DNA of 62,972 nucleotides, the filler included, from Basidiobolus ranarum (Eukaryota), in NCBI GenBank assembly GCA_040143965.1. It is 39 parts of 39 records of this genome, joined end to end, with 100 filler letters (N's around TTAATTAATTAA, not from the genome) between each part and the next. Parts side by side here need not be neighbours in the genome. Positions count along the whole stretch, not along the records: positions 29,183 to 30,699 come from JASJQH010004942.1; 38 more parts are not named here. One strand, written 5' to 3'. The position numbers and the translations under genes were made by a program. The notes beneath the pieces are model-generated. The model had not been told where the DNA came from. It saw only the letters and a list, made by a program, of their open reading frames with translations, and made no database searches. How positions within the stretch are numbered: position 1 is the first letter of the stretch; each line of letters begins with the position of its first letter. Positions 1 to 62,972 of this stretch are shown piece after piece.

Positions 1-1482
1 AGGAAATGACTCTGCTGATGTATGGATTCTAGATTCTGGTGCAAGTGATCATATGTGTCACAATAGAAACATAATGCATGACTATAAGGAAATAGAACCT
101 CTGGACATCACGGTAGCTGGAAGAAACAAACTGGTTGCATATGGAATGGGAAAGGTCACACTTGACTTACAAATAGGTAAAACCCAAAGTGTAATGGTAA
201 CCTTGGAAGATGTCTTATATATTCCATCATTTACAACAAATCTGTTAACAATTGGAGAAATTGAAAAGAAACATTATGATGCCAAATTCAGCCAAGGAAA
301 AGCAATCATATACTATTCAAAGGACTTGATAGTAGCAACTGGAACAAGAGTTGGGAATCTACATCACCTGGATATTGCAGCAGTAGCTGAGACTATTTCT
401 AACTTTGCAGCAATTACTTCTGGAAACTTGATGTCTTGGCATCAGCACTTGGGTCATCTAAACTACAATAGTGTGAAATTAATATATAAAAACAGCCTAT
501 ATACTTGAATGGAGCTTAAGCCCTCAGATATTACTAAATGTGAAAGATGTATTCAAGGGAAAACCACCAGAAAACCATTTCCAAAAGAAGGAGCTAGCAA
601 AGCCAAAGATTTATTGGATCTTATTCATACAGACTAATGTGGCCCAATGCAAATTCTGACACCAAGTAAGAGATGATATTTACTCATCTTTATTAATGAT
701 TAATCTCACTTCACAGTTTCATATCTTCTGTCAAGCAAAGGAGAAGTGTTTCAATATTTGAAGATACATGAAGCAATGGTTGCATCCATAACAGGAAGAA
801 AAATCAAATACCTGTACAGTGCTAATGGAACTGAATTTAGCAATGAAGCCATGACTAGCTTTTGACAAGAAAAGGGAATTTGGCTGCAATTTGCTATTCC
901 ATATAGTGCAGAACAAAATGGAGTTGCAGAAAGGATGAATAGGACTTTAGTAGAGAAAGTGCATACAATGCTGAGTCATTCAGATCTGCCTAAGACCTAT
1001 TGGGGTGAAGCTATTTTGACAGCTACATATCTCCAAAATAGAAGTCCAACATGTAGCAACCATCACTCTAAAGCTCCTATTGAAATCTGGACTGGAGACA
1101 AGCATAATCTGAGTCACCTCAGAATTCTTGGATCAATAGTATATGCTCATATTGCTAAATCTCAGCATAGGAAATTGGACAAAAAGGAAATTAAATGTAT
1201 CCTATTAGGATATCAGAACAAAGGCTACCATCTCCTAATTGCTGGCACAAATCAAATCATCAACTCCAGAGAGACAATATTCATTAAAGAAAATCTCAAA
1301 TCTTCTAATCAAGGGAATTTGATTTTGGCTGAAAATCAATTTGTCAATAACTCAAATTCTGAGTTAACAAGTTCTGAAACCAATCTTGAGCTAAGAAGTA
1401 CTCAGACCAACTTGGAAAATGATACATTGGAAATAGATACTGGAATTAGGCCATATTTGTAATCTAGAACTATCTATCAACA
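1..1482 (+). mobile_element. Decayed Ty1/copia pol fragment (protease, GAG-pre-integrase, integrase)
   Basis: WILDSGASDHM protease motif; WHQHLGH...CERCIQGK zinc finger; LDLIHTD*CGP; QNGVAERMNRTL; YWGEAILTATYLQNRSP; stops and frameshifts. Confidence 0.95.
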
Positions 1483-1525
1483 CCCTAACAGAAATTTGAG
1501 GATTGCTATTGTAGGAAACCTGTCA
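1483..1525 (+). mobile_element. CACTA/EnSpm (CCC-type) left terminus inserted in copia
   Basis: CCCTAACAGAAATTTGAGGATTG, the same terminus as at 26805, 43422 and (reverse) 21700, 45826. Confidence 0.85.
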
Positions 1526-1625
1526 NNNNNNNNNNNNNNNNNNNNNNNNNNNNNNNNNNNNNNNNNNNNTTAATTAATTAANNNNNNNNNNNNNNNNNNN
1601 NNNNNNNNNNNNNNNNNNNNNNNNN
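1526..1625. other. Artificial contig linker (first of 38; one recurs every ~1.61-1.62 kb)
   Basis: 44 N + TTAATTAATTAA (stops in all six frames) + 44 N, identical each time; intervening contigs shrink monotonically from 1525 to 1511 bp. Confidence 0.99.
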
Positions 1626-1960
1626 AAACTCACTTAAAACTTCAAGCTTTGAAAAGGTAAGAGCAGGTCTAGGCATTTGTGAATATAAGCACAATGCTGA
1701 ATAATAAATTAGGGAAGATGTTGGACAATTAATCTTTATTCAACATCTTAGTTGACTTTAGTTATGATACATATATCAGAAACAGACAGCAGCTTATCTA
1801 TAGGCCCTATATTCTAATGAGGAATATCTCTATATCTGTATAACAGGTATGTCTTATTACCCTCACTTATCTACTATATATTTTACACAAACTCCTGAAT
1901 ACCTCAAATAATTGATTTACTTCTCCACTATATAGGTTACCATACTCTCTTAAGAGTGAA
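1626..1960 (+). mobile_element. Copia RNase H 3' end, PPT and 3' LTR start
   Basis: LKTSSFEKVRAGLG then stop, purine tract AGGGAAGA 1711-1718, TGTTGG at 1719; related RH end in reverse at ~30930-30995; right boundary approximate. Confidence 0.65.
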
Positions 1961-1964
1961 GTTA

Positions 1965-2734
1965 CTAAAATGCTATCATAAGTTGACTCTGATGTACAAA
2001 GTCTTCCCCCATTATGTCTGGATCCTGCAACAATTTGTCTTCATAAAAATATCTTAATGGCAGTAGAACACGTTTGGTAGAAGTCTTCCAAGCCTTCACA
2101 TACCTTCTTGGCAGTGTTGGCTCTTGAACATTGGATTGGCAATTTGTCTTTGACATTAAAAAAACTGAGTTAAAGGCACATTACTCTTTTTAACCCAGAG
2201 TAAGGCTTCAGTTTCAGATAGTTTTGCATTGTTTTCCTCTCATACAACAGTTTCCACAGTTCTTTTTCATGTGGCAGCATATTCATTTCTATTTCCAAAC
2301 TTGATAACTGGTTTCATCTAATTTTTGAGACAAAGGGAAAGCTCAAGAAATTTGAGAAGTAGATATTATAGAGAGTGCAAGCTTGGGGCTCATAACCTGT
2401 AAAAGTATTTTGGGAGCCTGTTGGAAGTGGTTTGGAAAATTAGAGAAATATGTGGTTCTCACTTATTGATTTATTGTGTTAAAAGTTGACACTACAGTTT
2501 TGTCAAGATGTAAGCAAGACAATGTGTAGAGTGTGTTACAGAAGCACATCTGCAAAGCTAAGGGCTTCCAGCAGCTATTTGAAAAATCTATATATCTAAG
2601 AAAATCTGAGTTGATGAGGATATTCTAATGGGTTTGAATTGAGAATACTGGGTAATATCTTAGTTAAATATGGAATAACTAAATGCTAAACTATATATGA
2701 CTATATAGGTGTTAAGGAAATGCTAATCTCAACA
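1965..2734 (-). mobile_element. Copia family A 5' LTR (2398-2734), PBS (2386-2397) and decayed gag start
   Basis: LTR matches 12347-12694; followed by GGTTATGAGCCC and gag homologous to 26011-26400. Confidence 0.9.
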
Positions 2735-3249
2735 CAAGTTGTGCAAAATACTGGAACCACCTGGATTAAGTTGCTTTTAAATGAGGAAAGTATGGATATT
2801 CCGAAAAAGTTGATATTTTGAAAGATATTAGCTTTGTCCAAGTGTTGTCCAGTTTGGAAGTTATTTGTTGATAAATATAGAGAATATACTACTGTACTCA
2901 TTATTTGCAACACATTCAAAATTATACCAAGTGCATATGTATAAGTACTATGCAATTTTCTGAAGTTCATCATTTTACCAGTGGCTGCAATATAGCAGTG
3001 TTTATTTACTCTATGTTTGCAATAGCAAAGCTTCAATATTTTTTGATTCAAAATGTTCATCATAACAATTCTCTTCTATTTAATTCTGTACATCATCACA
3101 AATTTGGCAAACTCTAAATACAAAATTGAAGCATATTGATCTCTAACCTNNNNNNNNNNNNNNNNNNNNNNNNNNNNNNNNNNNNNNNNNNNNTTAATTA
3201 ATTAANNNNNNNNNNNNNNNNNNNNNNNNNNNNNNNNNNNNNNNNNNNN

Positions 3250-3656
3250 TACGACGGTGGAAAAGGTCTGACTACCTGTCCAGCCACCTAATGAGATCAG
3301 AGTCTTCACACCTTTGGCACTGGCTACTTGTTTGAGTTTACGGATTCTGTTACCATCATAATATCTATCAATGGTAATTTCAGTAGGGTCAGCAGTTTTC
3401 TTCGTTAGTACTCCAAATCCTGTAAAATAATATTCAAAAAGTCAGATATTAAGAACATATAGCGAGTAGTGAATGAATTCTTGAATATACCGTAGTTGAC
3501 ATGAGTAACCTTGTCCAAGCTTAGCTGCTCAGGCTCAACTTTACCCCATGGAACATAGTAGCCAACAACTACTTTATCATCGGCCGCCAAGCTACCTAAA
3601 GGGGCAAACAGTCAAGTAGTGGAGAGAGTCGAGATCAGGAAAAAATTTAACTTCAT
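3250..3656 (-). CDS. GH18 chitinase, 5' part (exons 3656-3491 and 3419-<3250); in-frame TGA in the signal peptide, possible pseudogene
   Basis: MKLNFFLISTLSTT*LFAPLGSLAADDKVVVGYYVPW...THVNYG, GT..AG intron 3490-3420, then FGVL...KTLISLGGWTGSQTFS (GH18 THxNY and SxGGW motifs). Confidence 0.9.
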
Positions 3657-4301
3657 TTGGTTGTTGATCTAGTACCTTGTTCTGTGTGTTGGTTAAGGTT
3701 CTCCGTGGTACTTATAGCCAAGCACTTAACAATATATATTTTCTCATATCCTGCTTTGGACTTATTGCTGCCTATTGCAGAGTGCGAATTATATGGGCTA
3801 CTCCTTGATAAGGATAAGCCACATGATTGAAGCTCATCCGAACCGGTTCAACATGATGCAACCGAGTTGTATCTTTACATCCAGTAGGTTAAATGATAGT
3901 TGGCTGGTACAACTTCCACTAGTGTCGAGTTATAGGTTGATGATTCCCGTGATTGACTGATTATCTTAATAATTTCACTACTATAGCAAGTACATGTGTT
4001 TAGTCATATGCTAGAAAAACGTAATCCGAACACAAACTTCTGCCGGGATATTTTATCTAATTTGTGCATTTTTGATATGAATTCCACTAGCCCCAATTGT
4101 AGCTTGGCGCTGTCGATCAATTTAGCACTTCGTTGCTGAAAATTCCAGTATACTCTGGTATCAACGCACATTGTATATTATGTAGTGTAAATATTTTTCA
4201 AAAAATTTTATAACCGATTTAAGTTCTTATTTAGATAGATGTAGCAAGTTTAATGCATTTTAATTGAATAACAATTATAGTTAGATACAGGTTGTTGGTA
4301 A

Positions 4302-4773
4302 TTAGCAAGCGCCAATGTCATTCCATACAGACTGACTGTTACTTCCTGGGGTATCGTTCTGGGTCCACCACTTGGCCTGCCACAAGTGTCCCTTATAGGT
4401 AACCTTCTGGGCACTGGTATAGGCAGTTGCAGAAACCCATTCAGCAACCCCATTACAAATACCGGGGACGGAGGTTGGAGTCACGGAGGCAGTGCTGGTA
4501 GATCCAGTAGCAACGGTGGAAGAAGTCTTACTAGTCACAGAGGAGGTAGCCTGAGCAGTGGAGGTGGTGACAGGGGGAATTGATGGTGAAGGGCATCCAG
4601 ATCCGGTACAGCGAACACCTTGTAGCACATTGAGTAACTCATCGTTGGAGTCATGACTCATGTCCCAGTACATTACACCACGAAGTCCTGCTTGCTTAGT
4701 GTAGTCAACCTTAATCTTGAGTGATTGAGGATCATCGTAGGAGATGAAACGTTTGTCACTGGCACGGAACAAC
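4302..4773 (-). CDS. GH18 chitinase, 3' part with S/T/P linker and C-terminal CBM5/12 (ChtBD3) domain
   Basis: FISYDDPQSLKIKVDY...LRGVMYWDMSHD catalytic-domain end; TS-rich linker; W...AYT...VTYKGHLWQAKWWTQ...PG...W. Confidence 0.93.
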
Positions 4774-4873
4774 NNNNNNNNNNNNNNNNNNNNNNNNNNN
4801 NNNNNNNNNNNNNNNNNTTAATTAATTAANNNNNNNNNNNNNNNNNNNNNNNNNNNNNNNNNNNNNNNNNNNN

Positions 4874-6397
4874 ATTAAAATTAAAATGCTGCTGCAAGAA
4901 AAAGGACTTTGGGACACTGTTGTAGGAGAAGAAAACAATGCAAAACTATCTGAAACCAAAGTTTCACTCCAGATTAAAAAAGAACAAAGTGCCTTTAACA
5001 TAATTTGTCTTAATGTCAAAGACAAATTGCTAATTCAATGTTCAAGAGCTAAAACTGCCAAGAAGGTACGGAAAGCCTTGGAAGACACCTTCCAAACAAG
5101 TTCTGCTGCCAACAAGATGTTTCCAAGAAGACAATTCTTTAACTTAAAGATGAAGTGGGGAGAAGACATTAATTCACAAATTAATAGAGTCACTATGTTA
5201 GTGGATGAAATGGAATGCATTAGAGTACCTACCACTGATCAAGATATCTTAGTTACAGTCCTGAATAGCCTGCCACACAAGTTTCAGACCCTAGTAATGG
5301 CTCTAGAATCAAGAACTGAAAATTTGACCTTAAATTATATATTTGGCAGACTTCTGGATGATGATTTATGCAAATCAGAATCAAACCAAAGGTATGAAGA
5401 AAATGCTTTAATAGGCTCTGGGAAACCTTCCTATAAAGGTCAAAAGCACTTTAAGAAGAAAAGTAACACATTCTGTGATTTCTGTAAAAGAACTGGCCTT
5501 TTAAGTGAGGATTGTTTAAAAGAATTGCAAAAGAAGAAAAACATACTGAATCTGGAAATGTGGTTGCAATAGAAGATCACTTGTTAATATCTGCTCTATC
5601 TATGACTACCAACAAGGATTCTCAGACATAGTATATTGATTCTGGAGCTTCTCAACATTTCACAAATGAAAAACATTGGTTTGTGAAATATGAAGAAATC
5701 CCAATTAGATATATTTTCATGGGAGATGACCACACTTTGGATGCTATTGGAATGGGAACAATTCAGGTCAATTTAACTGGAGCTTCTGAAGGGTAAGAAT
5801 ATACTTTTCAGTATGTACTGCATGTTCCAGATATTGCCAAGAATTTAATATCTGTATGCAAGGCCATCTCAGAAGGGCTAAAATTCAACATTGATAAGTC
5901 AGGATGCACCATCACTACTCAAAATGGGAATTATTTAGCTTTGGGAGAAAAGGATCAAAACTTACACAAACTTACATAAAATCCAAGAGATTTATGTGCA
6001 AATATAAGTTATTCCAATCAAGACACTATTCAATTATGGTATAAGAGATTTGGCCATATTGGATTTGCTTATTTGAGCAAAATGATCAAAAATCACCTAA
6101 TTTCTGGAATTCAAATTAACCCCTCAACCAAAAAGGAAATTTGTGAGAGTTGTATATATGGAAAACAAGCCAGGCAACTGTGCAAGAGCTCTGGTTTAAT
6201 CAAATCTGTCAAAAAATTGGATCTAATTTGTTCAGATTTATGTGGACCTATGAAAAATTTATCTTTAGGCAGAAAAAGATATTTAATCACATTTATTGAT
6301 GATTATACAAGATACACTTGGGTCTACTTTATGGAAAGAAAAGAACAAGCTCGCTCTATCTTTAGAGATTTTAAAACACTTGTGGAGACTGAAACTG
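4874..6397 (+). mobile_element. Copia family A gag-protease-integrase remnant
   Basis: gag ORF 4886-5572 with degenerate CxxC knuckle; YIDSGASQH; CESCIYGK; SDLCGPM...FIDDYTRYTWVY. Confidence 0.95.
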
Positions 6398-6497
6398 NNN
6401 NNNNNNNNNNNNNNNNNNNNNNNNNNNNNNNNNNNNNNNNNTTAATTAATTAANNNNNNNNNNNNNNNNNNNNNNNNNNNNNNNNNNNNNNNNNNNN

Positions 6498-7931
6498 ACT
6501 AAACCTTGTGCTAAGGCCCAACTTGAGTTGCTCAGATATATAGCAGGTTTAAGAGAAATACAAAGTAATAAGTTGAGTGGTAATTATGATATTGGGTAGG
6601 TAGCAACTCATTATATAGTAGTTAATCCATTCACATTCTGATTATTTAGCACTCAATATGGCCACTTTACAAACATGCAAATATTGCTCCAAATGCTAGA
6701 AATTTTAAACACTTTGAGCAAATATCACTATTATCTTAAAGCTTCACCAAATCACCTCAAATTTCACCCATGCTCTAGAAGCATGTTTGTTATGATCTAA
6801 GCAAGTCCAATGGTCTAATTTCATTTTATACTACAATTAGGACCTATTGTGTGCAGTAAACTTCAGTGTCTAGTGTACATACCCAAGTCTTGTGCAAAAC
6901 ACTTCTAAATCCTCTTAACCCTTTTATCAAGGGTTGATATTAGGAACTATGAGCTAAGGATGGCTACCATGGGGTTCCAATCTAGAATAGTTTGCATTGA
7001 ATTTAAATAACATATAGCACTGCAACAGATCATAATATGTTTCACAATTATTTAAATTGATGTAGATCTTGATTCAAGTATGGTTCTGTAGTAATAACAC
7101 TAGAAATCTGTTTTTGATAATACCTCAGTTGAGTTATCTTTAGCTGGTTGTCAGCATTGTGGTTGAAATTAGGTAAATATCAACTCATTATTTAGCAGCT
7201 AGTTCATTATTTAGCAGTCAGTTCTGCCATTAAAATATGTGTGTTTATTCCTCTAATTCAAATAAATATCAATTAGGTCATTTTCATCAATTTTCACCAT
7301 GTTTTCAAAACTTGTCCAAATCACCTTGAATTTTCATTCATGCTTAATAGGCATGTTTGTCATGATCTAAGCACATCCAGTAATTCTATTTCATAGCAAA
7401 CTATAAATAGGACATATTCAATTCAACACAACTTAAGTATCTGATATACAAATCCAAATCTTGTCCAACACACATCCAAATCCCCTAAACACTTTTATCA
7501 GGTTTAAGTCAATCAGGTATGTGCTTGAGACAGTCAAGATACTATCATACTTCACCAGACTTACAACAAGTTATGTATAGTTTTGATGTCAATAATGGTC
7601 CAAGAGTTGTTTTTGCAGGCCACATAGCTATTATCAAGGGTGCATATAAGCTGGTATAAATCAGGGCCAAATTTCAAATTGTCCAATATCTACAAAGCAC
7701 AAAAAAAGCTCCTGGTGATGATAAGCACAATGGCATCTTCATTCAGATCAAATTTAACGATTTTTTAATCCAAGTCCCAAACAAAGCTGATCTGAGAGTA
7801 TGTGAGTGGGATTTGCTTTCAAATGAAGCCAAAACTCTTGTATCTTATTTGACAGCTTGTTTTATTAGTTTCTAATTGCAAAATCCAAATTTTGTCCAAA
7901 ACACAACCAAATCCCCCAAACACTCTTATCA
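6498..7931 (+). mobile_element. Copia family B RNase H end plus three related LTR copies (~6584-6929, ~7160-7500, partial ~7878-7931)
   Basis: TKPCAKAQLELLR end; LTR pieces ending in CTTTTATCA/CTCTTATCA and matching LTR 23493-23843. Confidence 0.75.
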
Positions 7932-8120
7932 GCAACATGGGTCTTTCTGCTGGAACAAGCCCCCCCAATCTAGTAGAGATCAAGATCCCAGCAACCTTGA
8001 CTATGCAGCCATCTTTCTATNNNNNNNNNNNNNNNNNNNNNNNNNNNNNNNNNNNNNNNNNNNNTTAATTAATTAANNNNNNNNNNNNNNNNNNNNNNNN
8101 NNNNNNNNNNNNNNNNNNNN

Positions 8121-9643
8121 TGGATTGGTTACACCCTCCTAAATCACAAAACTGTCAGAGAACCATCACAATATTGGTGGCTTGCATTCTGCCAGTGATT
8201 TTGATGGTGTGATAGTGATTTCTTGACAGTATTACAACGGTATTCATACATGTCAAAATATTGATTCACATATTTGGCATGCATTATTAGTTTCTGGCAA
8301 TTGTTGCAAAATATAATTTTTGAATGGTAAATTACTAGGTTTACTGCTGTAGGAATTTGAATTAATATGCATGTCTTTATTTAGTTATTTTAGGCTTTGT
8401 ATTCCAGCCATAATGAGAATCAAAAAATACAATAATCTTGTTGTGTTTAGTCTCTACATATGCACATACTTGAATGATCAGACATAACTCAACAACTTCA
8501 ATATGCTTTACCAGCAAACTAATGGTAGAAAAATTGCTAAACATCTGAAATTTTGAATAGCACTGGCACTTGGCAAATAGATAACTCTTGTTACCGTTCA
8601 CAATGAGAATAAGCTCTTGGATTTTTGCAAATTTCCATAAAGAATTCAACCAATATATCCCCAACTTGCAGTCAACAAGTGTGCTGCCACAAGTAGATGT
8701 GGCATTGCTTGAGTATACTACCCCATGGCAAAGACAATAATACTGCATATCTCCATCTATCTCACCAAGAGGTCCATCTTGCAGTTTCCTAGAGATACCA
8801 TGAGATTGTTGCACAAACAAATTAGTCCAAATTATAGAGGTACTTACTCTGTGTTCTTGGATTGGGCTTTGTTACTGTTATTGTGCTCAAACAATGTAAA
8901 AACTCATGAGCACATTGAAAAGAGCCCTTTGTTGGAAGGTCAATATACTCTGGAGTCTCTTTAACCCATCACACTACATTCATCACCAATTTTGCTGATA
9001 CATAATTAATCAGATTAGCATACAGTAATACTGACAATTTCTCACCGAGCATCATTTCATGGTTGGTGCACTCCATTGGTAACACCCAGAATGTATAGCA
9101 AGGGCCTATAATCTCTAAGCATTGTGAAAGATGCAGCTGGGAATGTACTGAATACCTGCATAGATTCAGTCTATCTTCTTCAAACCGGTAAAAAGTTTTT
9201 CATATCCAATTACAAAATCTTTGCACAGTCACTGTATCTGCCTGAGATCTACCAATGTGAGTTGATGCCATAAGAATATATTAACAATATCCACCAACAA
9301 CTTGCTAACAAAGATAAAATTGATTTGATCCGGATTGGATCCACCCTCCAAATTGGCAAAACTGACAGAGAACTATCACAATATTGGTTGCTTGCATTCT
9401 GCCAGGGATTTTGATGGTGTAATGGTGGTTTCTTGATGGTATTTTGTGGTATTCATATATGTTAAAATATTAGTCCTCAAATTTGGCATGCATCATATAA
9501 TATCAGCAATTTTTGCAAAAAAATAGATTTTGAATGGCAAATGACTGGGTTTACTGCAGTAGGAATTCAATCTAATATGCATTCCTTTATTTAGATATTT
9601 CAGGCTTTGTATTCCAGCCATAATGAGAATCAAAAAATACAAG
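8121..9643 (-). mobile_element. CACTA transposase 3' region and right end, with a second right end inserted at ~9303
   Basis: Homologous to 37266-38340; C-terminal ORF 8377-8820; the right-end sequence restarts at ~9303 (GCTAACAAAGATAAAATTGATTTGATCCGG). Confidence 0.88.
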
Positions 9644-9949
9644 NNNNNNNNNNNNNNNNNNNNNNNNNNNNNNNNNNNNNNNNNNNNTTAATTAATTAAN
9701 NNNNNNNNNNNNNNNNNNNNNNNNNNNNNNNNNNNNNNNNNNNTCTCATTTCTATCCAAGCCTAGTATCCACTAGCACCTACAGAACACCAAGCCTAGCT
9801 GCCTAGCAAACCTACTCTCTACCGTAACATAGCAACCCACTGCTATTCCCAAGACATATATTAGTTAGATCTGCTCTGCTGATATATCCTGCTTAAACAG
9901 TTCTAAGATTCTGCACTTAACTGTTTCTTTGGTTCAGTAGAGTTCAAGA

Positions 9950-11205
9950 CTTTTTATCAACTTTTCTCTTGGACACAACAGGTATCTCTGCCAATCTCTC
10001 CACTGCCTTTCATCCCCAATCTGATGGCCAAACAGAAAGAGTCAATCAAGTTTTGGAACAATATTTGTGATGCACTATCAACTATAATCAGGATAATTGG
10101 ACACAACTCTTGCCTCTTGCTGAATTTGCTTACAACAACTCTTATCATACCTCAACAAAACAAACTCCTTTCTTTGCAAATTATGGATTCCATCCTCATT
10201 TCACAATTCACCCACCATCCAATCTACCTTGCCCTGCTGCCTCAGACCATGCCACTTTCCTTAAGGACATCCATAAACAATTAATATCTGAGTTGGAGCA
10301 TGCTCAATCCCAATACAAGAACTTTGCTGATAAGAAAAGAAAGCCAAGCCCAGATCTCAAGCCAGGAGATTATGTTTGGCTACTCTGGAAAAATATCAAA
10401 ACCACTAGACCTTGTGATAAACTTGATCATAAAAGACTAGGGCCTTTTAAGATTATTAAGCAAATCAATTCAGTAGCCTTCCACCTTGAACTCCCAGCCC
10501 ATTTCAAAGTCCACAATGTATTCCATGTGTCTCTCTTAGAGCCACATGCCAGAAACACCTTCCAGGGCCAATCCATTGACCCACCCCCAGCAATCCAAGT
10601 GAAAGAACATGCTGAATATGAAGTTAGCAAAATTCTAGATTCCAGAATTTATCAATGTAAATTGCAATATTTAGTGGACTGGAAGGGATACTTAACAAAT
10701 GATCAATGATAGAAGCCAGCAACAAATCTTTCCAATTCTAAGGAACTTTGCCAGGAGTTTCATGAAGCCTACCCAGAAAAGCCTGGCCCTATGATGTCTG
10801 GAAGCCATCACTAAAGAAGGGGATACCATCATGATTCTGATCTTGGCATACTGATTCACTGCAAATAAAACTCTTCTATTATTAGATTGTGACATCATAT
10901 CTACTGTGCCATCCCTTCTTGGCAATCTTGTGTTAGTTTATCCAGGTTGCCTTATATGGAAGTCATGTACTTTGGAACTTCCATGAAACCTAACCAATCA
11001 TGTCAACCCACACATAGTGTATTTCCACCAAGACCTTCCATGGAAGGTCACCTGATCATCCTTATAGCATCCCTCTTTGTATTGGTCCTTGTAGTCTCCA
11101 ACACCCAACACTTGAACCTGCCACAGTATATTCCCTATTCAGTATATTATGTTTCACCCTGCAATATCTATATAAGCCCTATGTATTCCTTGATGAGACC
11201 TCACT
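9950..11205 (+). mobile_element. Ty3/gypsy chromovirus integrase C-terminus, chromodomain, PPT and 3' LTR
   Basis: [31 protein letters not shown]...FHVSLLEP (GPY/F module); EYEVSKILDSR...QYLVDWKGY chromodomain; AGAAGGGGA PPT ~10816. Confidence 0.95.
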
Positions 11206-11366
11206 AACTAACGGTAATTGACTTTTAGAAATATATAAGTTATACTGTCCTTTAGCTGAATTATGGNNNNNNNNNNNNNNNNNNNNNNNNNNNNNNNNNN
11301 NNNNNNNNNNTTAATTAATTAANNNNNNNNNNNNNNNNNNNNNNNNNNNNNNNNNNNNNNNNNNNN

Positions 11367-12694
11367 CTTATTATAGCAACCAATGACTTGAAGACTTTGG
11401 GGAACACCAAATCCAGCTTATCTGCCAAATTCAAAATGACTGATCTTGGTGAACTGATGTATTATCTTGGAATCCAAATTAAGATAGATAGAACTACCAA
11501 AACAATAACTTTAAGCTAGTCTAAGTATATCCTGGATATACTAAAGAAGTTTAAAATGGAAGAATGTAATCCAGTGTCTATCCCAATTGAGACAAATCTT
11601 AACTTGACCAAAAATGGCTCAAATCAGACATTCTTGGATTCAGATGAAAGACAGAAATTTCCTTATCAATATATGGTTGGTAGTTTGATGTATATCATAG
11701 TTGGAACATGGCAAGATATTCTATATGCTGTGGGAGGTATGTGCCAACATCTTCAAAATTATGGATCTGATCAAATCATAGCAGTTAAGTGAATTTTCAG
11801 ATATTTGAAAGATACTGTGGAACTATGCTTAAAATACACATATTCTGGATCAAATTTTGATCTGATGGGATATTCAGATGCAAATTGGGGAAGAGATATT
11901 GAAAACAGGAGATCTACAACAGGATACTTATTTCTTTGCTGTAATGGAGCTAGGTCTTGGAACTCAAAGAAACAAACTACTGTAGCACTTTCAACAACCG
12001 AAGCTGAATAAATGGCTGCCTGTGAAGTAACAAAAGAAGCAATATGGTTAAGAAAACTCATAACAGATTTGGGTCATTCTCAAAATTTAACAACTACAAT
12101 ATTTCAAGATAATCAAAGTTGTATCAAATTAGCTAAAACTCCCACATTTCATAATAGAAGCAAACATATAGATGTTAAGCATCACTTCATTAGAGAGACT
12201 ATAGAGAATAAGCTTATTGACTAAACTTATTGTTCTACAGAAGACATGATTGCTGATTTATTAACCAAACCATTGGCTAGACAGAAATTTGAGAAATTTA
12301 GACCTTTATTAGGATTAGGTTATATGACTATTTAGTTGAGGGAGAGTGTTGAAATTAGCATTGCCTAAACAACTATATAGTCATATATAGCTTGGTACTT
12401 AGTAATCTTATAATTCACTAAGATATGGTCAATTATTCTCAATTGGAATTTACTTAGAATATGTTTACCAACTTAGAAGTTCTCAGATATATAGATTTTT
12501 CAAACTTGTGCTAGAAGCCCCAAACCCTGCACACATGTTCCTGGGACCTTCCTGAGCTTATTTTACAAGTTAGTTTGTTTACATCTTGACAAAACTACAA
12601 ATGTCAACTTTCTACTCAATAAATTAATAAGTGAAAACCACCAATTCCTCTAATTCTCCAAACCACTTCCAACAGCCTCTCAAATACTTTAACA
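11367..12694 (+). mobile_element. Copia family A RT/RNase H remnant, PPT (12338-12346) and complete 3' LTR (12347-12694, 348 bp)
   Basis: YSDANWG...RRSTTGY, WNSKKQ, ALSTTEAE, DNQSCI, SKHIDVKHHF; GAGGGAGAG followed by TGTTG...TAACA. Confidence 0.95.
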
Positions 12695-12888
12695 GTTAAT
12701 GCCTTCCAAAGTGAATAGTAGATTGCTAGGCTAATCATTGTTTGAGATGTCTGATCTTGCTGGCTTTCTTCCTTGTGTGCCAGCAGGCTTTTGCTTGGAA
12801 GCCAATTTTGATGTAGAATTTGGAATGCTTTTTGAATGGCATTGAAATTCTCAGATGGTGACCTTGGTGTAATGAAGTTGGTTACAAG
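12695..12888 (-). repeat. Unclassified CpG-depleted repeat (second copy at ~15660-15830)
   Basis: Reverse-complement similarity to the start of ORF 15716-16069 (ASKPKPAGT..KKPA). Confidence 0.7.
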
Positions 12889-12988
12889 NNNNNNNNNNNN
12901 NNNNNNNNNNNNNNNNNNNNNNNNNNNNNNNNTTAATTAATTAANNNNNNNNNNNNNNNNNNNNNNNNNNNNNNNNNNNNNNNNNNNN

Positions 12989-13202
12989 GGCAATACTAAA
13001 TCGGGTAACTTGGTACGGGCTGGCACGATATCTCCAAAAAAATCATCGTGTCCGATTGTGGTGGGATAGTGCCATATTGTTCCTTATAGTGTCCGATCAA
13101 GTGTTATAGGACCCAGCCATGGTAATTGACAGATCGCGCCAGATGGTGTACTAGCAGGCTGGATCAAGCGGCACGATCTGACCTGGTCCGATGGAACAAG
13201 TC
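12989..13202. mobile_element. CpG-rich terminus of the PIF/Harbinger-IS5-like element
   Basis: Ends ATGGAACAAGTC (13191-13202) followed by TAA, the same 12-mer as at 44438-44449 and 49683-49694; repeated AT(C/A)GTGCC-like subterminal motifs. Confidence 0.75.
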
Positions 13203-13205
13203 TAA

Positions 13206-14509
13206 TGCATTAAGTATTGGGCTGTTTCAAAATGACCATGTAATAAAGTGACTTAGATTCAACCATGATTAAGTTTGTTGATGAATTTTATTGCATAGTT
13301 TCCAGGCATTTAAATATAATTGAAGTAATTAGGATAATTTACACAAACAAAGATTTTGTTACAGAGAATGTAGGGAAATTTACCATGATAATTAAACCTC
13401 TTTGATAAATGCCATTTGAGAACCAGATTGCTCCTAATCATGCCTGTTCATTCAAAGTTAGTAACATGCTTTCAATCTACTCCAAATAGCCATTCCTCAA
13501 TAATTTAAAAGCAACTACTGGCTTTGCTATCATCACCCTGGAAGCTTCATTTGAAAAGTACTGTGGCTTATACACTCCCATACCCACTTGAGAGTAGTTA
13601 GTCAATTTTTTTTGCTATCATAAATACTACTGCCCAATCAGATTTTATGCACTTATGTTGGTGGGAAAAGTGAGAGAGGCTTCCATACTAAGCCTCAAGT
13701 TAATGAAAATTATCTAGCTTTAGTAATGAATGATATTGAGGGTGCCAGGGACAATAGATTCCAAAAATCTGATTTCCATGGATTTCCTGGAGTATGTGCC
13801 AATAGAGTTCATAACAGAAGTATCCTTGACACACTTCCTGTAAGACTCAACAGACCCAAAAGTAACCAAAAGCTATGCTACTCTGGCAAGTACAGAGCAC
13901 ACTATGTAAAGTTCCAGCACTGACAGATTTAAAAGGAAACATCTTTTAGTTTAGTGGGCCACATCCAAGGAGACATCATGACAAAAGCTTTGGGTAGAAA
14001 AGCATCCACTAATTGTCAGATACTAAAAGACTATGACCAATGAGGCATATATTAGGGAAGAGGCAGAAGCCCAGGATGTGTCACAGCTACTGAGAGGTCT
14101 AGAGGAAATATACTTACCAAGTGGCAAAAGCTTTATAATGATATTTTTTCCCATTTTAGAGCAGGATTAAAACATAAGTTTGGCTTCCTAATTAGATACA
14201 TCATTGTCAAAGGAAATTATAGAGGAAAATCAATTTGTGGGCCTAAATAATAGTTAGGCACAATGGACAAGATCTTGATTAATTCCCAATACATTGCTAC
14301 TCAAAGATAACTATTAAGCTCTCTAAACTGGGACCCTGAATTAAGCTTCCATTGTTTTTGGAATGTGCAATAATGTCCATATACACTTTTTCAAAATAAA
14401 CCTCCCATGTAAAACAAATACTTCTGAAATGGCAAATAACATTGTACTGGATAGGGCCCAATTATGCTAAACTGCATTGGCACACTTTTAGCTTACCTGA
14501 TCTGGCTCA
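13206..14509 (+). mobile_element. Decayed DDE_Tnp_4 (IS5/ISL2/Harbinger-type) transposase and right subterminal region
   Basis: ILDTLPVRLNRPKSNQKLCYSGKYRAHYVKFQ; collinear with 43725-44430. Confidence 0.88.
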
Positions 14510-14609
14510 NNNNNNNNNNNNNNNNNNNNNNNNNNNNNNNNNNNNNNNNNNNNTTAATTAATTAANNNNNNNNNNNNNNNNNNNNNNNNNNNNNNNNNNN
14601 NNNNNNNNN

Positions 14610-15451
14610 GTGCATTGTTGCCACAAAAACCTCCAAGTTTACTGATGGCAGGAGTCTCACCAATACCTTCAATGATATTAGCCTTAATATAATAATCACC
14701 CATCTGAACCCCATTTGATTACCATTCAAATCCCATAATCAAAGGCTCTAAGAAGCTATCTATAAGCACTGGTGATTTAGGTCCAGATATGATATATAGT
14801 ATCAAAATATTATGACTCTTATATCATTCAGAAGAAGGAAGAGTTAAGTTGATTAAACCTATTGGCCAGCAAGCCGTTCCAATGGTATATTTGTTTAGTG
14901 AGAAACCATCCAGAGCCAATGCAAATGCATCATCATATGTGTTCTCAAAGAAACCTTGACTTTTCAGATTCTGGTAGTGATATCCTTCAAGTATATTAGT
15001 AATACCATCAGCTTTATGGTGAGTACTTAGGTTTTCCAAAAACAAAGAATCCATAACAAAACCATTGTCTTCTTCTTCAACTTCTGATATCCTACCATTG
15101 GTACTGGAATAATCAAGATCAACATCTAGCAGCAAGTCCTCAAAGTTTTCTGGACTTACTGGTTTTATCAAAGTTGCATTTCTATGTACATCATTCTGGT
15201 CATATAACTGTGGTAAATCCAGAGTATCTTGACTTTTGGCAGTGTTAACAAAACTCTAAGGCATAGTATGCTCAGTGGACTCAATGAGTAAAGCTAAAGT
15301 TGATTAAGTGCACTTATTACTGTTGTTATACACTAGGCTTTTTGCAGCTGATGGCTTTGTACAGTGACTGTGCTTGTGATTATTTTCTCTATGAAGCCTC
15401 TTGCTTTCATAGCACAAGAATTTGTGACAATAGTAGCAGGGCTTTTTTAAA
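14610..15451 (-). mobile_element. CACTA transposase 5'/central fragment with ~0.4-kb internal deletion
   Basis: KKPCYYCHKF...H; FALALDGFSLNKYTIGTACWPIGLINLTLPSSE (Transposase_21-like); collinear with 55650-56030 and 28030-28450. Confidence 0.88.
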
Positions 15452-15715
15452 AGCTGGTGTTGTGGCATGAAAATGATATTGTGGAATAAAGAGCACATCC
15501 TATGTAAGGATGGCATTTTAGGTATTGCCCATCAATATCATCAGCTGCTTTGAGATGGTATCACAGATGAGTCATCAGGGGATTTGCAAGATATTTCTGG
15601 TCATGGATGGGAGTTTTGGTTTATTATCATCTGTTTCTAAGCAATTTCATTACTCCAAGTTTGCCATCTGAAAATATCAATGCCATTCAAAAAGCGCTAA
15701 AAATCTAAATCAAAA

Positions 15716-16069
15716 TTGGCGTCCAAGCCAAAGCCTGCTGGTACAGAAGGAAAAAAACCAGCAGGAACAGAGTGCTTAGTTGATGAGAAGTCTAGCAATC
15801 CACTACCTACTTTGGAAGGAATTAACAGGCTGGAAACTAACTCAAGTAATGATGAAGCATTAAACCATTTACCAGTTGTGTTCCTTTCCAGCAATAGTTC
15901 AAGTGAAGAGATTGTAATCCCCCAATTACATATTAAATCAATAGTTGAGCAAAGTTCAACCAAAACACCATCAAGACCAACAATTTCCAAAATGACTACA
16001 TTGCCCACTATTGAACAACCCTCTGTAGAAAATTTGGATAGAATTATTATGACATTACATTATTTCTAG
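15716..16069 (+). repeat. Low-complexity ORF in an unclassified repeat
   Basis: K/P/S/T-rich 117-aa ORF, CpG-depleted, second copy at 12695-12888. Confidence 0.45.
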
Positions 16070-16230
16070 TGATTATATATCCACTTCCTCTTGTTCCAAG
16101 CATCTCTGCAAGATTGTCACTGGATACTTGNNNNNNNNNNNNNNNNNNNNNNNNNNNNNNNNNNNNNNNNNNNNTTAATTAATTAANNNNNNNNNNNNNN
16201 NNNNNNNNNNNNNNNNNNNNNNNNNNNNNN

Positions 16231-17751
16231 CCAATTCCTCTAATTCTCCAAACCACTTCCAACAGGCTCCCAAATACTTTAACATGTTCAAGAGCTAAAA
16301 CTGCCAAGAAAGTACAGAAAGCCTTGGAAGACACTTACCAAACATGTTCTGCTGCCAACAAGAAGTTTCTAAGAAGACAATTCTTCAACTTAAAGCTGAA
16401 GCCAGGAGAGGACATTAAATCACTAGTTAATAGAGGCACTAATTTAGTGGATGAAATGGAATGCATTGGAGTACCTACCACTGATCAAGATATCATAGTT
16501 ACAGTCCTAAATAGCCTGCCACATATGTTTTAGAGCCTAGTAATAGCTCTAGAATCAAGAACTGAATATTTGACCTTAAATTATGTATATGGCAGACTTC
16601 TGGATGAAGATTTACATAAATCAGGGCTCAACCAAAAGAATGAGGAAAATGCTTTAATAGGCTATGGGAAACCTTCCTATAAAGGTCAAAAGCACTTTAA
16701 GAACAAAAGTAACACATTCTGTGATACTGTAAAAGAACTGGCCATTTAAGGAAAGATTGAATTAAAAGAATTGCAAAACAAGAAATACATAGTGAATCTG
16801 GAAATGTGATTACAACAGAAGATCACTGTTCATATCTGCTCTATCTATGACTACAAGCAAGGATTCTCAGACATGGTACATTGATTCTGGAGCTTCCCTA
16901 CATTTCACAAATGAAAAACATTGGTTTGTGGAATATGAAGAAATCCCAATTAGAAAGGTTTACATGGGAGATGACAACACATTGGATGCTATTGGAATGG
17001 GAACAATTCCAGTCAATATAAATGGAGCTTCTGAGGAGAAAGTATATACTTTGAAGGATGTACTACATGTTCCAGATATTGCCAAGAATTTAATATCTGT
17101 ATGTAAGGCCATCTCAGAAGGGCCAAAATTCAATACTGATAAATTAGGATGCACTATCACTGATCAAAATGGGAATTATTTAGCTTTAGGAGAAAAGGAA
17201 CAGAACTTATACAAACTTACATACAATCCAAGAGGTTTATGTGTAGATATAAGTTTTTCAAATCAAGAAACTATTCAATTATGACATAAGAAATTTGGCC
17301 ATATTGGATTTGCCTATTTGAGCAAAATGATCAAAAATTGCCTAATTTCTGGAATTCAAATTAACCCCCCACCCAAAATGGAAATTTGTGAGGGTTGTAT
17401 ATAGGGAAAACAAGCCAGGCAACCATTCAAGAGCTCCGGTTTAATCAAATCTGTCAAAAAATTGGATCTAATTCATTCAGATTTGTGTGGACCTATGCAA
17501 AATTTATCTCTAAGTGGAGAAAGAAATTTAATCACATTTATCAATGATTATATAAGATACACTTGGGTCTACTTTATGGAAAGAATAGAAGAAGCTCTCT
17601 CTATCTTTAGAGATTTTAAAACACTTTTGGAGACTGAAACTGGAACTAAACTCAAGAAAATAAATACTGATAATGGTGGAGAATATACTTCAACACTATT
17701 TAAGCACTTTTGCAAAGTTCAAAGAATTAAGCAAGAAGTTACTGCCCCCTA
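16231..17751 (+). mobile_element. Copia family A LTR end (16231-16284) fused directly to internal gag, then protease and integrase
   Basis: ...TACTTTAACA joined to TGTTCAAGAGCT (mid-gag, cf. 5039); WYIDSGAS; LIHSDLCGPM; TDNGGEY. Confidence 0.93.
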
Positions 17752-17851
17752 NNNNNNNNNNNNNNNNNNNNNNNNNNNNNNNNNNNNNNNNNNNNTTAAT
17801 TAATTAANNNNNNNNNNNNNNNNNNNNNNNNNNNNNNNNNNNNNNNNNNNN

Positions 17852-19371
17852 GTTTAGTAATTTTTGCCACCATTAGTTTGCTGGTAAAGCATATTGATGT
17901 TGTTGACTTATGTCTAATCGGTCAAATATGTGCATATGTAGAGACTAAACACAATGAGATTCTTGTATTTTTTGATTCTCATTATGTCTGGAATACAAAG
18001 CCTAAAATATCTAAATAAAGGCTTGCATATCAATTCAAATTCCTACAGCAGTAAGCCCAGTATTTTGCCATTTGAAAATTATATTTTTGCAAAAATTGCT
18101 GGATATTGAATAACGCATGCCAAATTTGAGGATCAATATTTTAACATATTTGAATACCATTAAGATACTGTCAAGAAACTGCCATCACATCATCAAAATC
18201 CCTGGCAGAATGCAAGCCAACAATATTGAGATGGTTCTCTGACAGTTTTGCCATTTTTGAGGGTAGATCCAATCCAGATAAAATTGATTTTATTTTTGTT
18301 AGGGGAAAATGTCAAGATGCCATTATATTTTACCAGGACTCCCATCAATATCTGCTCATCCAGGCATTTACTCACATGTCAAGACTGGAAGTATTGGATT
18401 TGTATATATTGCCCTAACAAGAATAGAATCAATTTGATCTGGATTGGGTCCACCCTTCAAAATAGCAAAACTGTCAGAAAACCAGCACAATATTGGTGAC
18501 TTGCATTCTGCCAGGGATTTTGATAGTGTGAGGGTGGTCTCTTGACAGTAGTTTGATGGTATTCATACATGTTAAGATATTGAACCCCAAATTTTGCATG
18601 TGTTATTGAGTATCTGGCAATTTATGCAAAAATCTAATTTTTGAATGGCAAATTACTAGGTTTACTGCTGTAGGAATTTGAATTAATATGCATGCCTTTA
18701 TTTGGATATTTTAGGCTTTGTATTCCAGCCATCATGAGAATCAAAAAGTAAAAGAATCTTGTTGTATTTAGTCTCTACATATGCACATACTTGACTGATT
18801 AGACAGAACTCAACAACATCAATATGCTTTACCAGCAAACTAATGGTGGAGAAATTGCTGAACATCTGAAATTTTGAATAGCGCTGACACTTGGCAAATA
18901 GCTGACTTTTGTTACCATTCACAATGAGAATAAGCTCTTTGATTTTGGCAAATTTGCATAAAGAATTCAGCTAATATATCCCCAACTTGCAGTCAACAAA
19001 TGTCCTGCCACAAGTAGATGTGTCATTGCTAGAATAGATCACCCCATGGCTAAAACAATAATACTGCAGATCTTGATCTATCTCACCAAGAAATCTGTCT
19101 TGAAGCTTTTCTAAAAATACCATCAGATTATTATACAAACAAATTAGTCCAAACTATAGAGGTACTTACTCTGTGTCCATGAATTGGGCTTTGTTGCTGC
19201 TGTTGAGCTCAAACAATGCAAAAACCCATGAGCACATTGAAAAGAGCCCTTTATTGGAAGGTTAATATACTCTGGAGTCTCCTTAACCCATCAAATTACA
19301 TCCATTGCTGATTTTGCTGATACATTTTTAATCAGATTAGCATACAGTAATACTGACAATTTCATATGGAA
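17852..19371. mobile_element. Two CACTA right ends tail-to-tail (ending 18304 and starting 18412) around a 107-bp piece of the same transposase
   Basis: ...TTTTGTTAGGG, then transposase ENVKMPLYFTRTPINI, then CCCTAACAAGAAT...; the two arms are inverted homologues. Confidence 0.9.
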
Positions 19372-19471
19372 NNNNNNNNNNNNNNNNNNNNNNNNNNNNN
19401 NNNNNNNNNNNNNNNTTAATTAATTAANNNNNNNNNNNNNNNNNNNNNNNNNNNNNNNNNNNNNNNNNNNN

Positions 19472-20990
19472 CATATCTGAGAATCCTTGTTGGTGGTTGT
19501 AGATTAAGCAGATATGCACAAGCAATCTTGTGTTGTAATCACATTTTCAAATTCAGTGTGTATGTTTTTGCAATTCTTTTAATGCAATCTTTTCCTATTT
19601 TGCCAGTTTTTTACATTAATCACAAAATGTACTACTTTTCTTCATAAAGTGATTTTGACCTTTCTAAAAAGGGTCCCGCGCCTATTAAAGCAATTACTTA
19701 ATTCTTTTGGTTGGATCTCAGTTTGGGTAAGTCTTCATCCAGAAGACTGGCAATTAATGCCTAATTTAAGGTCATATTTTAGTTCTTGCTCCTAGAGCCA
19801 TTTCAAGGTTCTATGATTCATGTGGCAGGCTATTTAATATGGTAACTTGTTCATATATTTTGATCAGTAATGAGGGCAATAGCCTGATGACAAAGGTGGA
19901 TAAGTAGTGATAAGTAGTAATGAATTAATGGCAGCCTACTGTGTATGGAACTACTTATTTGAAACTTTCACAGACACACAATATGTTCAATTTTTTCTTG
20001 AACAGATGTATGGAACATTTGTTGGCTTCCTTAAAACATTATGATCAATTTAATCCAGATTGTATCCATCCTCCTTGAGCACTAAACCACAACACTATCA
20101 AAAGTTTGTATTCAGCCATACACTTTGAACCTCAATATCTGGCTTGCATTATTTGATTTCCTACAATATTTGGCATATTGGAAGTTTCACTGTTAGAGGA
20201 AAAGGAATTAATATGTATGCCTTTACTGAGTTACATTAGGCTCCATGTTTCAGCCACAATGAGCATCAAAATTATAAGAATCTTGTTGTGTTCAGTCTCT
20301 ACATAAGCATATAGTTGACAGCTTGAACAAAACTTATCAACAACATAATGCTTTGCCAGCAATTGAGTGAGTAATTTGGTACAGAATCAATGCTGTATAC
20401 TGTGGTGAATAGTAAGAAAGACAAAGGTGAACATATTTATCTGATTCAGTGAATGGTAATTGTGTGCAAGCAGTATATGGCATGCAGTTTTTCAGATCAC
20501 TGGTGCTTGCAAAACAACAACTTGGTTATCAAGACAGTTCAATTACTGGAGGATCATGAGTCATACAGTAGACATGTATTTTACAGTCAAACTGATCTGC
20601 AGAACACAACAGTTGCCAATCAACTGCAGCAAAGGTGTGAAAAACCAGCAAACACCTGGTTTCTAAGATTGGATGGAACTTTTAACTCCTCAATAATCAA
20701 ACCAGCTTCCTTGACTATGAGTGATATAAATTAAGTATTGCTTGCAAACAACAAAGAATTGATTGCAAAAATATCCTCAATTTCTTTATCTTTATTTGAT
20801 GTAGAATCATCACCACTATGATAACCTCAGTCACCTCTAGCAGCATTTCTTCAAAGTTTTACAGAATTACTTGCCTCACCAAGGTTGCACTTCTAGCCAA
20901 TGTTGAAATTAGATAAATAGCAAATCAATGTTGATCAAAATTCTAGATTCCAGAAAAACCTGGCCCTAGGATATCTGGCACCATCACTAA
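19472..20990. mobile_element. Heavily decayed mosaic: copia gag (reverse, ~19472-19860), diverged CACTA-related 3' sequence (~20200-20370), gypsy end (~20940-20990)
   Basis: Patchy similarity to 5240-5630, 8370-8520 and 10770-10815. Confidence 0.6.
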
Positions 20991-21090
20991 NNNNNNNNNN
21001 NNNNNNNNNNNNNNNNNNNNNNNNNNNNNNNNNNTTAATTAATTAANNNNNNNNNNNNNNNNNNNNNNNNNNNNNNNNNNNNNNNNNNNN

Positions 21091-21226
21091 TTATCAATAA
21101 AGATTCTTGCCAAAGTATCTTCCTTGTCCAGTCTTGTCTTGTCTTGTGGTCTACACCCAAGTACTCTCCTGCCTTCTAGCCTCTTGTTGTTGTTTCCAGT
21201 CATTGTCCAGTTCCCTATTGTGACAC
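21091..21226 (+). mobile_element. Gypsy LTR 3' end inserted in the CACTA accessory ORF
   Basis: AATAAAGATTCTTGCC...(GTCTT)n...TATTGTGACA matches the LTR 42646-43185. Confidence 0.88.
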
Positions 21227-21700
21227 ATTCAGTCTGGTGTTGACCATGCAGATATCTGGGAAGAAACTTAATACTGAGTGATACAATATTGCAGGGTCTC
21301 TGCCAGATAGCTGGAAGATTGTTGATTTAGCAAGGTTAATACAATGGTGAGCATGGATGGATATATTGATGCAAACTTGTTTTGGATATGAGCTAAACCT
21401 TGATTATGAAGAACTCTATTAAAATATTCAGCAAAATACTGCAATGAAACTAGGGATTTTGAAGGTGACAAATTAGTGTTACATTATTTGCACATGTGTT
21501 GATCCAAACTTCACTGAGATTGTGGGCAATCATGAGCAACTATTTTGTGAGATCTGGAAATTTCACTCCTGAAACTGAAAAATTTGATTAAAATCAAATC
21601 CAACTTGACAATTTTATGACAGTAAGTAAATGGTCAATCCAAAATGGATCAAAATTGTGATGGTTTTCCTACTATAACAATCCTCAAATTTCTATTAGGG
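21227..21700 (-). mobile_element. CACTA left end
   Basis: Reverse homologue of 26805-27310, ending ...TTCTATTAGGG. Confidence 0.88.
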
Positions 21701-22609
21701 GATGTGAGTTTGGCTTTCTTTTCTTATCAGCAAAGTTCTTGTATTGGGATTGAGCATGCTCCTAATCAGATATTAATAGTTTATGCATGTCCTTAAGGAA
21801 AGTGGCATGGTCAGAGGCAACAGGGCAAGGTAGATTAGTTGGTAGGTGAATTGTGACACAAGGATGGAATCCATAATATGCAAAGAAAGGAGTTTGCTTT
21901 GTGGAGATATGATAAGAGTTAGAGTAACCAATTAGCAAAGATATAGCCCAGGTTTAGAGAAGACTATTTGAGAACTTGGAGACAAACTGAGTTTCTCTGT
22001 CAGAGATGATAGTTTCAGGGGGTTCATGTAGGCAGAAGATATTTTGAGTTACCAATTCTGCAGTGTGTTTTGAATCAATTGACTTGTTGCAGGACACAAA
22101 GTGGGCCATCTTTTTTAGATGGTCAACTGTTACCAGAATTAAATCACATTTTGCAGACAAGAGAAGATCAGTCACAAAATCCAGGAATATGGATTTCCAC
22201 TGCTGATCAGGAATTAGAAGTGGCTGTAGGAGACCATATGGCTAATGCCTTGGAGTCATCACTTGAGCTCAAGTATCACAGGTGGAAATAAAAGTCCTGA
22301 CAAATGCAAGCATTTTGGGCCACCAATAATCCCTGGATGCCAACATATATGATTTGGCAATACCAATGTCATGATTCTGTTCTTGGCATACTGATCCACT
22401 GCAAATAGAACTCTTCTATTATTAGATTCTGACATCATATCTGCTGTGCCATCTCTTCTTGGCAATCTGGTGTTAGTTCATTCAGAATACCTTTTATGGA
22501 AGTAATGATCTTTGGAACATTCCATGAAACCTAACCAATCATGTCATCCCACACATAGTGTATATCTGCCAAGACCTTCCATGTAAGGCAACCTGATCAT
22601 CCTTACATT
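21701..22609. mobile_element. Gypsy integrase remnant (reverse, to ~22265) plus gypsy LTR 5' part (forward, from ~22367)
   Basis: DFVTDLL...ILVTVDHLKKMAHF...PETIISDRETQFVSKF; TGTCATGATTCTG LTR start. Confidence 0.88.
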
Positions 22610-22709
22610 NNNNNNNNNNNNNNNNNNNNNNNNNNNNNNNNNNNNNNNNNNNNTTAATTAATTAANNNNNNNNNNNNNNNNNNNNNNNNNNNNNNNNNNN
22701 NNNNNNNNN

Positions 22710-23140
22710 TATGGTGCAATAAGATAGAAACCTATTTGGAGAATCTGGAATTCCAAAAATGAACTGCAGACCACAGATTTAAATAAAACAACCTGAAATA
22801 GGTTTCTTATCTTTGCACTATATGTGGATGCCCTGCTTCTAGCCTCAATGATATACAAGCACTTCTGCAGATAAAAACAGCTTATCAAACAAGTTTAGAA
22901 GACTGCTATAGGTGAGTTAAGTTATTAGCTTGGAATCCAAATCAAGAGAGAAAACTGTTTTCAAAAATTGTGCTGAATGAATCCACATACATTCTAGACA
23001 TTCTAAAACCCTTCAAAGTGGGGATTAACAAGCTTGTATCAGCATCAATGGATTAAATCTTGGAATTAGAGAAGATTTCACCCAAGTTGGCTCAAAATGA
23101 CTCAAATCAAAGGCAGGAGTATCATAATCAGTCCATAGTG
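22710..23140 (+). mobile_element. Highly decayed copia RT remnant
   Basis: LALYVDALL (degenerate YVDD), LGIQI. Confidence 0.65.
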
Positions 23141-23492
23141 ACAATGGAGAAGTTATGTCAGTAACAACTCTTAATTTAGTAGGGAGCTTATTCCTTTTCT
23201 GCTTATTGAACCATCAAACCTGATGTTCAAAAAGGAGTGTTTATTACTCTAATAGACACCAATATCAATTATGGAATGTTGACCATCACTGTTACAAATG
23301 TTTTTGTATCAACTAAGAAGTTTGATAGTGAAGATTTTGACTTTGGGTGTTCATGATGCAAGTGCTGCATGAAGTTGCAGATCTTCTGGGATTTGTTACA
23401 GGAGAGGTAAAGTAGCCCAAGGACCACTAGAAGCTATCCCTGCCTTTCACCAAGATGCACATGAGGGATTCCATGAGACCAAAAGTATAGCT

Positions 23493-24228
23493 TGATAAAA
23501 GTGTTTTGTGGATTTGGATGTGTTTTGGACAAGATTTGGATTTGTGAATTAAAACTTCAGTTTTATTGAATTGAATATGTCCTATTAATAGTTTACTGCA
23601 AAATAGGACTATTGGACATGCTTAGATCATAACATGCATGCCTGTTAAGCATGGGTGAAAATTTGCAATGATTTGGAGAAGTTTTGAGAAAATAGTGAAA
23701 ATTGGTAAAAGTGATTGAATTGATGTTTCTAACAATCAGAGCAATAAACACTCATTTCCAAATGACCAAATTGAGTGCTAAATAATCAGTATATGAATAA
23801 ACTAACTACTAAATAATGAGTTGCTATTTACCTAACTTCAACATACCCACTCAGCTAAATATATGCATTTCTCTCAAACCTAACTTGTATCCTAATAATT
23901 CAATTTGTGCTTTAGCTAAAGGTTTAGTTAAGATATCAGCTATCATTTCTTCAGTAAGGCAATAGACAAATTTGATTATATCATTACCTGTTGCTTCTCT
24001 GACAAAATAATGCCTAATATCTATAAGTCTTGTTCTAGCAAGAAATGTAGGGTTTTTAGCTAATGACATACAACTTTGATTATCTTCAAATACAGTAATA
24101 GCATGTTCCTGCATGTATCCTAAGTCTGTAAACAACTTCCTTAACCATATAGCCTCTTGTGTAGCAGCAGAGGCAGCCATATACTCTGCTTCTGTAGTGG
24201 AAAGTGCTATGGCTGGTTCCTTCTTACT
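23493..24228 (-). mobile_element. Copia family B RNase H end and complete 3' LTR (23843-23493, 351 bp)
   Basis: ALSTTEAEYMAA...EDNQSC...ADILTKPL; LTR TGTTGAAG...TTTTATCA. Confidence 0.9.
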
Positions 24229-24328
24229 NNNNNNNNNNNNNNNNNNNNNNNNNNNNNNNNNNNNNNNNNNNNTTAATTAATTAANNNNNNNNNNNNNNNN
24301 NNNNNNNNNNNNNNNNNNNNNNNNNNNN

Positions 24329-24394
24329 TTGTAAATTGTTGAGCGTGTTCCCAAGGTGTTACTTGTAAATTGTTGAGCGTGTTCCCAAGGTGTT
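24329..24394. repeat. Perfect ~34-bp tandem duplication
   Basis: TTGTAAATTGTTGAGCGTGTTCCCAAGGTGTT occurs twice in tandem. Confidence 0.9.
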
Positions 24395-24785
24395 CATGAT
24401 CAGCACAAATTGTGACAGCATAGTTAGTTTTAATTGTGTTTTTGATGAATTGTAGGTGGTTCTCTTATGGAATATTACTCTAGCATATGCGAATAAAAAC
24501 TCTAGGGATATATCTATTATGGTTACTTGTACGTAATGGTATTGTGTAATTCTTGGGAGTAATTCTTGGGTGTAATTCAATTAATTTATCCAGTCACAGT
24601 CCTTGTCAGTGTAAGTGCGTTGGTTGTACTTTACCTATATAGTAATATTTTACCACATCATATATAATCTAACTCCAGATGATCATGTCATCACATCATG
24701 TCTACGATCAATGACATTTACATAAATATCAGTGCCAAAACCTTTAGCAATTTCAAAAACCTACATTGTATACACTATTTTCATT

Positions 24786-25847
24786 ATGAGCTCCTTCAAT
24801 GACACACGCCCATCTGATGACCGCTCCCAAGATTTCCAATCGAACCCAATCGCCTCTGGCTCTGTCCAACAACGCGCTACAGACCCTTCTTTTGTAAATA
24901 CTCCTGAGTTCGGACGTAACTCTCTAAATCGCGACAAGTCTACTCTGGAAACCTCCGCTCATAACATCCTTCCCAGTCATGATCATTCGAAGCCACTCCA
25001 CAATGAACAAGAATCGTTTGTCAATATCCCAGGATCTTTCCCCGAAAACAGTAACTTTAATAAGAAGGAAGGACTCACTGGCCTCAACAGTGGCAACATC
25101 ACACATGACAGTCAACACAGAGTTAATCCCGATGTGTCGACTACTCTTCATAATGCGAAGAACACTATTGGTGCTGATATTGGAAGCAACAACCAATATG
25201 CAACAAACATGAAAACCACTGGCCTGTACGACCACACAAGTACACCAGATAGAGTAAACCCAGATGTGTCAGAAACTCTCCAAGGCACTAAGAACACTAT
25301 TGGTTCAGATCTTGGAAGAAATAAACCTTTTGACAATCAGCATGAGCATCATAACCATCAGCATCGCGAGCAGCCAGGAAGTCTTCACACTCATAGCAAT
25401 ATCAGTGATGCTCACAATATGGGCCAACTCATCCATGATATTCATAACACCTCTCTCGATGAAAAATCTACCCAAAATGTTGATCATCAGCCACGATCAA
25501 CTGAACTTGGAGCCGATGAAAATATCAGCACTCGTTCAGTACACAATACTCCCATCGCCTCCAGTCACCCAGTGTCCAATACTTTCAGTCCCAGTGACAG
25601 CCTCAGTGGTAGAACTGGGGGTATTCAGAACGGGTTAGGACATGATGGAAGCAGATATGTATTGCCAGGCAGTGAAAGCACTGGACTTGGCTCCAGAGTC
25701 GACAACCAAATCAACGATTACAAGCATGACATCAGCAATCCCACTGATCATACAAACATGGCCAGTGAGCTTGGAAGGTCTAGTGAATTTGGAGCCAACT
25801 CAGGGTTGGACTCCAGCACCCACGGTGATAAACATCATTCTAGTCAT
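24786..25847 (+). CDS. Hydrophilic, S/N/H/D/G-rich predicted disordered protein (3'-truncated) with an internal repeat
   Basis: Long open frame with normal CpG content, ATG at 24786; RVNPDVS(T/E)TL...KNTIG(A/S)D(I/L)G occurs twice; PGSFP motif. Confidence 0.8.
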
Positions 25848-25947
25848 NNNNNNNNNNNNNNNNNNNNNNNNNNNNNNNNNNNNNNNNNNNNTTAATTAAT
25901 TAANNNNNNNNNNNNNNNNNNNNNNNNNNNNNNNNNNNNNNNNNNNN

Positions 25948-26804
25948 CGACACCCACCAATTCCTCTAAATCACCACATAACATCCAACAGGCTCCCAAA
26001 TACTTTAACAGGTTATGAGCCCCAAGCTTGCACTCTCTGTGATGTCTACTTCTCAAATTTATGGAACTTTTCCTTCTTCTGCAAAATTGGATGGAACCAA
26101 TTATCAAGTTTGGAAAACTAAACTGAAAATGCTGCTGCAAGGAAAAGGACTTTGGGACACTGTTGTAGGAGAAGAAAACAATACAAAACTATCTGAAACC
26201 AAAGTCTTTCTCTAGGCTAAAGAAGAACAAAGTGCCTTTGACACAATTTGTATTAATGTTAAAGACAAATTGTTAATTCAATGTTCAAGAGCTAAAACTG
26301 CCAAGAATGTATGGAAAGCCTTAGAAGACACCTACCAAACAAGTTCTGCTGCCAACAAGATGTTTCTAAGAAGACAATTCTTTAACTTAAAGACAAAGCC
26401 AGGAGAAGACATTTAATCACTAATTAATAGAGTCACTAATTTAGTGGCTGAAATGGAATATATGAGAGTACCTACTACTGATCAATATATCATAGTTACA
26501 GTCCTGAATAGCCTGTCACACAAGTTTCAGAGCCTAGTAATGGCTCTAGAATCAAGAACTGAAAATTTGACCTTAAATTATGTATTTGGCAGACTTCTGG
26601 ATATAGATTGATGCAAATCAGGATCCAATGAAAAGAATGAGGGAAACGCTTTGATAGGCTATGGAAAACCTTACTTAAAGATCACCAGCACTGTAAGAAG
26701 AAAGGTAACACAATGTGTAATTACAGGTGAAAGAACTGGCCATTTAAGCAAAGATTGCTTGAAAAAATTGCAAAAGAAGAAAAACATATTGAATCTTGAA
26801 ATAT
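25948..26804 (+). mobile_element. Copia family A 5' LTR end, PBS (26011-26022) and gag
   Basis: TTTAACA then GGTTATGAGCCC; KLDGTNYQVWKTKLKMLL...GLW. Confidence 0.95.
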
Positions 26805-27465
26805 CCCTAACAGAAATTTTAGGATTGTTATTATAGGAAAACCATCACAATTTTAATCCATTTGGGATTGACCATTTACTTACCATCATAAAATTGTCAA
26901 GTTAGATTTGATGTTAATCAACATTTTCAGTTTCCAGAGTGACATTTCAAGATCTTGCAAAATATTTGCACATGATTGGCTACAATATCAGAGAACTATG
27001 GATCAACACATGTGCAAAAAATGTAACTCAAATTTTGCACATTCACCACTTGAACACTAATTTGTCACCTTTGCAATTCCTGGTTTCTTTGATATATTCT
27101 CCTGAATATTTTTATAGAGTTCTTCATACCCAAGGTTTAGCTCATATCTAACACAAATTTGTATCAATATCTCCATCAAAGCCTACCATTATATTAACAT
27201 TGCTGAGTTAGCATTCTTCCAGCTGTCTGGTGGACACCCTGCAATATTATGCAACTCTGTAGTAAGTTCTTCCTGGATGTATGCATGGCCAACACCAGAC
27301 TGAATGGCAAGTTGAATATTCTTCTTCTGAAGCCACTTTCTGCATACTTGCACTGCATTTTTCCCTTGATACATTCAAAAATACTCCTCAAGCACTTTGA
27401 CTATTTTCATATGTCCTTGTGCTGTGACACTACTGAGGGTGCTTTGCAGTGTTTGTGTGGCTTTT
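26805..27465 (+). mobile_element. CACTA left end with antisense accessory ORF
   Basis: CCCTAACAGAAAT start interrupts copia gag; overlaps 55015-55410 in sequence. Confidence 0.9.
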
Positions 27466-27565
27466 NNNNNNNNNNNNNNNNNNNNNNNNNNNNNNNNNNN
27501 NNNNNNNNNTTAATTAATTAANNNNNNNNNNNNNNNNNNNNNNNNNNNNNNNNNNNNNNNNNNNN

Positions 27566-29082
27566 AGTACCAATGGTGGTTTATCAGAAGTTGAAGAAGA
27601 AGACAATGGTTTTGTTATGGACTCTTTGTTATTGGCAAACATTAGTCCATCATAACACTTACAGTAAAGGAAGTAACTTTGATTATTGAGGAGTGGAGAG
27701 TTCAATCCAATCATAGCAACTGGGTGTTTATTGGTTTTCTTACACTTTTACCACAGTTGATTTGCAACTGTTGCTTGCCACAGACCTAGTACAAGTGGAA
27801 ACACTTGTCAATTGTATGACTTATAATCCTTCAGTAATTAAACTGCCTTCATATCCAAATGGTTGTTTGGCTTTCACCGGTGATCTGAAAAACCTCAAGT
27901 CTTGTACTGTTTGCACACAATTGACAATCACTGTATCAGGTAAATATTGCACATATTTGGCTTACATATTGTTGATTTCCCATCTTAAAGTTTTGATGAA
28001 ATAACCTCAATATAGATCATTGATCCAATACCAAAGTACTCACCATAAAGCTGATGGATTACCAATATACTTGATGGTTATGACTAACAGAATCTGAAAA
28101 GTCAAGGTTTCTTTTTAGAATATGTATGATCATGCAATTGCTTTGGCTCTGGGTGGATTCTCACTTTACAAATATACCATTGGAAAGGCTTGCTGGCCAA
28201 GCATATTTATCAACTTAAATATTCCGCCTTCTGAATGGTATAAGAGTCCCATTATTTTGATACTATCTAAGTTATCTGGACCTAAATCACCGGTGCTTAT
28301 AGATAGCTTCTTGAAGCCTTTGATTGTGAAATTTGAACAGTTATCTAATGGGGCTCAGATGGGTGAATATTTTATTAAAGCTAATATCCATGTATGTATT
28401 GGTGACACTCCTGCCATCAGTAAACTTGGAGGTGTTTGTGGGCACAATGCACTATGTTGCTGTAGATTTTGTCAAATCAATGGAGTTAACTCTGACAGGC
28501 ATACGCATTACTACTATCCAATACAACACTAAACTTCATGATTTTACCATCAAGAGCCCGGTCAGATTTCAACATGATCACTTATATCAATTCACCAAAT
28601 AGTCAGTCTAACATCAAACTTGGTATTAGCTTTAAGCCTAAGATTATATTACTAAAGGGGATCAGCTGGACCCAGAGCTTCCCATTAAGCACTATGTGCT
28701 TACTATTCAACAACATTCCATTGCTACTAACTCAGCTATATAGAGCAAAATTCAATATGAATGAGCCATTCAAGATATGATCAAAGTATGAATCAATTGG
28801 GAAAATTCTTGAAAACGTCAAGATACCATCATATTTTACCAGGACTCCCATCAATATCCACTCATCTTGGTGTTTATTCAAATGCAAAGACTGGAAGTAT
28901 TGGATTTATATATATTCCAGTGGATTTTGAAAACATTTCTGCCTGATAAGTATTGGCAATATTGGGAGTTGTTTCTCAATATTGCTTATATATTCTTCTG
29001 GCATCAACTCACATTTGCAGATCTCAGGCTGATACAGTGATTGTGCAAAGATTTTGTAATTGGATATGAAAAACTGTATTAC
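27566..29082 (+). mobile_element. CACTA/EnSpm transposase pseudogene (Transposase_21-like core)
   Basis: PNGCLAFTG...CTVC; ALALGGFS...CWP...INLNIPPSEWYK; GPKSP...DSFLKPL; IGDTPAISKLGG..GHNA..CCRFC; DWKYW. Confidence 0.92.
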
Positions 29083-29182
29083 NNNNNNNNNNNNNNNNNN
29101 NNNNNNNNNNNNNNNNNNNNNNNNNNTTAATTAATTAANNNNNNNNNNNNNNNNNNNNNNNNNNNNNNNNNNNNNNNNNNNN

Positions 29183-30699
29183 TTACAAAGGCAGAGTCAA
29201 TAAAACAGGAGGAAGCACCTGAATCAAGAAGTGCAGTTGTTTTTATTGACTTGGAATTTGGTAGCAGGAGTGTAATGGGCAGCTTTAATGATTTATATGA
29301 CTGCAGAGATTGCGATGTATGGTGAAGCAATATTTTTGAAGATGGTTTGCCCAACTGCATGCCCATTGTTGCAGCTGGGTGTCAAAGTTTTCCAACGGTT
29401 GGGAAAAGTCCTCTTGTACCAGCACATTGTTGATCTTAAATCCAGGATTCTTCTTTGGAGAGGTTGTTGCTACATGTCCAGGAGCTTGACAATAGAGGCA
29501 TAGATTCTCTTGTTGGTGCCAATATTTCTGCTCTGGGCTAAGCTTTCTGAAGCAAGTTCCATCAATTCGCTTTGGATCATCAGCTTGAGCTGTATTTTGG
29601 GTTTGATGGAAGGTGGGTCTGAAAGTAGATGATGAATGAGAGAAGAAAGGAACCATGTTTCTTTGTTGTTGTCTTTCAAACAACCAGTTGTCACATTTAA
29701 CTGCCTGGTGGATAGCATCAGTCAAGGTCACTGGATCAGCCATAGTGAGTAAAATATCCTTAATGTTTTCTTGGAGTCCATATTCGAATTGGTAGATCAG
29801 GGCAGATTCTCCCCAATTGAGATCACCGGCAAGAAGGTGGAATTCTGCAGCATAAGTTGATGCAGGTTTCAACCCTTGTTTAAGTGCACGGAGCTTGGTG
29901 GCTGAAGTTATTTCTTTATCTGCATCTCCAAATGTGGCCTCCAGTTCAGCAAGAAAGGTAAGGAAGTTTGAAAGAAGTGGAGATTGACTTTCCATCAAAG
30001 GAGCAAACCAAGATAGAGCTGTACCTGATAATAGTGTTCCCACTAAGCCTACTTTTGCTTGGTGTGAGGGGTAGCAATGAGGATGTAACTGGATGATGAG
30101 CTTAACTTGGTTAATAAAAGCACAATAGTTTTGGTGAGTGCCATCAAACTTGTTTGGTAAGGAGATTTTGGGTTCAGGAGTTAGAATTGCAGTATAGTTG
30201 GGTGGAGCTGGATTCTGTACTTGAGCAATAGAAATACAAAGTTCTTGATTTTCTTGCTGAAGCTGAGTAAGAGCTTGCTTGATATCTTCCATTGTGGGGG
30301 CTGGTGTAGACATAATACTTACTATTTTGGGAGGGGGAAGTTTTTTAAAAACCACAAGTTTCTCTAGGAATGATAATCACAATGCAATGTCCAACTTTCT
30401 TTTGAAGAAATGATTGGGGCCTTGACAAAAGAATATGCTGGTATCAATTTCCTTTGATCTTGATCAAGTGCTAAAGCTTCTTTGATCAAAAATAACTGTA
30501 AACTCAACCAGTAGTGTTTTGACAAGGATGCACTTAGAGCAATTATCCAAAGGTGGAAGGTTCCTTTGCCTTAGCAGGGAAGCTTGGGAAAGATGGGGAA
30601 TAAGAGGGAAGCTGACCTTGGGGGGTTTCAAGGTTGGAGAACAGGGATGGAGAGAAGTCTACAGGCAAGTATAAGTAGTCTGATCAAACTGTCACAATA
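29183..30699 (-). mobile_element. Tf1/sushi-type gypsy LTR end, PBS (30677-30687), leader, gag and protease (-1 frame)
   Basis: PEPKISLPNKFDG...A.SWF...LRALKQG...YAAEF (PEG10/sushi-like gag); LCLYC..PGH knuckle; ALLDSGASSCFID. Confidence 0.95.
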
Positions 30700-30799
30700 N
30701 NNNNNNNNNNNNNNNNNNNNNNNNNNNNNNNNNNNNNNNNNNNTTAATTAATTAANNNNNNNNNNNNNNNNNNNNNNNNNNNNNNNNNNNNNNNNNNNN

Positions 30800-32215
30800 T
30801 ATAGAGGAACCCAATGCATTGCTTACTATTGCTTACATATGTAATGTAACTAAAGATAACCAATGTTTTGAATAAAACTCATAATCCAACACCTTCTACT
30901 ACTTCTTACATATCATTGGGTTGAAATTTACCAAAGCTTATGCCTGCTCTTACCTTTTCCAAACTTGAAGTGTCAAGTGGTTTTATTAGTATATCTACTA
31001 GCATGTTTAGAGTGTTACAAAACAAAATTCACTTCTATGCCTTCAACTTTCCCCTCTATAAACCAATATCTTATGTCAATATATTTCATCCATGGGTGAT
31101 TTTCAGGCATTTGACAATCTGAATACACCGGATGTATTTTGGGAACATATGGCCTGTTTGGAAGAACTCTAGTAAAATGGTGTTGTTATTTACTTCTAGA
31201 TAATGATTTACTGACCAGGAATTAAGCATTTATACTTTTTGCTGGAAATATATGAAGCTAACACTGGATTTGTGTTTCAAACATCTGAGGGAGGAAAATG
31301 ATAAATCTTTTGGCAATTGGGATGAGTTTGAAATTTTCAGTACAAAATTACTACTTCTCAGATAATATGTGTATACATAAATTATCTGTTCCAGGTTTCA
31401 GCCAAGTGATATTTGACTATATGGTGTCAACAAACTAACGTGTGATGTATGAAATAGTTAGGTGTGTAAAGATAGGGAAAAAAAATATGACAAAAATATT
31501 CAACACCAACACTTCCACAAAACTAAAAGTTCATATATCTTAATGCTAAATTGAATCTTGCTTCTGCAAATTTTTGCATTGGCAATAGTTAAGGGGTCAG
31601 CAATCATGTCTCTCATTGGATAGGTATCCTATTGGACATGCTTATTTTCAATTGCTTCTTTAGCAAAGTGAAGTTGAATATTGATGTGCTTGACTGCTGT
31701 AAAGTGCTGAGATCCCAAATTTTGCACATGATGGCTGGCCACCCTGACCGCAAAAGAGATTTCTGGACATGTTCAAGTCAGAGCATAGATCAAATTACCA
31801 ACCAAAGATTGATAAGGAAACTCAGAGCTTTCAAAGAGCATATTTTGAGCTATATTAGGCTAATTTCCATCATTCATGAAGGGTTTTTGACTAATTCCAC
31901 ATCTGGATCCACAGGAGCTCATACTGGCTTCCAAATCTCCTTCCTGTAACATTTAAGAACATCCGAAGCATATTTGGATTGACACAGAGTGATACCCCAG
32001 CCTAATTTATCTATATGGAGGAGAATCCCCTAAAATCACAAAGTATTCCCAATTTAGTCTTTACAAATTTGATTGATAAATCTTCTTTGGAGTTCCTGAG
32101 AGCTTCATCATTCTTGGCAGTTATAATTGTATCATCTATATATAAGGCTGGTTTCATCTTACTGTACTTAAAAACCATATTGCTTCTTTTGTTGCTTCAC
32201 GGGCAGCCATGTATT
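30800..32215 (-). mobile_element. Nested copia RNase H/RT remnants and LTR fragments
   Basis: EYMAAREATKEAIWF at 32215-32170; further RH ends at ~31560 and ~30950; LTR-like 31390-31505 shared with 53430-53543. Confidence 0.75.
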
Positions 32216-32241
32216 TGTTGAAATTATTTAGGGATAAATAT

Positions 32242-32314
32242 TGGTCTGGCCAGGGTTTGAACCTGGGGCCTCCTTCACTCTAGCAAGGTGCTCTAACCAC
32301 TGAGCTACCAGTCC
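32242..32314 (-). pseudogene. tRNA-like sequence (73 nt, apparent anticodon AGA, mismatched stems) located 26 bp from an LTR-like CAACA end
   Basis: GGACTGG TA GCTC-AGTGGTTA-GAGC A CCTTG-CTAGAGT-GAAGG AGGCC CCAGG-TTCAAAC-CCTGG CCAGACC A; D and T arms and A/B boxes intact, one mismatch each in the acceptor and anticodon stems. Confidence 0.85.
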
Positions 32315-32416
32315 TTNNNNNNNNNNNNNNNNNNNNNNNNNNNNNNNNNNNNNNNNNNNNTTAATTAATTAANNNNNNNNNNNNNNNNNNNNNNNNNNNN
32401 NNNNNNNNNNNNNNNN

Positions 32417-33933
32417 CTCTCCCTCAACTAAATAGTCATATAAACTAATCCTAATAAAGGTCTAAATTTCTCAAATTTCTGTCTAGCTAATGGTTTGGTT
32501 AATATATCAGCAATCATGTCTTCTGTAGAACAATAAGTTAAGTCAATAAACTTATTCTCTATAGTCTCTCTAATGAAGTGATGCTTAATATCTATGTGTT
32601 TGCTTCTATGATGAAACACAGGATTTTTAGCTAATTTGATACAACTTCGATTATCTTGAAATATTGTAGTTGGTGAATTTTGAGAATAACCCAAATCTGC
32701 TAAGAGCTTTCTTAACCATATTGCTTCTTTTGTTGCTTCACAGGCAGCCATGTTGTAAGCTTCAGTTGTTGAAAGTGCTATGGTAGGTTGTTTCTTTGAA
32801 TTCCAAGAAATAGCTCCATTACAGCAAAGAAATAGGTATCCTGTTGTAGATCTCCTGTCTGCAGTATCTCTTCCCCAATTTGCATCTGAATATCTCATCA
32901 GATCAAAGTTTGATCCAGAATATATGTATTTTAAGCATAGATCCACAGTACCTTTCAAATATCTGAAAATCCACTTAACTGCTATGATTTGATCAGATCC
33001 ATAATTTTGAAGATATTGGCACATAACTCCCACAGAATATGCAATATCTGGCCATGTTCCAACCATGATATACATCAAACTACCAACCATAGATTGATAA
33101 GGAAATTTCTGGCTTTCATTTGAATCCAAGAATGTCTGATTTGAGCCATTTTTGGTCAAGTTAAGATTTGTCTCCATTGGGGTAGATACTGGATTACATT
33201 CTTCCATTTTAAACTTCTTTAGTATATCTAGGATATACTTAGACTGGTTTAAAGTTATTGTTTTGGTAGTTCTATCTATCTTAATTTGGATTCCAAGATA
33301 GTACATCAGTTCACCAAGATCAGTCATTTTGAATTTGGCAGATAAGCTGGATTTGGTGTTCTCCAAAGTCTTCAAGTCATTGGTTGCTATAATAAGATCA
33401 TCTACATATAAGGCTAATAAAACTGGGTTTGTCTTATCTGGCCTGAAGTAGATACTATAGTCAGCATTACTCTTTTGGAATTTGAGTGTTTCCAAAAAAG
33501 CATCTATCTTGCTATTCCAAGCTCTTGGAGATTGTTTTAAGCCATAGAGTGTTTTCCAGAGTCTGCAAACTTTTTTAGGGTTTTCTGGGTCCACAAATCC
33601 ATCTGGCTGGTCTATATAGATCTCCTCAGCAAGCTCATCACCCAACAAAGCTGTTTTAACATCCATTTGATGTATAACAAACTGATATTTAGCTGAAATT
33701 GCTAAAATCAATCTAATTGAATTAAACTTTGCTACAGGAGCAAAAGTTTCTGTGTAATCTATTCCTGGTGTTTGGGAATAGCCTTTGGCTACTAGTCTAG
33801 CCTTGTACCTTTCTATATTGCCATCAGAGTTGTATTTAACTTTAAACACCCATTGGCAGCCAATTGATTTTCTATCATCAGGTAAGTGGGTTAAGATCCA
33901 AGTTTGATTATCAATCAAAGCCTGGTACTCATC
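32417..33933 (-). mobile_element. Copia family A RT-RNase H, uninterrupted 496-aa frame, followed by PPT
   Basis: YKARLVAKGYSQ, QMDVKTA, LYGLKQSPRAW, LYVDDL, YSDANW, ADILTKPL; GAGGGAGAG after the stop. Confidence 0.97.
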
Positions 33934-34033
33934 NNNNNNNNNNNNNNNNNNNNNNNNNNNNNNNNNNNNNNNNNNNNTTAATTAATTAANNNNNNNNNNN
34001 NNNNNNNNNNNNNNNNNNNNNNNNNNNNNNNNN

Positions 34034-34720
34034 ATACATCATCTAACTTTGCAGATGGTATTACTCAAATTTGGTCTAAATTGAGCACAGCTGTGCCCTT
34101 ACCAGCTGCTTGTAGTGCATAGTCATCACCCAAGTAGACTTTCCTTTTGGGATGGTTTTTGAGCTACTAACCCAATCTTTCTTGTCTGACATATACTGGG
34201 AAGCTACTGAATCAATGTATCATGTTTTTGAGTCTTCTTTAGTGATCACTGATAGGGCAGACAGAAATGTATGAGCTGTGACAGTGCTTAATAGGTTTGC
34301 TTGCTCCAATTTGAGCATTTTGGCAAAAATCACTTTTCATCAATTTTTGATGAAAAGGCCTGGTTTCTTGCAATACTTGTAGAGGAATGATTTCCTCTCA
34401 CAGGCACCATAATTGAAGCCTGTAGGGCTTTTTACAGCTCCACAAAATGCCTGTTTTGCATTGTTTTACTGAGAATTAGAACTCCTTGATTCCTCATTCA
34501 AAAGCTAAGCACCAACACTTTTCATTGTTGATTGCTCTGATCTCAATTATAGGGCAATTATGGGGTTCCCAAACTTCTCTGGCAGGCTCCCAAGTACTTT
34601 CATGACTATGTCTTCTTCATTTACAGGTGCTACCATGGATCAGAGCTGATCTGCCATAGTTTTATCCTATTTATATGATTAACCATAGATTCATCAGATT
34701 TCATATGAGGCGAGAATATA
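34034..34720 (-). mobile_element. Decayed copia gag-protease (another family)
   Basis: Reverse strand: VLGSLPEKF, CKKPG knuckle remnant, YIDSVASQ. Confidence 0.7.
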
Positions 34721-34864
34721 TTTGCTAAAGATATAGCCTATTATGTCATGTACTGTTTGCACACAATTTGCAATCAATGAATCAGGTAGACACATTTCAT
34801 AACTGATATATATATATAATTGATTGCTGGTCATCAAGTGTTGATGGAATGTCCCATATATAGA

Positions 34865-35549
34865 TGATTGCTCCAATACCAAAGTACTCAGCAAAATACT
34901 GATGGTATTACCAATATACTTAATGGATATCACTACCAAAATCTGATAAGCCAAGGCTTGTTTCAGAATTCATATGATCATACATTTGCTTTGGCTCTGG
35001 ATGATATCTTACTAAACTAATATAGGATTGGAAAGGCTTGCTGGCCAATAATTTCAATTAGCTTGAATCTTCCTCCATCTGAATAGTATATTGGTCATAA
35101 TATTTTGATACTATCCATCATATCTATCATTGCTTTGATCTCAGCATACTCATCTACTGCAGACAGAACTCTTCTACTACTAGATTATGACATCATATCT
35201 GCTGTGCCATCCTTTCATGTCAATCTTGTGTTAGTTCTTCCAGGGTACCTGATATGGAAGTCATGTGCTTTGGAACATTCCATAAAACCTAACCAATCAT
35301 TTCATTTGACATGTAGTTTATTTCTGCCAAGACCTTCCATGGAAGGTCACCTGATCATCCTTACATCATCTCTCTTTGTATTGGTCCTTGTAGTTCCCAA
35401 CACCCTGATGCTTGAACTTGCCACTGTATGCTCCCTATTCAGTATATTATGTTCCACCCTGCAACAACTATGTAAGCACCATGTATTCCTTGATCAGACC
35501 TCAGTCTGATCAATGCCAGTTATCAATAAAGATTCTTGCCAAAGTATCT
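34865..35549 (+). mobile_element. CACTA transposase fragment (to ~35125) interrupted by a gypsy LTR (~35126-35549)
   Basis: Matches 28020-28275, then switches to an LTR matching 44763-45190. Confidence 0.85.
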
Positions 35550-36382
35550 NNNNNNNNNNNNNNNNNNNNNNNNNNNNNNNNNNNNNNNNNNNNTTAATTA
35601 ATTAANNNNNNNNNNNNNNNNNNNNNNNNNNNNNNNNNNNNNNNNNNNNTAAAACAGATTATTGCCAAGGTTGGGTTTGAACTGGTTGACTTTTAGTTGG
35701 AACATGGATGGTTATACTTGTGTAGAAGTGCTATAGGAGTCATTGTCAGCAATTTCAATGGCTAGAAGAATTGGTGGCTTACACATATTGAATGAAATAT
35801 TAACATTAATAACTATGTGATGGAGTGAGCATGGAACTTGTAAATATGTTGTGGAAGGACCCATGATCATGTGTGTGATGTATGGGGCCTTTAAGACAAG
35901 CTTGAAAAGTTGTTATATCTGTGAACATCTAAGTAAATTGCAGTTGAGAATAGGTTATGTGCTAGTAAATATAGCATAATAATCTTCTTTACATGGGTTA
36001 AATATTAGCAATAGATATAATACACACATAGAGTATAGTTCAGATATACTCCTATCCTATCACAATCTATTAGGAGATTACTATCCAGATTATTACTTTA
36101 CTTAGATTAGTATATAAGCCATATTATGTTCGTAACACTTGGTACTTTTCATCCTCTCCAAAGTATAACAGAGGAAATTGATTACGTTTATGCTAATAAT
36201 TGTAGCATAATCAACATAAATAAGTAAATATATATGCGTATTGCATTACGAATTGCCACTCTGTGTTGGTACTTAATGTATGCAAGGAACACTTGACAAG
36301 AGATAAGCTTTTGCCGCTCACAGTTTTAAAATAACTATAGTCAAAGTTCAGGTAGTCGCAGTATTGTGGTAGTAAACATACG

Positions 36383-36700
36383 TTAGAAGTTGAAGGTCGT
36401 ACATAACTTGTAACAATTAACCAGGTCACTGATAGCCCCAGCTGCGGCTAATATATACTCCAATGGATCTGTATCACCAGAAGCTTTACTGTAAGCTACA
36501 CCTATTGTGATAGATAAAGCTAGCTCTACGACAGGAACAAAAGCAACGGTAATCTTTACCAGAGTTATAATGACTTTCACCATGAAGTTAGCAGTAGTTT
36601 TCTGTTCTTGCTCTACAACCATATTTCCAACATCAATAACTTGTTTCACTCCATCTACCACATTAGCTATAGCTATAACATTTGTCAGGATTTGTCTTGT
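36383..36700 (-). CDS. Hypothetical hydrophobic coding fragment, unknown function
   Basis: ~105 open codons with two apolar helices in normal-CpG DNA; no recognisable motif. Confidence 0.35.
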   Translation of the reverse strand, partial: TRQILTNVIAIANVVDGVKQVIDVGNMVVEQEQKTTANFMVKVIITLVKITVAFVPVVELALSITIGVAYSKASGDTDPLEYILAAAGAISDLVNCYKLCTTFNF

Positions 36701-37265
36701 CTAGCTTCATAACTTTGCCGACTCTTAGGTGAGCTAAAGTGGAATAATTGTATGTGAGCCTCACGTTCCCAATGAAGATATCATACTAAGACTATTGATG
36801 ACAATAAGGACTATTGATAACAATGTTAGGATTAGGGTTAGGGCTAGGTTAAACAATTCTATGTAGGGTGATCAGGCCTGTGTCAATATTACCACAAAGG
36901 GATTCTCAGTTTCAGAGTCTAATTTTGGTTACATTCTGTTAAAGCGATCAAAAACAGTTGATATTATCGATCGTTACAATGACAAAAGATTAGCTAACTT
37001 TGCCATTGGTGACGATGCTCAGGGCATTTCAAATGAACTTCAAAAACTTCAGCAGCGGTGATGCGTGGATACTGTTTTTGCGTGTGGTCCTAATCTGGTT
37101 GCAAGTTCGATCAATATATTACACCAATATTCGGAGAGAAGGAATCTGAAAAGGATGGGAAAATGNNNNNNNNNNNNNNNNNNNNNNNNNNNNNNNNNNN
37201 NNNNNNNNNTTAATTAATTAANNNNNNNNNNNNNNNNNNNNNNNNNNNNNNNNNNNNNNNNNNNN

Positions 37266-38680
37266 ATGGTATTCATACATGTTAATATATTGATCATCAA
37301 ATTTGGCATGTATTATTCAATATCTGGCAATTTTTGCAAAAATATAATTTTCCAATGGCAAATTACTGGGTTTAATGCTAAAGGAATTCGAATTAATATG
37401 CATGCCTTTATTTAGATATTTTAGGCTTTGTATTCCAGCCATCATGAGAATCAAAAAATACAAGAATCTTATTGTGTTTAGTCTCTACATATGCACATAC
37501 TTGACTGATTAGACATAACTCAACAACATCAATATGCTTTACCAACAAACTAATGGCGGAAAAATTGCTAAACATCTGAAATTTTGAACAGCACTGACAC
37601 TTGGCAAGTAGCTGACTCTTGTTAACATTCATAATGAGACTAAGCTCCTGGAGTTTGGCAAATTTCCACAAAAGATTCAGCCAATATATCCCCAACTTGC
37701 AGTCAACAAATGTCCTACCACAAGTAGATGTGTCATTGCTTGAATAGATTACCCCATGGCCAAAACAATAATACCATGTATCTTGATCTATCTCACCAAG
37801 AAGTGTGTCTTGCAGCTTTCCAAAAAATACCATCAGATTATCACACAAGCAAATTAGTCTGATTATAGAGGTGCTTACTCTGTGTTCATGGATTTTGGCT
37901 TTGTTGCTGTTATTGTGCTCAAACAATGCCAAAACCCATGAGCACATCAAAAATAGCCCTTTGTTGGCAGGTAAATATACTCTGGAGTCTCCTTAACCCA
38001 TTGCATTACATCCATCACTGATTTAGCTGATACATTGTTAATCAGATTACATTTTGGTAATACTAACAATTTCACATTGTGCATCATTTCACCACAGGTA
38101 TGCTCCATTGGGAACTCCCAGAATTTATAGCAAGAGCCTATAATCTCTAAGCATTGTGTAAGATGCAGCAGGGAATGTATTGAATACCAACATAGATTCA
38201 GTTTATCTTCTTTGAACCTGTAATAAAGTTCTTCATATCCAATTACAAAATCTTTGCACAATTGCTTTATCTGCCTGAGATCTGCCAATGTGAGTTGATG
38301 CCATAAGAATATATTAACAATATTGACAAACAACTCTCAATGTTGCTAATACTTCTCAGGAAGAAATCTTGTCAAAATTCCACTTGAATATATACAAATC
38401 CAATACTTCCAGTCTTTACATTGAATAAATGCTTAGATGAGTGGATATTGATGGGAGTCCTGGTAAAATATGATGGTATCTTGATGTTTTCAAGTATTTT
38501 CCCAATTGATTCAAACTTTGATCCTATCTTGAATGGCTGATTCATATTGAATTCTCCACTACATAGCTGAGTAAGCAGTATCAGAATGTTGTTGAATAGT
38601 AAGTGCATAGTGCCTAATGGGAAGCTCTGGCTCCAGCTGATCCCCTGTAGCAATATAATCTTAGGCTTACAGAGATACCT
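37266..38680 (-). mobile_element. CACTA transposase C-terminal half (DUF4218-like)
   Basis: DFVIGYEELYYR...SIHSLLHL...IGSCYKFWEFPME; downstream ORF 37408-37950 is conserved to the same stop in four copies. Confidence 0.92.
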
Positions 38681-38964
38681 TGCAGAAAATAACTTGGAGC
38701 TCTCTATTTCCAAAACAATCCCAATTGGTTGCACTATTTCCTTGTACAATACTCAGCTTCTTCATATGAACAATGCAACANNNNNNNNNNNNNNNNNNNN
38801 NNNNNNNNNNNNNNNNNNNNNNNNTTAATTAATTAANNNNNNNNNNNNNNNNNNNNNNNNNNNNNNNNNNNNNNNNNNNNCTCACATATTAATTTATTGA
38901 TTAGAAACTTGACATTGATAGTTTTGTCAGGATAGGAGCTAGAATATGTATATAACATATTAAG

Positions 38965-39303
38965 TGTTAAAGTGTTTGGAAGGCTGTTGGAAGTGGCTTG
39001 GAGAATTAAAGAAATTGGTGGTTTTCACTTATTGATTTATTGAGTTGAAAGCTGACATTTACAGTTTTGCTACATTATAGCAAACTCACTTGTATAATGC
39101 ATTGAGGAAAGTCCCAGGAACATGTGTGCAGAGTTTGGGGTTTCTGGCATAAATTTGAAAAATCTCTATATCTGAGAACTACTAAGTTGGTGTTAGTATT
39201 CTAAGTAAATCCCTTTTGAGGTGATATCTTAGCTCAATATGAAATAACTAAATACTAAGCTATCCATGACTATACAGGTGCTTACCCAATGCTAATTTCA
39301 ATA
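38965..39303 (-). mobile_element. Copia family A LTR
   Basis: Full-length reverse match to 12347-12694; no TSD visible. Confidence 0.85.
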
Positions 39304-39761
39304 ATAATTAGTATTGCAAAGAATCCAACTGCAAGACTTAAAAGTACTGGTTACTGGTTTTCCTCAGTTAGCTTCGCCATACAGGATTTAGTAGTAGTAA
39401 CATTACTCTCAAGCTTTAATACCAGTGCATGTTTTTGTTTCTGCTACAATTTGATTTGATGATCAGATCACATTTATTCATTAACTAATAGATGCACTCT
39501 TGGATCTAGTAGAAGCAAACAAATTTTCACTTGGAGTATCCAAATAGGCCATTAAGTAGAATTTCTATGGGATTACAGCTTCATCTTAATCAATATAACT
39601 TAACTGATGATATATATCTGGAGCACAGATATGTTTGCTGAGCTTTGTGTACGCTCCAATACAAAAATTAAACAAGCCAAGGTTAGTTTTCTGCGTGTGT
39701 ATTGCATTGAAAGTGTTTGGAATGATGAGGAAAGATCACATATTTGTACTTGTTGAATGAA

Positions 39762-39846
39762 TAAGCAACATTCAACAATATAATTATGTTCCTCGAATTC
39801 TAAGCAACATTCAACAATATAATTATGTTCCTCGAATTCTAAGCAA
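39762..39846. repeat. 39-bp perfect tandem duplication
   Basis: TAAGCAACATTCAACAATATAATTATGTTCCTCGAATTC occurs twice in tandem. Confidence 0.9.
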
Positions 39847-40495
39847 GTTATGAAAGAGTTACCCATCCTTCAACTTTGTCACAGGCTGACAATCATCAAT
39901 GATTAAATTGGAATTTCACTTTTATATAAGGCAATACTGAATTCATTGCGGTTGCTGATTTGCCTGATCCAATAAGAGGTCTATTAGCGATTATTCCGGT
40001 AAGTATTCTATGGGCCTATTAATTCGTTTGTAACTTGACTAGTTAGTTACGTTTTAATCCACACACTCGTTTAGATGAATCTCTTATAATGTGACAGCTT
40101 GCGTTTAGCCAGAAATTCTCCTAATTCCTTAACGACCACACGGGACACATGAAAGCCACGCTATGCTGATCATCGCATACTATTTTCGGTTATTGTATCA
40201 CAAAACTGATAATCAAATACTCAATCCAGTTTGACTTCATCGCGAATGAATATACTGTTAGAAAAATAGTAGCTCTAAAGAATATGCATAGATAAATAGT
40301 AGCTCTAAAGAATGTGTATAGATAAATTAAGTCGACAGATGTGGGAGTAATGAACCCTTTGTGTGTAGATGGTGCAAATAGACTAACATTACCTGNNNNN
40401 NNNNNNNNNNNNNNNNNNNNNNNNNNNNNNNNNNNNNNNTTAATTAATTAANNNNNNNNNNNNNNNNNNNNNNNNNNNNNNNNNNNNNNNNNNNN

Positions 40496-40836
40496 TATAC
40501 TTGCAAAAACCCAGGATAAGCCACATGAAATAATTCAAGAACCTTCAGAGTAATGCCTGGTTTTTAGTTTTTCCACAATTGACTCAAATCCAGGTGATTT
40601 CAGGCAAGAATCCACACAGTTTCCAAAATGTTAAACCACTCATCATCAGAGCAAGTGATGGCAGCTCTGACATTCAGAGTCTTTTGATTTGCTGGTTTTC
40701 CTATGAGATTTCTACTTTTCTGTGCTCAAGCAATTTTGGGTTGTTGTGTAGGCTTAATGGTCTGACACATATTCTGCTCTGCTAGATTGTCATGGTGACA
40801 TTCATGTGTATGGTGTGGGATTGATTGAAATCCTGT
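40496..40836 (-). repeat. Unclassified repeat with a protein-like frame (second copy at 59368-59639)
   Basis: Reverse homologue of LNIRAAIPCSDDGWFKNLETVWNLA...YPG. Confidence 0.7.
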
Positions 40837-42010
40837 ATCCAATACTGAAGTACTCACTGTAAAGCTAATGGTATTACCAATATGCGTGATGGATATCACT
40901 ACCAGAATCTGAAAAGTCAAGATTTCTTTGAGAACATGTATGATCATGCATTTGCATTGGCTCTGGATGGTTTCTCACTGAACAAATCTAGCATTGGAAA
41001 GGCTTGCTGACCAATAATTTTAATCAACTTAACTCTTCCTCCTTCTGAATGGTGTAACAGTCATAATATTTTGATACTATCCATCATATCTGGATCTAAA
41101 TCACCAGTTCTTATAGATAGCTTCATGGAGCCTTTGATTGCAGAATTTGAATGGCTATTTAATGGGGTTCAGATGAGTGAATATTTTATTAAAGCTAATA
41201 TCATTGTATGTATTGGTGACACTTCTGCTATCAGTAAACTTGGAGGTTTTTGAGGGCTCAATGCACTATATTGCTGTAGATTTTGTCCAATCAATGCAGT
41301 TTACTCCATCAGGCATATGCATTATTACTATCCAAATTCAACACTAAACTCCATGATTTCACCATCTAGAGCCCAGTCAGATTTCAAAAAGATAACTGAT
41401 ATCAATTAATCAGATAGTCAGTCTAGCATCACACTTGGTATTAGCCATAAGCATAAGATTATATTGCTAAAGGGGATCAGCAGGATCCAGAGCTTCCCAT
41501 TAGGCTTTATGCATTAACTATTCAGCAATATTCCACTACTACTTACTCAGCTATATAGAGGAAAATTCAATATGACTGAGCCATTTGAGATAGGATCAAA
41601 GTTTTAATTGATTGGGAAAAAGCTTGAAAGCATCAAGATACCATCATATTCTACCTGGACTCCCAACAATAACCACTCATCTAGGCATTTATTCAAATGC
41701 AAAGACTGGAAGTATTGGATTTGAATATATTCAAGTGGAATTTTGAAAAGATATCTGCCTGATAAGTATTGGCAACATTGGGAGTTGTTTGTCAATAATG
41801 TAATATATTCTTACAGCATCAACTCACATTGACAGATCTCAGGCAGATACAGCATCAGTGCAAAGATTTGGTAATTGGATATGAAAAACTTTATTACAGG
41901 TTTAAAGAAGATAGACTGAATCTATGCCATTATTCAATACATTCCCTGCTGCATCTTTCACAGTGCTTAGAGATTATAGGCCCTTGCTATACATTCTGCA
42001 AGTTCCCAAT
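40837..42010 (+). mobile_element. CACTA transposase pseudogene
   Basis: Collinear with 28024-29082 and 38110-38680. Confidence 0.92.
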
Positions 42011-42110
42011 NNNNNNNNNNNNNNNNNNNNNNNNNNNNNNNNNNNNNNNNNNNNTTAATTAATTAANNNNNNNNNNNNNNNNNNNNNNNNNNNNNNNNNN
42101 NNNNNNNNNN

Positions 42111-43185
42111 ATTTGGTAAGGAGATTTTGGGTTCAGGAGTTGGATTTGCAGTATAGTTGGGTGGAGCTGGATTCTGTACTTGAGCAATAGAAGTACAAAG
42201 TTCTTGATTTTCTTGCTGAAGTTGAGTAAGAGCTTGTGCAATATCTTCCATTGTGGGGGCTGGTGTAGACATAATACCTACTATGTTGTGAGGGGGAAGT
42301 TTTAAAACTACAGGTTTCACTTGGATTGATAATCACACTGCAATGTCCAACTTTCTGTTGTAGAAATGATTGGCACCTTGATGAAAGAATATGCTGGTAT
42401 CAATGTCCTTTGATCTTGATCAAGTACTAAAGCTTCTTTGATCAGAAACAACTGTAAACACAACCAGTAGTGTCTTGACAAGGATGCACTTAGAGCAATT
42501 ACCCATAGGTGGAAGGCACCTTTGCCTTAGCAGGGTAGCTTGGGAAAGATGGGGAATAAGAGGGAAGCCAACCTTGGGGGGCTTCAAGGTTGGAGAACAG
42601 GGATGGAGAGAAGTCTACAGGCAAGTATAAGTGGTCTGATCAAACTGTCACAGTAAGGAACTGGACAAGGACTGAAAACAATGACAAGAGGCTAGAAGGC
42701 AGGAGAGTACTTGGGTGTAGACCACAAGACAAGACAAGACAAGACAAGACTGGATAAGGTAGATACTTTGGCACGAATCTTTATTGATTACTGGCATTGA
42801 TCAGACTGAGGTCTTATCAAGGAATACATGGGGCTTATATAGATATTGTAAGGTGAAACATAATATACTGAATAGGGAATATACTGTGGCAAGTTCAAGA
42901 GTTGGGGTGTTGGGGACTACAAGAACCAATACAAAGAGGGATGATGTAAGGATGATCAGGTGACCTTCCATGGAAGGTCTTGGCATAAATACACTATGTG
43001 TGAGATGACATGATTGGCTAGGTATCATGGAATGTTCCAAAAAACATGACTTCCATCAAAGGTAATCTGGATAAACTAACACAAGGTTGCCAAGAAGGGA
43101 TAGCACAGCAGATATGATGTCATATTCTAATAATAGAAGAGTTCTATATTCAGTGGATCAGCATGACAAGATCAGAATCATGACA
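42111..43185 (-). mobile_element. Gypsy complete 5' LTR (43185-42646, 540 bp), PBS (42634-42643), leader and gag start
   Basis: TGTCATG...TGTGACA termini; TATA, AATAAA; gag MSTPAPTMEDI as in 29285-30355. Confidence 0.95.
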
Positions 43186-43421
43186 AAATATGGCTAAAAA
43201 TATGTCATTTGAAAGCCCTGAGTTCCCTTATCAATCTATGGTAGGTAGTTTGATCTATACTATGGCTGGAACCCAGCCAGATATCTCTTTTGCAGTGGGA
43301 GTAGTCAGCCAATATGTGCAAAACCCAGGATCTGAGCATTATGTTGCAGTCAAGTGGATTTTCAGATATTTGAAGGGGACAATTGATATGGGATTAGGAT
43401 ACACATATTCTTATGAGAATA
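43186..43421 (+). mobile_element. Copia RT/RH linker fragment trapped between gypsy and CACTA insertions
   Basis: PYQSMVGSLIY...TQPDISFAV...KWIFRYLKGT. Confidence 0.9.
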
Positions 43422-43624
43422 CCCTAACAGAAATTTGAGGATTGTTATCGTAGGAAAACCGTCACAATTTTAATCCATTTGGGATTGACCTTTTACTTAC
43501 CGTCATAAAATAGTCAAGTTAGATTTGATTTTAATCAATTTTTTCAGTTTCAGGAGTGAAATTTCAAGATCTCACAAAATAGTTGCAAATGATTGGCTAA
43601 AATCTCAGAGAACTATGGATCAAC
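43422..43624 (+). mobile_element. CACTA left end
   Basis: CCCTAACAGAAATTTGAGG; retains CpG-containing ACCGTCA subterminal motifs. Confidence 0.9.
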
Positions 43625-43724
43625 NNNNNNNNNNNNNNNNNNNNNNNNNNNNNNNNNNNNNNNNNNNNTTAATTAATTAANNNNNNNNNNNNNNNNNNNN
43701 NNNNNNNNNNNNNNNNNNNNNNNN

Positions 43725-44449
43725 CATATCAGAAGTATTCTTGACACATTTCCAGTCAGAATTAACAGGCCCAAAAGCAACCAAAAGCTATTCTATTCTG
43801 GCAAGTACAAAGCCCACTGTGTAAAGTTCCAGGCTCTGCCAGATTTGGAAGGAAATATCATTTTGTTTAGTGGGCCACATCCAGGGAGACACCATGACAA
43901 AAGGCTTTTGGTTGAGAGGCATGCACCATTTGTAAGATATGAGAAGACTATAGCTGATTTGGCACATGTTGGGGAAGAATGCAGAAGGCTAGGATGTGTC
44001 ACTGCTAACAAGAGGCCCAGAGGAGGGATATTCACAGAGAGGCAAAAGCTTTATAATGACATTTTTTCCAACTTTAGAGCAAGAGTACAACATAGCTTTG
44101 GTTTCCTAAAGAGATATAGCAATGTAACAGGAAAGTATATAGGAAAATCATTTTGTGGGCCTCAATCAAGGTTAGGCAAAGTAGTCCAAATCTTGATTAA
44201 TTCTCAATACATTCATACTCAAAGATATCCATTGAGAGCTCTATAATTAAGACACTATGAATTAAGCTTTCATCATCTTTTGAATGTGCAATAATTACTC
44301 AAAGTACTTTTCTTAAATATACCACATAAGTAAAATAAACTGTTTCCAAAATGGTCAATAACATTGTGCCGGATAGTGCCCAATCATGCCAACTTGTGCT
44401 GGCACACTTTTTAGCTGGCCTGATCTGGCTCAATAAAATGGAACAAGTC
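43725..44449 (+). mobile_element. DDE_Tnp_4 (IS5/ISL2/PIF-Harbinger-type) transposase C-terminal half and right TIR
   Basis: LDTFPVRINRPK..QKLFYSGKYKAHCVKFQ, GPHPGRHHD, IADLAHVG, QKLYNDIFSNFRARVQHSFGFLKRY; TIR ATGGAACAAGTC then TAA. Confidence 0.92.
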
Positions 44450-45238
44450 TAATGTATTCCATGTGTCTCTCATAGAGCCACATGCCAGAAACACCTTCCA
44501 GAGCCAATCCATTGACCCACCCTAAGCAATCCAAGTTGAACAGAACCCTGAATATGTAGTTAGCAAAATTCCAGATTCTTGAATTTATCAACATAAATTG
44601 AAATATTTAGTGGAGTGGAAGGGATACCCAAAAATTGCTCAATGATGAGAGCTAGCAAGAAAGCATTCCAATTCTAAGGAACTTTGCCAGGAGTTTTATG
44701 AAGTGCGTCCAGAAAAACCTGGCCCTATGATGTCTGGAAGTCATCACCAAAGGAGGGGATACTGTCATGATTCTGATCTTGGCATACTCAGCCACTGCAA
44801 GTAGAGCTCTTCTAATATTAGATAATAACATCATACTTATTGTGCCATCCTTTCTTGGCAATCTTGTGTTAGTTCATCCAGGTTACCTTACATAGAAATC
44901 ATGTTCTTTGCAACGTTCCATGAAACTCAACCAATCATTTCATCCAACACATAGTGTATTTCTGCCCAGACCTTCCATAGAAAGTCACCTGATCATCCTT
45001 ACATCATCCCTCCTTGTATTGAGCCTTGTAGTCCCCAAAACCCTGACACTTGAACTTGCCACAGTATATTCCCTATTCAGTATATTTTGTTTCACCATGC
45101 AATATCTATATAAGCCCCATGTATTCTTTGATTAGACCTCAGTCTGATCAATGCCAGTTATCAATAAAGATTCTTGCCAAAGTATCTTCCTTGCCCAGTC
45201 TTGTCTTGCCTTGTCTTGTCTTGTGGTCTACACCCAAG
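44450..45238 (+). mobile_element. Gypsy chromodomain region, PPT and 3' LTR (from 44763)
   Basis: NVFHVSL.EP, YLVEWKGYP; AAAGGAGGGGA-TAC-TGTCATG. Confidence 0.93.
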
Positions 45239-45338
45239 NNNNNNNNNNNNNNNNNNNNNNNNNNNNNNNNNNNNNNNNNNNNTTAATTAATTAANNNNNN
45301 NNNNNNNNNNNNNNNNNNNNNNNNNNNNNNNNNNNNNN

Positions 45339-45826
45339 TTGACATTCAGTCTGGTGTTGACCATGCAGATATCTGGGAAGAACTTAATACAGAGTGGCAC
45401 AATATTACAGGGTATCCGCCAGATAGCTGGAAGAATGTTGATTCAGCAACATTAATACATTGGTGGGCTTTGATGGAGATATTGACACAAACTCATGTTG
45501 GGTATAAAGCACTCTATAGAAATATTCAGGGGAATATATCAAAGAGACTAGGGATTTCAAAGGTGACAAATTAGTATTGAAGTGGTAATTGCATAAAATT
45601 TGAGTTACATTTGTTGCACATGTGTTGATCCATAGTTCTCTGAGATTTTAGCCAATCATTCGCATCTATTTTGTGAGATCTTGAAATTTCACTCCTGAAA
45701 CTGAAAAAATTGATTAAAATCAAATCTAACTTGACAATTTTATGATGGTAGGTAAATGGTCAATCCCAATTGAATTAAAATTGTGAGGGTTTTCCTATGA
45801 TAACAATCCTCAAATTTCTGTTAGGG
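45339..45826 (-). mobile_element. CACTA left end inserted in gypsy gag
   Basis: ...TTTCTGTTAGGG then TTCTCTCCTTCATC (gag, cf. 29630-29645). Confidence 0.9.
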
Positions 45827-46520
45827 TTCTCTCCTTCATCATCTACTTTCAGACCCCCCTTCAATCAAACACAAAATACAACTCAAGCTGATGACCAATG
45901 CAAATTGATGGAACTTGCGTCAGAAAGCTTAGACCTGAGGAGAGATATTGATGCTCACATGAGAATCTTTGCCTCTATTTTGGAGCTCCTGGAGATGTAG
46001 AAAGAACCTGTACAAAGAAGAATCTTGGATTTAAGATCAACAATATGTAAGTACAAGAGAACTCTTCCCAACCCTTGTAAAACTTCAATGCCCAGCTGCA
46101 ATAATGGGCATGCAGTTGGGCAACCCATCTTCAAAAATTTATCTTCACCATACATTGCAATCTCTGCAGTCATATAAATCATTAAAGCTGCCCATTACAC
46201 TCCTGCTACAAAATTCCAAGTCAATAAAAACAACTGCTCTTCTTGATTCAGGTGCTTCCTCCTGTTTTATTGACTCTGCTTTGTAAAATCCCACTCTATC
46301 CCAACAATCAAGAAATCTTGTCCAGTCCTCTTAGAAGTACTTGATGGAAGGCTGCTATCATCAGGTGCTGTAACAAAGGAGAAAACCTTTATTACACTGA
46401 TGTCCACTGCTCATCAAGAAGCAATAGCCTTTTAATATCTTTTCTTCACCTCACCACCCAGTCATCCTTGGTTTTCATGGCTCATGAAGCACAACCCAGT
46501 AATCAATTGTAAAAAGAAGT
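45827..46520 (+). mobile_element. Gypsy gag end, frameshift region and protease
   Basis: ALLDSGASSCFIDS; homologous to 29183-29645. Confidence 0.9.
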
Positions 46521-46619
46521 TTATGATGTTGTAGTTGCTTTAGGGTGTAAGCAGCAACTATAACTGCAATATCCTAAGGGTTTTGTGAGGTGTTTAAAAG
46601 GTGCAATAACCAAGGTTGA

Positions 46620-46851
46620 ACAGCTCTGAGATATACTGTAATTTGGGTCTGTCTCTTGCCTCTTGGGTCTTTGTGAAAGGGAATCAAGCCTCTAGAAATG
46701 TCTAAGGACTGATAAATGACAATACAATGTCCAACTTTCTGTTCAATAATATGCTGGCACCTGACAAAAGAATATACTGGCTTCAGCGTCCTTTGAGAAT
46801 GATCAGATAAAAAGGGTATATCCAATCAAAAACAACTGTAAACTCCGCCAG
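46620..46851 (-). mobile_element. Leader region of a second gypsy-like family
   Basis: Matches 53545-53745 and is more distantly similar to the leader 30360-30530. Confidence 0.6.
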
Positions 46852-46953
46852 NNNNNNNNNNNNNNNNNNNNNNNNNNNNNNNNNNNNNNNNNNNNTTAAT
46901 TAATTAANNNNNNNNNNNNNNNNNNNNNNNNNNNNNNNNNNNNNNNNNNNNTT

Positions 46954-47004
46954 GGGGGGTGTCGGCTTGGTGGTCGCAGACGCCGCTTTGGGCGCAGATA
47001 TTGA
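46954..47004 (+). CDS. 3' end of a small Cys/Arg-rich protein (GGCRLGGRRRRFGRRY*)
   Basis: Paralogous copy 355 bp downstream differs mostly at synonymous sites in this frame; conserved AATAAA in both 3' regions. Confidence 0.5.
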   Translation, partial: GGCRLGGRRRRFGRRY

Positions 47005-47237
47005 TATGGTTTCCTGCTGCATCATAGCAACTATGTATTCTACTCTATACAATAATAATAAAGTTTCATATTACCATGCGATAGGTCCATTGATTGTATT
47101 TGTGAGACTGAATAAATAGACTAGCACTTGACGTGACCTTGACTTAGAGTCCATAATTTTTCCCATTCATCTTGTCGCATCTATAGCTAGTACTCATACT
47201 ATTGAATTCACTCTACACTTATTAAATCTTTTTATAG

Positions 47238-47490
47238 GGTGCTCTTTAGAGTCTTAACAAACTCCCAACGAGGAAGAGTTCAAAGCTTCGGACTCGAGTT
47301 GTAAAAGCTGCGGTTGCAGGCATTGCGGTCGTAGACGTCGTTACGATCATAGATATCGATATGGTTTTCTTCTGCATTATAGAAATTATACATTTTACTC
47401 TATTCAAGGTTTAGTATAGTGAGTTATCACCTTCCAACAAGTTCATTATTAGCATTTATGAGACTGAATAAATAAAATAGCACTTAATGT
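47238..47490 (+). pseudogene. Tandem duplicate of that Cys/Arg-rich exon plus 3' UTR
   Basis: SCKSCGCRHCGRRRRYDHRYR; terminal TGA replaced by CGA; upstream in-frame TAA after a TTTTTATAG acceptor-like site. Confidence 0.45.
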
Positions 47491-47931
47491 GACTCGGGGC
47501 TGACTTACTGAGATCTGCTTTCACACATTACATATAGCATAAGAGTTTATACCGTTAATAATATATATTCAAGTGGGTACAATAGGTGGTCAGAGTAATT
47601 ACAACAAAGAATGGAATATTTTCCCATTTTCCTATTCTCATCTAATCCTAGTGCTTGTATAATAAGCTAAATCTAACTACTCAAATAGTCCCCCGATTTA
47701 GACTTTCCTTGCACTTTCACCAATGCATTAATGTGATAGTGCTCTAATTTTGATTTATTATAACGAACTGATTATATGGTGCTCTTTAGTCTCTCCATAT
47801 ACTTTCACTGATACGTTAATATGGCAATGTTCTGAGTATGATTCATGGAAACAACTTTAATATAGGATCCCCTTTAAGTCTATATATATACACACTTCTA
47901 TGTCCATGAACAACCAGTATATTGTACAAAC

Positions 47932-48464
47932 ATGCATCTCAACTTCAGTTTACTCTTATCCTCTGCATTACTCGCTAGGGTATCTGTTGGGGTTCCTCTG
48001 GAAGCGCTCTCCTCTAACAATAATAATGCAGCACTGCCAAGCACCAGCCAGTTGGAAGACGGCAATCAAGTTCAATCCCCAACTATGCGGCAGTCGACAT
48101 ATCCTGGTAATCAATCAAGTCAGTCACCACTACTCAGCCAAGTGTTTAATACCGCAACAAGAAATCATAACAATTTAAATGACGCAAGTGTCAATAGCCA
48201 CGGAAACTCTAACGTGAAATATCAGTCAGGCCCGAGCTTGGAGGCTGAAGGTAACGAAATAAATTCTGACCAAGGTGAACTTAAAGGCCTTCGGTTCAAT
48301 GAGGGGACCGGAATTGATTCCGGAATGGCTCAAGTGGCGCATAATTCTGAGGATGATGCAACTAAAAATCGAGTACCGTTCTCAGAAAGTATAGGATCAG
48401 AAGGCAGCGCGCCACTACAACAGTTGATTAATAATTTGGGTCAGGCTTCACCTCAATCAGTCTT
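47932..48464 (+). CDS. Putative secreted low-complexity (S/N/Q/G-rich) protein, 3'-truncated
   Basis: MHLNFSLLLSSALLARVSVG-VP signal-peptide-like start; TATATATATA at 47881; normal CpG content. Confidence 0.75.
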
Positions 48465-48564
48465 NNNNNNNNNNNNNNNNNNNNNNNNNNNNNNNNNNNN
48501 NNNNNNNNTTAATTAATTAANNNNNNNNNNNNNNNNNNNNNNNNNNNNNNNNNNNNNNNNNNNN

Positions 48565-49679
48565 CAAACCTCTTGTTTATGTCAGTTTTGAGTGTCTAAA
48601 ATCAATTTTTTTAATTAGAAAATGTTGAGAGGCTGCTGAATCAATGTACCACAGCCTACAGTCTTGTTTGGAGGTCACTGATAGGGCAGAAATGACTAAA
48701 CTTCTTCTTTGGTTGAAACCTGATTTGCTTGTCCTGACTTCTCATTTTCATTGTAATTTCCTGATTTGAAATCTTTTAACTGGTGTCCTGGTTTGTTACA
48801 ACCATAGAATAAGCCTGGTTCCCTTCTTCTATAATCTTTGTACTTGCTAAAGCAATGTTTTCCAGCTCCAAGGAGAGCCACTTGCTCATATTCTTTTTCT
48901 AAATTATTACTTCTGAGATGCTGATCTATTAGTCTGCCATCACAAACTCCATAGAAAACTTATCAGATCTTACATCCAAAGCTGTGGCCAAGCTTGAATA
49001 CTGTTCTAGTAGACTACTTAGAAGAGTCATATTAACATCTTCTTCCTGTAAAGTTGCACTAATATTTTCCAGTTGTTTTGCCAAAGATCTCATATTTGCA
49101 ATATCAGTAACCATGCTCTCCGACTTTTCCATTATTAAATTGAAGAATTTCTCTCTGCGAAAGCATTTATTATCAAGACTCTTTGCTTCATAGCACTCTT
49201 CCAATATAGATCAAGCTTGATGGGAAGTCTTTGCATATTGAACATTTACAAGTTGTAAATCCGTCAAACTTTGACAAATTACATTAAAGGACTTCTTGTC
49301 TCCTTTCTTTAAAGCTTTCAATAAAGAAGGGTCAAAAGGTTCCTTTTCATCTCCAGAGACTACATGCTAAAGCTCCCTGTCTTCCAGCATAATTTGCATC
49401 TTGAACTTCAAGAAATTGCAATTTGCTCCATCAAGCCTTGAAGCACTAGAGTTAATAAAAGTGGTAGTAGTAGTTTCTCTCATGATGTAATGTTTAGAGC
49501 ATTGTGCTCATAACCTATTGGGAAAATATGGGCTGTTTGGAGGAACTTTAGAAAATTGGAGTTGTAAATAGCTATTGTGAGATGATTACTGATTTTCCAT
49601 AAATAAAGCATATATATATTTTGGCAGAAATACATAAAATTAACACTGGGGTTGTGTTCAGAACATCTCTATATAAAGA
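48565..49679 (-). mobile_element. Copia (further family) LTR end, PBS (49504-49515), gag and protease start
   Basis: GGTTATGAGCAC; RLDGANCNFLKFKMQIML; GCNKPGH; WYIDSAASQHF. Confidence 0.88.
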
Positions 49680-49682
49680 TAA

Positions 49683-50077
49683 GACTTGTTCCATTTTATT
49701 GAGCCATATCAGGCCAGCTAAAAAGTGTGCCAGCACAAATTGGCATGATTGGGCACTATCCAGCATGATGTTATTTACCGTTTTGGAAACAGTTTAGTTT
49801 ACTCATCTGGTATATTTAAGAAAAGTACTTTTAGACATTATTCCACATTCAAAAGATGATGAAAGCTTTATTCATAGTGTCTTAAGTCTCAAGCTCTCAA
49901 TGGATATCTTTGAGTATGGATGTATTGAGAATTAATCAAGATTTTACTACTTTGCCTAACTTTGAATGAGGCCCACAAAATGATTTTCCTCTATACTTTC
50001 CTGCTACAATGCTATATCTCTTTAGGAAACCAAAGCTATGTTCTACTCTTGCTCTAAAATGGGAAAAAATGTCATTA
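49683..50077 (-). mobile_element. Harbinger/IS5-like right end inserted at TAA in a copia LTR
   Basis: TAA then GACTTGTTCCATTTTATTGAGCC; reverse homologue of 44055-44449. Confidence 0.9.
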
Positions 50078-50855
50078 NNNNNNNNNNNNNNNNNNNNNNN
50101 NNNNNNNNNNNNNNNNNNNNNTTAATTAATTAANNNNNNNNNNNNNNNNNNNNNNNNNNNNNNNNNNNNNNNNNNNNGCCTATTTTGGTAAAGGAAGCTG
50201 GGGAACTTTGCAAGACGGAAACACAATTAAGCCGGTCATAATTCGTTGACTCTATAGAATATTTGAGTATTCATGTAGCATCTGTGATACTCTCGCAAAC
50301 CTCTGGGATCATCAAGAAAAGTCAATTAACTGAGTTTTGCTTGCATAATGTTAATATTTAGTGAATAGAATAACAAGCTAGAGATTTTGAACATCGTAAA
50401 TCGACATGTTCCGAGATTCTCTTTTCGATTCGATAATCAAGCTTTGGAGCGCAAGGTACAAAAGTGAGTATTTAAGCATTTTTAACCGATATTCTGATTC
50501 TATAGTTTATCTAAGCATTAATATTTTCACTCACCACTACGAGCACAAAGCGACTATACTAAATACAACAATTTAAGTGTACGCATTAAGACATCACAAT
50601 CAAAAACAATTAAGAAGGCAAAGAAATAAGTTGTCAACAAGTAAGGTATAGGCTTGATTTGCAAGTTTAAAGGTATTTAGTATCCGTTACTGATTTTGCA
50701 AATAATTTAGCCTATTTCAACCGCAGAGGAGTACAATAATTTTTTTAATGAGTTACCAGTTCCAAAAAAACTAGACGACCATTGCAAAGCCTGTGAACAA
50801 CTAGAAATAAGATGCTACTGCTTATGAAAATATGATTTCAGATTGTGAGATAGAT

Positions 50856-50866
50856 AGATATATAAA
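50856..50866 (+). promoter_or_regulatory. Probable TATA box of the hexosaminidase gene
   Basis: TATATAAA about 65 bp upstream of ATG 50926. Confidence 0.5.
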
Positions 50867-50925
50867 TGAAGAGAAGGCCCATTAATCATCATATAGAATT
50901 TACATTTCTTCCTTAACTTCAATCA

Positions 50926-51690
50926 ATGGTGGCCATCAAGCTCATTACCTCCATCTCACTCTTGGCTGCTACTTCAATGGCTTGGGTTTGGCCTTTGCCT
51001 GCGAAGATGGATGTTGGCCATAACATCATTCGCTTGAGCAGAAATGAACTCGACATCTCCATCAAAACTCCTGCTGGTGCTGATATCCTTGAGAGAGCCG
51101 TTCACCGCTACAAGAAGTTGATCTTCACCAAGGGTGAGTTCAGTGCACTCCTTAGCCCGGTTGAGAAGACCGTGTTCCCCATTCCTACCACCTCCGTCCC
51201 TGTTCATCCACTTGCACCTAAGGGTAAGTACCCTACATTGACTGGACTCAGTATTCAGGTCAGTGGCCACAACACCAAACTCAATCTTGACACCGATGAG
51301 TCGTACACTATTGATGTTCCTGCACGTGGTGGCAAGGCTACCATTAAGGCCAAGAGTGTGTACGGAGCTCTCCGTGGACTCGAATCATTCTCCCAATTGG
51401 TCAAGTGGACTGCTGAGGCCAATCAGTACCGCATTCCATTCGCTCCAGTCTCTATCTCTGACAAGCCAGTCTTCGTCCATCGTGGTGTGATGATTGATTC
51501 ATCCCGCAACTTCCTCAAGATCGAAGACATCAAGCGTACTCTCGATGCCATGTCATACAACAAGCTTAATGTTCTCCATTGGCACATCATTGATCAACAC
51601 AGTTTCCCTCTCAAGACCAAGACCTATCCTCAACTCGCTGAAAAGGGAGCTTACAGCAAGGAATGGGTCTACACTGAGAAAGATGTTCGT
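50926..51690 (+). CDS. Secreted GH20 beta-N-acetylhexosaminidase, 5' part
   Basis: Signal peptide then VWPLP; DESY; YGALRGLESFSQL; D.P.F.HRGVMIDSSRNF; LDAMSYNKLNVLHWHIID..SFP. Confidence 0.96.
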
Positions 51691-51790
51691 NNNNNNNNNN
51701 NNNNNNNNNNNNNNNNNNNNNNNNNNNNNNNNNNTTAATTAATTAANNNNNNNNNNNNNNNNNNNNNNNNNNNNNNNNNNNNNNNNNNNN

Positions 51791-53035
51791 TCAATATCCA
51801 CTCATCTAGGTGTTTATTCAAATGCAAAGACTGGAAGTATTGGATTTGTATATATTCAAGTGGAATTTTGAAAAAATTTCTGCCTGATAACTATTGGCAA
51901 TGTTGGGAGTTGTTTTTTGATATTGTTAATATATTCTTACGGCATCAACTCACATTGGCAGATCTCAGGCAGAAACAGCCACTGTGCCAAGATTTTGTAT
52001 TTGGATATGAAAAACTTAGACTGATTTGAGTCATAATTGCAACATTAGCAATACATACAAAGATCCTCCAATGTTTTACATTAGTTTTAGCTCCAAACCA
52101 AGCTTGATATGGTGTGGAGTTAGAGAGACTTCTAGTTGAACTCCTATTGCTCAGATATTCAGCTGTAGCATCAGATTTTGCCCAAAAGTTACAAGTTAAA
52201 TTTGTGCATTTATCATAAATCTTGCCATTTCTATTGTATTTGCATTAGGTCTTTCAGCAACTCCATTGTGTTGAGTCAAATTGGGGGCTGTAATTTCTTA
52301 ATCAGTTACATGAACTTGCATGAGGGCTTAAACTGTGATGAAGCACATTCCTTACCTTTATCAGCATGCATTTTCTTGATTTTAGCATGAGTTTCAGTCT
52401 CCACAAATGTTTTAAAATCTCAAACAGAGCTCTAGAATGTTTGCCTGGGTTGTTTTCCATATAAAAATCTTCATATATTTCTTTTTGGTTGGTGGGTTAT
52501 TGTAATTCCAGAAATTAGGCAATTTTTGATCATTTTGCTCAATTAATCAAACCTGATATGGCCAAATCTCTTATGCTATAATTATATAGTTTCTTGATTG
52601 GAATAAGTTATATTTACACACCAATCACTTGGATAATATGTAGACTTGTATAAGTTCTGATCCTTTTCCCCCAAGGCTAAATAATTCCTATTTTGAGCAG
52701 AGATGGTGCATCCTGACTTATCAAAATTGAATTTTAGCCCTTCTGAGGTCACCCAGCATACAGATTTTTATTTCTTGGCAATATCTAGAACATGTAGCTC
52801 ATGCTTAAAAGCACATACTTTCTCTTCAGAAGCTTCAGTTAAATTGACTTTAGTTGTTCCCATTTCAATTGGTTATATATAGCTTAGTACTTAGTTATAT
52901 TTTAATTCACTTGGATATTATCCATTATTCTCATGAGGAATTTACTTGGAATATTGACACCAATGTGGAAGTTCTTGGATATATAGATTTTTTCAAACTT
53001 GTGCTAGAAGCCCCAAACTTTGCACACATGTTCCT
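51791..53035. mobile_element. Mosaic: CACTA fragment (51791-~52015), reverse copia A PR/IN remnant (~52016-52865), copia A LTR piece (~52870-53035)
   Basis: Matches 28850-29075, 5750-6400 (reverse) and 12380-12545 respectively. Confidence 0.8.
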
Positions 53036-53544
53036 TAGGGGGGATGAAAAGCACCAGAAGGTGTAATCTTTATTTATCTCAAGTCATACAACACAAATAA
53101 ATAAAGAAGCCAAGAGAAAGTAAAAGTCAAAGATTAATCTAACTAAGACCTGTTTAGTGCAGCTTCCCAAACCTCTTCATATAAGACAAAAGTTTGGGGA
53201 TGGAGAACCTTAGCTTGGGAAATGTAGAAGTCTTTCATAAATTTTGTAACAAGTGGAGAGGGGGAATTTCTTAGAAGTGAAGTAAATCTTTTAAGCAGAG
53301 TGNNNNNNNNNNNNNNNNNNNNNNNNNNNNNNNNNNNNNNNNNNNNTTAATTAATTAANNNNNNNNNNNNNNNNNNNNNNNNNNNNNNNNNNNNNNNNNN
53401 NNATATATATAAAATATATGTTCTGATTTGCAGCTAGGTGATATTTGACTAAATAATGTTGACTAACTAATATGTGATATATGAAATAGTTAGGTGTATA
53501 AAGATAGGGATAAAATATATGATAAAGACAGTAAACTTCAACAG

Positions 53545-54508
53545 GTCTTGCATCTTGGGTCTTTGTGAAAGGTATTCAAGCCTCAAGAAATGTCTAAGGA
53601 ATGATAGATCACAATGCAATGTCCAGCTTTCTGTTGAATAATGTGCTGGTGCCTGGCAAAAGAATATACTGGCTTCAATGTCCTTTGAGAATTATTGGAT
53701 AAAAAAGCATATCAAATGAAAAACAACTGTGAACTCTGCCAGCAGGGTTTTGAACAAGGATACACTAGTAGTGCTTTATCCAAGGATAGACAAAGTTTGT
53801 TGCTTGTGCAAACAAAGCTAGGGAAAAATATAAAGTATCAGTAATATAGCACCTACCCATCAGTACTTCCTTTGAGCCAGTCAAGGTCTTTCTATTAACA
53901 CAGTAGCCTCTAACTGTCTCTAGTAGTCTCTCTTGAGCTTCCTCTTCAATGGTCTTGTAAGCAGTGATGAAAATTCAGGGTGATCAAAAGTAGTAATTGT
54001 TAATTGATAAGCAGGATGATTTTTGTTGAAAAGATATGGCATCAAATTATACTTTTCTGAAGGTAGAAATAATGAATAATGAGAATTTCCAGAAAGTTGC
54101 AGAGAATTCTATTGGTGGGGCTCTGGGGATATGATGTCATCATTAAACATAAGATAAGTAATCCATGGATTGTTCTGGAAAATTGTGTAATAATTCAGAA
54201 AGTCATGGAATATTCCAGCAAAATCAAGTTTTGATTAGTCAAAATTCAATCAATCAGCAAATATTGCAAGAATTTTGTGGAATGTTCCAGAAGATTGTAG
54301 AAATTTTCAGAAAATAAGAGGGCTAATATGGGTTAGTACTGATAAATCTCAAATGATAGGGGATAGTACCAATAGTGTGATATGATTGGTTAGAAGACAT
54401 GGGTAAGTCAAATATGGATAATAAATTGAAATTGTGGGATAGGAATGATATGAGCTAGGAATGGAAATAAGTCAATCTGCCAGTGGGTAGCAATGATACC
54501 CCACTACA
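53545..54508 (-). mobile_element. Second gypsy-like family: complete LTR (54508-53956, 553 bp) and leader
   Basis: TGTAGTGGGG...GCTTACA termini; second LTR copy at 56033-56526; leader related to the first gypsy family. Confidence 0.75.
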
Positions 54509-54570
54509 ATGATCAATCCAAAACGGATTAAAATTGCAATGGTTTTCTTAAAATAACAATTCTCAAATTT

Positions 54571-54781
54571 ATGTTTCACCCTGCAGTATCTATATAAGCC
54601 CCATATATTCCTTGATCAGACCTCAGTCTGATCAACCCCAGTTTTCAATAAAGATTCTTGCCAAAGTATCTTCCCTGTCCAGTCTTGTCATGTCTTGTCT
54701 TGTGGTCTACACCCAAGAACTCTCCTGCCTTCCAGCCTCTTGTTGTTTTTTCCAATCCTTGTCCAGTTCCTTATTGTGACA
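54571..54781 (+). mobile_element. Gypsy family 1 LTR 3' half
   Basis: TATATAAG 54591, hairpin 54612-54635, AATAAA 54647, ends TGTGACA. Confidence 0.9.
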
Positions 54782-55014
54782 AGTGTAGTTGGAAGTCACA
54801 TATATATAACAACTGGTACTAGGCCTGATATTGCCATAGCTGCAAGCATAGTAAGCAATACATGGAAAATCCTGCAATCAAACATTGAATAGCTGCTAAT
54901 TAGGGAATACACTANNNNNNNNNNNNNNNNNNNNNNNNNNNNNNNNNNNNNNNNNNNNTTAATTAATTAANNNNNNNNNNNNNNNNNNNNNNNNNNNNNN
55001 NNNNNNNNNNNNNN

Positions 55015-56032
55015 CTTCAAAATCCCTAGTCTCTTTGATATATTCTCCTGAATATTTTTATAGAGTTCTTCATACCCAAGGTTTAGCTCATACCCAACAC
55101 AAGTTTGTATCAATATCTCCATCAACGCCCACTATTATATTAGCATTGCTGAATCAACATTCTTCCAGCTATCTGGCAGATATCCTGCAATATTGTGCCA
55201 CTCTGTATTAAGTTCTTCCCAGATATCTGCACCATCAACACCAGACTGAATGTCAAGTTGAATGTTCTTCTGAAAGCCACTTTCTGCATATTTGCACTGC
55301 GTTTTTCCCTTCATACTTTTGAAAATACTCCTCAAGCACTTTGACTATTTTTGTACATCCTTGCAATGTGACACTACTGAGGGTGCTTTGTGGTGTTTGT
55401 GCGGCTTTTTGCTTGCCTTTAACTTTGGGTTTAATTTCAACACTTTGAAAAGTACCAGTTGAGGTTGGAGAGCCATGAGTTTCATTTGCTGGTGTTTTAG
55501 CTTGATGAGAGGTGCCAGATGTTGGATAAACTTCCAAATTTTGCACTCTTCCAACCGGTGTACCTGGTTCCATGGTGAAATTAAGCTTTTTTGCCAGTAT
55601 ATCTGACTCTGGAATTGCAGATCTTCATAATGGTGTGAAGAACTTGGTAAAGAAGCCCTGCTATTATTGTCACAAATTCTTGTGCTATGAAAGCCGGAGA
55701 CTTCATAGAAAAAAAAATCACAAGCACGGTCACTGTACAATGCCACCAGCTGCACAAAGCCTGGTGTATAACAACAGTAATAAGTGCACTAAATTTACTT
55801 TAGTTTTGCCCATTGAGTCCACTGACTGTAGTTTGCCTCAAAGGTTTGGTAACACTGCCAAAAGTCAAGATACCATGGAGTTACCACAGTTACATGACCA
55901 GAACGATGTAGGTCAAAATGCAACTTTGGTCAAACCAGTAAGTCAAGACAACTTTGAGGACTTGCTGCTAGATGTTGACCTTGGTTATTCCAGTACTGAT
56001 GGTAGTATATCAGAAGTTGAAGAAGAAGACAA
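55015..56032. mobile_element. CACTA internal region: antisense accessory ORF (55573 leftwards) and transposase N-terminus (55572 rightwards)
   Basis: Bridges the left-end contig (27069-27465) to the transposase contig (27566 onward); CYYCHKF...H motif. Confidence 0.88.
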
Positions 56033-56526
56033 TGTAGTGGGGTAGCATTGCTACCCACTGGCAGGTTGACTTATTTCCACTCCAAGCTCATATCGTTACT
56101 ATTGCACAACTTCTATTTTATTATCCTTATTTGACTTACCCATATTTTCTAGCCAATCATATCACACTACTAGTATTATCCCCTATTACCTCAGATTTAT
56201 CAGTATTAACCCACTTTAGCCCTATTATTTTCTGGAAATTCTACAATCTTCCAGAACATTCCGCAAGATTCTTAGAATATTTGATGATTGATTAAGTGTT
56301 GACCAATCAAAACTTGATTTTGCCAGAACATTCCATGACTTTCTGGATTATCCTACAACCTTCTGGAACATTCCATGGATTACTAATCTCATGATTTATG
56401 ATGATATCATAACCTCAGATCCCCACCAATAGAATTCTCTGGAACTTTCCGGAAATTCTCATTAGTAATCATATCTACCTTCAGAAAAGTATAAATAGGA
56501 GCCATATCTTTTCAAATAAAAATCAT
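56033..56526 (+). mobile_element. Second gypsy-like family LTR (3'-truncated) inserted in CACTA transposase
   Basis: Starts TGTAGTGGGG and interrupts EEEDN; homologous to 54508-54015. Confidence 0.85.
56248..56497 (+). promoter_or_regulatory. Clustered heat-shock-element consensus sites, CCAAT boxes and TATA within an LTR
   Basis: TTCcaGAAcaTTC 56249-56261, TTCtgGAAcaTTC 56361-56373, GAActTTCcgGAA 56442-56454; TATAAATA 56490. Confidence 0.65.
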
Positions 56527-56627
56527 NNNNNNNNNNNNNNNNNNNNNNNNNNNNNNNNNNNNNNNNNNNNTTAATTAATTAANNNNNNNNNNNNNNNNNN
56601 NNNNNNNNNNNNNNNNNNNNNNNNNNG

Positions 56628-56873
56628 CCCGCTACTAGCGTCAAGCCCACCAAACCTACTGCTACTGGAAAGCCTACCAAGCCTACAGAAACCACTAAGC
56701 CTGGCAACGATGGTGACAAGCCTGGCCGTTGCTCTGGCTTTGAAACCAAATGTGTTAATCCCGGTGAATCACGCGAGTTCAAGGTATGCTCTAATGGATA
56801 TGAATATACCCAACGTTGTGCTCCTGGAACTGTGTGTCGCGGTGGAATTAATCAAGTGACATGTGGTTATTAG
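56628..56873 (+). CDS. 3' end of a protein with P/T/K linker and C-terminal CBM19-like cysteine-rich chitin-binding module (absent from the ORF track)
   Basis: PATSVKPTKPTATGKPTKPTETTKPG...CSGFETKCVNPGESREFKVCSNGYEYTQRCAPGTVCRGGINQVTCGY*. Confidence 0.8.
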   Translation, partial: PATSVKPTKPTATGKPTKPTETTKPGNDGDKPGRCSGFETKCVNPGESREFKVCSNGYEYTQRCAPGTVCRGGINQVTCGY

Positions 56874-58238
56874 TTTGGAAGCAATATACGAGTGGCATTA
56901 TTTTATTATGAAATAAATTTGTACGACTCATGTTTTTGGAACAATCTTCACGTTGTAAGTCAACACATTGTTAGCCATATTGCAACGGTTTTACAACAAC
57001 GTGACTAGTCATTATATTCTACGTCCTTTAAAAAGCTCCAACGTTACTTTACCCGTATAGCTCGGAAACCATATAGGAATAATGCTATGTGGGATTCGTC
57101 AGTAACGGAATTATGGAGCATGCGGTGTGTAGAAATTGTGTAATACCAAGTACGTATAATATTAATGAAATAGTCTCTGTGTGTTCAATTAATGTACTAC
57201 TAGCTAGATACAACGTCAGAATCTCCATCTATAGTTTCTCGAGTTTATGGAAGAATAGGTTGATGTCACCTCTGATTATTAAATACTGAATAGAAAATAT
57301 CAATAGTACCCCTGTTATCCATCTCGAACAATATCGAAGTAAACGGTATATTAATTTCTTATAGATTATGTCAGATCCAGTTGTAAGTTTAACTTCAAGC
57401 GAGTGAGATTAATTTCCGAATTGAGGGATTTACGCTAAAACCACTCTTAGTTAAATAGATTTTTACTAAGAACGAGCAATGAGATATTGCTTCTAAAATG
57501 TATTTTCTGTATATTGAATAAAGTATGGATTATTTATAGCAGCTACTTGCATTGTTTGTTCTCTATAACATGAAGTTATATTTTATCTGAGTCTATAATT
57601 GTTACAAACTAGAAGCTACTAAAGAAATACTGAGACCTCGATACACTAGTTTCACAAGTTTCGATGCATTTCAGTACCACGATGAAGATTGAATGGAGTG
57701 TATTTCTATACCGTAAATGTAGTAGATGTCGCATTGCAATATCACTGGAAAAATTATGCCGGTATTTAGTGTAAGATAGTCAGGATTTCCACAGTAGACA
57801 ACCTTCTGGATCGTATTAATACTAAATTCAGTGAACCAATGTAGCACAAAGAGTAGTCTACTTTGGCCATGCATTACACAAAACATATATTACCAAACAC
57901 ATTTTGTAAATCGCTCATTCCTCTTACATGAGATACACATAGCTATAGTAAAACTTTAATAATAATCTTTAAGGATTGATGATTAAAGAACAGGACCCGA
58001 TCTCCATAAAAATACTGGGCCCTAAAGCTCTATAAAATGAACCGAGATGAGCTTTCTTCACATCACCTTTATTGATCTACAGGAATAGACTCAATACTCT
58101 ACTTTCTAGCAGGCTAGCTGGATTAACAAAACACTAAANNNNNNNNNNNNNNNNNNNNNNNNNNNNNNNNNNNNNNNNNNNNTTAATTAATTAANNNNNN
58201 NNNNNNNNNNNNNNNNNNNNNNNNNNNNNNNNNNNNNN

Positions 58239-59367
58239 ATGATCATGCATTTGCATTGGCTCTGGATGGTTTCTCACTAAACAAATATACCGTTGGAAAG
58301 GCTTGCTGGCCAATAATTTTAATCAACTTAAATCTTCCTCCTTCTGAACAGTATAAGAGTCATAATATTTTGATACTATCCATCATATCTGGACCTAAAT
58401 CACCAGTGCTTATTGATAGCTTCTTGGAGCCTTTGATTGTGGAATTTGAATGGTCATCTAATGGGGTTCAGATGGTGAATATTGTACCCTAACAAAAAAA
58501 AATCAATTTGATCTGAATCAAATCCACACTTCTAAAGTGCAAAACCATCAGAGAACCATCAATGTGCTCATGGGTTTTTACATTGTTTGAGCACAATAAC
58601 AGCAACAAAGCCCAATTCATGGACACAGAGTAAGTACCTCTATAATTGAACTAATTTGCTTGTGTGATAATCTGATGGTATTTTTAGGAAAGCTGCAAGA
58701 CAGACTTCTTGGTGAGATAGATGTAGATATGCAGTATTATTGTTTTAGCCATGGGTAATCTATTCAAGCAATGACACATCAACTTGTGGCAGGACATTTG
58801 TTGACTGCAAGTTGAGGATATATTAGCTGAATTCTTTGTGGAAATTTGCCAAAATCAAGAGCTTATTCTCATTGTGAACAGTAACAAGAGGCAGCTATTT
58901 GCCAAGTGTCAGTGCTGTTCAAAATATCAGATGTTTAGCAATTTTTCCACTGTTAGTTTGCTGGTAAAGCATATTGATGTTGTTGAGTTATGTCTAATCA
59001 GTCAAGTATGTCCATATGTAGAGACTAAACACAACAAGATTCTTGTATTTTTTGATTCTCATTATGGCTGGAATGCAAAGCCTAAAATATTTAAATAAAG
59101 GCATGCATATTAATTTGAATTCCTACAGCAGTAAACCCAGTAATTTGCCATTCAAAAATTGCCAGATATTGAATAACACATGCCAAATTTGAGGATCAAT
59201 ATTTTAACATGTATGAAGACCATCAAAATACCATCAAGAAACCACCATCACACAATCAAAATCCCTGGCAGAATGCAAGCCACCAATGTTGTGATGGTTC
59301 TCTGATGGTTTTGCTCTTTTGGAGGGTGGATCCAATCCGGATCAAATCAATTTTATTTTTGTTAGGG
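58239..59367 (+). mobile_element. CACTA transposase fragment (58239-58486) followed by an 881-bp unit bounded by two right ends (58487-59367)
   Basis: CCCTAACAAAAA at 58487, inversion junction at ~58560, ...TTTTGTTAGGG at 59367. Confidence 0.87.
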
Positions 59368-59750
59368 TCAATGACCCAAAATTGCTTGGGCATGTGAAAG
59401 TAGAAGTCTTGGAGGAAAACTGGCAAACCCAAAAGACTCTGAACATCAGAGCAGCCATCCCTTGCTCTGATGATGGGTGGTTTAAAAATTTGGAAACTGT
59501 GTGGAATCTTGCCCAAGATCACCTCAATATGAGCCAATTGTGGATAAACCAAAACCCGGATGTTACTCTGAAGGTTCCTAACTTATTTCATATGGCTTAT
59601 CCTGGGCTTTTCCAAGCAAATGACTGCTGGCCTAGTAAATGTTAAAGTATTTGGGAGCCTGTTGGAAGTGGTTTGGAGAATTAGAGGAATTGGTGGTTTT
59701 CACTTATTGATTAATTGAGTAGAAAGTTGACATTTATAGTTTTGTCAAGA
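59368..59750. mobile_element. Unclassified repeat (59368-59639) interrupted by a copia A LTR end (reverse, 59640-59750)
   Basis: Homologous to 40496-40745; TGTTAAAGTATTTGGGAGCC is the reverse of the LTR end. Confidence 0.8.
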
Positions 59751-59850
59751 NNNNNNNNNNNNNNNNNNNNNNNNNNNNNNNNNNNNNNNNNNNNTTAATT
59801 AATTAANNNNNNNNNNNNNNNNNNNNNNNNNNNNNNNNNNNNNNNNNNNN

Positions 59851-61361
59851 ATTGTGATGGATCAAATGGGTACAGACTATATGACACTAAAAATAAGAGG
59901 CTAATCAAATCAAGGGATGTGGAATTTGCTGAAGAAAAAAAATTTAAACAAAACAATCCAGGATCAAGACAAACAACCAAAAATTCATGAAAATGCTTCT
60001 TTCTCTCATCAGATCCTGTTCAGTGAGGAAAACATTGGAAATTCCTCACCTGAAGTCTCTTCAACCAAGCCTGAGGTGATTTCATTGCCTAAATTGGTAC
60101 CTAAATCAGTACAGTGGGCTATGGAGAGTCCCAACAAAAAGCTTTGGAGTGCTGCAATGGCAGAGGAGTATCAGTCACTAATAGATAACCAAAATTGGAC
60201 TTTTGCTAAGTTACCGGATGACTAAAAATCAATTGGATGGAAATGGGTGTTTAAAGTTTAACAGCAAGCTGATGGATCTGTAGAAAGATATAAAGTCAGA
60301 CTTATTGCTAAAGGATACTCTTATATGGAAGGAGTGGACTAAAAGAAACATTTGCTCCTGTAGCAAAGTCTAATTCCATCAGAACTGTACTAGCAGTAGC
60401 AGCAAAACATAGCTTAAACATCCATCCAATGGATGTTAAAGCTGCTTTTTTGAATGGGGACTTGCAAGAGGATATACACATGGATCAAGCAGAAGGTTTT
60501 GTGCATTCTGAGCACCCTGAGGATGTGTATAAGCTACAAAAATCACTCAATGGAATTAAACAATCACCCAGGGCCTGGTACACTAAGATAGACACATACT
60601 TGGAATCACTTGAGTTCCAAAGGAGTATGGTAGCTTTTGAGATCTACTTTAAGACAGATAAGGACAGTAAGGTGATACTTGCCTTATACGTAGATGATCT
60701 GATTATAGCTACTAATAATGATGAAGCTCTCAGGAACACCATAAGAGATTTATTGGTCCAACTCAAGATGACCAAATTAGGTGAACTTATGTCTTTTTAG
60801 AGCCTGCAAATCCATACAGATATATTGAGCAAATCTATTACTCTAAATCAATTTAAATACATGTCAGACATTCTCAAATGTTACAAGATGGAGAATTGTA
60901 AGCCAGTAGAAACTCCCATGGATCCAGTTGTGAAACTGGTTAAAAATCCATCAAAAATGATGAAAATTGGCCACATATTGCTCAAATCATGCCATTTCAA
61001 AGCCCTAAGTTTGCTTATCAATCTTTAGTAGGTAGTTTGATCTCTGCTATGACTGGCACCTGCACAGATACCCTGTTTGCAGTGGGAGTAGTTAGCCAAC
61101 ATTTGCACAACACAGGATCTGAGCATTATGTGGCAGTTAAGCAGATTTCAGATATTTTAAGGGGCATTTGATCTTGGATTAAGATACACATTTTCTTATG
61201 AGAATAAGGATCTAATTGGGTTTAGAAATGCAGATTGGGGACATGATATTAAGGACAGAAGATCCATCACTGGATATACCTTTCTCTATACAGAAACAGC
61301 AATAGCATGGAATAGCAAGAAACAACCCATCATAGCACTCTCAACAACTGAAGCAGAGTAC
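59851..61361 (+). mobile_element. Decayed copia IN C-terminus, RT and RNase H
   Basis: WSAAMAEEYQSL, MDVKAAFLNG, LYVDDL, WNSKKQPIIALSTTEAEY. Confidence 0.95.
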
Positions 61362-61461
61362 NNNNNNNNNNNNNNNNNNNNNNNNNNNNNNNNNNNNNNN
61401 NNNNNTTAATTAATTAANNNNNNNNNNNNNNNNNNNNNNNNNNNNNNNNNNNNNNNNNNNN

Positions 61462-62972
61462 ATTGACTACAACAAGCCAATCCTTCGAAATCTCTCTGTC
61501 GCTCAACTCTATGAGCATGCCCTCAACTATGAGCCAGGAACTGTCATGTCCTCTACTGGTGCCTTGATCACTAGATCCGGACAAAAGACCGGAAGAAGCC
61601 CCAAGGACAAGCGTATTGTTCAGGAGAAGTCCACCGATGGCGAGATCTGGTGGGGACCTGTGAACATCCCAATGGAAGAAAAGGTATTCCGCGTCAATCA
61701 TGAACGTGCTGTCGACTACTTGAACACCCGCGAGAGACTCTATGTCTTTGATGGATTTGCCGGATGGGATCCAAAATACCGCATCAAGGTACGAGTAGTG
61801 TGTGCTCGTGCTTATCACGCTCTCTTCATGAGGAATATGCTCATCCGTCCAAGTGAAGAGGAGTTGGAGAACTTTGGAGAGCCAGATTTCACCATCTTCA
61901 ATGCTGGTCAGTTCCCAGCTAACAGATACACCTCTGGAATGACCAGTGCCACCAGTGTGGCCATCAGCTTTGAGAGACGCCAACTCGTCATTCTCGGTAC
62001 TCAGTATGCTGGAGAGATGAAGAAGGGAATCTTCACGGTTATGCACTACTTGATGCCCAAGACTGGTGTTCTCTCACTTCACTCAAGTGCCAATGAAGGA
62101 CCTGATGGGGATGTTTCCCTATTCTTTGGACTTTCCGGCACTGGTAAAACCACTCTCTCAGCAGATCCTCGTCGTAGTCTGATTGGTGATGACGAGCACT
62201 GCTGGAGTGACGATGGAATCTTCAACATTGAAGGTGGTTGTTACGCCAAGTGCATCGACCTTTCAGCCGATAAGGAGCCAGAGATCTTCGGGGCCATTCG
62301 CTTCGGATCAGTCCTCGAGAATGTGGTCCTTGATGATGAGACCAGAGTGGTGGACTACACTGACTCATCTATCACCGAGAACACTCGCTGTGCCTATCCA
62401 ATCGAGTACATTCCTAATGCTAAGATCCCTTGTGTCGGAGGTCATCCAAAGAACATCCTCCTCCTGACATGTGATGCTTTCGGAGTACTTCCACCTGTGG
62501 CCAAGTTGACACCCGAACAGGCAATGTACCACTTCATCTCCGGCTATACCGCAAAGATTGCAGGTACTGAGGAAGGAGTCACCGAACCACAAGCCACCTT
62601 CTCTTCATGCTTCGGTCAACCATTCTTAGCCTGGCATCCAGTCAAATATGCCTCCATGCTCGCTGAGAAGATGAAGGAGCACAACACCAACGTGTGGCTG
62701 ATCAACACCGGTTGGAATGGAGGAGCCTATGGGGTTGGTGAGCGTATCTCCATCAAGTACTCACGAGCCATCATCAATGCCATCCACTCGGGTGAGTTAG
62801 AGGGTGTAGAGTATGAGACTTACCCTGTCTTCAACTTCATGATTCCCAAGACATGCAGTGAAGTACCTGAGATCATTCTCAACCCTCTCAGCTCATGGCA
62901 AGGAACAAAGGCTGAGTTTGAAAGTACCCTTCAGAAGTTGGGAGGCTTGTTCCGAGAGAACTTCAAGACTTA
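61462..62972 (+). CDS. PCK1: Phosphoenolpyruvate carboxykinase (ATP), partial at both ends (absent from the ORF track because there is no stop)
   Basis: [81 protein letters not shown]. Confidence 0.98.

Follow-up and report, generated by a model that had tools for sequence, protein, structure and literature searches.

How does a long terminal repeat (LTR) retrotransposon of Basidiobolus ranarum prime reverse transcription when no TGG follows its LTR? We examined this question in a 62,972-nucleotide stretch of DNA (the window), made up of 39 contigs of about 1.5 kb and 38 N spacers around a TTAATTAATTAA linker (for example, 30700-30799). Because the contigs are joined by these spacers, neighbours across a spacer are not genomic neighbours. 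On the minus strand, positions 30699-30677 read TATTGTGACA-GT-TTGATCAGACT: the LTR ends in TGTGACA, GT follows, and then comes the 11-mer TTGATCAGACT, the putative primer binding site (PBS; TGTGACA to PBS, 30696-30677). Direct reading found that the first 5 nt past the LTR hold no TGG. TTGATCAGACT is the exact complement of an LTR 11-mer, AGTCTGATCAA, which lies 34 nt below the LTR TATA box, its A being the 27th base past TATATAAG; AATAAA begins 11 nt past its end. Copies of AGTCTGATCAA are found at 35503, 45141 and 54625 on the plus strand and at 42807-42797 on the minus strand. Direct reading also showed that the primer:PBS duplex is exactly 11 bp long, with no extension possible on either side. 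A second PBS junction, at 42643-42633 on the minus strand, is complementary at 10 of 11 positions, its last base being C. Re-reading bore out what the initial annotation had reported: the coordinates of the PBS, of its partial copy and of the LTR complements, the exact 11-nt complement 27 nt after TATATAAG and ahead of AATAAA, and the lack of a TGG tRNA site after the LTR end.

Table 1. Positions of the element's features in the window
Feature	Position	Strand	Basis or remarks
Terminal 10 nt of 5' LTR, ending TGTGACA	30690..30699	-	Direct reading; remainder lost at contig edge
Spacer GT, 2 nt, LTR to PBS	30688..30689	-	Direct reading
PBS TTGATCAGACT, without TGG	30677..30687	-	Genome junction pattern, direct reading
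Pyrimidine-rich 5' leader (about 360 nt)	30314..30676	-	
gag ORF (Retrotrans_gag, Ty3_capsid, DUF4939)	29285..30313	-	
Complete 5' LTR, about 540 bp, TGTCA...TGACA	42646..43185	-	
TATA box TATATAAG	42834..42841	-	
U3 inverted arm, PBS-like 10-mer	42811..42820	-	One mismatch in this copy
Predicted self-primer AGTCTGATCAA	42797..42807	-	Predicted +1 = A at 42807, CTC/A initiator-like context
AATAAA polyadenylation signal	42780..42785	-	
PBS of the 43185-42646 LTR element, 10/11	42633..42643	-	gag ATG at 42272
LTR fragment, solo or 3'	54569..54781	+	No PBS after it
Features within 54569..54781	TATA 54591-54598; perfect U3 arm 54612-54621; primer 54625-54635; AATAAA 54647-54652	+	
Integrase/chromodomain tail, PPT, 3' LTR	44451..45238	+	PPT 44749-44761; 3' LTR from 44763; primer copy 45141-45151
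LTR fragment	35136..35549	+	Arm 35490-35499; primer copy 35503-35513
Integrase SH3, broken chromodomain, PPT, 3' LTR	10071..11203	+	PPT 10813-10825; 3' LTR ending at predicted +1 (11203)

The copy at 30677-30699 holds just 10 terminal LTR nucleotides, and its own predicted start lies outside the window. The sole copy within the window that links an LTR to a PBS is 43185-42633, paired at 10 of 11 positions; otherwise, the linkage rests on genomic copies outside the window. Genome-wide, we found 96 PBS junctions with at most one mismatch and none with the reversed control. Among 50 genomic copies with both sites, many of which had been retrieved through the PBS pattern, so that PBS conservation is possibly overstated, 20 were paired at 11 of 11 positions and 15 at 10 of 11; in the remaining copies, 9 positions were paired in eight, 8 in four and 6 in one, and two copies were out of register. 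Primer and PBS mutations never coincided within the family (48 of the 50 copies, those read in register). This is what post-insertion decay would produce, and the family therefore offers no internal covariation. The offset of 2 nt between LTR and PBS is also the most frequent one among relatives (19 of 33).

The element represents a largely decayed family of Ty3/gypsy chromoviruses, an assignment based on its domain order, its chromodomain and the contigs that link pol to gag and the LTR. A natural open frame of 942 residues on a separate contig (P0001) has the order RVT_1, RT_RNaseH, Integrase_H2C2, rve and SH3_Tf2-1. Pol of this type shares a contig with gag, LTR and PBS in two cases (L160 and L152) and with gag and PR in a third (L159). 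An unbroken natural copy (L008) carries the chromodomain (Chromo, E=1.3e-15) directly ahead of the PPT and LTR; the window copy is broken and falls under the cut-off (E=4.7e-05). A PPT precedes seven 3' LTRs. In most copies, gag and pol are in different frames, and in the window a protease motif follows gag in another frame near 29231, running off the contig.

In a quick tree of RT-RNase H sequences (46 rows), the element stood beside metagenomic elements (SH-aLRT 97), its nearest relatives at 70-88% identity, within a larger 20-row branch that includes vertebrate and Ustilago proteins (SH-aLRT 95). It was split from Tanacetum, Closterium and Haematococcus proteins (SH-aLRT 100) in this tree, which was built without named Tf1, Tcn1 or sushi-ichi. 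The Pol is of the chromovirus type proposed earlier, and in the quick tree fungal and vertebrate proteins share its branch and those of plants and algae fall outside it. One metagenomic Pol (P0077) was far nearer than the other relatives, with 88% identity over the RT-RNase H region. A second Ty3/gypsy family in the genome (L157, G000:C3085) has an 834-residue open frame with 52% RT identity; in that tree it clusters with proteins from plants and algae. A GH20 hexosaminidase encoded in the window shares 82-83% identity with proteins of Basidiobolus meristosporus, and named matches outside the genus reach at most 53%; this identity supports an early-diverging fungal host.

The window holds other sequences as well. 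Positions 4302-4817 and 50917-51738 carry the end of a GH18 chitinase that bears a CBM5/12 module, and the GH20 hexosaminidase. Pieces of copia integrase, gag and RT and of a DDE_Tnp_4 transposase occur at 866-1462, 4826-5572, 32428-33981 and 43677-44246, and copia RT sequence lies directly next to the LTR at 43185. A repeat family represented at 17852-18863, with copies at 8121-9302, 37266-38335 and 58559-59372, forms at 17852-18863 an imperfect palindrome of about 1 kb that is 83% self-inverse. Two stretches (46705-46851 and 53597-53783) are about 75% alike to the element leader, with other sequence after them, and are perhaps a non-autonomous or sister family.

The same geometry recurs with other letters in sister families. 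We retrieved 81 related loci and applied a strict automated test to 37 of them, the other 44 being without a gag hit or upstream DNA. The test required at least 9 bp of pairing beginning 0-2 nt past ACA, with a pyrimidine-purine step at the primer start and a TATA-like box upstream of it; 17 of the 37 relatives passed, including three copies of one family, versus none in either the reversed or the complemented control. Without the pyrimidine-purine and TATA filters, 25 of the 37 passed, with 5 and 3 in the controls, and 12 of the 37 failed even this loose 9-nt test. Without the TATA/initiator filter in 51 loci, 33 passed versus 14 and 8 in the controls; we preferred the strict test because this background is high. 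From 11 two-LTR loci we set aside four (L190, L202, L215 and L241) in which tandem or low-complexity repeats had misplaced the LTR end. Of the seven with clean LTR bounds, six have an 8-13-nt complement beginning 0-2 nt past the LTR, and the seventh (L197) showed, by eye, 11 paired nucleotides including one G-T.

A hand-picked table of 25 families plus the Basidiobolus family, in whose choice the TATA box was partly used, holds 26 different primers in 26 families, and duplex length ranges from 8 to 13 nt among relatives. Pairing ends at a pyrimidine-purine step in all 26 families (four need a shift of 1-2 nt), and a TATA-like box lies 31-40 nt above the primer start in 19 of the 26. Only 8 of 650 cross-family primer/PBS pairs reach 6 of 9 nt. 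As regards the compensatory changes that the initial annotation had suggested seeking in sister families, the geometry is kept while the letters change, and one family on the sister branch in the RT tree (L200, AGTCTGGTCAA/TTGACCAGACT) differs from the Basidiobolus family by a single compensatory pair. In seven families (L182, L187, L193, L194, L197, L200 and L204), whose primers differ, the primer is followed directly by a C(A/G)CCAGT-like motif and the PBS is preceded by ACA-(G/A)T. This shared flanking motif of the closest families is a candidate cleavage-site context.

We estimate a probability of roughly 0.87 that, in the manner of Tf1, the element uses its own RNA as the primer for reverse transcription and needs no tRNA. 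Self-priming had been proposed in the initial annotation and is supported by the tRNA screen described below, the sister-family geometry and the chromovirus-type Pol. In the predicted mechanism, transcription by RNA polymerase II would begin at the A of AGUCUGAUCAA, 34 nt downstream of the TATA box; the TATA distance and the initiator context both fit a transcript start at the A of AGTCTGATCAA. The first 11 nt would then fold onto the PBS, which starts 2 nt beyond the LTR and some 140-165 nt from +1, and R may pair with the U5 end in another short duplex that stacks across a 5x3 internal loop. By analogy with Tf1, the element's RNase H, a domain present in P0001, would cut after base 11, and RT would extend the new 3' end. 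By this predicted priming signature, the element is Tf1/sushi-like.

Folding in silico of RNA starting at +1 gave a primer:PBS pairing probability of 0.92-1.0 in all 13 copies, and the duplex of the self-primer with the PBS has an energy of -15.6 kcal/mol. As a whole, the 228-nt leader was no more stable than shuffled sequences (z=-0.49). For the second duplex, between the U5 end and R downstream of the primer, permutation tests gave p=0.04, 0.12 and 0.01; its register of three pairs is kept in six of seven close families, the third pair being U-A, C-G or U-G, and its probability exceeded 0.7 in 5 of 13 own copies. These values lend the stacked second duplex weak support. A third duplex, between the leader 3' of the PBS and the LTR, was not found when we considered contiguous stems beginning at most 4 nt from the PBS (3.9 nt for own versus 4.0 nt for cross-family pairs, 22 families, p=0.65), and for this reason we do not claim the full pretzel structure known from Tf1. 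By eye, outside this test, we noted a 6-bp stem from nucleotide 5 and an 8-bp stem further down.

The element might also be self-primed in a manner unlike Tf1, with a start a few bases off or above an inverted arm in U3, and with a primer released internally or without the three-duplex structure. The third duplex that was not found, the range of duplex lengths among relatives and a 10-bp U3/R hairpin that ends exactly at base 11 all speak for such a variant. Against it, transcripts that include the U3 arm lose primer:PBS pairing in silico, the probability falling from 0.92-1.0 to 0.0-0.32, and pairing stops at a pyrimidine-purine step in every family, with the TATA-like box 31-40 nt upstream in most. 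We consider this variant improbable.

Still less probable, in our view, is that priming here falls to a small host RNA, be it a tRNA, a tRNA half or another kind, and that the LTR match is secondary. The screen of the PBS against host tRNAs found no match: among 79 distinct genes with 34 anticodons, a set without Tyr and several minor anticodons, none matched over more than 6 Watson-Crick nt starting 0-5 nt past the LTR. This gap in the set leaves the host-primer reading some room, as do two matches that appear once wobbles are allowed, an internal stretch of tRNA-Glu (-13.4 kcal/mol) and 9 nt, the best such match, in the D arm of tRNA-Ile(AAT). However, no free 3' end is known for the D-arm matches, pairing of the PBS with tRNA 3' ends reached -7.8 kcal/mol at best, and without TGG a mature CCA end is unable to pair. 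Universal rules for the anticodon loop prescribe Y32, U33 and a purine at 37, and under these rules the 11-mer fits no half-tRNA register. A genome-wide wobble-tolerant pattern placed upstream of the T loop, which is blind to D-arm sites and to intron-containing genes, gave 13 matches versus 9 in the control, none of them in tRNA genes. We rejected 5S rRNA as a primer, its single match, in a partial gene, giving just -8.5 kcal/mol. Furthermore, PBS letters vary by family in step with the element's own LTR and not with host RNA. The tRNA genes lie in dense repeated clusters (L073-L099 and L301-L320), with no tRNA-Tyr among the 79 distinct genes. Elsewhere, at L254:995-1003, a self-complementary PBS has TGG as its first letters, which might let it pass for a tRNA site.

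That the match arose by chance or as a by-product, the PBS being just a duplicated piece of U3, is very improbable. In its favour stand the 10-nt direct repeat shared by PBS and U3 arm and the palindromic TGATCA. Against it, an 11-nt complement anywhere in the LTR, without requiring the position TATA+34, turned up in 47 LTRs when 20000 were shuffled by dinucleotides; T stands at PBS position 11 in 94 among the 100 copies listed, fitting the A at +1 and not the C after the U3 arm; many relatives have a PBS/primer pair without an arm; and the strict test in relatives (17/37 vs 0/37) largely refutes it.

Self-priming remains the preferred reading, and a U3 arm that might mask the primer is its more unusual part. 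The LTR reads TTGATCAGAC-CTCA-GTCTGATCAA, a 10-bp inverted repeat across the predicted start whose hairpin ends exactly at base 11, and so carries a 10-nt copy of the PBS directly upstream of the primer 11-mer. The arm reaches at least 7 bp in 4 of 26 families, a length found in 2 of 650 cross pairs (p=5e-5, and 8.5e-4 once the Basidiobolus family is left out), and most of the 26 families are without a long arm. Arm and primer have decayed about equally fast (0.104 and 0.099). It is possible, although on balance doubtful, that this inverted copy upstream of +1 coevolves with the primer and would fold a primer from the 3' LTR or from an upstream start into a hairpin; in this model, the 3' copy would be kept from competing for the PBS, and only correctly started RNAs would prime. 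No description of such an arm appears in the available portions of the self-priming literature among the matches listed (10.1101/2022.12.06.519325, PMC7175516, PMC3601003 and PMC5341516).

The 4-nt hairpin loop occurs in 29 exact inverted copies versus at least 100 exact plain copies, and the inversion removes the A at +1 in about a fifth of LTRs. Because inverted-loop copies occur with both downstream haplotypes, the data suggest that the loop has been inverted repeatedly. As to whether the flipped copies form one subfamily, the flipped loop required 20 changes versus 19.4 in shuffles on a tree that is nearly a star and poorly resolved. We also considered inheritance from primer to PBS, by which a flipped LTR with G at +1 would yield C at PBS position 11, and rejected it as unsupported by the PBS copies: C stands at this position in 2 among the 100 copies listed, and T is retained there in all four flipped 5' LTRs that have a PBS. 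The 3' LTR at 10827-11203 stops at the predicted +1, the base with which the hairpin loop ends, and unrelated DNA lies beyond.

Self-priming itself is already known: it is proven in Tf1 (PMC7175516) and predicted in the literature for the Tf1/sushi group, as the initial annotation had stated, and the Basidiobolus element adds another host. According to PMC7175516, the 11-nt PBS of Tf1 adjoins the 5' LTR and is complementary to the first bases of R. Tf1 priming is described as requiring a three-duplex "pretzel" (10.1101/2022.12.06.519325). Self-priming has also been proposed for Tj1 (PMC4600332), for Tosmo and Tcry elements (10.1101/2022.12.06.519325) and for Cryptococcus Tcn1 (PMC7175516). In the excerpts available, the Basidiobolus element shares with Tf1/Tf2 of Schizosaccharomyces pombe, and with Tj1, Tosmo1-3 and Tcry1, the Ty3/gypsy chromovirus type, an 11-nt PBS by the 5' LTR and the lack of a tRNA site. 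By contrast, it has other primer letters, another host and, mostly, gag and pol in different frames; the third pretzel duplex was not found in it, and Tf1 is the only one of them with a proven start site and cleavage.

Among plant elements, self-priming is predicted for 12% of those surveyed, including most of the Tcn1 clade, from a 10-bp LTR complement located 0-5 nt past the LTR (PMC6317226, as excerpted). On that scale of at least 10 nt at 0-5 nt, the Basidiobolus element pairs at 11 of 11 positions at offset 2. Tcn1-like chromodomain elements of the Tf1/sushi lineage are known from a chytrid, itself an early-diverging fungus (BatDenTy3-1), and the same paper reports having found no evidence of priming for SM-Tcn1 (PMC2864245). 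With the Tcn1 clade (Cryptococcus Tcn1, BatDenTy3-1, and moss and club-moss elements), as far as the excerpts describe it, the Basidiobolus element shares a chromodomain and a positive LTR-complement test, a likeness in features. Self-priming is also predicted for vertebrate sushi-type (V-clade) chromoviruses, as cited in the available portions of PMC6317226 and 10.1101/2022.12.06.519325. Frog and fish proteins, which we infer to be sushi-type, have 51-62% RT-RH identity to the element and share its 20-row branch (SH-aLRT 95), although they form a branch of their own; the element's nearest relatives are metagenomic. Literature searches naming Basidiobolus showed, among the matches listed, no Basidiobolus element and no paper that links Basidiobolus to retrotransposon priming.

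Taken together, these results add a Basidiobolus-like (zoopagomycotan) fungus to the hosts in which the signature of tRNA-independent priming is seen. The 26 primer/PBS pairs, which differ from family to family and include one with a lone compensatory change, support self-priming across a broad chromovirus branch of fungal, vertebrate and metagenomic members. They fill in an expected pattern and overturn nothing, and they yield one sharp prediction, the exact nucleotide at which transcription would start. The U3 arm, if its proposed role is true, would be an undescribed layer of control on self-priming, and it could matter more if the gating of priming proves real.

Follow-up and report, generated by a model that had tools for sequence, protein, structure and literature searches.

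Tf1 and Tf2 of S. pombe are described as self-primed elements, in which reverse transcription starts from a primer made of the first ~11 nt of the transcript (PMC10085805, PMC4600332, PMC5341516, PMC6317226). In the same sources, a "pretzel" structure of the 5′ UTR is described as three duplexes, all inside the 5′ UTR, and self-priming is also proposed for Tj1, Tosmo, Tcry1, sushi, and Tcn1-clade elements (PMC10085805, PMC4600332, PMC5341516, PMC6317226). Tf2 mobility is reported to be set by start-site choice: a downstream start removes the primer, and chromatin decides (Persson et al. 2016, PMC5341516). Ty3 is described with a bipartite PBS, composed of a 5′ PBS and a U3 segment at the 3′ end, and a tRNA primer that bridges the genome ends (PMC5371799).

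Self-priming poses a problem that tRNA priming does not have: any primer copy that meets a PBS could be cleaved. The primer is part of R, so each genomic RNA has two copies of its sequence, as does each read-through transcript. Here, a hairpin is described at the U3/R border of an LTR family from Basidiobolus ranarum (GCA_040143965.1). Its 5′ arm repeats the PBS, and its 3′ arm is the putative self-primer. Related elements keep the fold through matching mutations, and it is probably a real control element.

Hairpin copies and their repeat family

The window, meaning the whole 62,972-nt stretch of DNA analyzed, consists of 39 unrelated contigs of ~1.5 kb, arranged in falling length order and joined by linkers of the form N44-TTAATTAATTAA-N44 (e.g., 35550–35649 and 54915–55014). 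The linkers are artificial, so contig neighborhood in the window carries no meaning. Many contigs stop inside repeats. A complete element is absent from the window, and the copies listed in Table 1 are separate fragments of one repeat family. By fragment alignment, all hairpin copies sit in LTRs of one putatively self-priming Ty3/gypsy chromovirus.

Table 1. Positions of LTR, hairpin, PBS, and coding features of the repeat family in the window
Feature	Position	Strand	Details
Integrase C-terminal part: SH3_Tf2-1 and putative chromodomain start	10071–10709	+	Upstream of purine tract and 3′ LTR copy F
3′ LTR copy F: 5′ arm (C6>G) and loop only	11190–11203	+	LTR sequence breaks off after CCTCA, the predicted +1
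Contig E gag ORF, 3′ of PBS	29285–30376	−	Pfam matches
Contig E PBS, 11 nt, TTGATCAGACT	30677–30687	−	Contig begins 12 nt ahead of PBS
Perfect hairpin, LTR copy A	35490–35513	+	Contig ends inside R at 35549
Copy B gag ATG	42272	−	After PBS and leader
Copy B PBS TTGATCAGAC	42634–42643	−	2 nt (GT) past LTR end TGACA
Complete 5′ LTR, copy B, 540 bp, TGTCA...TGACA	42646–43185	−	Fragment alignment
Copy B hairpin, one mismatch (A.G)	42820–42797	−	24-mer search
Hairpin, 3′ LTR copy C	45128–45151	+	5′ arm C6>T, a U.G wobble
LTR copy D	54569–54781	+	5′-truncated at ~54569, ends ...TGTGACA at 54781; alignment
TATA box TATATAAG, copy D	54591–54598	+	First T 34 nt upstream of predicted +1 A
Hairpin 5′ arm TTGATCAGAC, copy D	54612–54621	+	Last part of U3; identical to first 10 nt of PBS
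Loop CTCA, copy D	54622–54625	+	A54625 is the predicted transcription start (pyrimidine-A / C-A initiator)
3′ arm GTCTGATCAA, putative self-primer at start of R, copy D	54626–54635	+	With A54625, an 11-nt primer
AATAAA poly(A) signal inside R, copy D	54647–54652	+	12 nt downstream of hairpin

The 24-mer TTGATCAGAC-CTCA-GTCTGATCAA has four matches in the window with up to three mismatches allowed, against 0.00 expected in 100 dinucleotide shuffles. These matches are copies of one LTR, so their recurrence does not amount to four independent events. The search agrees with the sequence-only reading of this DNA, which had described a 10-bp stem with a 4-nt loop as perfect at 54612–54635 and 35490–35513 and as having one mismatch at 42797–42820 and 45128–45151. 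The four copies on that list stand, and a fifth, the 5′ arm and loop at 11190–11203, had been missed. Perfect hairpins with a stem of at least 8 bp and a loop of 3–8 nt occur at only 10 places in the 63-kb window, and two of these are LTR copies. No other family with the three-part pattern of U3 arm, primer, and PBS was found by this hairpin scan of the window.

Both single mismatches lie at position 6 of the 5′ arm (C>A in copy B, C>T in copy C), and the 3′ arm is intact in four of four copies. In the five copies, this position (54617, 35495, 42815, 45133, and 11195) reads C, C, A, T, and G, and it is the only aligned column with four states. The mid-stem position is changed in three of the five window copies, and one of the changes alone is a wobble. 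Each arm contains the 6-nt palindrome TGATCA (54613–54618 and 54629–54634), and the primer and the PBS hence share it. Pairing of one primer with another, or of one PBS with another, would thus be possible, and a role in RNA dimer contacts is speculation.

The TATA motif is kept in all five window copies, except for TATGTAAG in copy A, and its first T lies 34–35 nt from the predicted start. This spacing (28–35 nt in relatives) and the C-A initiator suggest that the transcript begins with the primer. The start site at the loop A is predicted from TATA spacing and by analogy with related loci. Located downstream of the TATA box but upstream of the predicted start, the 5′ arm should be missing from the RNA 5′ end. 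From the position of AATAAA, R is estimated to be ~45–55 nt in length.

Copies C and F are 3′ LTRs, each behind a purine tract and an integrase end (SH3_Tf2-1 domain and putative chromodomain start). Upstream of the copy C LTR are a chromodomain remnant and the purine tract AAGGAGGGGA. The arm is thus present in a 5′ LTR (copy B) and in 3′ LTRs (copies C and F). Copy D is a solo or 3′ LTR fragment, as no PBS follows 54781. The candidate assignment of copy D to a subfamily with a different U3 was ruled out. Its upstream part is another repeat, also found at 56030–56521 (−), and copy D is therefore a 5′-truncated LTR. The two copies of this second repeat (54020–54511 and 56030–56521 (−)) are 85–88% alike and inverted, and both end ...CCCCACTACA; the repeat adjoins copy D. 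In copy F, the sequence beyond 11203 is unrelated up to the contig end (11190–11266) and is without a second copy in the window. An insertion, template switching, or chimeric assembly could each explain this break at the hairpin.

The Gag ORF matches DUF4939 (5.7e-12), Retrotrans_gag (1.1e-10), and Ty3_capsid (1.4e-8) in Pfam, all above cut-offs, and is a Ty3-type Gag. The integrase end matches SH3_Tf2-1 with an E-value of 3.9e-19, above cut-off. A Chromo match (E 4.7e-5, 23.7 bits) is below the 25.1-bit cut-off and covers the first 27 positions only, followed by a stop codon. The PBS is not of the tRNA type. It does not start with TGG and is an exact LTR complement over 10 nt in copy B and 11 nt in contig E, beginning 2 nt after TGACA. 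The same 10–11 nt form the U3 arm, and the same PBS layout is found in 33 of 70 related loci. The arm had been read as identical to the PBS, and TTGATCAGAC is indeed located 2 nt past the LTR end at 42643–42634 (−) and 30687–30678 (−). PBS type, Gag, and integrase matches likewise support the earlier assignment to a self-priming Ty3/gypsy chromovirus. In Gag type, integrase SH3 domain, PBS type, and layout, the sequence fits an element of the self-priming Tf1/sushi kind. The window has no RT that belongs to this family. Rfam 15 covariance models gave no match at E ≤ 1 on either strand of 42111–43624.

Other contigs contain unrelated features. An uninterrupted PEP carboxykinase (ATP)-like ORF at 61462–62970 (+) and a beta-hexosaminidase-like ORF with a signal-peptide-like start at 50917–51738 (+) are host-gene fragments; both were named by eye from their translations. 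This gene content, ORFs without interruption included, would point to a fungus-like eukaryotic host. Other mobile elements (2–1462, 4826–5572, 16796–17284, 32428–33981, and 28119–28532) comprise Ty1/copia gag and pol pieces and a tnp2-type (CACTA) transposase fragment, and include a long copia RT-RNase H ORF named by eye. A tRNA-Ser gene is located at 32242–32314.

Complementarity and covariation in related elements

The Gag protein has 47 relatives at 39–69% identity, of which 34 were aligned as the query for metagenome contigs. From these contigs, 80 gag loci (38–49% identity) were fetched, the best 80 of 220 confirmed relatives. Of these 80 comparator loci, all from a single Gag clade, 70 offer at least 150 nt of sequence ahead of gag. 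An exact primer–PBS pair of 8–12 nt, with the PBS directly after ...ACAG[ACT], is present in 33 of these 70. The 31 exact-pair loci that have 35 nt of U3 were used for statistics and, with the window copies, form 17 primer classes. The 39 loci outside the statistics are two exact pairs with too little U3, nine with the same layout and 1–2 primer–PBS mismatches, one with its landmark at a contig edge, one doubtful locus, and 26 without a recognizable landmark (13 of the 26 have at least 600 nt upstream). No Gag relatives were found in viral contigs. Genome contigs gave two eukaryotic matches (L081 and L082), both filed under bacterial genome assemblies and probably contamination of them. L081 carries the hairpin and PBS of the L026 class.

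In the analyzed loci, TATAAA is located 28–35 nt ahead of the first PBS-complementary base, and this base is A in 26 of 32 (window copy B counted). The last three bases of the primer are CAA, and CACCAGT(T/C) comes next. This fixed TATA/primer architecture supports a primer that begins at the transcription start, as in Tf1. CACCAGT(T/C) stands directly after the primer's CAA in nearly all related classes, whatever the primer sequence; in the window it is found at 54636–54643 (CCCCAGTT) and 42796–42789 (−) (TGCCAGTA). It may mark an RNase H cleavage context or one of the pretzel duplexes.

Complementarity was scored per class as the duplex between the last 35 nt of U3 and a 12-nt primer window (17 classes, the window family with four copies). 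Own U3 against own primer gave a class mean of −8.76 kcal/mol, compared with −5.17 for cross-class pairs (sd 2.13, n = 272), and the own-class mean was reached in 0 of 20,000 label permutations. Duplexes of −12 or stronger were formed in 6 of 17 classes vs 1 of 272 cross pairs. The complementarity is confined to the 35 nt just upstream of the primer (class mean −8.5). In control regions, the values were −4.05 for the 35 nt downstream (Wilcoxon p 0.0019) and −4.4 for positions −70 to −36 (p 0.0010).

The six strong stems differ in sequence: TGTTCACCTTGA/TCAAGGTGAACA, GTTCGCCTTGAT/ATCAAGGCGAAC, TTGATCTCC(C)TTG/CAAGGAGATCAA, GTCGAGGCTGAAG/CTTCAGTCTCGAC, TGGTCTG/CAGACCA (a class with a second short stem), and the window's own. 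In four more classes, a 5–8-bp stem adjoins the primer (TTGAACC/GGTTCAA and variants), and some arms cover merely 6–7 nt of the primer. Exact primer–PBS pairs without a convincing U3 arm are found in 7 of 17 classes (L002, L023, L027/L028, L032, L033, and L066; weak in L010/L063). Elements can thus do without the hairpin.

Three-way covariation of U3 arm, R start, and PBS, proposed in the sequence-only reading as the way to check it in relatives, is present in several families. The best-sampled clade has nine sequences. Its 12-bp helix is paired in 89.8% of cells, vs 25–45% when the 3′ partner is slid by 1–3 columns. Three pairs are changed on both sides, and the covariation score is 0.204, vs 0.078 for shuffled alignments (0 of 500). 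Pair 22–41 changes AU>GC>UA, together with the PBS. Pair 28–35 changes AU>GU>GC, and both of its bases are upstream of the start, in U3, and outside the PBS-like part. Being wholly in U3, this pair is unrelated to the PBS and matters only if the stem forms in cis on the plus strand. In the L026/L035/L081 class, the stem has 13 bp with a G.U, and four pairs are entirely in U3.

Pairwise identity is 1.00 in the TATA box, 0.34 in the upstream spacer, 0.85 in the 5′ arm, 0.57 in the loop, and 0.95 in the primer. Between sister loci in the Gag tree, a T/C difference in the primer is matched by A/G in the arm (L037/L042, support 100/99; L062/L065, support 100/98). The arm is ~5–20 nt from the primer, and the PBS is recopied from the primer in each cycle, so recombination could spread one compensated state. 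With such spread, independent compensatory events would be fewer than loci. Given the anatomy, the covariation, and the plus-strand signature (G.U intermediates and U3-only pairs), it is very likely that a cis hairpin under selection exists at the U3/R border. What the hairpin is for does not follow from the covariation, which proves only that it forms.

Predicted folds and possible functions

The 10-bp hairpin is present in the MFE and centroid folds of the copy D U3-R sequence (z = −3.6), and 0 of 200 shuffles fold as well. For copy B RNA starting at the predicted +1, GUCUGAUCAA pairs with the PBS in both MFE and centroid folds, and a stem-loop is predicted just upstream of the PBS. The whole copy B leader has a z-score of only −1.39; the primer–PBS duplex and the PBS-adjoining stem-loop are predicted in it, and the two flanking duplexes of the pretzel were not identified. 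Among RNAs begun at the predicted start, the primer is placed on the PBS in 31 of 32 loci (MFE folds). This result, and the location of the arm upstream of the predicted start, support the earlier proposal that the RNA 5′ end lacks the U3 arm and has its primer free for the PBS.

When 36 nt of U3 are added and the PBS is kept in cis, the MFE folds retain the primer–PBS pairing in 17 of 32 loci and switch the primer to the arm in 12 of 32, so a read-through block is predicted for a minority of loci only. In the copy B read-through-type RNA, in which the arm has the A.G mismatch, the primer stays on the PBS. No PBS is near the true 3′ end, and the local hairpin would therefore form there without a PBS competitor. 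The proposed locking of the primer in a U3-R hairpin is supported by the predicted folds in the 3′ context, and those of read-through-type RNAs speak in part against it.

We give an even chance to the reading that the hairpin masks the second primer copy in any RNA that holds the U3 end. Under masking, transcription from the 5′ LTR would start in the loop, and the genomic RNA would begin with the 3′ arm alone. The free 3′ arm would fold back onto the PBS just past U5 and would be cleaved and extended as in Tf1. RNAs with the U3 end, namely the 3′ U3-R stretch of every genomic RNA and transcripts reading into the LTR from upstream, would contain the PBS-like 5′ arm, placed a few bases ahead of the primer copy. 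The primer copy in such RNAs would be locked in a local hairpin, and the copy at the capped 5′ end alone would engage the PBS. Without masking, cleavage at the 3′ R would remove the acceptor for strand transfer, and read-through RNAs could yield primers with a 5′ extension. That the arm is often lost agrees with a device that helps but is not required.

In a wider form, which we propose tentatively and hold at somewhat under an even chance, the U3 arm, self-primer, and PBS make up a three-part switch in self-priming LTR retrotransposons. The switch would tell the capped 5′ R from the 3′ R and from LTR read-through RNA, so that correctly initiated genomic RNA alone starts reverse transcription. 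The 5′ helix (primer:PBS) and the 3′ helix (U3 arm:primer copy) are equal in sequence and could also swap partners, joining the genome ends for strand transfer.

If masking is correct, a 3′-specific masking hairpin would be a simple element-encoded answer to the hazard of self-priming and a new cis element for the Tf1-type replication scheme. A PBS-like arm between TATA box and primer would then be an annotation mark for the U3/R border and the start site. Should masking prove wrong, the LTR would still contain a conserved RNA structure, the covarying stem, where none was expected.

A selected hairpin could have another job at the 3′ end only, such as 3′-end processing at AATAAA, protection of the RNA end, or keeping the R acceptor open from position 12 on. 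The primer would then be involved merely because a start-spanning stem must use the first R bases. Covariation and conservation suit any cis-hairpin function, the stems reach into U3-only pairs (also in the L026 class), and the poly(A) signal is in R at both RNA ends while the hairpin is at the 3′ end only. However, the 3′ arm stops inside the primer in every case, short of the conserved CACCAGT. The link to polyadenylation is a supposition, and a poly(A) site as near as ~25 nt to the cap should be weak in any case. We consider a separate 3′-end job unlikely. It is quite improbable that the U3 arm is a second, 3′-terminal PBS of the Ty3 bipartite kind, with the hairpin as its resting state. 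The free 5′ primer, or the primer on minus-strand strong-stop DNA, would pair with the arm, and the joined ends would help the first transfer. In the window, 10 nt of the arm match the PBS exactly, several classes have an arm complementary to the primer, and the relative Ty3 is described with a PBS split between 5′ UTR and U3 (PMC5371799). The stems, however, use bases −1 to −4, which the RNA 5′ end does not have, and several arms span just 6–7 nt of the primer. The covariation of a wholly-U3 pair and the 13-bp stem of L026/L035/L081, compared with an 11-nt primer, favor pairing in cis with the adjacent 3′ R copy.

We also attach little probability to a hairpin that acts in DNA, where the arm would occupy the R start and stop fold-back of the 3′ PBS copy of plus-strand strong-stop DNA and dead-end priming. 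Judging from the Tf1 replication scheme, this fold-back hazard would be particular to self-primed elements. With DNA parameters, the copy B U3(end)-R-U5-PBS strand formed the local hairpin and not the fold-back, and G.U (G.T) intermediates occur on the plus strand. Plus-strand strong-stop DNA normally stays on the minus-strand template until transfer, however, and G.T pairs are poor in DNA yet tolerated in two classes. RNA and plus-strand DNA are not separated by these data. An arm without function, whether a scar left by snap-back reverse transcription at the 5′ end of the RNA or a chance palindrome passed on by descent, would agree with the absence of the hairpin in 7 of 17 classes and with the mid-stem changes in three of five window copies. 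The TATA-to-start distance, however, is 28–35 nt with or without the arm, so the arm arose by substitution in a fixed-length spacer, not by insertion. The symmetry centre is 3–8 nt upstream of the start and not on it. The snap-back scar was rejected on the constant spacing and this upstream centre. The arm is also better conserved than its flanks. A DNA-level promoter or initiator element would be a protein-binding motif that keeps its sequence and does not covary, whereas the stems take at least six different sequences, each matched to its own primer; a promoter motif was rejected because the arm covaries with the primer rather than keeping its sequence. We regard absence of function, or a promoter or initiator element, as very improbable.

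Comparison with described systems

No description of a U3 arm or U3/R hairpin in self-priming elements was found by full-text literature search or in the papers covered (PMC6317226, PMC4600332, PMC5341516, PMC2864245, PMC5006619, PMC10085805, PMC5371799), among which the primary Tf1 papers are not. The hairpin is probably previously undescribed, and an earlier description is conceivable.

The family resembles Tf1 and Tf2 in its predicted ~11-nt 5′ primer, the complementary PBS just past the 5′ LTR, the lack of a tRNA-type PBS, a putative integrase chromodomain (here a sub-cut-off match), and a predicted stem-loop just upstream of the PBS. It differs from Tf1 and Tf2, as these are described rather than by comparison with Tf1, Tf2, or Tj1 sequences, in having a third copy in U3 and the U3/R hairpin. 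As in the description of Ty3, a U3 sequence of a Ty3/gypsy element is complementary to the primer. Unlike in Ty3 as described, the primer here would be the RNA's own 5′ end, and the U3 segment adjoins a second primer copy with which local pairing is predicted.

In the HIV-1 leader, the primer activation signal is masked by pairing, and a poly(A) hairpin is present. Like the switches of that leader, the hairpin described here would hide or expose a reverse-transcription motif by local pairing, and R structures behave differently at the two ends. HIV-1 uses tRNA priming and has no PBS copy in U3, so the resemblance is one of logic only. Tf2 as described shares with this family a self-priming ability that depends on the position of the start relative to the primer. 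Unlike in Tf2, an upstream start or a 3′ context would here add the masking arm, and the discrimination would be built into the RNA.
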